A DNA stretch of 26,279 bases from a virus, in the UHGV virus genome UHGV-0017443; one strand, written 5' to 3'. How positions within the stretch are numbered: the stretch's first letter is position 1; the number at the start of each line of letters is the position of its first letter. Under the pieces are notes generated by a model, which did not search any database, was not told the origin of the DNA, and was given only the letters and a program-made list of their open reading frames with translations. Below are positions 1 to 26,279 of the stretch, one piece after another. Position numbers and translations under genes: made by a program.

Positions 1-83
1 TTAAAAAGAACTGCAATTGGCTGTGGTTTTACTGAATTTGCGTTAGCGCGAAAATCACAAATCGCACTTTCATGAAATTCCAT
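1..83 (-). CDS. Partial ORF (5' end only) running off the left window edge, downstream of N in the leftward operon
   Basis: Minus-strand ATG at 83..81 preceded by SD-like GAGGTGA; frame stays open to position 1 (MEFHESAICDFRANANSVKPQPIAVLF...). Too short in-window to identify. Confidence 0.3.
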   Translation of the reverse strand, partial: MEFHESAICDFRANANSVKPQPIAVLF

Positions 84-264
84 ATCTCACCTCAAATAAG
101 TGGTTTGCCGCGAAAATAAATACGTTCCCACCAAGTTCCGTATCTATCTATCCAGTTACACCAATCATCGACACTCCATTTTGTTGTGTCGCATTTTGGC
201 AATTGGCATGAATATCTACCTTCTTTGTAAAGTCGGCGTTTGACTTTCTTGAGCATGGCTCACC

Positions 265-597
265 TCAATCGTAATAAGCTGGAATTGATTTTCCGCGTCG
301 CTTCTGGCGGCCTGAGCATGTCACACCCATTTCACTGCGTGGCTTGCTGTACCATGTGCGCTGATTCTTGCGTTCAATACGTTGCAGGTTGCTTTCAATC
401 TGTTCGTGGTATTCAGCCAGCACTGTAAGGTCTATCGGATTCAGTGCGCTTTCTACTCGTGATTTCGGTTTGCGATTCAGCGAGAGAATAGGGCGGTTAA
501 CTGGTTTTGCGCTTACCCCAACCAACAGGGGATTTGCTGCTTTCCATTGAGCCTGTTTCTCTGCGCGACGTTCGCGGCGGCGTGTTTGTGCATCCAT
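265..597 (-). CDS. N: Antitermination protein N (lambda-type)
   Basis: Translation from the internal Met of the 265..687 ORF gives MDAQTRRRERRAEKQAQWKAANPLLVGVSAKP..., matching the arginine-rich N-terminus of lambda N as I recall it; AGGAGA SD upstream; nutL lies upstream on the same strand. Confidence 0.9.
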   Translation of the reverse strand: MDAQTRRRERRAEKQAQWKAANPLLVGVSAKPVNRPILSLNRKPKSRVESALNPIDLTVLAEYHEQIESNLQRIERKNQRTWYSKPRSEMGVTCSGRQKRRGKSIPAYYD

Positions 598-707
598 CTG
601 GATTCTCCTGTCAGTTAGCTTTGAGTAACGCGCCGTGATGCTTATCTCCACGGTTGCTGTCTTGCAGCTGCATTTCGCGCTACTCAAAGCCTTCTGCTTT
701 GAATGCT

Positions 708-739
708 GCCCTTCTTCAGGGCTTAATTTTTAAGAGCAT
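708..739 (-). promoter_or_regulatory. nutL (boxB hairpin GCCCTGAAGAAGGGC plus boxA-like TGCTCTTAA)
   Basis: On the minus strand ...gaTGCTCTTAAaaattaaGCCCTGAAGAAGGGCagc...; boxB is a perfect 5-bp stem with GAAGA-type loop as in lambda nutL; boxA differs by one base from lambda CGCTCTTAA. Confidence 0.8.
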
Positions 740-777
740 CACCTTCATGGTGGTCAGTGCGTCCTGCTGATGGCCTA

Positions 778-807
778 AAATATACCTACAGGTAAAACAG
801 CTGTCTA
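778..807 (-). promoter_or_regulatory. pL-like leftward early promoter (-35 TAGACA, 17-bp spacer, -10 TATATT)
   Basis: Minus strand reads TAGACAgctgttttacctgtaggTATATTttaggccATCAGCAGGACGCACTGACC; the transcribed start matches the lambda pL leader; hexamers overlap the operator palindromes. Confidence 0.6.
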
Positions 808-819
808 TACCTGTAGGTA
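783..819. repeat. OL operator half-site palindromes (TACCTACAGGTA at 783..794 and TACCTGTAGGTA at 808..819)
   Basis: Two 12-bp inverted-repeat sites (TACCT-NN-AGGTA) overlapping the -10 and abutting the -35 of the leftward promoter; the same 12-mer recurs at OR (1975..1986). A third, wider inverted repeat TACCTG-N10-CAGGTA lies at 841..862. Confidence 0.6.
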
Positions 820-881
820 AATAAAATTGATGTAAGAGTTTACCTGCTTGAATTTTCAGGTAATTAATTTTTTGGATTGAT

Positions 882-904
882 ATAAAAAAGCCCGCTTTGC
901 GGGC
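882..904 (-). terminator. Rho-independent terminator ending the cI operon
   Basis: Minus strand GCCCGC-AAA-GCGGGC hairpin followed by TTTTTTAT, about 13 nt after the stop of the 917..1231 ORF. Confidence 0.7.
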
Positions 905-916
905 TGAAAGGAGATG

Positions 917-1231
917 TCAGAAGCTATTTGGATTGCTTGGCCATTGCGGCAATTTTGATTCTACTGGGGTGTGTTTGGGTTTGAGTCCGTTTAAGTAGTC
1001 AAGACGCTCAATGGCGCATTTATACATAGCAATCTGCTCTGATGACATGTCGTCGTATGACATGCCTTTGAACTTTTTAATTATCGATTCTGCCTCATGT
1101 ATAAGATGCTTCTTCTTCATGAGTTCAGCTGTATGCTTAGAGCTTACAGGAGATAACTTTGCCCATATGAAGCAGATGATTACAACAGCGACTACTATGC
1201 CGGGTATAAACACTTGCTGCTTTATCCTCAA
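917..1231 (-). CDS. Small membrane protein (about 98-104 aa) co-transcribed downstream of cI; function unknown (occupies the rexAB position)
   Basis: ORF start overlaps the cI stop (TTGA; start would be TTG at 1231, alternatively GTG at 1213 with a GAGGA SD 11 nt upstream); N-terminal hydrophobic helix IPGIVVAVVIICFIWA then a charged soluble tail; followed by an intrinsic terminator. Confidence 0.55.
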   Translation of the reverse strand: MRIKQQVFIPGIVVAVVIICFIWAKLSPVSSKHTAELMKKKHLIHEAESIIKKFKGMSYDDMSSEQIAMYKCAIERLDYLNGLKPKHTPVESKLPQWPSNPNSF

Positions 1232-1914
1232 ACTTTTGGCAGATCGTCCTGGTCTACGTACCTGGTGTGTTTCACAATAGCTGAAACAAAATGCATTTTA
1301 TCAACTTCTTCAACAGGAAGAGTGATTGGGCGGTGATCACTGTTTATGCTACTAAACTGATAATCACCGTCTCTTGTTTTGTTCATGATCTTTATCATGT
1401 TGTGACCGTCTTTGGTCCTTACAAAGACTTCATCACCTGGATGTACTGGCGTATTTGGTTCAATAACAACATATTCTCCTGACTGAATCCTTGGCCACAT
1501 GCTGTCACCCTTAACCTTCAGACCGTAAGCATCTTTATCGCCGCTGTAGATGCTTAACCAACCGGATCTGAATTCAATCATATCCACTGAGCCATCAACT
1601 CCCAAAACGGCTTCACCAATTACCGGAACAAAACCCGCACGAACGTTACCCGCAAACTCAAGATGGTCTGTAGCTCCAGCTTTACCATCTGCAAGCATGT
1701 CCATCCATCCGCGTGGGAGATTAAAAGATTTTTCAATTAGTTCCATCATATCGTCAGCAATGCGTTTTTTTCCGCTTTTTCCTTCCGGATACAGCATTCT
1801 GGAAACGTATGATGGTTCCCTTTCTATTCGACGAGCCAACTCTGAGGCCTTTCCATTACAGAATCGGTCTCTTATCTCTATCAGCCTTAGTCGTCTTTGT
1901 TCGTATTTATCCAT
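1228..1914 (-). CDS. cI: CI-type prophage repressor (HTH plus S24 LexA-like autopeptidase domain)
   Basis: 228 aa; N-terminal HTH-like segment (GKASELARRIEREPSYVSRM) and C-terminal GDSMWP...K motif typical of S24 self-cleaving repressors; divergent from the cro-like gene across an operator region. Confidence 0.88.
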   Translation of the reverse strand: MDKYEQRRLRLIEIRDRFCNGKASELARRIEREPSYVSRMLYPEGKSGKKRIADDMMELIEKSFNLPRGWMDMLADGKAGATDHLEFAGNVRAGFVPVIGEAVLGVDGSVDMIEFRSGWLSIYSGDKDAYGLKVKGDSMWPRIQSGEYVVIEPNTPVHPGDEVFVRTKDGHNMIKIMNKTRDGDYQFSSINSDHRPITLPVEEVDKMHFVSAIVKHTRYVDQDDLPKV

Positions 1915-1920
1915 GATTTA

Positions 1921-1990
1921 ATTCTATCTTTGATTACCTGCCGGTAAATAACCTATGGGTATTGATTTGCTTTTTACCTACAGGTAAACT
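1921..1990. promoter_or_regulatory. OR operator region with divergent pRM (leftward, leaderless) and pR (rightward)
   Basis: Operator-like palindromes TACCTGCCGGTA (1935..1946), ACCTATGGGT (1951..1960) and TACCTACAGGTA (1975..1986). pR: TTGATT (1962..1967), 17 bp, TAAACT (1985..1990). pRM: minus-strand TAGAAT (plus 1921..1926) six nt before the cI ATG, implying a leaderless cI mRNA as in lambda. Confidence 0.6.
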
Positions 1991-2022
1991 CATCTTATTC
2001 AACAACGGGAAGGAGATAGCAA

Positions 2023-2253
2023 ATGGAAGAACTCCGCTTGTATCTGAACTCCCTTTCACTGGAAGAGCAGAGAGAATTTGCCACCAAGTGCGGAACTTCT
2101 ATCGGCTATTTGAGGAAAGCACTTAGCCGTAATCATGAATTGGGCGCAGCACTTTGTGTTCTGATTGAGAAGTTCAGCAATGGTGAAGTGACTCGCAAAG
2201 ACCTTCATCCGGTTGATTGGGAAAGCATCTGGCCTGAATTAATGGCCGCTTAA
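2023..2253 (+). CDS. cro: Cro-like early regulator (non-lambda Cro family)
   Basis: 76-aa ORF immediately rightward of OR with GGAAGGAG SD; positionally Cro; sequence unlike lambda, 434 or P22 Cro as I recall them. Confidence 0.7.
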   Translation: MEELRLYLNSLSLEEQREFATKCGTSIGYLRKALSRNHELGAALCVLIEKFSNGEVTRKDLHPVDWESIWPELMAA

Positions 2254-2261
2254 GTTATTAA

Positions 2262-2293
2262 CGCTCTTACACATCACCGCCCTGAAAAAGGGC
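2262..2293 (+). promoter_or_regulatory. nutR (boxA CGCTCTTAC, boxB GCCCTGAAAAAGGGC)
   Basis: CGCTCTTACacatcaccGCCCTGAAAAAGGGC between cro and cII; boxA/boxB spacing and sequence as in lambda nutR. Confidence 0.8.
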
Positions 2294-2369
2294 ATTACCA
2301 GAAACAAATCTCTATGGTTTTGCGTTTCTTTGCGAAGCCAACTCTATCTAATCATTAAGGAAATTATCT

Positions 2370-2651
2370 ATGGGTACTATTGCAACTAAAAGCAAGAAAG
2401 CGGCTCGCATCGAGTCGGCCTTGCTGAACAAACTGGCACTGATGGGGCAGAAGACATTCGCTCGAGCAATGGGGGTTCCTGAATATCAGGTAAGCCGATG
2501 GAAGAATGGTTTCTTCTCGCAGGTAAGCATGATGCTGGCTGTTCTGGAATACGGAATCGAAGACGATGAAATGGCTGAACTGACTAAGCGGCTCGCCGAT
2601 TACCTGACAAAAGAAAAAGCCCCGAAGAACGGCGAATTCTTCGAGGCCTGA
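2370..2651 (+). CDS. cII: CII-type transcriptional activator
   Basis: 93 aa; ARIESALLNKLALMG...QVSRWK...MLAVLEYGIEDDEMAELTKRLA closely parallels lambda CII (RIESALLNKIAMLG...QISRWKR...MLLAVLEWGVVDDDM). Confidence 0.88.
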   Translation: MGTIATKSKKAARIESALLNKLALMGQKTFARAMGVPEYQVSRWKNGFFSQVSMMLAVLEYGIEDDEMAELTKRLADYLTKEKAPKNGEFFEA

Positions 2652-2691
2652 TGTAGAAAGACTGGATCAATCCACAGGAGTAATTATGACA
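2605..2691 (-). ncRNA. Candidate oop-like antisense RNA (extended -10 promoter TGTCATAAT, intrinsic terminator inside the cII 3' end)
   Basis: Minus strand: TGTCATAAT (plus 2683..2691), then about 65 nt downstream a hairpin (plus 2620..2646, 7-bp perfect stem extendable to about 10 bp with one mismatch) followed by a minus-strand T-tract (plus 2609..2619). The geometry mirrors lambda pO/oop antisense to cII; the promoter call is weak. Confidence 0.4.
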
Positions 2692-2847
2692 AAACGTCGT
2701 AAGAAATACCAGGAAAAAGAAGAGATTCGACACCCTGATTCACCTGAGGGATTAGTGGTAGCCGCAGCAAATAACAGGGCGTTCGCAGAGCGCCTTGTTG
2801 GTGTTTACAGACTAGCCAAAGCAGGAGTGAAACATGGGCGTCGTTAA
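2686..2847 (+). CDS. Small basic ORF (53 aa) between cII and the O-like gene
   Basis: ATG with AGGAG SD at the right spacing; [53 protein letters not shown]; overlaps the start of the O-like gene by 14 nt; below the 60-aa ORF-track cutoff. Confidence 0.35.
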   Translation: MTKRRKKYQEKEEIRHPDSPEGLVVAAANNRAFAERLVGVYRLAKAGVKHGRR

Positions 2848-3664
2848 GTTAGCTGATTACAGGCCTCAACTGGAGGTCGTGGAGCATCGCGTGGCAGAAC
2901 TCGAAGATGGCTACACTCGGACTGCAAACACACTGTTAGAAGCCGCCATGCTTTCTGGGCTTACTGCACATCAGTTACTGATTGTTATGGCTGTGTGGCG
3001 CAAGACATACGGTTACAACAAAAAAATAGATTGGATCGGAAACGAACAGTTCGCTGAACTCACTGGCATGGCACCAACCAAATGCTCTACCGCCAAAAAC
3101 GAGCTTATCAGAATGGGAGTTCTCATTCAGGTGGGGCGTCAAGTTGGTATGAATACAAACATTTCCGAGTGGAAAACGAAAGTTAACGGATTCGGTAAAA
3201 CATTTACTAATTCGGTAAAACAAACCTTCACCAAATCGGTAAAAAGCAATTTACCGAATCAGTCAAACACAAAAGACAATATACAAAAGACAATAAATAC
3301 AAATACCCCCTTACCCCCTAACGGGGGCGGCGATGGGCAGGTTAAACCTGAACGTCGCAAGGCAGAACGAATCGACTACGAATCCTTCCTGAACGCCTAC
3401 AACACCGAAGTCGGTGACAGACTGCCACACGCTGTTGCGGTCAACGAGAAACGCAAACGCCGCCTGAAGAAAATCATCCCGCAACTGAAAACGCCAAACG
3501 TGGACGGTTTCAGAGCGTATGTCAGGGCGTTTGTACATCAGGCCAAGCCGTTTTACTTCGGAGACAACGACACTGGCTGGACGGCAGATTTTGATTACCT
3601 GCTGAGGGAAGATTCGTTAACGGGAGTACGGGAAGGGAAGTTTGCAGACAGGGGGATTGCATGA
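2834..3664 (+). CDS. Replication initiation protein, lambda O / P22 gp18 family
   Basis: 276 aa; N-terminal [15 protein letters not shown]...[15 protein letters not shown] resembles the lambda O N-terminal DNA-binding domain; iterons and an AT-rich tract sit inside the gene as in lambdoid origins. Confidence 0.85.
3187..3330. repeat. Replication origin: iterons (TCGGTAAAA, 3 direct and 1 inverted), AT-rich tract, short G/C palindrome
   Basis: TTCGGTAAAAC at 3191 and 3211, ATCGGTAAAAAG at 3236, inverted TTACCGAATC at 3251; then an A-rich stretch 3263..3305 and CCCCC-TAAC-GGGGG at 3313..3326. Confidence 0.7.
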
Positions 3665-5037
3665 AACAGGATATCGAAGCGAGCGTTATCGGTGGACTGC
3701 TGATTGGTGGATTAACACCAACTGCCAGTGACGTTCTGGCAACGCTTGAGCCGGAAGCGTTTTCAATTCCGCTCTACCGGAAAGCCTTCGAGGTTATCCG
3801 CAAGCAGGCGCGAAACAGAAACCTAATCGACGCGCTGATGGTTGCCGAGGCGTGCGGAGAGGAGCATTTTACGTCAATCCTGATGACCAGCAAAAACTGC
3901 CCGAGCGCCGCAAACCTGAAGGGATATGCCGGAATGGTCGCGGATAACTATCACCGCCGTCTGGTGCTGGAAATCATGGATGAAATGCGTGAACCAATTC
4001 AGAGCGGAACCATCGACGCATCGAGTCAGGCGATGGATGAACTTGTAAAGCGTCTTTCAGCCATCAGAAAGCCCCGTGACGAGGTAAAACCTGTACGGTT
4101 AGGGGAAATCATTACTGACTACACTGACACGCTTGACAGGCGTCTGAGGAACGGAGAAGAGTCCGATACCCTGAAGACCGGAATCGAAGAACTTGATGCC
4201 ATCACCGGAGGGATGAACGCGGAAGACCTGGTGATAATCGCTGCTCGTCCTGGTATGGGGAAAACCGAACTGGCGCTGAAGATTGCCGAAGGCGTTGCAA
4301 GCCGCGTTATTCCTGGTTCTGACGTCCGGCGCGGGGTATTGATTTTCTCAATGGAAATGAGCGCATTGCAGATTGCAGAGCGAAGCATTGCCAACGCCGG
4401 GAGGATGTCGGTTAGCGTACTGCGAAATCCTGCATCGATGGATGACGAAGGCTGGGCGCGTGTTGCTAACGGCATGAGTCAGCTTGCAGATTTGGATGTA
4501 TGGGTAGTCGATGCCTCGCGGTTATCGGTAGAAGAAATTCGCTCAATCGCAGAGCGGCACAAACAGGAAAATCCAAACCTGTCACTCATCATGGCGGATT
4601 ATCTTGGCCTGATTGAGAAGCCGAAAGCAGACCGCAACGACCTCGCAATTGCTCACATCTCCGGAAGCCTGAAGGCGATGGCGAAAGACCTGAAAACGCC
4701 AGTTATCTCCCTGAGTCAGCTTTCGCGCGATGTTGAGAAGCGACCAAACAAACGCCCGACAAACGCAGATTTGCGTGATTCTGGAAGCATTGAGCAGGAC
4801 GCAGACTCAATCATCATGCTCTATCGGGAAGCGGTATATGACGAGAACAGTAGCGCCGCGCCATTTGCTGAAATCATCGTGACGAAAAACCGTTTTGGCT
4901 CACTTGGTACGGTTTACCAGCGGTTCTGTAACGGACACTTTGTTGCATGTGACCAGGATGAAGCCAGACAGATTTGCACAGCATCAAATGCACCTGCTGC
5001 ACGTGGCAGACGATATGCACAAGGGGCGGACGTATGA
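3661..5037 (+). CDS. Replicative DNA helicase (DnaB family; P22 gene 12-like)
   Basis: 458 aa; Walker [16 protein letters not shown], DnaB-type N- and C-domains; start overlaps the O-like stop (ATGA). Confidence 0.9.
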
Positions 5038-5063
5038 CCATCTACATCACTGAGCTAATAACA

Positions 5064-5092
5064 GGGGCTATTTACACAGTAGCCCTTTTTTA
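5064..5092 (+). terminator. Rho-independent terminator between the replication and nin modules (tR2-like position)
   Basis: GGGCTA-tttacacag-TAGCCC hairpin followed by TTTTTTATT. Confidence 0.6.
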
Positions 5093-5118
5093 TTGGATTA
5101 AGAACGAGGGGAATCCTG

Positions 5119-5331
5119 ATGGACACCGTTAACGGAATGTGTTCAGACGCACCGCGTGCCAAGAAATGTAAATGCGGAAAATCACCGACAATATTCGACA
5201 TGGATAACGGGTGCCAAATCTACTGCGCTAACCACGCTGCTGTGGCGGCCGCGAATTATCGCAGTGCGGTAACGGAGTGGAATAACCTGAAATCTGTTAG
5301 AGAGGGAAGTCATGAAAAAACTAACCTTTGA
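5119..5331 (+). CDS. Small Cys-rich protein (possible zinc ribbon), unknown function
   Basis: 70 aa with Cys cluster C-x9-C-x-C-x13-C-x3-C; GAGGG SD upstream; occupies the ren position upstream of ninB. Confidence 0.5.
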   Translation: MDTVNGMCSDAPRAKKCKCGKSPTIFDMDNGCQIYCANHAAVAAANYRSAVTEWNNLKSVREGSHEKTNL

Positions 5332-5752
5332 AATTCGATCCCCAGCACATCAGCAAAACGCTATTCACGCGGTACAGCAAATTCTTCCAGACCCAACCAA
5401 ACCAATCGTAGTAACCATTCAGGAACGCAACCGCAGCTTAGACCAAAACAGGAAGCTATGGGCCTGCTTAGGTGACGTCTCTCGTCAGGTTGAATGGCAT
5501 GGTCGCTGGCTGGATGCAGAAAGCTGGAAGTGTGTGTTTACCGCAGCATTAAAGCAGCAGGACGTTGTTCCTAACATTGCCGGGAATGGCTTTGTGGTAA
5601 TAGGCCAGTCAACCAGCAGGATGCGTGTAAGCGAATTTGCGGAGCTATTAGAGCTTATACAGGCATTCGGTACAGAGCATGGCGTTAAGTGGTCAGACGA
5701 AGCGCGACTGGCTCTGGAATGGAAAGCGAGATGGGGAGACAGGGCTGCATGA
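5312..5752 (+). CDS. ninB: NinB (Orf-family recombination mediator)
   Basis: 146 aa, [50 protein letters not shown]..., matches lambda NinB as I recall it. Confidence 0.9.
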
Positions 5753-5931
5753 GACGACAGCGACGAAGTATCACCGACATAATCTGTGAAAACTGCAAAT
5801 ACCTTCCAACGAAACGCTCCAGAAATAAACGCAAGCCAATCCCAAAAGAATCTGACGTAAAAACCTTCAACTACACGGCTCACCTGTGGGATATCCGGTG
5901 GCTTAGAGAACGTGCGAGGAAAACAAGGTGA
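5749..5931 (+). CDS. ninD: NinD-like small zinc-binding protein
   Basis: ATGA overlap with the ninB stop; [60 protein letters not shown]. Confidence 0.7.
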
Positions 5932-6098
5932 TTGACCCAAATCGAAGTTACGAACAACAAAGCGTCGAGCGGGCTTTAACGTGCGCTAACTGCGGTCAGA
6001 AGCTGCATGTGCTGGAAGTTCACGTGTGTGAGCACTGCTGCGCAGAACTGATGAGCGATCCGAATAGCTCAATGTACGAGGAAGAAGACGATGAATGA
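5928..6098 (+). CDS. ninF: NinF-like protein
   Basis: GTG start overlapping the ninD stop; [56 protein letters not shown] resembles lambda NinF. Confidence 0.65.
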
Positions 6099-6813
6099 GT
6101 TAATAAATGGCAATGCCATAAAAATGACAAGCATTGAAATCGCTGAGTTGGTGGGTAAGCGTCATGACAATGTGAAACGTACCATCGAAACGCTGGCTAA
6201 AAATGGTGTTATCCGGCTTCCTCAAATTGAGGTTTCCGAAAGAATCAATAACTTAGGGTTCAATGTTCAGTACGAGCATTACGTCTTCGAAGGCGAACAA
6301 GGTAAGCGAGATAGTATTGTTGTTGTTGCCCAGTTGTCGCCAGAGTTCACCGCTCGCCTTGTTGACCGCTGGCGAGAGCTTGAAGAAGCTGCGGTTAATA
6401 TCACCAAAACGCTACCAGAAGCGTTGCGCCTTGCTGCTGATCTTGCTGAGCAGAAAATGCAACTAGAAAACCAGCTCGCAATTGCCGCACCTAAAGTTGA
6501 GTTTGCCGAACGCGTTGGCGAGGCCAGCGGAATTTTGATTGGAAACTTTGCAAAGGTTGTCGGTATTGGTCCAAGCAAACTGTTTGCGTGGATGCGCGAT
6601 CACAAAATCCTTATTGCTTCAGGTTCCCGGCGCAATGTGCCAATGCAGGAATATATGGAGCGCGGCTATTTCACAGTGAAAGAAATAGCGGTCAATACAA
6701 ATCACGGAATACAGATATCGTTCACCACAAAAATCACCGGGCGTGGTCAACAGTGGCTGACCAGAAAGCTGCTCGATAACGGAATGCTGAAAGTAACAGG
6801 GGAGGCTGCTTAA
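6091..6813 (+). CDS. Antirepressor-like protein (N-terminal Rha-type domain, C-terminal ANT/KilAC-type domain)
   Basis: 240 aa; SIEIAELVGKRHDNVKRTIETL motif typical of the phage Rha regulatory family; the C-terminal half resembles phage antirepressor domains; inserted within the nin operon. Confidence 0.65.
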   Translation: MNELINGNAIKMTSIEIAELVGKRHDNVKRTIETLAKNGVIRLPQIEVSERINNLGFNVQYEHYVFEGEQGKRDSIVVVAQLSPEFTARLVDRWRELEEAAVNITKTLPEALRLAADLAEQKMQLENQLAIAAPKVEFAERVGEASGILIGNFAKVVGIGPSKLFAWMRDHKILIASGSRRNVPMQEYMERGYFTVKEIAVNTNHGIQISFTTKITGRGQQWLTRKLLDNGMLKVTGEAA

Positions 6814-7103
6814 TGGCTAACCTACGCAAAGAAGCGCGCGGCAGAGAATGCCAGGTACGTATTTACGGCGTATGCAATGGCAATCCTGAAACTACAGTTC
6901 TGGCACATTACCGGATGGCTGGAATTTGCGGAACGGGAATGAAGCCTGACGACCTGATCGGCGCATGGGCTTGTAGCGCGTGTCACGATGAAATCGACCG
7001 ACGCACCCATAATCTCGACAACAAAGACGCCAGACTTTACCACCTCGAAGGTGTGATCAGGACGCAGACGATACTGCTGAAGGAGGGGAAGATTAAGCCA
7101 TGA
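6813..7103 (+). CDS. YbcO-like protein (DUF1364-type, Cys/His-rich, putative nuclease)
   Basis: 96 aa, MANLRKEARGRECQVRIYGVCNGNPETTVLAHYR... with C/H cluster; the family sits next to rusA in lambdoid nin regions. Confidence 0.65.
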   Translation: MANLRKEARGRECQVRIYGVCNGNPETTVLAHYRMAGICGTGMKPDDLIGAWACSACHDEIDRRTHNLDNKDARLYHLEGVIRTQTILLKEGKIKP

Positions 7104-7462
7104 ACGAATATCAGTATGTGCTTCCTTACCCGCCGTCGGTGAACACCTACTGGCGAAGACGGGGAAGCCAATACTACATCAGCGATAAAGGCCAGAAATA
7201 CCGAAAAGACGTTCAGCAAATCATCCGCCAACCTAAGTTAGACATTTTCACCAAATCACGACTCCGCATCAAAGTCATCGCAGACGTTCCAGACTCCCGC
7301 CGCCGCGACCTCGACAACATCCTGAAAGGTTTACTCGACTCCCTTATCCACGCCGGATTTGCGGAAGACGACGAGCAATTCGATGACATTCGCGTAATTC
7401 GTGGCGTGAAAGTACCAGGCGGAAGGCTTGGAATAAAAATCACCGAACTGGAGAGCGTATGA
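7100..7462 (+). CDS. rusA: RusA Holliday-junction resolvase
   Basis: 120 aa; PYPPSVNTYW...DSRRRDLDNILKGLLDSLIHAGF...GGRLGIKITEL parallels E. coli RusA catalytic motifs (DxRRRDLDN). Confidence 0.85.
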   Translation: MNEYQYVLPYPPSVNTYWRRRGSQYYISDKGQKYRKDVQQIIRQPKLDIFTKSRLRIKVIADVPDSRRRDLDNILKGLLDSLIHAGFAEDDEQFDDIRVIRGVKVPGGRLGIKITELESV

Positions 7463-7647
7463 ACGCCACAATTCAAACGATACCAGAGCTTCTTATCCAG
7501 ACACGAGGCAATCAGACCGAAGTGGCAAGGATGCTTTCCTGCGCAAGAGGAACAGTGCTCAAGTACAACCGAGACAGCAAAGGCGAGCGTCACGTAATAG
7601 TTAACGGCGTCCTGATGGTCAAACAGGGCAAGAGGGGAAGACGATGA
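7459..7647 (+). CDS. ninH: NinH-like protein
   Basis: 62 aa; IPELLIQTRGNQTEVARMLSCARGTVLKYNRDSKGERHVIVNGVLMV resembles lambda NinH (GNQTEVARRLKCSRGTVRKY). Confidence 0.7.
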   Translation: MNATIQTIPELLIQTRGNQTEVARMLSCARGTVLKYNRDSKGERHVIVNGVLMVKQGKRGRR

Positions 7648-8267
7648 GACTCGAAAGCGTAGCTAAATTTCATTCGCCAAAAAGCCCGATGATGAGCGAC
7701 TCACCACGGGCCACGGCTTCTGACTCTCTTTCCGGTACTGATGTGATGGCTGCTATGGGGATGGCACAATCACAGGCCGGATTCGGAATGGCTGCATTCT
7801 GTGGTAAGCACGAACTCAGCCAGAACGACAAACAAAAGGCTATCAACTATCTGATGCAATTTGCACACAAGGTATCGGGGAAATACCGTGGTGTGGCAAA
7901 GCTTGAAGGAAATACTAAGGCAAAGGTACTGCAAGTGCTCGCAACATTCGCTTATGCGGATTATTGCCGTAGTGCCGCGACGCCGGGCGCAAGATGCAGA
8001 GATTGTCACGGTACAGGCCGTGCGGTTGATATAGCCAAAACGGAGCAGTGGGGGAGAGTTGTTGAGAAAGAGTGCGGAAGATGCAAAGGCGTCGGCTATT
8101 CCAGGATGCCAGCAAGCGCCGCATATCGCGCTGTAACGATGCTAATCCCAAACCTTACCCAACCCACCTGGTCACGCACTGTTAAGCCGCTGTATGACGC
8201 TCTGGTGGTGCAATGCCACAAGGAAGAGTCAATCGCAGACAACATTTTGAATGCGGTCACACGTTAG
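7644..8267 (+). CDS. Q: Late-gene antiterminator Q (lambda-type)
   Basis: 207 aa beginning MRLESVAKFHSPKSPMMSDSPRATASDSLSG..., essentially the lambda Q sequence as I recall it, with its zinc-binding Cys cluster. Confidence 0.92.
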   Translation: MRLESVAKFHSPKSPMMSDSPRATASDSLSGTDVMAAMGMAQSQAGFGMAAFCGKHELSQNDKQKAINYLMQFAHKVSGKYRGVAKLEGNTKAKVLQVLATFAYADYCRSAATPGARCRDCHGTGRAVDIAKTEQWGRVVEKECGRCKGVGYSRMPASAAYRAVTMLIPNLTQPTWSRTVKPLYDALVVQCHKEESIADNILNAVTR

Positions 8268-8309
8268 CAGCATGATTGCCACGGATGGCAACATATTAAC
8301 GGCATGATA

Positions 8310-8352
8310 TTGACTTTTTGAATAAAGTTGGGTAAATTTGACCCAAGAATGG
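8310..8352 (+). promoter_or_regulatory. pR' late promoter with qut-type elements (-35 TTGACT, 17 bp, -10 TAAATT, promoter-proximal -10-like AAGAAT)
   Basis: TTGACTttttgaataaagttgggTAAATTtgacccAAGAATgg matches lambda pR' through about +1; the lambda pause-inducing element AACGAT is AAGAAT here, after which the sequence diverges. Confidence 0.7.
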
Positions 8353-9030
8353 CAGATTTATATCCGTTCACATTCTTTCAGTTTTTACCCACCTCATCTT
8401 TAAGTTCTAAGCGCACTGACATGCGCATCATAAACTCGAGAGCACATAGGAATAGAGCCTGAGAAATATCGCCTTTGGCGACTTCTCTCGTGGTGATATT
8501 TCTATGTCAGCAGGCTCTAATATCTATGTGGTTCGCCTATGTTAAAACGTGAAGATGCATTGAGACTTTTTAATTACAATCCAGATACTGGAATTCTTAC
8601 ATGGAAGAATCCACCTCGGTCTTCTAGATTTATCTATGGCGCTGTTGTTGGCTATAAAACAAATGGATATCTGCAGGTAAAACTTTATGGAATGCGGCTA
8701 TATGTCCATAGAATTGCATGGCTGATGGTTTACAATGATTGGCCAGCCGATGTGATTGACCATATTAATGGTGATAGATCTGATAACCGGATAGCCAATC
8801 TTCGTGTTGTTACTAACACTCAAAACTCATGGAACAGCAAGATGAGGAAAAACAATTCATCTGGTGTGAAGGGGGTGACTTTTAATTCTGCTGCAAACAA
8901 GTGGGTTGGAAGAATTAGGGTCAATGGTAAAAGGATTCATGTAGGGTGTTTTGACGATATCGAGGAGGCGAGAAAGGCAATGGAAAATGCCAGGATAAAA
9001 TATCATGGTGAATTCTCCAGTATGGGATAG
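8353..9030 (+). mobile_element. About 0.68-kb insertion in the pR' leader carrying a free-standing HNH endonuclease gene
   Basis: Lambda-like sequence stops just after the promoter and resumes at GATGGGTTAATTCGCTCG (9031); both junctions carry an A-rich ATGG motif (AAGAATGG / GATAGATGG). Confidence 0.6.
8539..9030 (+). CDS. HNH homing endonuclease (HNH_3-type catalytic motif plus AP2-like DNA-binding domain)
   Basis: 163 aa; IDHINGDRSDNRIANLRVVTNTQN is an HNH motif; C-terminal GVKGVTFNSAANKWVGRIRVNGKRIHVGCFDDIEEARKAM resembles AP2 domains of phage homing endonucleases; AT-rich relative to its flanks. Confidence 0.8.
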   Translation: MLKREDALRLFNYNPDTGILTWKNPPRSSRFIYGAVVGYKTNGYLQVKLYGMRLYVHRIAWLMVYNDWPADVIDHINGDRSDNRIANLRVVTNTQNSWNSKMRKNNSSGVKGVTFNSAANKWVGRIRVNGKRIHVGCFDDIEEARKAMENARIKYHGEFSSMG

Positions 9031-9163
9031 ATGGGTTAATTCGCTCGTTGTGGTAGTGAGATAAAAAGAGGCGGCGCTTACTACCGATTCCGCCTAGTTG
9101 GTCACTTCGACGTATCGTCTGGAACTCCAACCATCGCAGGCTGAGAGGTCTGCAAAAATGCAA

Positions 9164-9222
9164 TCCCGAAACAGTTCGCAGGTAATAGTTAGAGCCTGCA
9201 CAACGGTTTCGGGATTTTTTAT
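9164..9222 (+). terminator. tR' (6S RNA) terminator of the late leader
   Basis: TCCCGAAAC...GTTTCGGGA stem followed by TTTTTTAT; the segment 9031..9222 matches the lambda 6S/tR' region as I recall it. Confidence 0.7.
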
Positions 9223-9224
9223 TT

Positions 9225-9299
9225 GGGTCAGTCGTATAAAGGTCATTACGGAAGGCTGTTAACCTTCTTATCGTGGTTCGAGTCCACGCTGTCCCGCCA
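9225..9299 (+). tRNA. tRNA-like gene, anticodon GTT (Asn), with one acceptor-stem mismatch
   Basis: Hand-folded cloverleaf: acceptor GGGTCAG/CTGTCCC (T-T mismatch at 4:69), D-arm with GG, anticodon stem GAAGG/CCTTC with loop CTGTTAA, T-arm CGTGG-TTCGAGT-CCACG, discriminator G, encoded CCA. Confidence 0.5.
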
Positions 9300-9304
9300 A
9301 ACAT

Positions 9305-9380
9305 GCTGGTTTAGCTCCAATGGTGGAGCAGTCGCCTTGTAAGCGAATGGGTAGCGGTTCAAGTCCGTTAACCAGCACCA
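9305..9380 (+). tRNA. tRNA gene, anticodon TGT (Thr)
   Basis: Perfect 7-bp acceptor stem GCTGGTT/AACCAGC, D-stem GCTC/GAGC, anticodon loop CTTGTAA, T-arm AGCGG-TTCAAGT-CCGTT, discriminator A, encoded CCA. Confidence 0.7.
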
Positions 9381-9622
9381 TAACTGAGCCGTAGCCACTG
9401 GCTATCCTGAATTCATCAGTGATAGTTACGATGCGGCCTTCTACACATGACCTTCGTGAAAGCGGGTGGCAAGAGGCTGCGCTAACAACCTCATGCCGTT
9501 TTGCCCGTGCATATCGGTCACGAACAAATCTGATTACTAAACACAGTAGCCTGGATTTGTTCTATCAGTAATCGACCTTATTCCTAATTAAATAGAGCAA
9601 ATCCCCTTATTGGGGGTAAGAC

Positions 9623-9946
9623 ATGAAGATGCCAGAAAAACATGACCTGTTAGCCGCCATTCTCGCGGCAAAGGAACAAGGCATCGGGGCAATCCTTGCG
9701 TTTGCAATGGCGTACCTTCGCGGCAGATATAATGGCGGTGCGTTTACAAAAACAGTAATCGACGCAACGATGTGCGCCATTATCGCCTGGTTCATTCGTG
9801 ACCTTCTCGACTTCGCCGGACTAAGTAGCAATCTCGCTTATATAACGAGCGTGTTTATCGGCTACATCGGCACTGACTCGATTGGTTCGCTTATCAAACG
9901 CTTCGCTGCTAAAAAAGCCGGAGTAGAAGATGGTGGAAATCAATAA
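9623..9946 (+). CDS. S: Holin S (class I, lambda-type, dual-start MKM motif)
   Basis: 107 aa, [41 protein letters not shown]..., matches lambda S as I recall it. Confidence 0.95.
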
Positions 9947-10406
9947 TCAACGTAAGGCGTTCCTCGATATGCTGGCGTGGTCAGAGGGAACTGATAACGG
10001 ACGGCAGAAAACCAGAAATCATGGTTATGACGTCATTGTAGGCGGAGAGCTATTTACTGATTACTCCGATCACCCTCGCAAACTTGTCACGCTAAACCCA
10101 AAACTCAAATCAACAGCAGCCGGACGTTACCAGCTTCTTTCCCGTTGGTGGGATGCCTACCGCAAGCAGCTTGGACTGAAAGACTTCTCTCCGAAAAGCC
10201 AGGACGCTGTGGCACTGCAGCAGATTAAGGAGCGTGGCGCTTTACCGATGATTGATCGCGGTGATATTCGTCAGGCAATTGACCGTTGCAGCAATATCTG
10301 GGCTTCACTGCCGGGCGCTGGTTATGGTCAGTTCGAGCATAAGGCTGACAGCCTGATTGCAAAATTCAAAGAAGCAGGCGGAACGGTCAGAGAGATTGAG
10401 GTATGA
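9930..10406 (+). CDS. R: Endolysin R (lytic transglycosylase, lambda-type)
   Basis: 158 aa, [49 protein letters not shown]..., matches lambda R as I recall it. Confidence 0.95.
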
Positions 10407-10870
10407 GCAGAGTAACCGCGATTATCTCCGCTCTGGTTATCTGCATCATCGTCTGCCTGTCATGGGCTGTTAATCATTACCGTGATAACGCCATTACCTA
10501 CAAAGAGCAGCGCGATAAAAAAGTCAGTGAGCTGAAGCTGGCGAACGCCACCATTACTGACATGCAACAGCGCCAGCGTGATGCTGATGCACTCGATGCT
10601 AAATACACGAAGGAGTTAGCTGATGCGAAAGCTGAAAATGATGCTCTTCGGCGCAAGCTTGATAATGGTGGCAGGGTGCTCGTCAAAGGAAAATGCCCTG
10701 TGCCATCCTCAGCCGAAACCTCCAGCGCCTCCGGCATGGGCAATGATGCCACCGTCGAACTCTCTCCAGTTGCTGGACGAAACGTTCTCGGTATCCGGGA
10801 CGGAATCATCAGCGACCAAACATCACTGAGAACGCTTCAGGAATACATAAACACGCAGTGCCTGAAATGA
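10403..10870 (+). CDS. Rz: Rz i-spanin (lambda-like N-terminal half, divergent C-terminal half)
   Basis: N-terminal TM and first about 80 aa nearly match lambda Rz; after ...AKAENDALR the sequence differs ([15 protein letters not shown]... versus lambda DDVAAGRRRLHIKAVC...). Confidence 0.85.
10623..10829 (+). CDS. Rz1: Rz1 o-spanin lipoprotein embedded in the +1 frame of Rz
   Basis: [19 protein letters not shown] with lipobox VAGC, then a Pro-rich stretch [11 protein letters not shown]; parallels lambda Rz1 (MLKLKMML...VVGC...PPPPPAW) but with a divergent C-terminus. Confidence 0.7.
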
Positions 10871-10878
10871 ACAATCAT

Positions 10879-10903
10879 AGCCTCGTAATAGCGAGGCTTT
10901 TTA
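10879..10903 (+). terminator. Rho-independent terminator after the lysis cassette
   Basis: AGCCTCG-taatag-CGAGGCT hairpin followed by TTTTT. Confidence 0.6.
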
Positions 10904-10920
10904 CTAACCGAGGGTAAATA

Positions 10921-11109
10921 ATGTCATCTCCAATCATGAAGTATTTCGCTTATCAACACCTCCCTGCGCATCTGCAGGAAGTAAGTAAGCCAATCGGTGA
11001 CCTTGCGACACTGATGGATGAATCACTGCCGGACAGTGCTGAAAAGTCAGCAGGTCTCCGCAAGCTGCTCGAAGCTAAAGATGCGCTGGTGCGAGCAAAG
11101 CTGGGGTAA
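10921..11109 (+). CDS. Hypothetical protein (62 aa)
   Basis: ORF with GAGGG SD; no family recognised by eye. Confidence 0.5.
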   Translation: MSSPIMKYFAYQHLPAHLQEVSKPIGDLATLMDESLPDSAEKSAGLRKLLEAKDALVRAKLG

Positions 11110-11397
11110 GTCATTACAAAGCCCATCTACGGGTGGGCTTGATAATGAAACCGGAGTTAATTTCTGGTCACTAATTAACGGCAGTACCGCGAAACAACCC
11201 AAGCCAGTAAGTGGGGAAATAACACTGGCAGCCACTGAAAGATGAACCTCCTGCCTTATGGCAAAAAAGATTCTTTGTGGTGGCGGACTGATGGAAAGAC
11301 ATCGGTTAGAATCAAGCAGTGGCTAGGGTAGCTCCCGAAAAGCGTAATCGTCACCGCCTGCCACTGATTCAATGACGAACAACTAGACGAGGTTGTT

Positions 11398-11673
11398 ATG
11401 GAAAAAATCTCTGGAAAAGAACTGCATTTTCTCAATCGAATTCTTCAATTTAAGCAGGAGAGAATTGCTGATTCTGACGTACAGGATGATGAGATTCTCA
11501 TGGTTGACTCATTGGTCCGTCATGGATATCTTGCTGTTGGCCTTTTCGACCGTGATAATAACGGCGGATATCATAGTTTAATGCAATACTACTCTCTTAC
11601 CGAACTTGGCGTTGCAGCTCATAAAGATGAATGGAAATGGAGAGGGAATCCAAATTCAAATAAAGGTCGCTAA
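11398..11673 (+). CDS. Hypothetical protein (91 aa)
   Basis: ORF with GAGGT SD 7 nt upstream; no family recognised. Confidence 0.5.
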   Translation: MEKISGKELHFLNRILQFKQERIADSDVQDDEILMVDSLVRHGYLAVGLFDRDNNGGYHSLMQYYSLTELGVAAHKDEWKWRGNPNSNKGR

Positions 11674-11792
11674 GGCGGCCTTTTTATTGCCATCACAAAA
11701 GCCATTCCCTACAGAGTGGCTTTGACAATGGCTTATACCCTACACGGGATAACTTAACTGATATCCCTTTTAACGGATAAACGGAGCCAACA

Positions 11793-12035
11793 ATGGCAGA
11801 GATTATTCCCATGACTGAAGAACAGAAATTCCAGTTAGAGATTTACAAACTGGTCATGAACCAGAACGCAGCCGCAGAAGAAGCATTTCAGTTCATTGGC
11901 ACTGACGAGCTGAAGCTTGAGCTATTCAAAATTCACTTCCAGTCAGGCGGCGCTAATTCAGATATCACGACCCGCACTATCGAAGCGGTGCGTAAATCGA
12001 AGGAAGCGTTAGACCTGTTCACCACCGGAGCATAA
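11793..12035 (+). CDS. Hypothetical protein (80 aa)
   Basis: ORF with GGAG SD; no family recognised. Confidence 0.5.
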   Translation: MAEIIPMTEEQKFQLEIYKLVMNQNAAAEEAFQFIGTDELKLELFKIHFQSGGANSDITTRTIEAVRKSKEALDLFTTGA

Positions 12036-12037
12036 AC

Positions 12038-12109
12038 ATGGCAACTCAAGGTTTCGACAACCCATCCAAATTCCGCGATGAATGGGATAAGCAAGCAGAA
12101 GGGAAATAA
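12038..12109 (+). CDS. Possible micro-ORF (23 aa) coupled to the small terminase gene
   Basis: ATG 2 nt after the previous stop with GGAG SD; [23 protein letters not shown]; ends 5 nt before the terminase start. Confidence 0.25.
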
Positions 12110-12114
12110 TCAAT

Positions 12115-12603
12115 ATGGCAGCACCAAAGGGCAACCGATTTTGGGAGGCCCGCAGTAGTCATGGGCGAAATCCTAAATTCGAATCGCCTGAGGCGCTGTG
12201 GGCTGCTTGTTGTGAATACTTTGAGTGGGCTGATGATAACCCGCTATGGGAGGGTAAGGTATTTTCATATCAGGGAGAAATAATTAAGGCTAATGTCCCT
12301 AAGATGCGAGCCATGACTATTTCAGGATTGTGTACCTTCCTTGATATCACCAGGCAAACATGGGGAACCTTCCGGTCAATGGAAGGTTTTTCTGACGTCA
12401 CATCACGAGCGGAAGACATCATCTATGACCAGAAATTCTCTGGCGCAGCCGCTGACCTTCTCAACGCTAACATCATCGCCCGTGATTTGGGCCTCAAAGA
12501 GCAGTCGCAAGTTGAAGACGTGACACCTGATAAGGGAGATCGCGATAAGCGACGCTCTCGTATCAAGGAGCTATTCAACCGTGGAACTGGACGCGATTCT
12601 TGA
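12115..12603 (+). CDS. Terminase small subunit (P22 gp3-like)
   Basis: 162 aa immediately upstream of and overlapping the large terminase; size and position as P22 gene 3. Confidence 0.75.
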
Positions 12604-14080
12604 TAACCTGAGCGACGAAGAGCAAATCGAATTGCTCGAGCTACTCGAAGAAGAAGAGAACTACCGGAACACACACCTGCTATATGAATTTACGCCATAC
12701 AGCAAACAGCGTGAGTTCATCGACGCCGGTCATGACTATCCAGAGCGCTGTTTTATGGCTGGTAACCAGCTTGGTAAGTCATTTACTGGTGCTGCTGAAG
12801 TCGCGTTTCACCTTACCGGGCGTTATCCGGGCACAAAAGGCTATCCTGCTGATGGTAAATATGGCGGTGAGTGGAAAGGTAAGCGTTTCTATGAGCCTGT
12901 TGTCTTCTGGATTGGCGGCGAGACAAACGAGACGGTAACCAAAACGACTCAACGCATCCTGTGCGGTCGTATTGAAGAGAATGATGAACCGGGATACGGT
13001 TCAATACCGAAAGAGGACATCATTAGCTGGAAGAAGTCTCCTTTCTTTCCGAACCTTGTTGATCATCTTCTGGTTAAGCATCACACGGCTGATGGCGTTG
13101 AAGATGGCATTTCAATCTGCTACTTCAAACCATACTCGCAAGGCCGTGCTCGCTGGCAGGGTGACACAATCCACGGCGTGTGGTTTGACGAAGAACCACC
13201 ATATAGCATTTATGGCGAAGGTCTTACCCGTACCAACAAATACGGGCAATTCTCAATTCTGACGTTTACCCCGCTGATGGGGATGTCTGACGTTGTTACC
13301 AAGTTCCTGAAGAATCCCAGCAAGTCGCAGAAAGTGGTCAACATGACCATCTACGACGCTGAGCACTACACCGACGAGCAGAAAGAGCAAATCATCGCAT
13401 CCTATCCCGAGCATGAGAGAGAGGCGCGTGCTCGCGGTATTCCTACGATGGGTAGTGGTCGAATCTTCCAGATACCGGAAGAGACGATTAAGTGTCAGCC
13501 GTTCGAGTGTCCTGATCACTTCTACGTAATTGGCGGGATGGATTTCGGATGGGATCACCCACAGGCGCAGGTTCAGCTTTGGTGGGATAAAGACGCAGAC
13601 ATAATCTACGTTTCACGCGTGTGGAAGGCGAAAGAAAAAACAGCCGTTCAGGCGTGGGGAGCTGTTAAATCATGGGCGCATAAAGTGCCAACAGCATGGC
13701 CTCATGACGGAAACCAGCACGAGAAGGGCGGCGGTGAGCAGCTCAAAGGGCAGTATGCAGATGCTGGTTTTATGATGTTGCAGGAGCATGCGACATGGCC
13801 TGATGGCGGTAATGCTGTTGAGCCTGGCATCACTGAATTGCGAGACATGATGCTTGATGGTCGCTTCAAAGTATTCAACACCTGTGAGCCATTCTTTGAG
13901 GAGTTTCGCCTTTATCACCGTGATGAAAACGGGAAGATCGTCAAGCTTAACGACGACGTTCTCTCAGCCGTTCGCTATGCATACATGATGCGCCGCTTCG
14001 CCAAAATGATGCGCGACATCAAAAAACCAAAAGAGAAAAAGATACCAGCCCCAATCAGGCCCATCGCACGGAGAACTTAA
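12581..14080 (+). CDS. Terminase large subunit (P22 gp2-like)
   Basis: 499 aa (GTG start overlapping gene 3); ATPase region and C-terminal nuclease-type region; same length as P22 gp2. Confidence 0.88.
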
Positions 14081-16246
14081 ATGGCCGACGAAAACAGACT
14101 CAATTCCATTCTGTGTAAGTTTGACGCAGACTGGATGGCGAGCGATGAAGCCAGAACCGAGGCGACAAATGACCTGTATTTTAGCCGAGTGTCGCAATGG
14201 GATGACTGGCTATCAAACTACACCACCCTGCAATATCGCGGACAATTCGATGTTGTCCGCCCGGTGGTCAGGAAACTGGTCGCAGAGATGCGCCGGAACC
14301 CTATCGACGTTCTCTTCCGACCAAAAGACGGTGCTAATCCTGATGCAGCCGATGTGTTGATGGGGATGTATCGTACTGATATGCGCCATAACACGGCAAA
14401 AATTGCCGTTAACGTTGGCGTTCGTGAGCAGATAGAGTCCGGCGTTGGTGCATGGCGTCTGGTCACGCAGTACGAAGACAACGATCCAACAAGCAACAAT
14501 CAGGTAATTCGACGCCTGCCAATTCATGAAGCCTGCTCACACGTCATATGGGACGCCAACAGCAAGCAGATGGATAAGAGCGACGCTAAGCACTGCACGG
14601 TGATTAACGCCTTGTCGCGCAATGGCTGGAAAGAGTTCGCAGAGGATTACGGTATTGATCCTGACACCTTGCCATCTTTCCAGAATCCGAACGATACATG
14701 GCTGTTTCCGTGGGTATCGAATGATGTCGTCTACGTCGCTGAGTATTACGAGGTCGAAGAGAAGAAAGAGAAAGTCTTCATCTACCGCGACCCGCTGACA
14801 GGTGAGCCAGTCAGCTATTACCAGCAGGATATCAAAGACGTCATCGACGACCTGGCTAATCGTGGATTCATTAAGGTAGCAGAGCGTAAGGTGAAGCGTC
14901 GGCGTGTGTATAAGTCGATCATCACCTGCACGCAGATACTGAAAGACCGCGAGAAGATAGCCGGAGAGCATATTCCAATCGTTCCAGTGTATGGAGAATG
15001 GTCATTCGCTGGTGACAAGGAGTGCTACGAAGGAGTGGTAAGGCTGACGAAAGACGGTCAACGCCTTCGTAACATGATCATGTCGTTCAACGCCGATATT
15101 GTTGCTCGTTCACCGAAGAAGAAACCGACCTTCTTCCCTGAGCAAATCGAAGGCTACGAATACATGTACGGTGGAAATGATGACTATCCGTACTATCTGC
15201 AGAACAGGACCGATGAAAACGGTAACGACCTGCCGATTGGTCCAATCTCCTACATGGAAAACCCTGAAGTGCCGCAAGCCAACGCTTACATGCTTGAGGC
15301 TGCCACCAACGCAGTGAAAGAGGTGGCTAGTCTTGGTGTGGATGCGCAGGCAGCAAACTCTCAGGTCGCTTTCGATACCGTCAATCAACTGAACATGCGG
15401 GCAGACCTTGAGACATACGTGTTTCAGGATAACCTGGCTACCGCAATGCGACGTGATGGCGAGATTTATGCCTCAATGGTCAACGATATTTATGACGTTC
15501 CTCGTCATGTAACGCTGACACTCGAAGATGGAAGCGAGAAAGACGTTCAACTCTATGCGCAAGTTGTCGATTACCAGTCCGGCAATGTGGTCACACTCAA
15601 CGACATTCGCGGTCGCTATGAGTGCTATACAGACGTTGGGCCATCCTTCCAGAGCATGAAGGAACAGAACCGCGCAGAGATTCAGGAGTTACTCACCAAG
15701 GTTCCGCAAGGTACTCCAGAGTTCCAGATGCTGATGCTGCAATACTTCACGCTGCTTGACGGTAAAGGCGTCGAGATGATGCGAGAGTACGCGAACAAGC
15801 AACTGGTGATGATGGGGCTGAAGAAACCAGAAACACCTGAAGAGATGGAGATGGTACAACAGGCGCAACAGCAGCCGCAGCAGCCATCAGCAGAGCAAAT
15901 TCAGGCGCAGGGTATCCTTCTGCAAGGTCAGGCTGAATTGCTCAAGGCAGAGAACCAACAGGCGCAGATTCAGGTTGAAGCTGCCAAGGTTGAAGCACAA
16001 AACCAACTCAACGCGGCGAAGATTGCGGAAATCTTCAACAATATGGACATCGACAAGCAGGCAGAACTGCGTGAGTACCTCAAGCTCGTAGGTCAATTCC
16101 AGCAACAGCGCAGCAAAGATGCTCGTGCTAACGCTGAGCTGCTTCTTAAAGATGCAGACCAGACTCATTCACAACGCATGGATTTCGCGAATCTTATGCG
16201 TCAAGTTCAAATCCCCTCCGGCGGAGTAGCCGAGACACCTCAATAA
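14081..16246 (+). CDS. Portal protein (P22 gp1-like)
   Basis: 721 aa; [18 protein letters not shown]...[11 protein letters not shown]...[19 protein letters not shown]... closely parallels P22 portal gp1 including the Q-rich C-terminal barrel region. Confidence 0.93.
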
Positions 16247-16259
16247 GAGAGAGTTAATC

Positions 16260-17171
16260 ATGGAACAAACCACCGACATTCAGGCTTCTGAAGAATTAAC
16301 CCTGCCCGGCAATCATGCAGCGGCATCTGCTGATGGCTTAGTTGTCGATAATGCCAACGACAACGCAGGTCAGGAAGAAGGCTTCGAGATTGTCCTGAAA
16401 GACGATGAGAAACCAAAACAAGACCCGGCAACTAATGCTGAATTTGCCCGTCGCCGCATAGAACGCAAACGCCAGCGTGAGCTTGAGCAGCAGATGGAAG
16501 CGGTTAAGCGTGGAGAGTTGCCGGAGCACCTGCGGGTGAACCCTGAGTTACCAAAACAACCAGACCCTAACGATTATCTTTCCGAAGATGCGCTGGCTAA
16601 GTACGACTATGACCAGAGCCGCGCACTGGCTGCCTTCCAGCAGGCAAACAGTGAATGGCAGATCAAGGCTATGGACGCACGAAGCCAGGCTGTCGCCGAG
16701 CAGGGTCGCAAAACTCAGGAGTTCACCCAGCAATCAGCGCAATACGTCGAGGCAGCCCGTAAGCACTACGACGCAGCGGAAAAGCTCAATATCCCTGACT
16801 ATCAGGAGAAAGAGGATGCATTCATGCAACTGGTGCCGCCAGCAGTCGGTGCCGACATCATGCGCCTCTTCCCGGAGAAATCCGCTGCTCTCATGTATCA
16901 CCTTGGTGCTAATCCTGAGAAAACACGCCAGTTGCTGGCGATGGACGGGCAATCCGCGCTGATTGAACTCACTCGACTGTCAGAACGTTTAACTCTCAAG
17001 CCTCGAGCCAAGCCTGTTTCAGAAGCCCCGTTACCTGATGAACCCATTCAGGGACACGCTGTTGCTGCAAATATCTCTGCGATTGAAAAGCAGATGGAAG
17101 CGGCAGCAAACAAAGGGGATGTAGAGACGTACCGCAAGCTCAAGGCGCAACTGAATAAAGGAATTCGATAA
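16260..17171 (+). CDS. Scaffolding protein (P22 gp8-like)
   Basis: 303 aa, acidic and helical, between portal and coat; same length as P22 gp8. Confidence 0.8.
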
Positions 17172-18466
17172 TGGCATTAAATGAAGGTCAACTGGTCACG
17201 TATGCTCTGGATGAAATCATCGAAACCATCCAGAACCTGACGCCAATGGCGTCCAAAGTGACAAAATACACCCCTCCGGCAGAATCCATGCAGCGTTCAA
17301 GCAACACCGTGTGGATGCCTGTTGAGCAGGAAGCGCCAACGCAGACTGGCTGGGATTTAACTGGCAACGCAACTGGGATTCTGGAGCTGTCCGTGAAATG
17401 CAACATGGGCGATCCGGATAACGATTTCTTCGAGCTTCGTGCAGATGACCTGCGTGATGAGCGTTCTTACCGTCGCCGCATCCAGGCATCCGCCAAAAAA
17501 CTGGCGAATAACATTGAGTCAGCAATTGCCAAACAGGCAACCGAAATGGGCTCACTTGTTGTTCACGATACCCGCGCAATTGGTCCATCTACTGGACTGT
17601 CTGGCTGGGATTTTGTGTCTGATGCAGAGCGCCTGATGTTCTCCCGTGAGCTAAACCGCGATATGGGCATCAGTTACTTCCTGAACCCTGACGATTACCG
17701 CAAAGCAGGACGCAACCTGGTAGATGGTGACATCTTCGGGCGCGTTCCTGAAGAAGCGTATCGCAACGGTACCATTCAGCGTCAGATTGCTGGCTTTGAT
17801 GAAATTCTTCGCTCACCGAAACTTCCGGCTGTTACCAAGTCAACCGCTACTGGTGTAACTGTTTCTGGTGCGCAGAAGTTTAAGCCGCAGGCATACACCC
17901 TTGATACCGATGGTAACAAAGAGAACGTCGACAACCGTGTTGCAACGGTGACCTTATCCTCCACCACCGGATTTAAGCGCGGCGACAAAATCAGCTTCAC
18001 TGGTGTGAAATTCCTGTCTCAGATGGCGAAGAACGTGCTGACTGATGATGCGACTTTCTCAATCACCCGTGTGATCGATGGTACTCACATCGAAATCACG
18101 CCGAAACCGATTGCACTGGATGACGCGTCACTGACAAAAGAAGAGAAGGCTTACGCTAATGTAAACACATCTCTTGCTGATACCACTCCGGTAAACGTTC
18201 TGAACGTGGCAACAACCACCGCTAACGTGTTCTGGGCTGATGACTCAATCCGTCTGCTGTCTCAGCCGATCCCGGTAACCCATGAACTGTTTGCTGGCAT
18301 GAAAACGTCTTCCTTCAGCATTCCAGGCATTGGTGTTAACGGCATCTTCGCAACGCAGGGTGATATCAACACTCTGTCTGGTAAGTGCCGTATTGCTGTG
18401 TGGTATTCAGCATGTGCTGTACGACCAGAGGCAATTGGTGTTGGTCTGCCTAACCAGACTGCGTGA
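17171..18466 (+). CDS. Major coat protein (P22 gp5-like, HK97 fold with I-domain)
   Basis: 431 aa; [20 protein letters not shown]...[16 protein letters not shown]...[11 protein letters not shown]... parallels P22 coat protein. Confidence 0.93.
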
Positions 18467-18474
18467 TAACCAGA

Positions 18475-18500
18475 GGGAGCTTCGGCTCCCTTTTTTATTT
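18475..18500 (+). terminator. Rho-independent terminator directly after the coat gene
   Basis: GGGAGC-ttcg-GCTCCC hairpin followed by TTTTTTATTT. Confidence 0.7.
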
Positions 18501-18510
18501 GGAGACAAGC

Positions 18511-18784
<274 letters not shown>

Positions 18785-18807
<23 letters not shown>

Positions 18808-19285
18808 TTTAGTTCTTGCGGCATTACGTAAGCTCGGTGTGGCATCAAATGCCACGTTAACCGATGTCGAACCTCAGTCTATGGAAGACGGCGTCAACGA
18901 CCTTGAAATGATGATGGCTGAATGGCTTGGAGGTGATGCGTCACCTGGTATCAACGTTGGCTACATTTTCGCTGATGCAGATGTCGCTCCAGATCCGGGC
19001 GATGAGCACGGTTTATCAAATAACGCTATCAATTCCGTCATTTTCAACCTTGCCTGCCGCATTGCTCCAGATTATGCGCTGGAAGCGTCTGCAAAACTTA
19101 TAACCACTGCCAGATACGGGAAAGAGCGACTCGTCAAACTGTCTGCAATGGACAGAGCAAAAGCCGCTAAATGTAAGTCCGGTTATCCAAACCGTATGCC
19201 TGTTGGTAGCGGTAATCAGTTGGCGAAGTGGAACGGTTGGAATTACTTCCACCGGAAGGAACCTTGCGATAACGGGGGCGAATAA
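18785..19285 (+). CDS. Head-completion / tail-accessory protein (P22 gp4-like)
   Basis: Internal Met of the 18650..19285 ORF gives [41 protein letters not shown]... (166 aa), matching P22 gp4 (...[30 protein letters not shown]...). Confidence 0.85.
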
Positions 19286-20704
19286 ATGCCGATTCAGCAA
19301 CTTCCGCTTATGAAAGGTGTCGGCAAAGATTTCCGAAACGCCGACTACATCGACTATCTGCCAGTGAATATGCTGGCTACACCCAAAGAAATACTCAACA
19401 GCAGCGGATATCTTCGCTCATTCCCGGGCATTGCCAAACGCTCTGATGTGAACGGTGTATCGCGCGGCGTCGAGTACAACATGGCGCAGAATGCTGTCTA
19501 TCGTGTGTGTGGCGGCAAGCTCTACAAAGGCGAAAGCGAAGTCGGTGACGTCGCCGGAAGTGGTCGCGTATCAATGGCGCATGGTCGAACATCTCAGGCT
19601 GTAGGCGTTAATGGTCAACTGGTTGAGTATCGCTATGATGGCACGGTTAAAACCGTCTCAAACTGGCCTACAGACAGCGGATTTACGCAGTATGAGTTAG
19701 GTTCGGTTCGCGACATTACGCGCTTACGTGGGCGTTATGCGTGGTCAAAAGACGGAACTGATTCATGGTTTATCACTGACCTTGAAGACGAATCGCATCC
19801 TGACCGATACAGCGCACAATATCGTGCAGAGTCGCAGCCTGACGGCATCATCGGCATAGGTACATGGCGAGACTTCATAGTCTGCTTTGGTTCGTCGACG
19901 ATTGAATATTTCTCCCTGACTGGTGCAACCACTGTTGGGGCTGCTCTGTATGTCGCACAGCCATCGCTGATGGTGCAGAAAGGCATTGCCGGGACTTACT
20001 GCAAAACGCCGTTTGCTGACTCGTATGCGTTCATCAGCAATCCGGCAACAGGTGCGCCGTCTGTATACATCATCGGCTCCGGTCAGGTGTCACCAATCGC
20101 CAGCGCGAGCATTGAGAAAATCCTCCGCTCCTACACTGCTGATGAACTGGCTGATGGTGTGATGGAATCGCTGCGATTTGATGCTCATGAGTTGCTGATT
20201 ATCCACCTTCCGCGCCATGTTCTCGTGTACGACGCATCTTCAAGCGCCAATGGTCCGCAATGGTGTGTGTTGAAAACAGGCCTGTATGACGATGTGTACC
20301 GCGCTATCGACTTCATTTACGAAGGAAATCAGATAACGTGCGGCGACAAACTGGAATCGGTGACCGGGAAATTGCAATTCGACATCAGCAGCCAGTACGA
20401 CAAGCAACAGGAACATCTGCTGTTTACTCCTCTGTTCAAAGCGGATAACGCCAGAGTTTTCGACCTTGAAGTTGAATCGTCAACTGGAGTTGCGCAGTAT
20501 GCTGACCGCCTTTTTCTCTCTGCAACCACTGACGGCATCAATTACGGGCGTGAGCAGATGATTGAGCAGAATGAACCGTTCGTTTACGACAAGCGTGTTC
20601 TGTGGAAGCGAGTAGGGCGCATCAGGAAAAATGTCGGCTTCAAATTGCGCGTTATCACGAAGTCACCTGTCACTCTGTCTGGCGCTCAGATAAGGATTGA
20701 GTAA
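19286..20704 (+). CDS. Tail-accessory protein (P22 gp10-like)
   Basis: 472 aa, same length and position as P22 gp10. Confidence 0.8.
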
Positions 20705-21552
20705 TGGCTGATTCGAATCTCAACACCCCTGTTATTGTGCAGGCGACGCGGCTCGATACATCAATCCTCCCACGCAATATCTTCTCGCAGTCGTATCTGC
20801 TTTACGTTATCGCACAGGGCACTGATGTTGGTAACGTGGCTAACAAGGCCAACGAGGCCGGACAGGGCGCTTATGATGCACAGGTCAGGAACGATGAGCA
20901 GGATGTTATTCTGGTCGATCACGAAATTCGACTGGCATCAGCTGAAGCGAAGATACAGGACCACGAAACAAGGATCACTAACGCAGAAGCAGCGATAGTC
21001 AGCCTTGACTCACGATTAACGACAGCAGAAAACGATATTGATTATCTGACGGATGAAGTTGTCGCCATTCAAAACACGCTCTCAGACCATGAAACGCGCA
21101 TCGATGCTCTTGAGTATGCCACTACTCGTAAGAAATCAGAGGTTGTTTACTCTGGCGTATCAGTAACCATCCCGACAGCACCTACTAACCTTGTTGGCCT
21201 GCTGAAAACACTCACGCCGTCATCCGGCACGCTGGCACCATTCTTCGACACCGTTAACAACAAGATGGTTGTGTTCAACGAGAACAAAACCTTGTTCTTC
21301 AAGTTGTCGATTGTCGGGACGTGGCCCAGTGGAACCGCAAACAGGTCAATGCAGCTAACCTTTTCCGGCTCTGTTCCTGACACACTGGTAAGCAGTCGTA
21401 ATGCGGCGACAACAACCGACAACATCCTGTTAGCTACGTTCTTCAGCGTGGATAAAGACGGCTTTCTTGCCACAAATGGCAGTACGTTAACCATTCAGTC
21501 AAATGGTGCGGCGTTTACTGCCACAACCATCAAGATAATCGCGGAGCAGTGA
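20704..21552 (+). CDS. Tail needle (P22 gp26-like) with an extended C-terminal domain
   Basis: N-terminus [43 protein letters not shown] matches the gp26 N-terminal tip and coiled coil; 282 aa versus about 233 in P22, with a distinct beta-rich C-terminus. Confidence 0.8.
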
Positions 21553-22007
21553 TGATTCAGTTCAAACCAACGCGAAACATCGACCTGATAGAAGCCGTGG
21601 GAAATCACCCTGACATTATCGCCGGGAGCAACAACGGTGATGGATACGACTACAAACCTGATTGCCGTTACTTTGAGGTGAACGTGCACGGGCAGTTCGG
21701 CGGCATTGTTTACTATCAGGAGATTCAGCCGCTGACATTCGATTGCCACGCCATGTACCTGCCAGAGATTCGCGGCTTCAGCAAGGAAATCGGGCTGGCG
21801 TTCTGGCGATACATTCTGGCTAACACCACCGTTCAGTGCGTCACATCGTTCGCTGCACGCAAATTCCGCCACGGGCAGATGTACTGCGCAATGATTGGCC
21901 TTAAGCGTGTAGGAACCATCAAGAAATACTTCAAAGGCGTGGATGACGTGACATTTTACAGTGCTACACGCGAAGAACTAATCGACTTCCTGAATCACGG
22001 GAGATAG
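21549..22007 (+). CDS. gp14-like head/tail assembly protein
   Basis: 152 aa; position between the needle and ejection genes as P22 gene 14; assignment is mainly positional. Confidence 0.55.
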
Positions 22008-22009
22008 CC

Positions 22010-22702
22010 ATGTTATATGCATTTAAGCTGGGCAGAAAACTGCGCGGCGAGGAACCTTATTGCCCTGAAAAAGGCGGGAAAGGTGGCAGCTCTGATAAAA
22101 GCGCAAAGTATGCAGCAGAAGCTCAGAAGTATGCCGCAGACCTGCAAAATCAGCAGTGGCAGACGATCATGAAAAACCTTGCTCCGTTCACGCCTCTTGC
22201 GGAGCAGTATGTTAACCAGCTTCAGAACCTTTCCAGTTTAGAAGGTCAGGGGCAGGCACTTAATCAGTATTACAACTCTCAGCAGTATAAAGACCTTGCA
22301 GGTCAGGCTCGTTACCAGAGTCTTACTGCTGCGGAGGCGACGGGGGGACTTGGTTCGACAGCCACAAGCAATCAACTGGCTACGATCGCGCCGACTCTCG
22401 GTCAGTCTTGGTTATCAAACCAGATGAGCAATTACAACAATCTGGCAAACGTTGGGCTTGGTGCGCTGCAAGGTCAGGCAAACGCCGGGCAGACATACGC
22501 CAACAACATGAGCAGCATTGCACAGCAAAGCGCAGCACTTGCCGCTGCTAATGCCAATAAACCATCAAGTCTTCAGACTGCAATTAGCGGTGGCACGTCT
22601 GGTGCGATTGCCGGTGCAGGTCTTGCCAGCCTTTTGGGAACATCAACGCCTTGGGGCGCTGGCATTGGTGCTGGTATCGGATTGCTTGGCTCGTTGTTTT
22701 AA
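22010..22702 (+). CDS. Ejection protein (P22 gp7-like)
   Basis: 230 aa, Gly/Ala/Gln-rich with hydrophobic C-terminus; MLYAFKLGRKLRGEEPYCPEKGGKG resembles P22 gp7. Confidence 0.8.
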   Translation: MLYAFKLGRKLRGEEPYCPEKGGKGGSSDKSAKYAAEAQKYAADLQNQQWQTIMKNLAPFTPLAEQYVNQLQNLSSLEGQGQALNQYYNSQQYKDLAGQARYQSLTAAEATGGLGSTATSNQLATIAPTLGQSWLSNQMSNYNNLANVGLGALQGQANAGQTYANNMSSIAQQSAALAAANANKPSSLQTAISGGTSGAIAGAGLASLLGTSTPWGAGIGAGIGLLGSLF

Positions 22703-22711
22703 GGGGTAATC

Positions 22712-24100
22712 ATGGCTACTTGGCAAGGAACAAACGGCGGATTGTTGGCTGGTATCGGCGGCGTCAACTCAAACGCTCCGAGCGTAAATGACATCGGCAA
22801 TACGCTTCAGCTTATCAGGCAGAACAATGATATTGAGCGTTCAGGCGCTAACAATGTTGGGCTGACTGCTTTGCAAGGCCTTTCAGGTATTGCGGGGGTG
22901 TTTCAGCAGGAAAAGCAGGCTCAGCGGCAGAAAGAATTTCAGCAGGCATACGCTAATGCTTATGCGTCTGGTGATCGCGGTGCTTTGCGTCAGTTGGCTA
23001 CTCAATATCCAGACCAGATTGAATCCGTTCGTAAAGGCATGGGATTCATTGATGAAGACCAGCGTAATTCTATCGGCACCTTAGCGGCTGGCGCACGCCT
23101 TGCGTCATCGTCTCCAGAAGCAATGCAATCATGGCTGCAAAACAACGCCAAGGAACTGACTCGCGTCGGTGTTGACCCTAACAGCGTTGCTCAGATGTAT
23201 CAGCAGAATCCTTCAGGATTTGGTGAGTTTGTTGATCACCTTGGGATGGCTGCTCTCGGTCCGATTGACTACTTCAATGTTCAGGACAAGATGGCTGGTC
23301 GTGAGATTGACCGAGGCAGACTGGCAGAGACAATCCGCAGCAATCAGGCAGGAGAGGCACTAACAGCACGAGGTCAGAACATCACGATGCGAGGTCAGGA
23401 CTTATCTGCTTCTACTGCGCGACGAGGTCAGGATTTGGCAATGCAGCGAGCGTCAACAAGACGAATCGCTGGGAATGATGAGCGTACAGTTCAGTTATCA
23501 GATGGCAGAACTGTAACGGTAGGCGGGAAGCTTCACGGCGCTGGGGCTAATGCGTTCTACGAAGGCATCGACAACGAGGGGAATATGGTTCGCGTTCCTG
23601 CCAGTTCAATCGCAGCGCCTGCAACATCGTCTGCATCAGCACAAAACTATGCCATGAAGAAGGATATCGACGCGATCGCAAATGCAGACGCTTCTGCTCT
23701 CGATTTCATGACAGGAATGACAGGCGGTGCAGGTAATCCAGCAATTGGTGCTGATGTTCGCAGCCGATTAACAGGAAAAGAGCAGCGCCAGTTATATAAC
23801 TCAGCACAACGTATTCAGGGCAGAATGCAGAATCAGGGTGTGGCGGCAGCAAGGGACATGGGTGCCAGTGGTATTAACACCGTTGCAGAAGCGAAGATGT
23901 ATTTTCAGGGGATGCCGCAGGTTGACTATTCAAGCCCGGAGGCTATGCAGCAGTCGATTCGTGAGATTCAGGAATACACCAACAATTACAACCAACAATA
24001 TAACGTTAATGTTGGTAAATCTCAGCGGCAGCAATCTCAACCTGCACAGGTATCACAGCCAGCAGCCAGCAGTAACTTTTCTTCACTATGGGGTGATTAA
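22712..24100 (+). CDS. Ejection protein (P22 gp20-like)
   Basis: 462 aa, position and composition as P22 gp20. Confidence 0.8.
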
Positions 24101-26109
24101 TGGCTAAAGCATGGAAAGATGTTATCGCCTCTCCACAGTATCAGGCGTTAGCACCAGAACAAAAAGCGCAGGCTCAGGAGCAATACTTCAATGAAGTCGT
24201 TGCCCCGCAAGCCGGAGAAAATGCAGAGCAGGCTAAGCAAGCTTTCTATGCTGCCTATCCATTGCCATCTGTGCAGCCAGTGGAGACACAACAACCAGTA
24301 GCACAGCAACAACCACAGCAAAGTGGATTTATGTCTGATCTTGGTGAAGCAGTAAAAGAGACTGGTCGCGGACTGGTGCAGGCTGGCGTGAACGTGGCAA
24401 ACATACCTGCATCAGTTGCCGATGCTGTAACAAGCGCGGCGGCTTGGGCTGGCGGTAAACTCGGAATTGGCGATGGGACATATCACCCAGCGCCACGAGT
24501 AACAACGCAGGGATTAGAGCAGGACTTTGGCCTTCAGCAAGGCGCGCTGACTCCACAAACTACAGAGGGCAGGGTATTTGCTGAGGCATTGCCTTACCTC
24601 ACTCCTGCTGGCATTGAGAGAGCGGCAACACAGGCACCAACACTCGCTGGTAGAATCGCTCAGGGTGCAACTCGCCTTCTCGCTGAAAACGCAGTCGGGT
24701 CACTTGCTGCAAATAGTGCGAAAGATGATGCGAAAGATGATGCGGAAGCACTCGCTACCGATTTAGGCGTTGGCGTTCTGGCTGGCGGCGCTATTAACGC
24801 TGCCGGACGTGGATTAGGCGCTGCTTATCGTGGCGTTCGTGGTGCTATTGCACCAGAAGCGCAGCAAGCTATCAGATTTGCAGAGCGTGAAGGAGTGCCT
24901 CTGCACACCACAGACCTGTTACAGCCTACTTCCCGCGTCGGGAAAATGGCGCAGACTACAGCAGAAAATATCCCCCTGGCTGGCACAAGCGGAATGAGAG
25001 CAACGCAACAGGAAGCGAGAAGTCAGTTGGTGCAGAGATTTGCTGATAAATTCGGCGAGTACGATCCGGCAGTTGTTATTGACAGCCTTAAAGCGAAAAC
25101 ATCAGGAATTCGTCGTGCCGCCGGTAATCGACTGGAGCAGGTTCAGAATGCTATGGCTGGAGTAAACATTCAGCCTGCGCGAGCAATTCAGCAGATTGAT
25201 ACAGAAATATCTAATCTGCAGAAGCTTGGTAAGGTCGCTGATAACGAGACTATTTCAAAACTTCAGTCATATCGTGATGAGCTTGTTCGCAATGCTGGTC
25301 CTGATGGTCCGGTAAATCTGGACTTGAAGCAATTAAGCGATCTGCGCAGCCAGTTCAGAATGGACGTGAAGGGTGAGCGACCAGTGTTACCAAACCGTTC
25401 CGATGCCGCCATTCAGCGCGTTTACAAGGCGATGACCGACGATATCAATGGTGCCATTGGTCAGAATCTTGGCAACGATACTCTCCGTAAATATCAGCAG
25501 GCCAATGCCGTCTACGCTGACGAAGCGGCGAAACTCAAGAATACCAGGCTGAAGAATGTTCTCATGAAAGGCGATCTGACGCCGGAAGTTGTCAATAACA
25601 TGCTATTCAGCAAGAACAAATCTGAAATTAAGACACTGTATAACTCAGTTGGTCGTGTTGGCAGGGCGCAAATGCGCAATGGCATCATTGGAAAGGCGAT
25701 AGAGAAATCAGGTGGTTCACCTGATCAGTTCCTTCGACAGCTTAACATCCTGCAAAACCAGACTGGCATCACATTTAAGGGGCAGGACGCTGCTTATCTG
25801 AAAGGATTGAAAAACTACCTGCAATCCACGCAGCAGGCTGCAAAAGCGGCAGTAACAACACCAACAGGGCAGCAAACCATCCCGTTCATTATCGGGTATG
25901 GGACGGCAATGAACCCGGCGACAACTGGCGCAGCGGTAAGCTACGGACTTCTTACTCGCGCCTATGAGAGCGAACCATTCAGAAATGCAATGCTCCGAAT
26001 GGCAAACACCCCACGCGGATCAACAGCCTTTGAGAAAGCAATGCAGCAGGCACAAAAGGCAATTAACGCTCTGACGCAGGGGGCTAAGTCTGATGCGTTG
26101 TCAGAATAG
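24100..26109 (+). CDS. Ejection protein (P22 gp16-like)
   Basis: 669 aa, last gene of the ejection-protein trio; longer than P22 gp16 (about 609 aa). Confidence 0.8.
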   Translation: MAKAWKDVIASPQYQALAPEQKAQAQEQYFNEVVAPQAGENAEQAKQAFYAAYPLPSVQPVETQQPVAQQQPQQSGFMSDLGEAVKETGRGLVQAGVNVANIPASVADAVTSAAAWAGGKLGIGDGTYHPAPRVTTQGLEQDFGLQQGALTPQTTEGRVFAEALPYLTPAGIERAATQAPTLAGRIAQGATRLLAENAVGSLAANSAKDDAKDDAEALATDLGVGVLAGGAINAAGRGLGAAYRGVRGAIAPEAQQAIRFAEREGVPLHTTDLLQPTSRVGKMAQTTAENIPLAGTSGMRATQQEARSQLVQRFADKFGEYDPAVVIDSLKAKTSGIRRAAGNRLEQVQNAMAGVNIQPARAIQQIDTEISNLQKLGKVADNETISKLQSYRDELVRNAGPDGPVNLDLKQLSDLRSQFRMDVKGERPVLPNRSDAAIQRVYKAMTDDINGAIGQNLGNDTLRKYQQANAVYADEAAKLKNTRLKNVLMKGDLTPEVVNNMLFSKNKSEIKTLYNSVGRVGRAQMRNGIIGKAIEKSGGSPDQFLRQLNILQNQTGITFKGQDAAYLKGLKNYLQSTQQAAKAAVTTPTGQQTIPFIIGYGTAMNPATTGAAVSYGLLTRAYESEPFRNAMLRMANTPRGSTAFEKAMQQAQKAINALTQGAKSDALSE

Positions 26110-26182
26110 CTTTTCAAACACCAGGAACGTGCAAAAACCAAATATGTAGAACGCAATATTCATCATATCTCTTTGCATAAAT
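26105..26182 (-). CDS. Possible 25-aa hydrophobic micro-ORF downstream of the Mnt-like gene
   Basis: Minus-strand GGAGGA SD then ATG; MQRDMMNIAFYIFGFCTFLVFEKLF; overlaps the gene 16 stop convergently. Speculative. Confidence 0.2.
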
Positions 26183-26198
26183 CCTCCGTAACTGATGG

Positions 26199-26279
26199 TT
26201 AGCTGCTGTCTTTTTTATATAGCTCCTTGAGCGTATCAAAGACAATTTTCTTAACCATATCAGATTGTTGTTCTGCCAT
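26199..26279 (-). CDS. mnt: 3' end of an Mnt-like (immI-type) repressor gene, truncated by the right window edge
   Basis: Minus-strand translation ...AEQQSDMVKKIVFDTLKELYKKDSS* resembles the C-terminal tetramerisation helix of P22 Mnt (...DEQSELVKKMVFDTLKDLYKKTT) as I recall it; the gene start lies outside the window. Confidence 0.45.
   Translation of the reverse strand: MAEQQSDMVKKIVFDTLKELYKKDSS

Follow-up and report, generated by a model that had tools for sequence, protein, structure and literature searches.

Two gaps in phage genomes, one between cI and N and the other between genes 16 and 9, are the classical homes of prophage exclusion genes. One occupant of the first, the Rex system, is a two-protein abortive infection system in which RexA acts as the sensor and RexB is a channel with four transmembrane (TM) helices. 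Besides rexAB in lambda, the cI-to-N gap, a known mosaic hotspot, can hold bstA, as it does in phage BTP1 (PMC8585504). The second gap is the invariable location of sieA-like genes, which always lie between genes 16 and 9 (PMC10883804). SieA, 162-164 aa long, is predicted to have three TM helices and carries the motif FxRYPxEAxxFNK; members of its family are ~160-200 aa long and have three to four TM helices, and the mutations by which phages escape SieA map to the ejection proteins gp16 and gp20 (PMC10883804). A further precedent is gp15 of HK97, a small, prophage-expressed inner-membrane protein that blocks entry of the genome while sparing the outer-membrane receptor, and whose effect depends on features of the tail of the incoming phage (PMC3594210).

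Here we describe a small gene that lies behind the cI-type repressor gene of a P22-like prophage and that was singled out, in an original prediction made from the DNA sequence, as a candidate for an exclusion or defence function. The DNA analysed is a stretch of 26,279 nt, called the window below; all coordinates without a locus name refer to it.

The immunity region of the window

The left 2.7 kb of the window, taken on the minus strand, forms a lambdoid immunity region, and the remainder consists of P22-like virion genes, including the ejection-protein gene 16 at 24100-26109 (+). The left neighbour that delimits the cI-to-N slot is the N antiterminator gene (265..597, -), whose translation begins MDAQTRRRERRAEKQAQWK; beside it, a nutL boxB hairpin, GCCCTGAAGAAGGGC, can be recognized from the sequence at 708-722. 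A pL-like promoter (TAGACA-17-TATATT; 807..779, -) is present at the place equivalent to that of the annotated pL of coliphage mEp043, together with OL operators at 783-794 and 808-819 that follow a TACC-N4-GGTA pattern. On the other side of cI, OR contains three operator half-palindromes that match the same pattern (1935-1946, 1950-1961, and 1975-1986). This pattern occurs 12 times in the window, versus 3.9 matches expected, and five of the matches cluster at the two ends of the unit formed by cI and the small gene.

The repressor gene itself (1228..1914, -) encodes a 228-aa protein with an S24 autocleavage domain, which matches Pfam PF00717 (E=1.4e-17) and PHROG 4 ("transcriptional repressor"), in agreement with the original assignment of the upstream gene as the CI repressor. 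A pRM-like promoter (TTTACC-16 nt-TAGAAT; 1948..1921, -) precedes it. Since the -10 hexamer of this promoter ends 6 nt before the cI ATG (1914), the transcript would be leaderless, as is that of lambda cI. A cro-like gene (2023..2253, +), which is divergent from cI and is annotated as Cro in mEp043, marks the right limit of the immunity region and is followed by cII on that side. Between the OL operators and the terminator described below lies a long palindrome, TTACCTG-N10-CAGGTAA (840-863), which consists of operator half-sites at a wider spacing and is conserved in two other alleles, L060 and L061; in L060, the only hairpin 3' of the small gene is the palindrome that matches 840-863. This element could represent a hairpin or a third OL site of atypical form.

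Positions 700-2100 of the window are 99.4% identical to mEp043, the repressor proteins of the two are 100% identical, and the counterpart of the 917-1231 open reading frame (ORF) in that phage is mEp043_049, labelled "hypothetical protein." mEp043 is a lambda-like siphovirus and the window comes from a P22-like podovirus; thus, the immunity module moves between virion types and carries the small gene with it. A mosaic joint is seen on the right side of cII (2834-5037 in the window, 5126-7401 in mEp043, locus L001): behind the same immunity region, the window has a gene for a 276-aa replication protein and one for a DnaB-type helicase, and an O-type protein and a primase/helicase are encoded there in both mEp043 and E. 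coli PA45B. Elsewhere in the window, tandem phage-borne genes for tRNA-Asn(GTT) (9225-9299, +) and tRNA-Thr(TGT) (9305-9380, +) lie upstream of the lysis block, and a match to the Rfam int-alpA sRNA is present at 11316-11378 (+; 37.8 bits, with a gathering score of 35.8). Rfam and tRNA scans detect no RNA genes within 700-1300.

Start codon and transcription unit

The small gene shares its strand with cI and is situated inside the immunity region, in the interval from cI to OL/pL, with a terminator directly after it; it thus holds the rexAB position, as originally proposed. The mechanically called ORF (917..1231, -) has 104 codons, counted from a TTG that shares bases with the cI stop (gTTTGA), and for this frame the overlap with cI that had been described is real. 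However, the true start is almost certainly the GTG at 1213, judging from comparison with other alleles, and the gene would then occupy 917..1213 (-), with its TGA stop at 917-919 and a product of 98 aa. With this start the gene begins 14 nt past the cI stop, without overlap. Four sister alleles from E. coli (L005-L008) have ATG in place of the codon at 1213, and all family members align from this position. In L061 an in-frame stop is found directly upstream of the aligned ATG, and in L060 the aligned GTG is the sole start available. Furthermore, positions 1-98 of the 98-position PHROG 10450 profile match residues 7-104 of the 104-aa frame, and a match that begins at residue 7 again places the start at GTG 1213.

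Consequently, of the two non-ATG starts originally offered, GTG 1213 is retained and TTG 1231, which overlaps the cI stop TGA at 1228-1230, is rejected, because the extension that it would create (1214..1231, -) is absent or impossible in L060 and L061 and the relatives begin at the position of GTG 1213. With the extension, the N-terminus, which bears no charge in 14 of the 15 family members, would also gain two positive charges; this segment is probably untranslated leader. A GAGG Shine-Dalgarno sequence (1228-1225) overlaps the cI stop.

An intrinsic terminator, the analogue of tIMM/tM for the transcript of cI and the small gene, is located at 879..905 (-), with a stem-loop at 905..889 and a T-run at 888..879. 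Its stem has seven pairs (six of them G-C) closed by a 3-nt loop, with a minimum free energy of -12.6 kcal/mol (z = -2.8), and none of 200 shuffled sequences folds as well. The clean terminator of the original prediction is therefore present, at a distance of 11 nt rather than 13 nt from the stop codon to the stem. The 14 nt between cI and the small gene show no promoter-like site, and no terminator separates the two genes. Given the shared strand, this short gap free of promoter and terminator, and the terminator right after the second gene, the natural reading of the sequence is that cI and the small gene would be co-transcribed from the pRM-like promoter and that this transcript would end at the terminator.

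Selection on the reading frame

Patterns of substitution and conservation indicate that the ORF at 917-1213 is a genuine gene and more than a chance frame. Between alleles that differ at ~3% of bases, pS is ~0.10 and pN is 0.012-0.020, and the pN/pS of the small gene (0.12-0.2) is like that of cI, for which the same allele comparisons give 0.13. The frame is full-length and gap-free in 27/27 IMG/VR viral contigs. In complete E. coli genomes, the ORF region and the cI gene are each present in 52 of 5426, and each match to the ORF region also spans the 3' end of the S24 repressor gene. Even in relatives with 27-41% identity, the frame is open and the architecture, TM helix, length, and motifs are kept. 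Annotation of RefSeq genomes by PGAP leaves the gene unannotated in all E. coli genomes inspected; in all 52, the matches list only "S24 family peptidase."

The protein and its family

The sole family match of the small protein is to PHROG 10450, a family of "unknown function," which it matches over its full length (E=1.4e-54, 183.5 bits). Pfam, NCBIfam, PADLOC, and PDB sequence profiles give nothing significant for it, and with PADLOC not one family is reported at E<=10. Weak Pfam and PHROG matches to TTC3, 60KD_IMP, Aca2/YdiL, and phrog_1077 (E 0.02-0.2) are inconsistent across family members and were set aside as noise. The statement that the protein belongs to no characterised family thus stands; profile searches for the kind of match that would speak against a defence role, one to a characterised family with another function, returned none. 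Among 1.84 billion representative proteins, a profile search detects just 15 clusters, of which 11 reach E<=1e-10; among the matches, P0026 (676 aa) and P0030 (4419 aa) align over short stretches only. Full-length members are 97-114 aa long, begin with an uncharged, hydrophobic N-terminus, and share four motifs (LI.EA., CA..RL, K(K)NH.P, and WP). No study of the small gene was found in the literature on mEp043 and its sister phages. The protein is conserved but uncharacterised, and its family is tiny.

The 98-aa form contains one hydrophobic stretch, with a Kyte-Doolittle mean over 19 residues of 2.4-2.5 at residues 1-20, and the rest of the protein is hydrophilic and basic (pI ~9.1); the single N-terminal TM helix and charged tail of the original prediction are both borne out. 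The corresponding mean is 1.65-2.7 at residues 1-21 in all 15 family members. No K or R precedes the hydrophobic run in 14 of these 15, and two to six K/R are present in the 15 residues that follow it. From the positive-inside rule alone, we infer an N-out/C-in topology in the inner membrane, which would place the helical hairpin described below and the WP tail in the cytoplasm. A signal peptide or lipoprotein was considered and rejected, since a basic n-region, an A-x-A site, and a lipobox are all missing and the hydrophobic run is 16-26 residues long. An AF2 model built on the family alignment (pLDDT 78.6, and >90 at residues 40-80) predicts a long helix at residues 10-53, comprising the TM segment and a stalk, then a loop, a helix at residues 64-82 that packs back, and an extended tail. 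Fold searches return generic hairpins only.

Relatives in two genomic contexts

Relatives of the gene occur in just two contexts: they either directly follow a cI of this type or close the mnt operon. The first, W-type, context includes the window gene and is seen in 27/27 viral contigs and in the 52 E. coli genomes, in which the gene directly follows this cI; two divergent metagenome alleles have the same order of cI and small gene, with gaps of 3-4 nt. The second, N-type, group (27-37% identical to the window protein; for example, phage N7 ORF14) is found in the immI region of P22-like prophages, as the last gene on the mnt strand. N-type genes are present in 57 of the 5426 complete E. coli genomes, with the RefSeq annotation "hypothetical protein." Of the 29 loci that can be placed, 28 have the N-type gene convergent with, and abutting, a homolog of gene 16; the exception, L063, is a decayed prophage in which the gene lies beside the genes for gp7 and gp20. 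One more locus, on a 569-bp contig, yields no genomic context. In the annotation of P22, the position that matches that of the N-type genes is occupied by sieA, and a tblastn search with P22 SieA finds no type-A SieA in the N-type loci.

The two types can occur together. An IMG/VR contig of a P22-like phage, UViG_2563366933_000009 (38.1 kb; L010/L043), carries a W-type gene behind cI and an N-type gene next to gene 16. In the window, the right edge (26205-26279, -) encodes the C-terminus of an Mnt-like repressor (ending in KKIVFDTLKELYKKDSS*), which is directly convergent with the gene 16 homolog. Thus, the slot for sieA or an N-type gene is empty in this prophage.

The mnt operons themselves are variable. 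In L066 and L068 the N-type gene is a closely spaced part of the operon, in which the gaps measure 10-20 nt, and the cargo between mnt and the N-type gene differs among loci. L036 has a reverse-strand gene pair there (3732-4605, -), one member of which, a 149-aa ORF, we take from reading its sequence, and not from a profile scan, to resemble the SocA/Panacea (DUF4065) antitoxin. A different reverse-strand pair is present in L046 (1468-2322, -), and in L066 a Rap1a-like gene (PF18602; 3641-3988, +) is packed into the mnt operon.

The content of the cI-to-N slot likewise varies between phages with related repressors. The cI of 933W (49% identity) is followed by L0084-L0083-stk-L0081, and nothing is annotated in the ~1.9-kb gap of H-19B.

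Divergence between alleles

Where the cI is 84-85% identical to that of the window, the identity of the small protein encoded behind it is no more than 41-43%. A three-way alignment of the DNA shows ~75-85% identity over cI, a fall to ~40-55% over the ORF only, and a return to ~75% in OL/pL; in round figures, the drop across the ORF is from ~78% to ~50%. Proteins that contact rival phages typically show such a pattern of divergence. This fast divergence between alleles, taken together with the purifying selection seen among close alleles, suggests either a functional protein under diversifying pressure or allelic replacement.

Proposed function

The locus is best explained as a genuine prophage accessory gene (a "moron") that would be expressed in the lysogen. 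For its role, the reading that we prefer is that of an inner-membrane superinfection-exclusion protein, made by the lysogen and acting at DNA entry, to which we assign a rough probability of 0.45; that the gene has an anti-phage function of one kind or another appears somewhat better than an even bet. The proposal draws on position, architecture, and evolutionary pattern. N-type paralogs sit at the sieA position of P22, the cI-to-N gap holds rexAB, bstA, or stk in other phages, the divergence of the small protein far exceeds that of cI and the flanks, as would be the signature of an arms race, and HK97 gp15 offers the precedent of a small inner-membrane protein. The proposal is weakened by the fact that slots expressed in the lysogen also hold cargo unrelated to defence, such as the Rap1a-like gene in the mnt operon, and by the lack of a PGAP call for the gene. 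Since the W-type gene is found both in the siphovirus mEp043 and in a P22-like podovirus, its distribution implies no particular class of target phage.

In such a scheme, the pRM-like promoter of the lysogen would transcribe cI, the 14-nt gap, and the 98-codon gene, and transcription would stop at the terminator. The GTG start and the GAGG that overlaps the cI stop should allow modest translation, probably with some coupling to the translation of cI. The uncharged N-terminal helix would then insert into the inner membrane with the N-terminus out and the C-terminus in, so that a basic helical hairpin of ~75 residues would face the cytoplasm, as would the conserved proline/tryptophan tail (K..H.P...WP). 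Present constitutively in the membrane of the lysogen, the protein would hinder the membrane step of DNA entry by an incoming phage, in the manner of P22 SieA and HK97 gp15; it would bind either the channel-building proteins that the phage ejects or bears at its tail tip, or a host factor of the inner membrane that these proteins use. A bolder proposal, which we regard as possible but doubtful, is that the protein founds a new family of minimal superinfection-exclusion proteins (~100 aa, single-pass, N-out/C-in) working from the cytoplasmic side of the inner membrane. Temperate phages of enterobacteria would insert such genes behind either cI (the rex slot) or mnt (the sieA slot), the two places being interchangeable, and rapid evolution of the hairpin and WP tail would be directed against the machinery that rivals use for DNA entry.

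The protein could instead serve the lysogen outside of defence, as a membrane-tethered modulator of a host sensor kinase, transporter, or protease, or as a tuner of prophage maintenance or induction. Small single-pass proteins commonly regulate membrane proteins, and all placed members but one are the terminal gene of a repressor operon, even though the HTH/S24 cI and the ribbon-helix-helix Mnt are unrelated. Such a role would explain the constant tie to two unrelated maintenance repressors, and it fits the equal presence of the gene region and cI among complete E. coli genomes. However, opposite-strand cargo parts mnt from the gene in several loci (such as L036 and L046), so that a direct tie to the repressor is not required, and the related cI genes of 933W and H-19B lack the small gene. 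In addition, divergence so much above that of cI and the operators suits antagonistic co-evolution better than a housekeeping regulatory contact. We consider a role of this kind unlikely.

Abortive infection is another way in which a prophage membrane protein might act. The protein would be a latent agent that damages or depolarises the membrane, triggered by phage to kill or arrest the cell, much like RexB without RexA or a holin-like toxin. The slot is that of rexAB, BstA, and stk of 933W, all of them abortive-infection systems, and a single hydrophobic helix joined to a basic amphipathic region would be in keeping with such an effector. Yet the operon consists of cI, the small gene, and the terminator only, with no sensor partner, the protein has one TM helix against the four of RexB, PADLOC gives no hits, and constitutive co-expression with cI disfavours a toxic product unless it is tightly gated. 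We judge this mode of action to be quite improbable.

A lysis-type protein (i-spanin-like, holin-like, or antiholin-like) is highly improbable. The N-terminal TM helix, two helices, and proline-rich C-terminus give the protein a superficial likeness to Rz-type i-spanins, but the gene is found in the immunity region or the mnt operon and never in a lysis cassette, and the window has its own lysis block at ~9.6-10.9 kb. Moreover, the uncharged N-terminus and basic C-flank predict the opposite of the N-in/C-out topology of i-spanins, and there is no embedded or adjacent frame for an o-spanin lipoprotein; identity as an Rz-type i-spanin was rejected on these grounds of predicted topology, location, and missing partner. 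Finally, a spurious or non-functional frame, a remnant between cI and the terminator, would explain why PGAP skips the gene in every RefSeq genome inspected and would fit the non-ATG start and the weak, distant Shine-Dalgarno sequence, but it is effectively excluded by purifying selection equal to that on cI, the intact frame in all 27 IMG/VR loci, the ATG start of some alleles, and homologs at 27-41% identity that keep the architecture in two genomic contexts.

A small hypothetical gene behind cI is unsurprising per se; the interest of this one lies in its distribution over two slots and in the ease with which it can be tested. One small family that occupies both classical homes of exclusion genes, and that is found nowhere else, makes an unusually clean and cheap-to-test candidate. 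The gene is ~300 bp long and can be expressed alone, and a cultured phage, mEp043, carries it. Natural alleles that are 41% identical (L060 and L061) and lie behind closely similar repressors allow specificity swaps. Because the window prophage has the W-type gene and an empty sieA slot, the contribution of this gene could be tested without a resident gene in that slot. If the protein acts at the cytoplasmic face, it would offer a small tool for the study of phage DNA entry at the inner membrane, a step that is poorly understood. The gene is unannotated in the RefSeq genomes inspected and is thus invisible to surveys of defence islands and pangenomes. The case for exclusion is positional, not mechanistic; nevertheless, the candidate function named in the original prediction was a reasonable reading, and it is now better founded, given that paralogs occupy the sieA slot and that alleles diverge as they do.

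Comparison with known systems

Like SieA of P22, the small protein is predicted to be a prophage-expressed inner-membrane protein, and its N-type paralogs are at the exact position of sieA, downstream of mnt and both adjoining and convergent with gene 16. The most conserved motif of SieA is also predicted to be cytoplasmic (PMC10883804). However, with 98 aa and one hydrophobic segment the small protein differs from SieA in both size and architecture, the motif FxRYPxEAxxFNK is absent from the family alignment, and tblastn with P22 type-A SieA (E<=1e-4) detects no similarity in the window or in the 55 family loci. Unlike sieA, the window copy lies behind cI and not between genes 16 and 9, although the N-type paralogs do fit that location.

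The resemblance to RexAB of lambda is one of arrangement: the genes lie downstream of cI on the pRM transcript, with a terminator before OL/pL (PMC8585504), and RexB is also an inner-membrane protein. In contrast to this pair, the small gene is single and encodes a 98-aa protein with one TM helix, has no partner, and lacks sequence similarity to RexAB (no PADLOC hits). BstA of BTP1 and Stk of 933W share with it the status of lysogen-expressed cargo in the same slot downstream of cI, in lambdoid or P22-like prophages, but both are large, cytoplasmic, and non-homologous; BstA is a DNA-associated abortive infection protein and Stk is a kinase.

For the proposed role, the closest functional model is HK97 gp15, a YebO-like moron product. 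It differs in being encoded in the tail operon, under its own promoter, and in belonging to the YebO family; neither the small protein (E<=1) nor the 15 family members (E<=0.1) have a match to YebO or to any other Pfam entry. Although it belongs to none of these groups, the small protein appears, by analogy, to resemble HK97 gp15 and SieA most in its proposed action and RexAB most in its place in the genome.

Follow-up and report, generated by a model that had tools for sequence, protein, structure and literature searches.

An HNH-AP2 endonuclease gene with a predicted pseudoknotted RNA leader between the late promoter pR' and the terminator tR' of a lambdoid prophage

The window analysed here, a stretch of 26,279 nt from the virus genome UHGV-0017443, contains the early-right and late regions of a P22-like lambdoid prophage. 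It carries nin-region genes and a lambda-type late antiterminator gene Q (positions 7644–8267 on the + strand, encoding 207 a.a.; Pfam Antiterm, 192 bits), and the lysis genes S/R/Rz begin at 9623. The lysis genes are followed by a terminase gene, a 721-a.a. portal-sized ORF, and scaffold- and coat-sized ORFs, all of which are long open frames.

A consensus scan located the late promoter pR' at 8310–8338 (+ strand), with a -35 element TTGACT, a 17-nt spacer that holds the Q-binding element, and a -10 element TAAATT; the annotated PR' of HK446 and the Kapi1 promoter have exactly this sequence. Alignment with lambda, HK446, Kapi1 and P22 assigns the adjoining bases (8339–8352, + strand) to the promoter-proximal part of qut: a -35-like TTGACC, a transcription start placed by inference at A8345, and a -10-like pause hexamer AAGAAT followed by GG. 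Promoter, spacer and TTGACC are the same in the window, HK446 and Kapi1. The hexamer reads AAGAAT in the window and AACGAT in lambda, with the A at position 2 and the T at position 6 kept. The roles of the Q-binding, -35-like and pause elements we take to be those established for lambda pR', and by sequence comparison all three (the Q-binding element, the -35-like element and the -10-like pause inducer) are in place. The original prediction had questioned whether Q can still load on such a template. This doubt is largely answered by the presence of the qut elements and by a promoter identical to that of two viable phages (HK446 and Kapi1). Q can probably still load in the module-bearing prophage, given that it has kept the Q-binding element, TTGACC and a -10-like hexamer (A2 and T6) along with intact late genes. 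Beyond +2 the transcribed sequence differs from that of lambda, so the position and the efficiency of the sigma-dependent pause could differ from lambda as well. A small ORF at 8328–8462 was dismissed, since it matches no family and part of it lies in the promoter.

The window departs from its relatives just downstream. In alignments to HK446, Kapi1 and lambda, ~0.68 kb (8353–9030) lies between +8 of the lambda-type pR' and +4 of the 6S/tR' leader, which agrees with the insertion originally predicted; by local BLAST, 8200–8352 and 9030–9450 of the window are contiguous in HK446 and Kapi1 at 97–98% identity. With the junction marked by a slash, the empty allele reads ...TAAATTTGACCCAACGATGG/GTTAATTCGCTCG (its right side is also given as GTTAATTCG), and the window reads ...GACCCAAGAATGG/CAGATTT...(~678 nt)...GGGATAGATGG/GTTAATTCG. 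In the window the GATGG of the empty allele has a counterpart at either end of the insert, AATGG at 8348–8352 on the left and GATGG at 9030–9034 on the right; since these five bases are represented on both sides, the junction is ambiguous within +2 to +8 of the transcript, and the left junction can be placed anywhere within 8347–8352. The TAG stop codon of the HNH ORF (9028–9030) overlaps the first base of the resumed lambda homology. Both junction features that had been noted, the stop codon at the boundary and the ATGG at either end, are thus confirmed, but a repeat of 4–5 nt is too short to prove any mechanism and, taken alone, is weak evidence.

To the right of the insert, the lambda-type 6S leader (from +4/+9 onward) and the terminator tR' (9031–9222, + strand) are 98% identical to HK446 and Kapi1 and 97.9% identical to lambda. 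The tR' hairpin (9163–9215; -28.9 kcal/mol, z -6.1) and its U run (9215–9220) form an intact terminator, with a single loop-base difference from lambda. Genes for tRNA-Asn(GTT) and tRNA-Thr(TGT) (9225–9380, + strand; found by ARAGORN and Rfam) follow right after tR', outside the inserted module; the same pair is present in Kapi1 and is missing from many occupied loci. No + strand terminator-like site was found in a scan of 8353–9030, so the earlier statement that no terminator separates the HNH gene from the constitutive pR' holds. The only + strand promoter-like site of the module lies inside the ORF and such sites occur at chance level, by which an internal promoter for the nuclease was ruled out. 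The 6S/tR' region would now serve as the 3' UTR of the HNH message.

The 163-a.a. ORF of the insert (8539–9030, + strand) encodes an HNH_3-AP2 endonuclease. Its HNH_3 domain (residues 55–97) scores 62.6 bits against a Pfam cut-off of 24.8, its AP2 match is marginal (33.6 bits against a cut-off of 33.3), and the protein matches PHROG 99 ('HNH endonuclease') with an E-value of 7e-76. In an alignment with I-HmuI (PDB 1U3E), residues D74, H75, N87 and N96 match residues of the same identity and number; in that enzyme the Asp-His pair is catalytic and metal-binding, one Asn is structural and the other Asn binds metal. D74, H75 and N87 do not vary among 41 aligned homologues, at least 90% of which share N96; catalytic residues, whose absence had been named as a possible refutation, are therefore in place. 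Examined for a beta-beta-alpha-metal fold, the AF2 model (pLDDT 94.3) shows strands at 72–75 and 88–91 followed by a helix at 93–98. Foldseek matches of this model to I-PpoI are weak (E 0.26), and its C-terminal domain superposes on the GCC-box AP2 domain of AtERF1 (1gcc; rmsd 1.3 Å over 51 residues, probability 1.00) and also on TEM1 and WRI1. The ORF is under strong purifying selection (dN/dS 0.08 at dS 0.91 in comparison with the 86%-identical relative at locus L041). By these comparisons the protein is an unremarkable representative of the HNH-AP2 homing endonucleases, and the claim of a free-standing HNH-AP2 endonuclease gene that the closest relatives lack stands, with Pfam supporting the assignment and the site empty in HK446 and Kapi1.

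The 186 nt of the insert that precede the ORF contain two parts. The first (8353–8408, + strand) is variable and unstructured, with a fold z of -0.63, no terminator and 71% identity to L041. The second, of ~120 nt (8409–8531, + strand), is predicted from covariation, fold and conservation to form a doubly pseudoknotted leader RNA. In the predicted fold a hairpin H1 (8411–8426) is followed by a long coaxial stem P1ext/P1/P2, in which P1ext/P1 pairs 8445–8461 with 8511–8528 and P2 pairs 8462–8473 with 8492–8503, and two pseudoknots are added: in PK1 the H1 loop (8416–8421) pairs with the bulge between P2 and P1 (8505–8510), and in PK2 the strand between H1 and P1 (8437–8442) pairs with the P2 loop (8485–8490). 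A loop UGGCGAC (8476–8482) is nearly invariant. The first base of a Shine-Dalgarno-like GUGG (8528–8531) belongs to the last P1ext pair, and the MFE fold adds further pairing to this GUGG; all these elements are on the + strand.

Over the 130 nt that precede the start codon, L041 and the window agree at 94.6%, as compared with 71–84% for the rest, and this stretch is recognisable in all relatives. Pattern scans gave 29 distinct copies of the motif, from which a covariance model was built, and this model detected further diverged copies. In the first alignment 98.3% of the cells are paired, as against 31–51% with the partners shifted along the sequence. PK1 is found in five versions over all copies (CUGACG, CUGACA, UCUCAC, UCGCA and UUCACC), each with its exact complement, and PK2 occurs in at least seven sequence versions, again each with an exact complement. 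RNAalifold independently predicts H1, P1 and P2, with compensatory change at 12 pairs; the leader of the window has an MFE of -51.2 kcal/mol (z -5.1). G-U pairs are abundant on the + strand only (e.g. one H1 pair is U-G in 20 of the 29 copies, which makes a C-A mismatch on the opposite strand), and the covariance score is 135 bits on the + strand but 15 bits on the reverse strand; both observations indicate a + strand RNA.

In this fold the closing helix is predicted to pair a conserved AGG/UGG located 9–10 nt upstream of the AUG, which we took as the Shine-Dalgarno element (weak in the E. coli copies, GUGG). Because the closing helix pairs this presumed element, the leader most likely limits translation of the nuclease by default. 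The suggestion that the endonuclease may be expressed in the lysogen is to be amended accordingly in one half: the gene is probably transcribed, there being no terminator after the constitutive pR', but would be translationally throttled by the predicted leader RNA. Searches of Rfam 15 returned no family at E<=10 over 8300–9240 or over a Rha-type copy of the motif, and a group I intron, a known ribozyme, a riboswitch, a c4 RNA and an IsrK RNA were rejected on this ground. As regards a group I intron, no intron family matched, and the downstream flank is an ordinary 6S leader that is ORF-less in lambda. No second copy of the motif that might serve as a target was found in the window with filters off.

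The complete insert is rare. None of 50,697 phage records holds it: 169 phage records matched a megablast query of 8200–9300, none of them covering more than 39% of the query, and the best records (phiv205-1, mEp506, HK446 and Kapi1) match in two pieces that flank the insert region. The whole insert is present in 16 of 5426 complete E. coli genomes (98.6–99.3% identity, with identical junctions in all), and the alignments to lambda and its relatives, proposed earlier as a way to define the junctions and to find uninterrupted alleles, yielded such alleles in HK446, Kapi1 and 397 E. coli genomes with an uninterrupted pR'-6S leader. With 16 occupied and 397 empty leaders, ~4% of comparable leaders are occupied and ~96% are empty, and the module-bearing form is a minority allele. 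IMG/VR provided about fifteen further occupied prophage contigs. Since no sequenced isolate among the 50,697 carries the module, the viability of module-bearing phages is read from intact prophage ORFs only. The occupied loci are mosaic: the tRNA pair is present or absent and the lysis and nin genes differ, and the block of Q, pR', module and 6S stays together.

Relatives of the HNH protein with 86, 74, 66 and 62% identity were identified by protein search, and all of them are encoded ~250 bp downstream of a Q gene, with lysis genes or a tRNA gene after the HNH gene wherever the contig reaches that far. The Q proteins of these relatives are of a diverged lambda type (207-type), of 254 a.a., of 273 a.a., and of 276 a.a. 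in Xenorhabdus bovienii. At least four promoter types and three Q-length types precede the module, and homology breaks at the -10/+1 boundary; for example, an ES18-type locus is homologous to ES18 as far as the -10 hexamer and no further. Among module-bearing loci the start of the transcribed region is similar (nnnAAT-G) and unlike that of their Q-type relatives; the module thus brings its own post-promoter leader. A TCCGTTCA block is common to the window (in part of 8353–8408) and to locus L043. Comparison of L041 with the window shows even divergence at the nucleotide level, with identities of 84% for Q, 83.5% for the promoter, 83% for the HNH gene and 79.5% for the 6S-like tail, and this evenness indicates long vertical co-residence of the parts. 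More distant HNH relatives (40–44% identity) are encoded elsewhere in late operons, between head and tail genes or between terminase and portal genes; scattered intergenic sites of this kind in late operons are typical of free-standing homing endonuclease genes.

These comparisons bear on the simplest history of the insert, namely recent homing, in which an active endonuclease gene invaded a lambda-type pR' leader at ATGG and is now spreading among E. coli prophages through cleavage of empty sites and copying into them. Presence or absence at one exact site among otherwise near-identical alleles (the window as against HK446 and Kapi1, with flanks 97–98% identical), the rarity of the allele (16 versus 397) and the intact catalytic residues agree with it, as does the slightly greater uniformity of the cassette over its flanks in many mosaic backgrounds (98.5–99.6% identity across the 16 mosaics, compared with 95.5–98.7% for Q, which is also the range of Q among all module-carrying loci). 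We nevertheless consider it unlikely: the module, including its own initial transcribed region, is found behind unrelated late promoters without a common target sequence, the whole L041 block has co-diverged, no co-conversion tract is visible on the 6S side of occupied alleles, and the junction repeat is only 4–5 nt. Neither the slightly higher identity of the cassette relative to Q nor the even divergence of L041 would show active homing. A simple recent insertion into the lambda leader, as originally pictured, is thus not what we find, with the same position taken behind four promoter sequences and L041 co-diverged. The alternative then named, that this is the ancestral and widespread organisation of the phage group, applies in part: the arrangement is recurrent and old, but it is not the majority state (16 versus 397). 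From the sequence comparisons the module appears to be old, exchangeable and occasionally lost or degraded, and not a recent one-off insertion.

Degraded forms are found among the loci collected. An internal 320-bp deletion of the ORF (8612–8931) is shared by four loci (L008, L013, L039 and L040), and in two others (L034 and L035) the tblastn match is 1 nt shorter, which we read as a frameshift. A 737-bp deletion between TAGAGCCTG repeats (8453–8461 and 9190–9198) has left L001, L009 and E. coli RMDEC465 with a shortened RNA motif and without the tR' hairpin. Degenerate copies are present, then, as the gain-decay-loss cycle of homing endonuclease genes predicts. Three E. coli genomes have the left 110 bp of the insert without an HNH gene, and we considered whether this part is an independent late leader ('variant-B'). 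This was rejected: the left 110 bp accompanies an HNH gene or its remnant everywhere except in L001-type deletion alleles (H57–H59 in E. coli, L009 in IMG/VR), and the 737-bp deletion accounts for the HNH-less form as judged from the alleles compared.

The leader motif itself is far more widespread than the nuclease, occurring in 146 phage records and in 917 of 5426 E. coli genomes (~17%). Diverged copies lie between Rz and a gene for Rha, KilA-N or a GIY-YIG nuclease, e.g. in HK620 (hkbK), Sf101 and many Stx2a phages. In Xenorhabdus prophages the motif comes after an intrinsic terminator and before an ORF for a P22_AR_N antirepressor, for Rha or for another HNH protein. A resident HK620-type motif in phage Dewey has had its 5' part replaced by an HNH-AP2 gene together with that gene's own diverged and fully compensated motif, and the last 36 nt of the resident copy remain before the KilA-N gene. 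The variety of gene types behind the motif and the replacement in Dewey suggest that the motif stands at the head of a slot in which nucleases and DNA-binding regulators can be exchanged; speculatively, the motif itself may be a recombination or homing site. It is not a universal companion of HNH-AP2 genes, a notion that we rejected since the motif is missing upstream of the 40–44% relatives. Our reading of the literature on this arrangement or RNA motif gave general background only, the large automated phage-RNA catalogues (PMC10690425, PMC8040213) being outside its scope.

The reading that we prefer, and hold with moderate confidence, is that 8353–9030 is an old, self-contained late-leader module, composed of an unstructured leader, a pseudoknotted RNA and an intact HNH_3-AP2 gene, which is transcribed from pR', has its translation throttled and encodes what is likely a homing or competition nuclease. 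In lysogens pR' is constitutively active and its transcript stops at tR', with 6S RNA abundant in those of lambda (PMC7547250), and the region after pR' tolerates extra DNA (PMC4104026). Because the module has no promoter or terminator of its own, the nuclease ORF would lie within the constitutive pR'-to-tR' RNA of the lysogen, with a ~0.87-kb RNA that includes the ORF replacing the 0.19-kb 6S RNA. A nuclease gene would be tolerable in a constitutive transcript because the leader RNA would keep translation low. After induction Q would still load on the module-bearing template, and the nuclease gene would be the first to be read by the Q-modified polymerase. The product would most likely act as a free-standing homing or competition nuclease that cuts the DNA of related phages lacking the module, and over its history the module would have been joined to several Q/promoter types at the -10/+1 boundary.

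Two further readings seem to us improbable, and about equally so. The nuclease may have been domesticated, either to exclude superinfecting relatives through low expression in the lysogen or to take part in the DNA metabolism or packaging of its own phage. The strong and long-lasting purifying selection, the stable position behind Q across genera (Xenorhabdus included) and the location of the gene within a transcript made in lysogens would suit such a role, but ~96% of comparable leaders are without the module, degraded copies exist, and the nuclease gave no match to the defence-system models searched (PADLOC was outside the scope). Known packaging-associated HNH proteins, of the HK97 gp74 type, adjoin the terminase and have no AP2 domain; the HNH gene described here, unlike these, precedes the lysis genes and has an AP2 domain. 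The other reading goes beyond the preferred one: the leader would represent a new class of cis-regulatory RNA that, in lambdoid late operons, controls the translation of nuclease, antirepressor and Rha-type accessory genes (e.g. through a factor or the kinetics of the Q-modified polymerase), and a trickle of nuclease from pR' would cut unoccupied leaders or motif DNA of superinfecting relatives, resulting in both exclusion and homing. That the ORF is inert cargo or a decaying remnant, and that the conserved upstream sequence acts as DNA (a protein-binding or recombination site) instead of RNA, is very improbable: some alleles are deleted or frameshifted and the HNH cassette of Dewey ends inside a resident motif copy, which would fit motif DNA as a nuclease or recombination target, but dN/dS is 0.08 with invariant catalytic residues, compensatory changes preserve the pairing and not the sequence, and G-U pairs and score favour the + strand alone (15 bits in reverse versus 135).

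The arrangement puts a gene that codes for a nuclease into the short pR'-tR' leader, whose constant transcript has long been regarded as a by-product and was only recently shown to yield a regulatory sRNA in Stx phages. The module-bearing loci offer a natural test of how much of the sequence after the pause can be replaced without losing Q antitermination. They also present a homing-type lineage that keeps a functional address, that of the first gene after the late promoter, across different Q specificities, which is unusual for elements that are usually defined by a target sequence. The most valuable by-product of the analysis of this insert is the RNA leader family, a widespread and strongly covarying leader outside Rfam, the mechanism of which could explain how toxic prophage genes are silenced.

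Several known systems resemble the module in part. Homing endonucleases of the HNH-AP2 kind (Magnani et al. 2004, as cited in PMC10448857; 'IPA-HNH' genes of ICP1 phages) share its domain architecture: as in these enzymes and in I-HmuI of phage SPO1 (1U3E), an N-terminal HNH_3 His-Me finger has its D-H...N...N residues in register with I-HmuI, and as in HNH-AP2 homing endonucleases the C-terminal domain has the AP2 fold, the gene is free-standing in a phage genome and its relatives are scattered over intergenic sites of late operons. The nuclease of the window differs from I-HmuI in not being intron-encoded, and its subclade, known here from sequence alone, differs from HNH-AP2 homing endonucleases in keeping a position after the late promoter behind different Q types and in carrying a structured RNA leader.

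Lambdoid phages are described as carrying morons and other cargo between pR' and S, including stx genes, tRNAs and anti-sRNAs, and a classical moron comes with a promoter and a terminator of its own (Juhala et al. 2000, as reported in PMC4104026). The module resembles this cargo as extra DNA that is tolerated downstream of a Q-antiterminated late promoter; the stx genes and the tRNA pair of the window are both downstream of tR', whereas the module is upstream of tR', inside the short constitutive leader, and, having neither a promoter nor a terminator itself, it falls outside the moron definition. With lambda 6S RNA and StxS (PMC7547250) it shares the promoter, the terminator and constitutive transcription in the lysogen, and the 6S sequence is retained from +4, but the leader is lengthened from ~0.19 to ~0.87 kb and now includes a protein-coding gene. 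For the 6S portion to act like an sRNA, processing would be required.

In T4, free-standing and intron homing endonuclease genes have hairpins that occlude their ribosome-binding sites, and c4 of P1 and IsrK of Gifsy-1 are phage leader RNAs that control antirepressors. The leader of the module is similar to all of these in that a structured RNA lies right upstream of a nuclease or antirepressor ORF and pairs its ribosome-binding site (by prediction, in the window), and in that loop sequences vary together with compensating partners. It differs from c4 and IsrK: there is no sequence or model match to either, and its complementary segments form two predicted intramolecular pseudoknots, not an antisense RNA with a ribosome-binding site as its target. 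Set against these systems, three things are new variations: that the module lies upstream of tR', that it persists behind Q genes of different types, and that it has a predicted pseudoknotted leader of its own.

A diverged version of the doubly pseudoknotted leader RNA separates Rz from an ORF of variable identity (Rha, the KilA-N protein hkbK or a GIY-YIG nuclease). This Rz-side motif is found in 146 phage records and in 917 out of 5426 E. coli genomes, and no Rfam family covers it. Compared with the window copy (8409–8531, plus strand), it carries compensated changes in each of PK1, PK2, P1 and P2. Among the compared loci, diverged copies are located at 1498–1635 of HK620 (L085), 1496–1637 of an Stx2a phage (L086), 4667–4808 of L001 and 2001–2148 of L098, with further copies in L088, L089 and L090.

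In phage Dewey (L091, 834–1536), an HNH-AP2 gene together with its own diverged motif copy (834–971) has displaced the front portion of a resident motif of HK620 type, of which only the last 36 nt are left, immediately 5' of a KilA-N-type regulator. The arrangement suggests that nuclease cassettes recombine inside the motif.

All 22 matches to the conserved motif core in a search of the genome collection fall in Xenorhabdus species, with at most three copies per genome (the prophage loci are L048 and L051–L079). The complete Xenorhabdus copies examined mostly lie directly 3' of an intrinsic terminator and 5' of antirepressor, Rha or HNH ORFs.

Derivatives of the module that lack the HNH gene were also observed (L001, 3010–3150; L002, 2890–3075; and L009): they carry a 737-bp deletion whose endpoints are two TAGAGCCTG repeats. 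The deletion takes out the 5' half of tR', and terminator hairpin prediction gives none in these derivatives; the L002 leader has an extra 46-nt insertion bearing a terminator-like hairpin (CCCGCCCTGTCGGGCGAGGG).

Two other features of the window were noted. A match to the Rfam int-alpA sRNA lies within the Rz–terminase interval (11316–11378), barely above the gathering score (37.8 versus 35.8 bits). Because the Kapi1 homologue of a 96-aa DUF1364 ORF (6813–7103) is annotated as 'HNH endonuclease', the prophage may encode a second small HNH-like protein in its nin region.

One of the occupied IMG/VR contigs, L036, has a 55-nt stretch in its tR' region (3623–3677) that also matches the window in inverted orientation at 100% identity. 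Identity over its 6S part reaches only 91.6%, and the locus may contain a rearranged terminator. Immediately 3' of tR', the window encodes tRNA-Asn(GTT) and tRNA-Thr(TGT) (9225–9380). Phage Kapi1, whose site is empty, has the same tRNA placement after tR', whereas many module-bearing loci have lambda-like sequence in the position of the tRNA pair.

Follow-up and report, generated by a model that had tools for sequence, protein, structure and literature searches.

An Asn-Thr tRNA cassette of the phage 21/Sf6 type in the late leader of a P22-like lambdoid phage, with a putative nuclease-resistant tRNA-Thr(UGU)

[quoted passage not shown] The pair is already known: it is the late-leader Asn-Thr tRNA cassette of the phage 21/Sf6 type, public records carry annotations of both genes, and the function of the Thr member was published in 2025-2026. 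We consider it likely, with a probability of roughly 0.7, that both tRNAs are functional, that the Thr tRNA resists nuclease attack and stands in for its host counterpart, that the Asn tRNA probably acts likewise, and that the pair also adds to the supply of decoding tRNAs.

Results

Organization and transcription of the locus

The features of the late-control region that bear on the pair are the following.

7644..8267, plus strand: Q antiterminator, lambda-type, 207 aa (ORF list; position and length as for Q in the Kapi1 and lambda annotations)
8310..8338, plus strand: late promoter pR', lambda-type, TTGACT-17-TAAATT (promoter scan; alignment to lambda and Kapi1)
9163..9224, plus strand: tR' terminator, lambda-type, long hairpin and UUUUUUAUUU (near-identity to lambda; predicted hairpin)
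9225..9299, plus strand: tRNA-Asn(GUU), 75 nt (ARAGORN and Rfam)
9300..9304, plus strand: spacer AACAT, 5 nt, between tRNA-Asn and tRNA-Thr
9305..9380, plus strand: tRNA-Thr(UGU), 76 nt (ARAGORN and Rfam)
9623..9946, plus strand: holin S, lambda-type, the first protein gene 3' of the tRNA pair (ORF list, annotations and lambda alignment)

Alignment to lambda showed near-identity through the tR' hairpin and its T-run, then approximately 160 unrelated bases (about 9223-9381) in place of lambda sequence, and lambda homology again from AACTGAGCCGTAGCC (9382) to the start codon of S at 9623, from which point the lysis genes S, R and Rz are all lambda-type. The alignment thus bears out the first-pass annotation, made from the letters alone, in its description of a non-lambda segment of about 160 bp between tR' and the lysis genes. 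The tRNA pair begins 3 nt past the lambda-type tR', whose hairpin and trailing UUUUUUAUUU give the expected fold immediately 5' of G1 of tRNA-Asn; our scan missed tR' owing to its long loop, and the terminator was established through homology and folding instead.

A consensus scan of the plus strand from the HNH ORF described below to S (8600-9700) returned no promoter-like site, and on this ground we set aside a promoter of the tRNAs' own. Because tR' lies directly upstream and no promoter intervenes, the tRNAs would be reached only by Q-antiterminated or leaky read-through transcripts; this dependence on read-through of tR' is suggested by the layout, and the transcript containing them presumably starts at pR'.

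The late leader is itself interrupted by an insertion of about 685 bp (8346-9030), a few bases past the -10 element of pR'. Its ORF (8539-9030, plus strand) specifies a 163-aa endonuclease with HNH_3 and AP2 domains, and the 6S/qut leader picks up again at 9031. The left junction reads CCCAAGAATGG, compared with CCCAACGATGG in lambda and Kapi1, and therefore a -10-like pause element may survive. The insertion would be transcribed from the constitutive pR', upstream of the tRNAs. None of the phage records searched has it, and 16 of 5,426 E. coli genomes do, some of them together with the tRNA pair; among the 12 insertion-bearing genomes listed, the match covers the pair as well in five and stops just before it in seven. 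Elsewhere in the window, 3' of the lysis genes, there is a weak match to the int-alpA RNA (RF02996, 11316-11378, plus strand), whose 37.8 bits (E 1.3e-4) narrowly exceed the gathering score of 35.8.

Structure of the two tRNA genes

ARAGORN called exactly two tRNAs in the window, Asn (gtt) and Thr (tgt), and cmscan matched both to the Rfam tRNA family RF00005 over the full length of the model (1-71), at 55.3 bits (E 1.4e-9) for tRNA-Asn and 57.9 bits (E 2.8e-10) for tRNA-Thr, far over the gathering score of 29. The two programs agree with each other and with the earlier proposal of tandem genes with GTT and TGT anticodons and encoded CCA ends, for which a gene-finder search of the region had been suggested as a check. 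Both RNAs fold with a 7-bp acceptor stem, D, anticodon and T arms, and a 7-nt anticodon loop with U33, and the discriminator bases are G73 in tRNA-Asn and A73 in tRNA-Thr. The identity elements of E. coli AsnRS include G34, U35, U36 and G73, and those of ThrRS include G1-C72, C2-G71, G35 and U36; the respective window tRNAs have every one of these nucleotides, including the G1-C72 and C2-G71 pairs at the acceptor end of tRNA-Thr.

Neither gene is free of oddities. In tRNA-Asn, cmscan flagged two non-standard pairs, U4.U69 (acceptor stem) and U13.U22 (D stem), which are the T-T mismatch and the non-Watson-Crick D-stem pair reported in the first-pass annotation; its variable loop has 4 nt, its anticodon stem is GAAGG/CCUUC, and its anticodon loop, CUGUUAA, is the same as that of the host tRNA. 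The Thr gene had been described as canonical, which does not strictly hold, since the topmost pair of its anticodon stem is a G27.A43 mismatch and position 14 is occupied by C instead of A. Its anticodon arm is GUCGC-CUUGUAA-GCGAA, with G27.A43 and U28-A42. Nucleotide 21 of tRNA-Thr (9325, in the D loop) is G in the window and A in all relatives found; this private G21 could lengthen the D stem by pairing with C14. The best matches to the segment, in the phage and E. coli collections alike, have 99.4% identity, and no identical copy was seen in either.

Evidence for selection on tRNA structure

On the strength of its mismatches, the Asn gene had been suspected of being a pseudo-tRNA. We compared both genes with those of the Klebsiella phage ST16-OXA48phi5.2, and 10 of the 12 differences make up five compensatory pair changes. 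Six of the seven differences in tRNA-Asn form three double changes (6:67 A-U to G-C, 7:66 G-C to A-U and 28:42 A-U to C-G), and four of the five in tRNA-Thr form two (3:70 and 6:67, both U-A to C-G). The U4.U69, U13.U22 and G27.A43 mismatches are kept in both lineages. The compensatory changes, together with the kept mismatches, indicate selection for tRNA structure, and tRNA-Asn is moreover identical in Sf6, phage L and JLK-2012; this conservation and these changes lead us to reject the pseudo-tRNA reading of the Asn gene.

The same suspicion can be put more broadly: tRNA-Asn would be a non-decoding element of the leader, whether a pseudo-tRNA or a tRNA-like signal with a processing or structural role (for example, an RNase P cut site between the leader and the lysis mRNA). 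Its two non-standard pairs and 4-nt variable loop lend this some support, as does the statement of the phage L authors that it is not known whether the tRNAs leave the late mRNA by excision (PMC8022706). Against it stand the score of 55 bits for RF00005, the cloverleaf preserved by three compensatory pair changes, and the fact that lambda, which has no such element, expresses its lysis genes normally. The host-identical anticodon loop, with GUU and G73 as AsnRS identity elements, argues in the same direction, and we regard a non-decoding role as highly improbable.

The second tRNA of the cassette has fared differently in some relatives. In JLK-2012 (1584-1659 of the stretch examined), it is a chimera that joins a phage-type 5' half to a 3' half resembling host thrU, and its anticodon stem is broken; in phage L and ST64T (784-860 of the phage L stretch examined), it carries a 4-nt deletion and is degenerate, and its annotation reads tRNA-Leu(TAA). 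ARAGORN made no call for the second tRNA of either JLK-2012 or phage L/ST64T. Because these second tRNAs are degenerate or chimeric, the Thr gene is dispensable in some lineages.

Relatives and distribution of the cassette

The 162-bp segment differs from those of phage 21 and Sf6 at one position (9325) and from those of Kapi1 and mEp506 at two, the second being spacer position 9302, which is T in the latter phages. We found at least 80% of the segment in 59 phage records, many of which annotate tRNA-Asn and tRNA-Thr, and the segment itself in 369 of 5,426 complete E. coli genomes, where it is annotated by PGAP. BTP1 and SfI are further carriers. The Sf6 GenBank record places the genes directly after tR' and notes 'codon recognized: AAC; similar to phage 21', and the pair was described in the SfI paper (2013, PMC3636060) and the phage L paper (2020, PMC8022706) and is mentioned also in the Kapi1 and phage 21 genome papers. 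The earlier view that this pair differs from known cases is thus overturned by a published pair one base away. An 'aRNA' in the phage 21 record AJ237660 was considered as an alternative identity and rejected; it is a short late leader transcript (4652-4701) that merely abuts the tRNAs.

The position of the cassette, downstream of Q and between tR' and the holin gene, matches the annotations of Sf6, Kapi1 and mEp506. Its surroundings are mosaic: it lies behind a 21-type Q in phage 21, Sf6 and L, and behind a lambda-type Q in the window, HK446, Kapi1, mEp506 and phiv205-1. Longer arrays are built on the cassette at the same site, namely, Asn-Thr-Gly in JLK-2012 and Asn-Phe-Thr-Arg in Klebsiella phages. 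HK446 carries the segment at 98.8% identity between the same lambda-type flanks (JQ086372.1 / NC_019714.1, 35094-35255), and its GenBank records have no tRNA annotation at this segment. According to a 2026 preprint, HK446 'encodes a single' tRNA, Thr(UGU) (bioRxiv 10.64898/2026.07.10.737580); since the segment carries the Asn gene as well, that gene appears to have been overlooked in HK446.

Anticodon stems compared with host tRNAs

The anticodon arm of the window tRNA-Thr is the same as that of phage 21 tRNA-Thr21, without a single difference. At nucleotides 28-30 and 40-42 it has UCG/CGA, as opposed to CUG/CAG in the host tRNA, and the G27.A43 mismatch leaves four standard pairs in the stem. 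The window tRNA-Thr therefore combines the UGU anticodon with altered CNG motifs and a shortened anticodon stem, the sequence features that go with resistance to P2 OLD (see Discussion). In tRNA-Asn, the same nucleotides read AAG/CUU with C39, as opposed to CGG/CCG with U39 in host asnT, and nucleotides 36-41 read UAACCU, as opposed to UAAUCC in the host. The Asn tRNA keeps the GUU anticodon, has lost both CNG motifs and U39, and is changed around the 40|41 position, as would be expected of an Asn(GUU) tRNA resistant to AriB or OLD.

Codon usage

We compared the 26 genes of the window with 41 genes of E. coli K-12. ACA accounts for 15.7 per mille of codons (28% of Thr codons) in the window and 5.4 per mille (10%) in the E. 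coli sample, a 2.9-fold enrichment, and the Asn codons together account for 51.5 and 37.8 per mille, respectively, a 1.36-fold enrichment. The coat gene of the window has 21 AAC and 3 AAT codons, and ACA makes up 4 of its 42 Thr codons. The codons AGA, CGA, TCA and GGA are enriched to an extent equal to or above that of ACA, and no phage tRNA for them is present here. A comparison of codon usage had been proposed as a check in the first-pass annotation; its outcome bears the idea out in part, for ACA.

Discussion

Recent work has given the Thr member of this cassette a function. The effector of P2-lambda interference is P2 OLD, whose killing action is the cleavage of host tRNA-ThrU (UGU) (Govande et al., NAR 2025, PMC12445682); the cuts fall at CNG motifs, at nucleotides 28-30 and 40-42 (PMC12445682). 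Phage Thr(UGU) tRNAs rescue; the phage 21 tRNA-Thr21 'also protected against P2-OLD' and is resistant to cleavage in vitro, with a shorter anticodon stem and the changes C28U and G42A (PMC12445682). The Thr(UGU) tRNA of HK446 was reported to be a strong counter-defence that restored the plating of OLD-sensitive phages (bioRxiv 10.64898/2026.07.10.737580). Unlike the phage alleles, overexpressed host Thr(UGU) gave little or no rescue from OLD (PMC12445682; bioRxiv 10.64898/2026.07.10.737580), and therefore the phage sequence differs from that of the host in a functionally relevant way. Resistance to P2 OLD is thus supported by experiment for alleles that lie one or two bases from the segment, and we infer it for the window allele, which departs from them at D-loop nucleotide 21, because its anticodon arm is identical to that of phage 21 and because HK446 carries the segment. 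Since the plasmid-borne Thr tRNAs of phage 21 and HK446 restore ACA decoding or plating, charging of the near-identical window tRNA is implied. All of the rescue experiments used plasmid-expressed tRNA. A lone viral Thr tRNA did not rescue lambda, nor did it relieve OLD toxicity in recB cells, and HK446 needs the protein inhibitor Oad2 as well (bioRxiv 10.64898/2026.07.10.737580).

For the Asn tRNA, we found no published assay of a lambdoid member in the literature, and the argument proceeds from its targets and its stem. Host tRNA-Asn(GUU) is cut by P2 OLD, more slowly than ThrU. The main targets of AriB, the nuclease of PARIS, are Lys(UUU) and Thr(UGU), and Asn(GUU) is a secondary but biologically relevant one; AriB cuts at 40|41 beside a U36-A-A-U39 motif, and U39A in a tRNA-Lys substrate abolishes cleavage (PMC12409363). 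Because host tRNA-Asn is a weaker target of OLD and AriB and the phage copy is devoid of both host cleavage motifs, we infer that the phage Asn tRNA is most likely a second nuclease-resistant replacement, in this case for host tRNA-Asn(GUU). Against this, the Asn tRNA of the Klebsiella phage has a paired CNG (CAG/CUG) and that of P7 keeps U39, and any unrelated stem would by default be expected to lack such a motif. A universal rule of CNG loss in phage Asn and Thr tRNAs can be dismissed, given that the Klebsiella-phage Asn, P7 Thr and Cyrano Thr tRNAs retain a paired CNG. Evasion of a colicin E5-type nuclease by tRNA-Asn was likewise considered and dropped; its anticodon loop is that of the host, and nothing points that way.

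Taken further, the Asn and Thr tRNAs may together constitute a minimal counter-defence cassette of two tRNAs, directed at Toprim anticodon-stem nucleases of the OLD family (P2 Old, PARIS AriB or relatives), a proposal that we offer tentatively and hold at somewhat less than even odds. The same combination of Asn(GUU) and Thr(UGU) turns up in P7, Cyrano and N4, unrelated coliphages that have very few tRNAs. The two genes are adjacent in P7 (2425-2578) and Cyrano (5973-6125; coordinates of the stretches examined), with Ser(UGA) nearby downstream in both; in N4 (2337-2586 of the stretch examined), Ser(UGA) lies between Asn and Thr, and Pro(UGG) is present in addition. If the proposal is true, it would explain both the recurrence of Asn-Thr in lambdoid, P1-like, N4-like and Cyrano-like coliphages and the retention of the odd conserved mismatches. 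Lys(UUU) is required to beat the characterised PARIS system (PMC12409363); because the cassette has no tRNA-Lys(UUU), the main AriB target, it could not defeat that system alone.

The codon usage of the window raises the question of whether supply for the late genes, with no tie to defence systems, would suffice to account for the pair. Apart from the enrichment of ACA and of the Asn codons, the SfI paper finds the same ACA bias (17.3 vs 7.1, PMC3636060), the phage L coat gene has AAC for 24 of its 25 Asn codons (PMC8022706), close to the preference in the coat gene of the window, and a site in the late leader suits a demand that peaks with the structural proteins. Yet the coat gene is poor in ACA, and the SfI authors saw no bias that would account for Asn (PMC3636060). 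Because AGA, CGA, TCA and GGA go without a phage tRNA here and extra host Thr(UGU) gives little or no rescue from OLD, where the phage alleles do, codon supply is not the whole story. We regard pure codon supplementation as unlikely; as a second role it is compatible with nuclease resistance.

It has also been put forward, for HK446 (bioRxiv 10.64898/2026.07.10.737580), that prophage tRNAs make up for a host tRNA gene disrupted on integration, in keeping with a temperate lifestyle, and P22-like and SfI-type phages do often insert in tRNA genes, such as thrW and argW. The cassette, however, lies in the late leader behind a terminator and not beside int/attP, P22-type integration rebuilds an intact thrW (PMC8022706), and neither anticodon fits argW or thrW(CGU). 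The same pair is found despite differing sites (argW for Kapi1, thrW for SfI) and also in the plasmid prophage P7. The position of the cassette and the variety of integration sites speak against such a compensatory role, and we give it very little credence.

The reading that we favour, of two working tRNAs with at least one nuclease-resistant stand-in, may be set out as follows. The pair would be transcribed from pR' only when Q permits read-through of tR', or by leakage of the terminator, and the tRNAs would presumably be cut out of the late transcript by host tRNA-processing enzymes. An OLD-family Toprim nuclease (P2 Old, and probably PARIS AriB) would destroy host tRNA-ThrU, taken here as the sole host tRNA with a UGU anticodon, which decodes ACA; the phage Thr tRNA would survive through the absence of the paired CNG cleavage motif and its shortened anticodon stem, and would keep ACA decoding going. 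The Asn tRNA may do the same for host tRNA-Asn(GUU), the slower-cleaved target of the same nucleases, and both tRNAs could raise the capacity to decode codons that are more frequent in the phage than in its host (ACA and the Asn codons overall). One point against this reading is the placement in the late operon, which postpones the supply of tRNA until Q acts.

Among known systems, the closest is the pair of phage 21 and Sf6, found also in HK446, Kapi1, mEp506, BTP1 and SfI, which agrees with the window pair in gene order, 5-nt spacer and location, directly past the late terminator and ahead of the lysis genes. It differs in that the cassettes of the window, HK446, Kapi1 and mEp506 lie behind a lambda-type Q/pR'/tR' rather than a phage 21-type late module, and the window additionally has its private G at nucleotide 21 of tRNA-Thr and the HNH-endonuclease insertion in the upstream leader. 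The ban operon of P1 and P7 contains a tRNA-Asn-tRNA-Thr tandem with the same two anticodons in the same order and adjacency, and with a Thr tRNA about 79% identical to ours; however, the tandem is under the C1 repressor operator Op(ban) and not in a late leader, and in P7, unlike the window, the Thr tRNA keeps the paired CNG motif and the Asn tRNA keeps U39. The replacement tRNAs of virulent phages, such as the T5 Asn tRNA (Belukhina et al. 2025), share with the window pair the anticodons, the replacement of U39, a stem altered near the cleavage site relative to the host, and the logic of a cleavage-resistant replacement. They come from unrelated phages with large tRNA arrays and have low sequence identity to the window pair, which, by contrast, lacks Lys(UUU) and is under late-operon control in a temperate phage.

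In Stx phages (933W and relatives), ileZ-argN-argO lies downstream of Q, in the same niche between Q/pR'/tR' and the late genes. These tRNAs have other anticodons (for rare Ile and Arg codons) and presumably unrelated sequences, and their usual explanation is the supply of rare-codon tRNAs for stx and the late genes. The Stx-phage niche is analogous to the variable arrays found at this site in JLK-2012 and the Klebsiella phages.

The present analysis places the cassette of the window within the recently solved story of P2-lambda interference and draws attention to its Asn neighbour, which is free of both host cleavage motifs and was left uncounted in HK446 by the 2026 preprint. Asn(GUU) with Thr(UGU) forms a minimal set of tRNAs that coliphages carry time and again, and it fits two of the targets that OLD and AriB have in common. 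If the Asn tRNA is also nuclease-resistant, then small prophage tRNA sets may be readable as signatures of the tRNA-cleaving defences that a phage lineage has met.

Follow-up and report, generated by a model that had tools for sequence, protein, structure and literature searches.

Two cargo slots, a backbone gene, and a structured leader RNA between the lysis and terminase genes of a P22-like late region

We consider it fairly probable that the interval between the lysis genes and the small terminase gene (positions 10871-12114) is a mosaic of independent units, with two swap-in cargo slots and a backbone gene, in which one cargo gene, ORF2, would encode a regulator and would itself be controlled by a leader RNA acting in cis. 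The interval belongs to a P22-like late region in the virus genome UHGV-0017443, and the 26,279-nt stretch of that genome analyzed here is referred to as the window. The original prediction, made from the window sequence, had treated four small ORFs in this interval as one cluster that could be a small defence, anti-defence, or toxin-antitoxin cassette.

Organization of the interval

The four predicted ORFs of 62, 91, 80, and 23 aa, each with a Shine-Dalgarno (SD) sequence, are all present on the + strand. By the ORF list and by reading of the sequence, ORF1 spans 10921-11109 (62 aa, SD GAGGG), ORF2 spans 11398-11673 (91 aa, SD GAGG), ORF3 spans 11793-12035 (80 aa, SD GGAG), and ORF4 spans 12038-12109 (23 aa, SD GGAG). 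All four start with ATG and have a purine-rich SD 5-8 nt upstream.

The right-hand limit of the region is the small terminase subunit gene of the gp3 type (12115-12603, + strand), which matches Pfam GP3_package at 8e-31 and PHROG 606 at 3.5e-71. On the left, the terminator expected 3′ of Rz/Rz1 was confirmed at 10879-10898 (+ strand), where an 8-bp GC-rich stem is followed by TTTTT and the fold has −13.1 kcal/mol with a z-score of −4.8. This terminator is the left boundary of variable slot A, which holds ORF1. The other slot, slot B, extends from 11309 to 11713 and holds the ORF2 module.

The two variable slots are separated and flanked by conserved noncoding blocks that open with long hairpins. 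Block A (11109-11308, no strand assigned) lies between slot A and slot B, and was found in 69 of 80 P22-like contigs carrying identical Orf80, as well as in about 2500 E. coli genomes. It opens with a long imperfect hairpin at 11111-11148 (arms 11111-11125 and 11134-11148), which has −25 kcal/mol, a z-score of −5.8, and no U-tract. A GC-rich hairpin had been noted here at about 11112-11134; it does exist, although it is larger than noted. The fold of block A as a whole is only mildly unusual (z about −2), and the block has no match in Rfam. A hidden gene in block A was considered and rejected, as its variable positions are distributed 23/20/26 without codon periodicity.

Block B reaches to 11792 and starts with a second long imperfect hairpin (11689-11732, no strand assigned) similar to that of block A. 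A perfect TTGACA hexamer, previously placed at about 11727-11732, is real but lies at 11722-11727, in the 3′ arm of this second hairpin, and is not a credible promoter. No acceptable −10 box is found 16-18 nt downstream, and a promoter scan called nothing at this hexamer.

Slot B is empty in about 37 of the 80 contigs, where 11308 is joined to 11714 via an 18-nt hairpin arm, and a comparable hairpin follows directly after position 11308 in these empty-slot relatives. Other contigs carry unrelated inserts at slot B. Alternative occupants of the slots include Gp49/Sf6 gp66, DUF551, Rha, KilA-N, HNH endonucleases, and P22 pid. Slot B is the published moron locus of P22 pid, located between orf25 and orf80, and in relatives this site is either without an insert or occupied by another one (Cenens et al. 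2013, PMC3573128). The orf25-orf80 region of P22 can be replaced with the phage still viable (PMC11016777).

The expectation that the junction between lysis and packaging genes is a cargo site was thus borne out, with ORF1 and ORF2 in two variable slots and with a match to the P22 pid locus. The locus gives a view at base-pair resolution of how one cargo site is built and reused: the slots lie between conserved blocks with hairpins, and the exchangeable ORF lies between a leader and a terminator that are shared.

Independent inheritance of the units

Co-occurrence was examined among the same 80 P22-like contigs, all of which have ORF3 as identical Orf80. ORF1 occurs in 2 of them, the leader upstream of ORF2 in 3, ORF2 in none, and ORF4 in 21. 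Because the four ORFs are inherited independently (2, 0, 80, and 21 of the 80 contigs), they are not one cassette, contrary to the original grouping. ORF3 is conserved backbone, and ORF1 and ORF2 are variable cargo.

It is very improbable that the four ORFs, or ORF1 and ORF2 together, constitute a small cargo cassette that serves in defence, anti-defence, or as a toxin-antitoxin pair. In favor of such a cassette, cargo is known to accumulate at this site (PMC3573128), anti-defence genes typically encode small proteins without annotation, only 2 nt lie between ORF3 and ORF4, and genes of phage Huey in the same two slots were labelled ‘anti-CRISPR protein’ by their depositors. However, the four ORFs are not co-inherited, the Huey label is automated and sits on a Gp49/gp66-family gene unrelated to ORF2, and ORF3 stays put beside differing downstream partners (orf59c, gp68, or ORF4). 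ORF1 and ORF2 are 290 nt apart with the strong hairpin and a conserved block between them, and a separate leader and terminator enclose ORF2. At E up to 1, PADLOC gave 0 matches for the four ORFs, and Pfam and NCBIfam showed no family of toxins or antitoxins.

Genes around the ORF2 module

The four ORFs had been described as not recognizable by eye. Searches of Pfam, PHROG, NCBIfam, and PADLOC gave no family for ORF1, ORF2, or ORF4 and named only ORF3, which is the orthologue of P22 Orf80 (DUF2560) and a backbone gene of P22-like phages. ORF3 matches Pfam PF10834 (DUF2560) at 1.1e-43 with 147.7 bits against a cut-off of 25, and is identical to P22 Orf80 at 79 of 80 residues. It is encoded by at least 574 viral contigs, and its place just upstream of the packaging genes is shared with P22, Sf6, Huey, and E. 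coli prophages. A search of PDB sequences with ORF3 returned nothing significant.

ORF1 is a real gene for a small three-helix protein, the cargo of slot A. Its homologues form at least 2201 clusters, nearly all of 62 aa, and a gene of this type follows the lysis genes in many lambdoid prophages, being widespread and conserved in length. ORF1 has no match in Pfam, NCBIfam, or PADLOC and nothing significant in a PDB sequence search. The frequency of ORF1 and its constant position after the lysis genes make its function worth attention.

ORF4 is a putative micro-ORF in a short variable spacer from orf80 to the small terminase gene, and its status as a gene is unsupported. Its segment is found in the above-mentioned 21 contigs and a few phages, where the single aligned relative is identical and thus offers no variation; one divergent copy of the segment has 82% identity. 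The only Pfam match of ORF4 is DUF2740 at 13.4 bits, below the cut-off of 27. In P22 and Sf6 the same position is taken by orf59c and gp68, respectively; ORF4 is similar to neither, and its origin as a remnant of one of them was rejected.

A mobile module with a predicted regulator

ORF2 is a real gene, the cargo of slot B, and its product is a rare stand-alone protein with a predicted winged-helix fold. Purifying selection is evident from comparison with an 86%-identical copy, in which pN/pS is 0.11 and 28 of 38 differences are at third codon positions. A winged helix-turn-helix fold is present in the predicted structure, which is one AF2 model built on a 7-sequence alignment, with pLDDT of 45 to 79 over five models. 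We infer that ORF2 encodes a small, probably dimeric, winged-helix DNA-binding regulator. Searches of Pfam, PHROG, and NCBIfam at E up to 1 gave no family for ORF2, MarR and PadR included, and the best match among PDB sequences had an E-value of 0.58 (cut-off 10), to unrelated proteins.

The module is about 400 bp long and consists of a −10-like box, a 50-nt RNA with a three-way junction, ORF2, and an intrinsic terminator. It is low in GC: ORF2 has 39.5% and the cassette 42.7%, compared with 49-50% in the window as a whole and in its lysis and terminase genes. The terminator (11662-11689, + strand) has a 9-bp GC-rich stem at 11662-11683 followed by UUUUUAUU, and the ORF2 stop codon lies inside its loop. 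A 91-nt stretch at this terminator folds with −34.5 kcal/mol and a z-score of −6.9. As for the upstream signal, there is only a −10-like TAGAAT with a weak −35, and the promoter scan called no full sigma-70 promoter here. The module shows features of a moron, namely insertion between sequences that are adjacent in relatives, its own terminator, and deviating GC.

Parts of this module are found elsewhere. Other E. coli prophages have the segment 11336-11690, which runs from the 3′ half of the leader through ORF2 to the terminator, between their Q antiterminator and holin genes. A different ORF is enclosed by this leader and terminator in E. coli ET826. The two elements therefore serve as shared ends between which ORFs are exchanged.

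An int-alpA-type leader RNA

The structured RNA upstream of ORF2 (11317-11366, + strand) is of the Rfam int-alpA type and forms a three-way junction. It is the most distinctive feature of the locus and was absent from the original prediction. P1 is formed by 11317-23 and 11360-66. P2 is formed by 11326-28 and 11334-36 with the loop UAGCU, and P3 by 11342-44 and 11355-57 with a variable loop at 11345-54. The 3′ end of the leader is 31 nt before the ORF2 ATG.

In a local search, the leader scored 37.8 bits against Rfam RF02996 (E 6.5e-06), a margin of only 2 bits over the gathering threshold of 35.8, while related copies scored 39-48 bits. With a covariance model of our own, from which the window sequence was left out, the leader scored 60.5 bits (E 3e-15) and was the sole match in the window. 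The covariation of 42 sequences, whose seed was picked for good P1/P3 pairing, was 0.947 compared with 0.185 after shuffling and 0.10-0.14 after sliding, and 96.8% of cells were paired. Two-sided changes were found at all 11 pairs of P1 and P3 and at one of the three P2 pairs. Some leaders have an alternative variant of P2. A thermodynamic fold of the single sequence did not recover P2 or P3 (z −1.2), so the structure is supported by comparison across sequences rather than by this fold.

Leaders of this type are widely spread, as the core motif was found in over 120 viral contigs and in over 120 genome contigs, which span many phyla. The core CUAGG[G/U]U[A/C]GCU[A/C]CCGAAA is near-invariant while the stems vary. 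An ORF of 60 aa or more, complete with SD and start codon, begins 19-48 nt downstream of 86% of the elements, compared with 9% of random positions. Strand specificity of the element is strict, and its spacing to the start codon is fixed.

The genes downstream of the leaders encode homing endonucleases, DUF1376 proteins, primases, and Bro/KilA/Rha proteins, without a common metabolic theme; about one-fifth are HNH or GIY-YIG homing endonucleases. The window copy is in the lysis-terminase interval rather than beside integrase and alpA genes, and viral copies precede many gene families. The integrase-alpA location is the founding context behind the name, not a structural criterion.

A −10-like hexamer, TAGAAT (11307-11312, + strand), spans the junction of block A and the cassette, 4 nt before P1. 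Across the family, 28 of 108 elements have a −10 box with at least 5/6 match 0-8 nt ahead of P1, compared with 3-7 of 108 at shifted control positions, which is a 4- to 9-fold enrichment. Additionally, five copies of the leader sit 3-5 nt after a tRNA gene, which is at most a hint of C4-like excision by RNase P and action in trans.

Two complements of one loop

The P3 loop has two complements downstream. Site 1 (UGACGA, 11373-11378, + strand) is complementary to loop positions 11348-53 and is a predicted pseudoknot partner. Site 2 (11386-11392, + strand) consists of GACGA fused to the ORF2 SD GAGG, and is complementary to the same loop (11348-52 with 11386-90), the pairing to the SD region being only 5 nt in the window. 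Site 2 is also located in the loop of a local hairpin (11378-84 with 11391-97). Such an SD-presenting hairpin was rejected as a general feature of the leaders, as the mean z-score is −0.41 and the feature is confined to one subfamily.

Both complementarities extend over the family. Of 97 elements, 77% have a distal complement that is 5 nt or longer, compared with 19% in loop-swap controls, and in the 76 copies from bacterial genomes these values are 75% and 18%. A complement at most 14 nt from the start codon is present in 77% of elements, compared with 30% in loop-swap controls. Both sites occur together in 59%, compared with 7% in controls and with a maximum of 15% over 200 permutations. This double complementarity is repeated in the bacterial-genome copies, at 51% compared with 7%.

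A mechanism can be proposed on these pairings. The leader would form the 5′ end of the ORF2 mRNA and act in cis. When the P3 loop pairs with site 1, the resulting pseudoknot would leave the SD free. Pairing with site 2, to which the SD is fused, would block ribosome binding. The choice between the two pairings would then set or switch ORF2 translation. The leader thus probably controls ORF2 translation in a manner resembling that of the C4/CI antisense RNAs of P1, P7, and P4.

The same RNA could instead be a riboswitch-like aptamer sensing a ligand or protein, or a 5′ stabilizer, in which site 1 is a fixed pseudoknot and site 2 reflects an anti-SD-like composition of the loop. We judge this the less likely course, though one of some weight. 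As with riboswitch aptamers, a near-invariant core is kept over many phyla and the stems vary, and a location at the 5′ terminus, behind a −10 box or a tRNA, would fit a stabilizer. P3 loops often contain CCUC-like anti-SD sequences, and an SD-proximal complement arises in 30-33% of loop-swap controls. Nevertheless, the above-mentioned 77% shows that the SD-proximal complement is specific to the element's own loop, the complements include non-SD bases (GACGA, UACGA, CCAG, and AUCAG), and the downstream genes share no metabolic theme that hints at a ligand.

It is very unlikely that the element acts mainly as DNA, as a homology ‘handle’ or a structured single-stranded DNA site for shuffling selfish genes and morons, with an RNA role being secondary. 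Breakpoints do occur in the element or at its edges, at 11336 (Q-holin copies), 11400 (ET826), and 11308/11309 (empty sites), and the above-mentioned share of homing endonucleases among the downstream genes is in line with such shuffling. On the other hand, strand specificity is strict and the start-codon distance is fixed, the loop changes in concert with the ribosome-binding region of the gene that follows, a −10 box is directly upstream, and G-U pairs are tolerated in the stems. These five features point to a function as RNA.

Translational control by the leader might be general. We tentatively propose, as a possibility short of even odds, that the int-alpA-type leader is a portable and programmable module for translational control, used by phages, satellites, and free-standing homing endonucleases in many phyla. 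Its core would bind a universal cellular factor or ligand, and its freely variable loop would address the ribosome-binding site of the next gene and possibly also identical leaders in trans. If so, the leader would give a general answer to how morons carry their own regulation. The orphan Rfam motif int-alpA gains a concrete and testable role as a 5′ leader with a variable loop matching the ribosome-binding region, and the E. coli/P22-like locus is a small, genetically tractable system for it.

Comparison with known systems

The closest locus is that of P22 pid, which occupies the same site in the late region, directly 5′ of the Orf80 block. The P22 insert encodes one 86-aa protein and ends in a Rho-independent terminator that belongs to it (Cenens et al. 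2013, PMC3573128). Likewise, the ORF2 module has a single small protein (91 aa, compared with 86 aa) and its own Rho-independent terminator. Unlike ORF2, which is co-oriented with the late operon, pid is directed against it, and the covariance model found no int-alpA-type leader in the P22 locus. Pid has no Pfam match, and no similarity between Pid and ORF2 was visible by eye.

The protein itself can be compared with small stand-alone winged-helix regulators, namely those of the MarR/PadR fold and STIV F93, with which ORF2 has 8-21% identity. Unlike MarR, ORF2 lacks the long N- and C-terminal dimerization helices.

The module as a whole resembles the morons of lambdoid phages, reportedly described by Juhala et al. 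in 2000, in being a single gene with its own expression signals and deviating composition, inserted between genes that are adjacent in relatives. It differs from them in that its upstream signal is mainly a conserved structured RNA, not a plain promoter.

Rfam RF02996 is recorded as a candidate sRNA with no function assigned, and is named after integrase-alpA spacers (Weinberg et al. 2017, PMC5737381). A literature search on int-alpA found only a listing in a table of sRNAs and nothing further on the RNA. The window leader is like this family in scoring above the gathering threshold, in having the same three-way junction with the junction sequences CUAG, CGAAAAG, and CCUG, and in its association with prophages and mobile elements. 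It is unlike the family's named context in that the window copy belongs to a late operon and precedes an unrelated gene by 31 nt. As far as visible, the fixed distance to an ORF, the dual complementarity including the SD, the upstream −10 box or tRNA, and the spread across phyla are outside the Rfam record.

Membership in the C4 RNAs (P1/P7 c4 and P4 CI; RF01695, clan CL00128) was ruled out, and the analogy was kept. C4 had no match in 10850-12150 at E up to 1, and, with the same library, P4 CI RNA scored 74.9 bits while P4 had no int-alpA match. The window element is about half the size (50 compared with 87 nt), and both of its targets are downstream. Both kinds of RNA have an outer stem around two hairpins, and both are found in leaders of regulatory operons that temperate phages and satellites carry.

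As reported by Citron and Schuster in 1990 and by Biere et al. in 1992, the second-hairpin loop of C4 is the specificity element and is complementary to two sites of its own leader transcript, one of which is over the ribosome-binding site of the first gene downstream. In the window leader, too, the loop of the second hairpin is the candidate specificity element, complementary to two sites of which one is at the ribosome-binding site of the downstream gene. This shared two-site complementarity bears on whether the leader works like C4, not on membership. If the leader does work in this manner, it would be an unrecognized cross-phylum counterpart of the C4/CI antisense systems, with an immunity-like specificity as in the c4 of P1 and P7.

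Mosaic interval between lysis and packaging genes

The window comes from a P22-like (Lederbergvirus-type) phage or prophage, of which it is the late region. An HNH/AP2 endonuclease ORF (8539-9030), tRNA-Asn and tRNA-Thr genes (9225-9380), and holin, endolysin and Rz/Rz1 genes (9623-10870) lie 5′ of the interval in question, and a gp3-type small terminase gene (12115-12603) lies 3′ of it, followed by large terminase and portal genes. Four plus-strand ORFs were found exactly where they had been predicted: ORF1 (10921-11109, 62 aa), ORF2 (11398-11673, 91 aa), ORF3 (11793-12035, 80 aa), and ORF4 (12038-12109, 23 aa). Each has its own Shine-Dalgarno (SD) sequence 5-8 nt before its start, and the terminator expected downstream of Rz/Rz1 is located at 10879-10898.

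DNA comparison reveals the interval to be mosaic. Among 80 viral contigs encoding an identical Orf80 (the P22 orthologue of ORF3), a non-coding block A (11109-11308) is present in 69 and the orf80 upstream region or block B, starting at 11689, in 76. ORF4 occurs in 21, the leader RNA preceding ORF2 in 3, ORF1 in 2, and ORF2 in 0 of the 80. In about 37 of them, 11308 is linked to 11714 via 18 nt completing a hairpin, so that slot B (11309-11713), where ORF2 resides in the window, is empty there. The four ORFs are independently inherited units, and the interval has two cargo slots.

Slot A, which spans from the Rz terminator to block A, is occupied by ORF1 in the window and by Sf6 gene 65, KilA-N or Rha genes elsewhere. 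Other occupants of slot B are Sf6 gp66/Gp49-family genes, DUF551, a small "MVSVNKD..." gene, HNH endonucleases, Rha, and, in P22, pid in reversed orientation. The junction is a cargo site as predicted, slot B being backed by Cenens et al. (PMC3573128), who called the site between orf25 and orf80 "a genuine moron locus", with another insert or none in related phages. A P22 derivative carrying a resistance cassette in place of orf25-orf80 still yields viable phage (PMC11016777). Incidentally, the depositors of phage Huey labelled its slot-A and slot-B genes (994-1494 and 1729-2109) 'anti-CRISPR protein', a label that nothing in the analysis spoke for or against. Going by position and length, the gene in slot B is the counterpart of Sf6 gene 66 (Phage_gp49_66 family).

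The original prediction that the ORFs could jointly form a defence, anti-defence or toxin-antitoxin cassette found no support. PADLOC and protein family searches gave no defence, toxin or antitoxin family match among the ORFs, which are inherited independently and set apart by strong RNA structures.

ORF3 belongs to DUF2560 (E 1e-43 in a family profile search) and is identical to P22 Orf80 at 79 of 80 residues. It is a P22-like backbone gene within a region dispensable in P22. ORF4, a putative gene, lacks homology to the same-position genes orf59c of P22 and gp68 of Sf6; the relative aligned with it is identical over this ORF, and the one divergent copy is at 82%. The 75-bp spacer bearing ORF4 (12036-12114) is a third small variable segment, as unrelated genes of 59-63 aa occupy its position in P22 and Sf6, and homology to P22 gene 3 starts only at 12109-12115.

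Conserved non-coding blocks and long hairpins

Block A shows no codon periodicity (substitutions of 23/20/26 by codon position) and no Rfam match. These 200 bp are conserved at 93-99% in the 69 P22-like contigs and in about one in two complete E. coli genomes, with several invariant stretches of ~10-17 nt (for example, 11199-11206, 11217-11225, and 11266-11277).

A GC-rich hairpin noticed earlier exists, but it is one part of an imperfect inverted repeat that extends further (11111-11148; -25 kcal/mol, z -5.8). Likewise, the noticed TTGACA hexamer is present at 11722-11727, but has no usable -10 box and sits in the 3′ arm of another hairpin (11689-11732). These two long imperfect hairpins look alike, with the pattern CAyyACAAA(A)GCC...GGCTT(T)GAyAATG. 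Each opens a conserved block 3′ of a variable slot, and relatives with an empty slot retain one such hairpin. In P22-like mosaics the pair may serve as 'boundary sequences' for recombination; alternatively, they may be RNA processing/stability elements.

ORF2 and its module

ORF2 differs from an 86%-identical copy by 27 synonymous and 11 non-synonymous changes, and this pN/pS of 0.11 indicates that it is translated and under purifying selection. Its GC content is 39.5%, against 49% in the surroundings. Homologues are few: 9 clusters in 5.8 billion proteins, 6 representatives in 1.84 billion by exhaustive profile search, and no copy in phage or plasmid records. From its predicted fold, we infer that ORF2 may be a small DNA-binding regulator.

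Among 5426 complete E. coli genomes, 6 carry ORF2, in prophages where the module takes the other cargo slot, between the Q antiterminator and holin genes. Homology of these copies to the window covers 11336-11690, namely the 3′ half of the upstream RNA element, ORF2, and its terminator, a hairpin followed by a U-run, with the stop codon of ORF2 in the hairpin loop. E. coli ET826 is homologous to the window until 11400 and again from 11665, with a different 80-aa ORF between. The leader and terminator are thus ends held in common, with ORFs exchanged between them.

In the window, the Q-holin slot (8539-9380), likewise a classic cargo site, holds the homing-endonuclease ORF (HNH_3+AP2) and both tRNA genes. 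This endonuclease resembles genes located 3′ of the leader RNA in other phages, and no leader copy is present at its ORF in the window.

A widespread leader RNA 5′ of ORF2

The sole non-tRNA Rfam family in the window is int-alpA (RF02996), matching at 11316-11378 with 37.8 bits, the gathering threshold being 35.8. A three-way junction (11317-11366) of stems P1, P2 and P3 is supported by an alignment of 42 sequences, in which 96.8% of cells are paired; seeds were picked for good P1/P3 pairing, which raises this percentage but does not affect pair-type diversity. Both-side changes in the stems number 220 cells versus 61 when shuffled, and the covariation score is 0.947 versus 0.185 for shuffled and 0.10-0.14 for slid partners. 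A covariance model from which the window sequence had been left out gives the window leader 60.5 bits (E 3e-15) and matches nothing else in the window. Membership in the C4/CI antisense RNA family was excluded, as models fail in both directions.

The ~85-nt element occurs at 77-89% identity in phages of Salmonella, Enterobacter, Klebsiella, Edwardsiella, Pantoea, Vibrio, Shewanella and Pseudomonas, and in 8 of 8 copies inspected it stops at a start codon, with a different gene each time. Its 18-nt core pattern has at least 120 loci in IMG/VR and at least 120 in species-representative genomes, the matches listed in the latter coming from Pseudomonadota, Desulfobacterota, Acidobacteriota, Planctomycetota, Nitrospirota, Bacillota, Spirochaetota, Bacteroidota, Chloroflexota and others. 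About half of the sampled copies reach the Rfam threshold. One Acidithiobacillus MAG contig (L282) has two core motifs 1.7 kb apart (1307 and 3033), only one of which parsed cleanly. Before the Q-holin ORF2 copies (3918-3968 in L004-L006), the P2 hairpin is GAC-CGGCCA-GUC instead of GGG-UAGCU-CCC, so the pattern-based census undercounts the family, and the 'invariant' core admits exceptions.

Among 112 non-redundant viral copies, 86% are followed by an SD, a start and an ORF 60 aa long or longer at 19-48 nt past P1 (median 35), compared with 9% at random positions. This fixed spacing argues that the element acts as a cis leader. Of 101 downstream genes scanned for families, 11 are DUF1376, ~20 HNH or GIY-YIG homing endonucleases, 8 HTH_36, and 6 DUF927 primases, the remainder including Bro-N, KilA-N, Rha and DUF551.

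A -10 box (at least 5/6 match) ends 0-8 nt 5′ of P1 in 28 of 108 copies, versus 3-7 of 108 at shifted positions, and in five copies on viral contigs (L016, L018, L035, L048 and L122) the 3′ end of a tRNA gene takes the place of the -10 box, 3-5 nt upstream. These sequence patterns suggest that the leader forms the 5′ end of its transcript, an end that tRNA processing could provide in the tRNA-adjacent copies. In the window, the -10-like TAGAAT (11307-11312) arises across the block A/cassette junction, and a promoter scan found no good -35 for it.

Proposed either/or pairing of the P3 loop

The P3 loop is freely variable, and its complement is found twice downstream, just past P1 (site 1) and fused to the SD (site 2). 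In the window, UCGUCA (11348-53) complements UGACGA (11373-78), and UCGUC complements GACGA (11386-90), which runs on into GAGG. When duplexes of at least 5 nt were counted and loops were swapped between elements as a control, both sites were complementary in 59% of 97 viral elements (control mean 7%, maximum 15%) and in 51% of an independent set of 76 bacterial-genome elements (control mean 7%, maximum 19%).

Because complementarity at the two sites exceeds these controls, we propose either/or pairing. The loop on site 1 would make a pseudoknot and leave the ribosome-binding site free, and the loop on site 2 would occlude it. In the window's subfamily, site 2 is within the loop of a small hairpin immediately 5′ of the AUG; this hairpin was dropped as a family-wide trait, being specific to that subfamily.

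Relation to known systems

The leader RNA is the part of the locus most worth following up. The moron site and int-alpA, as an orphan candidate RNA motif, are already known; what is new is ORF2, a small protein with a predicted winged-helix fold, carried by a moron in this established site. With its leader motif already known as a candidate, the locus taken together belongs to known kinds. The closest described logic would be the one used by the C4/CI antisense RNAs in P1, P7 and P4, which, like the leader, have two hairpins enclosed by an outer stem. In the C4/CI RNAs of P1/P4, the loop of the second hairpin has two pairing targets, one of them at a ribosome-binding site.
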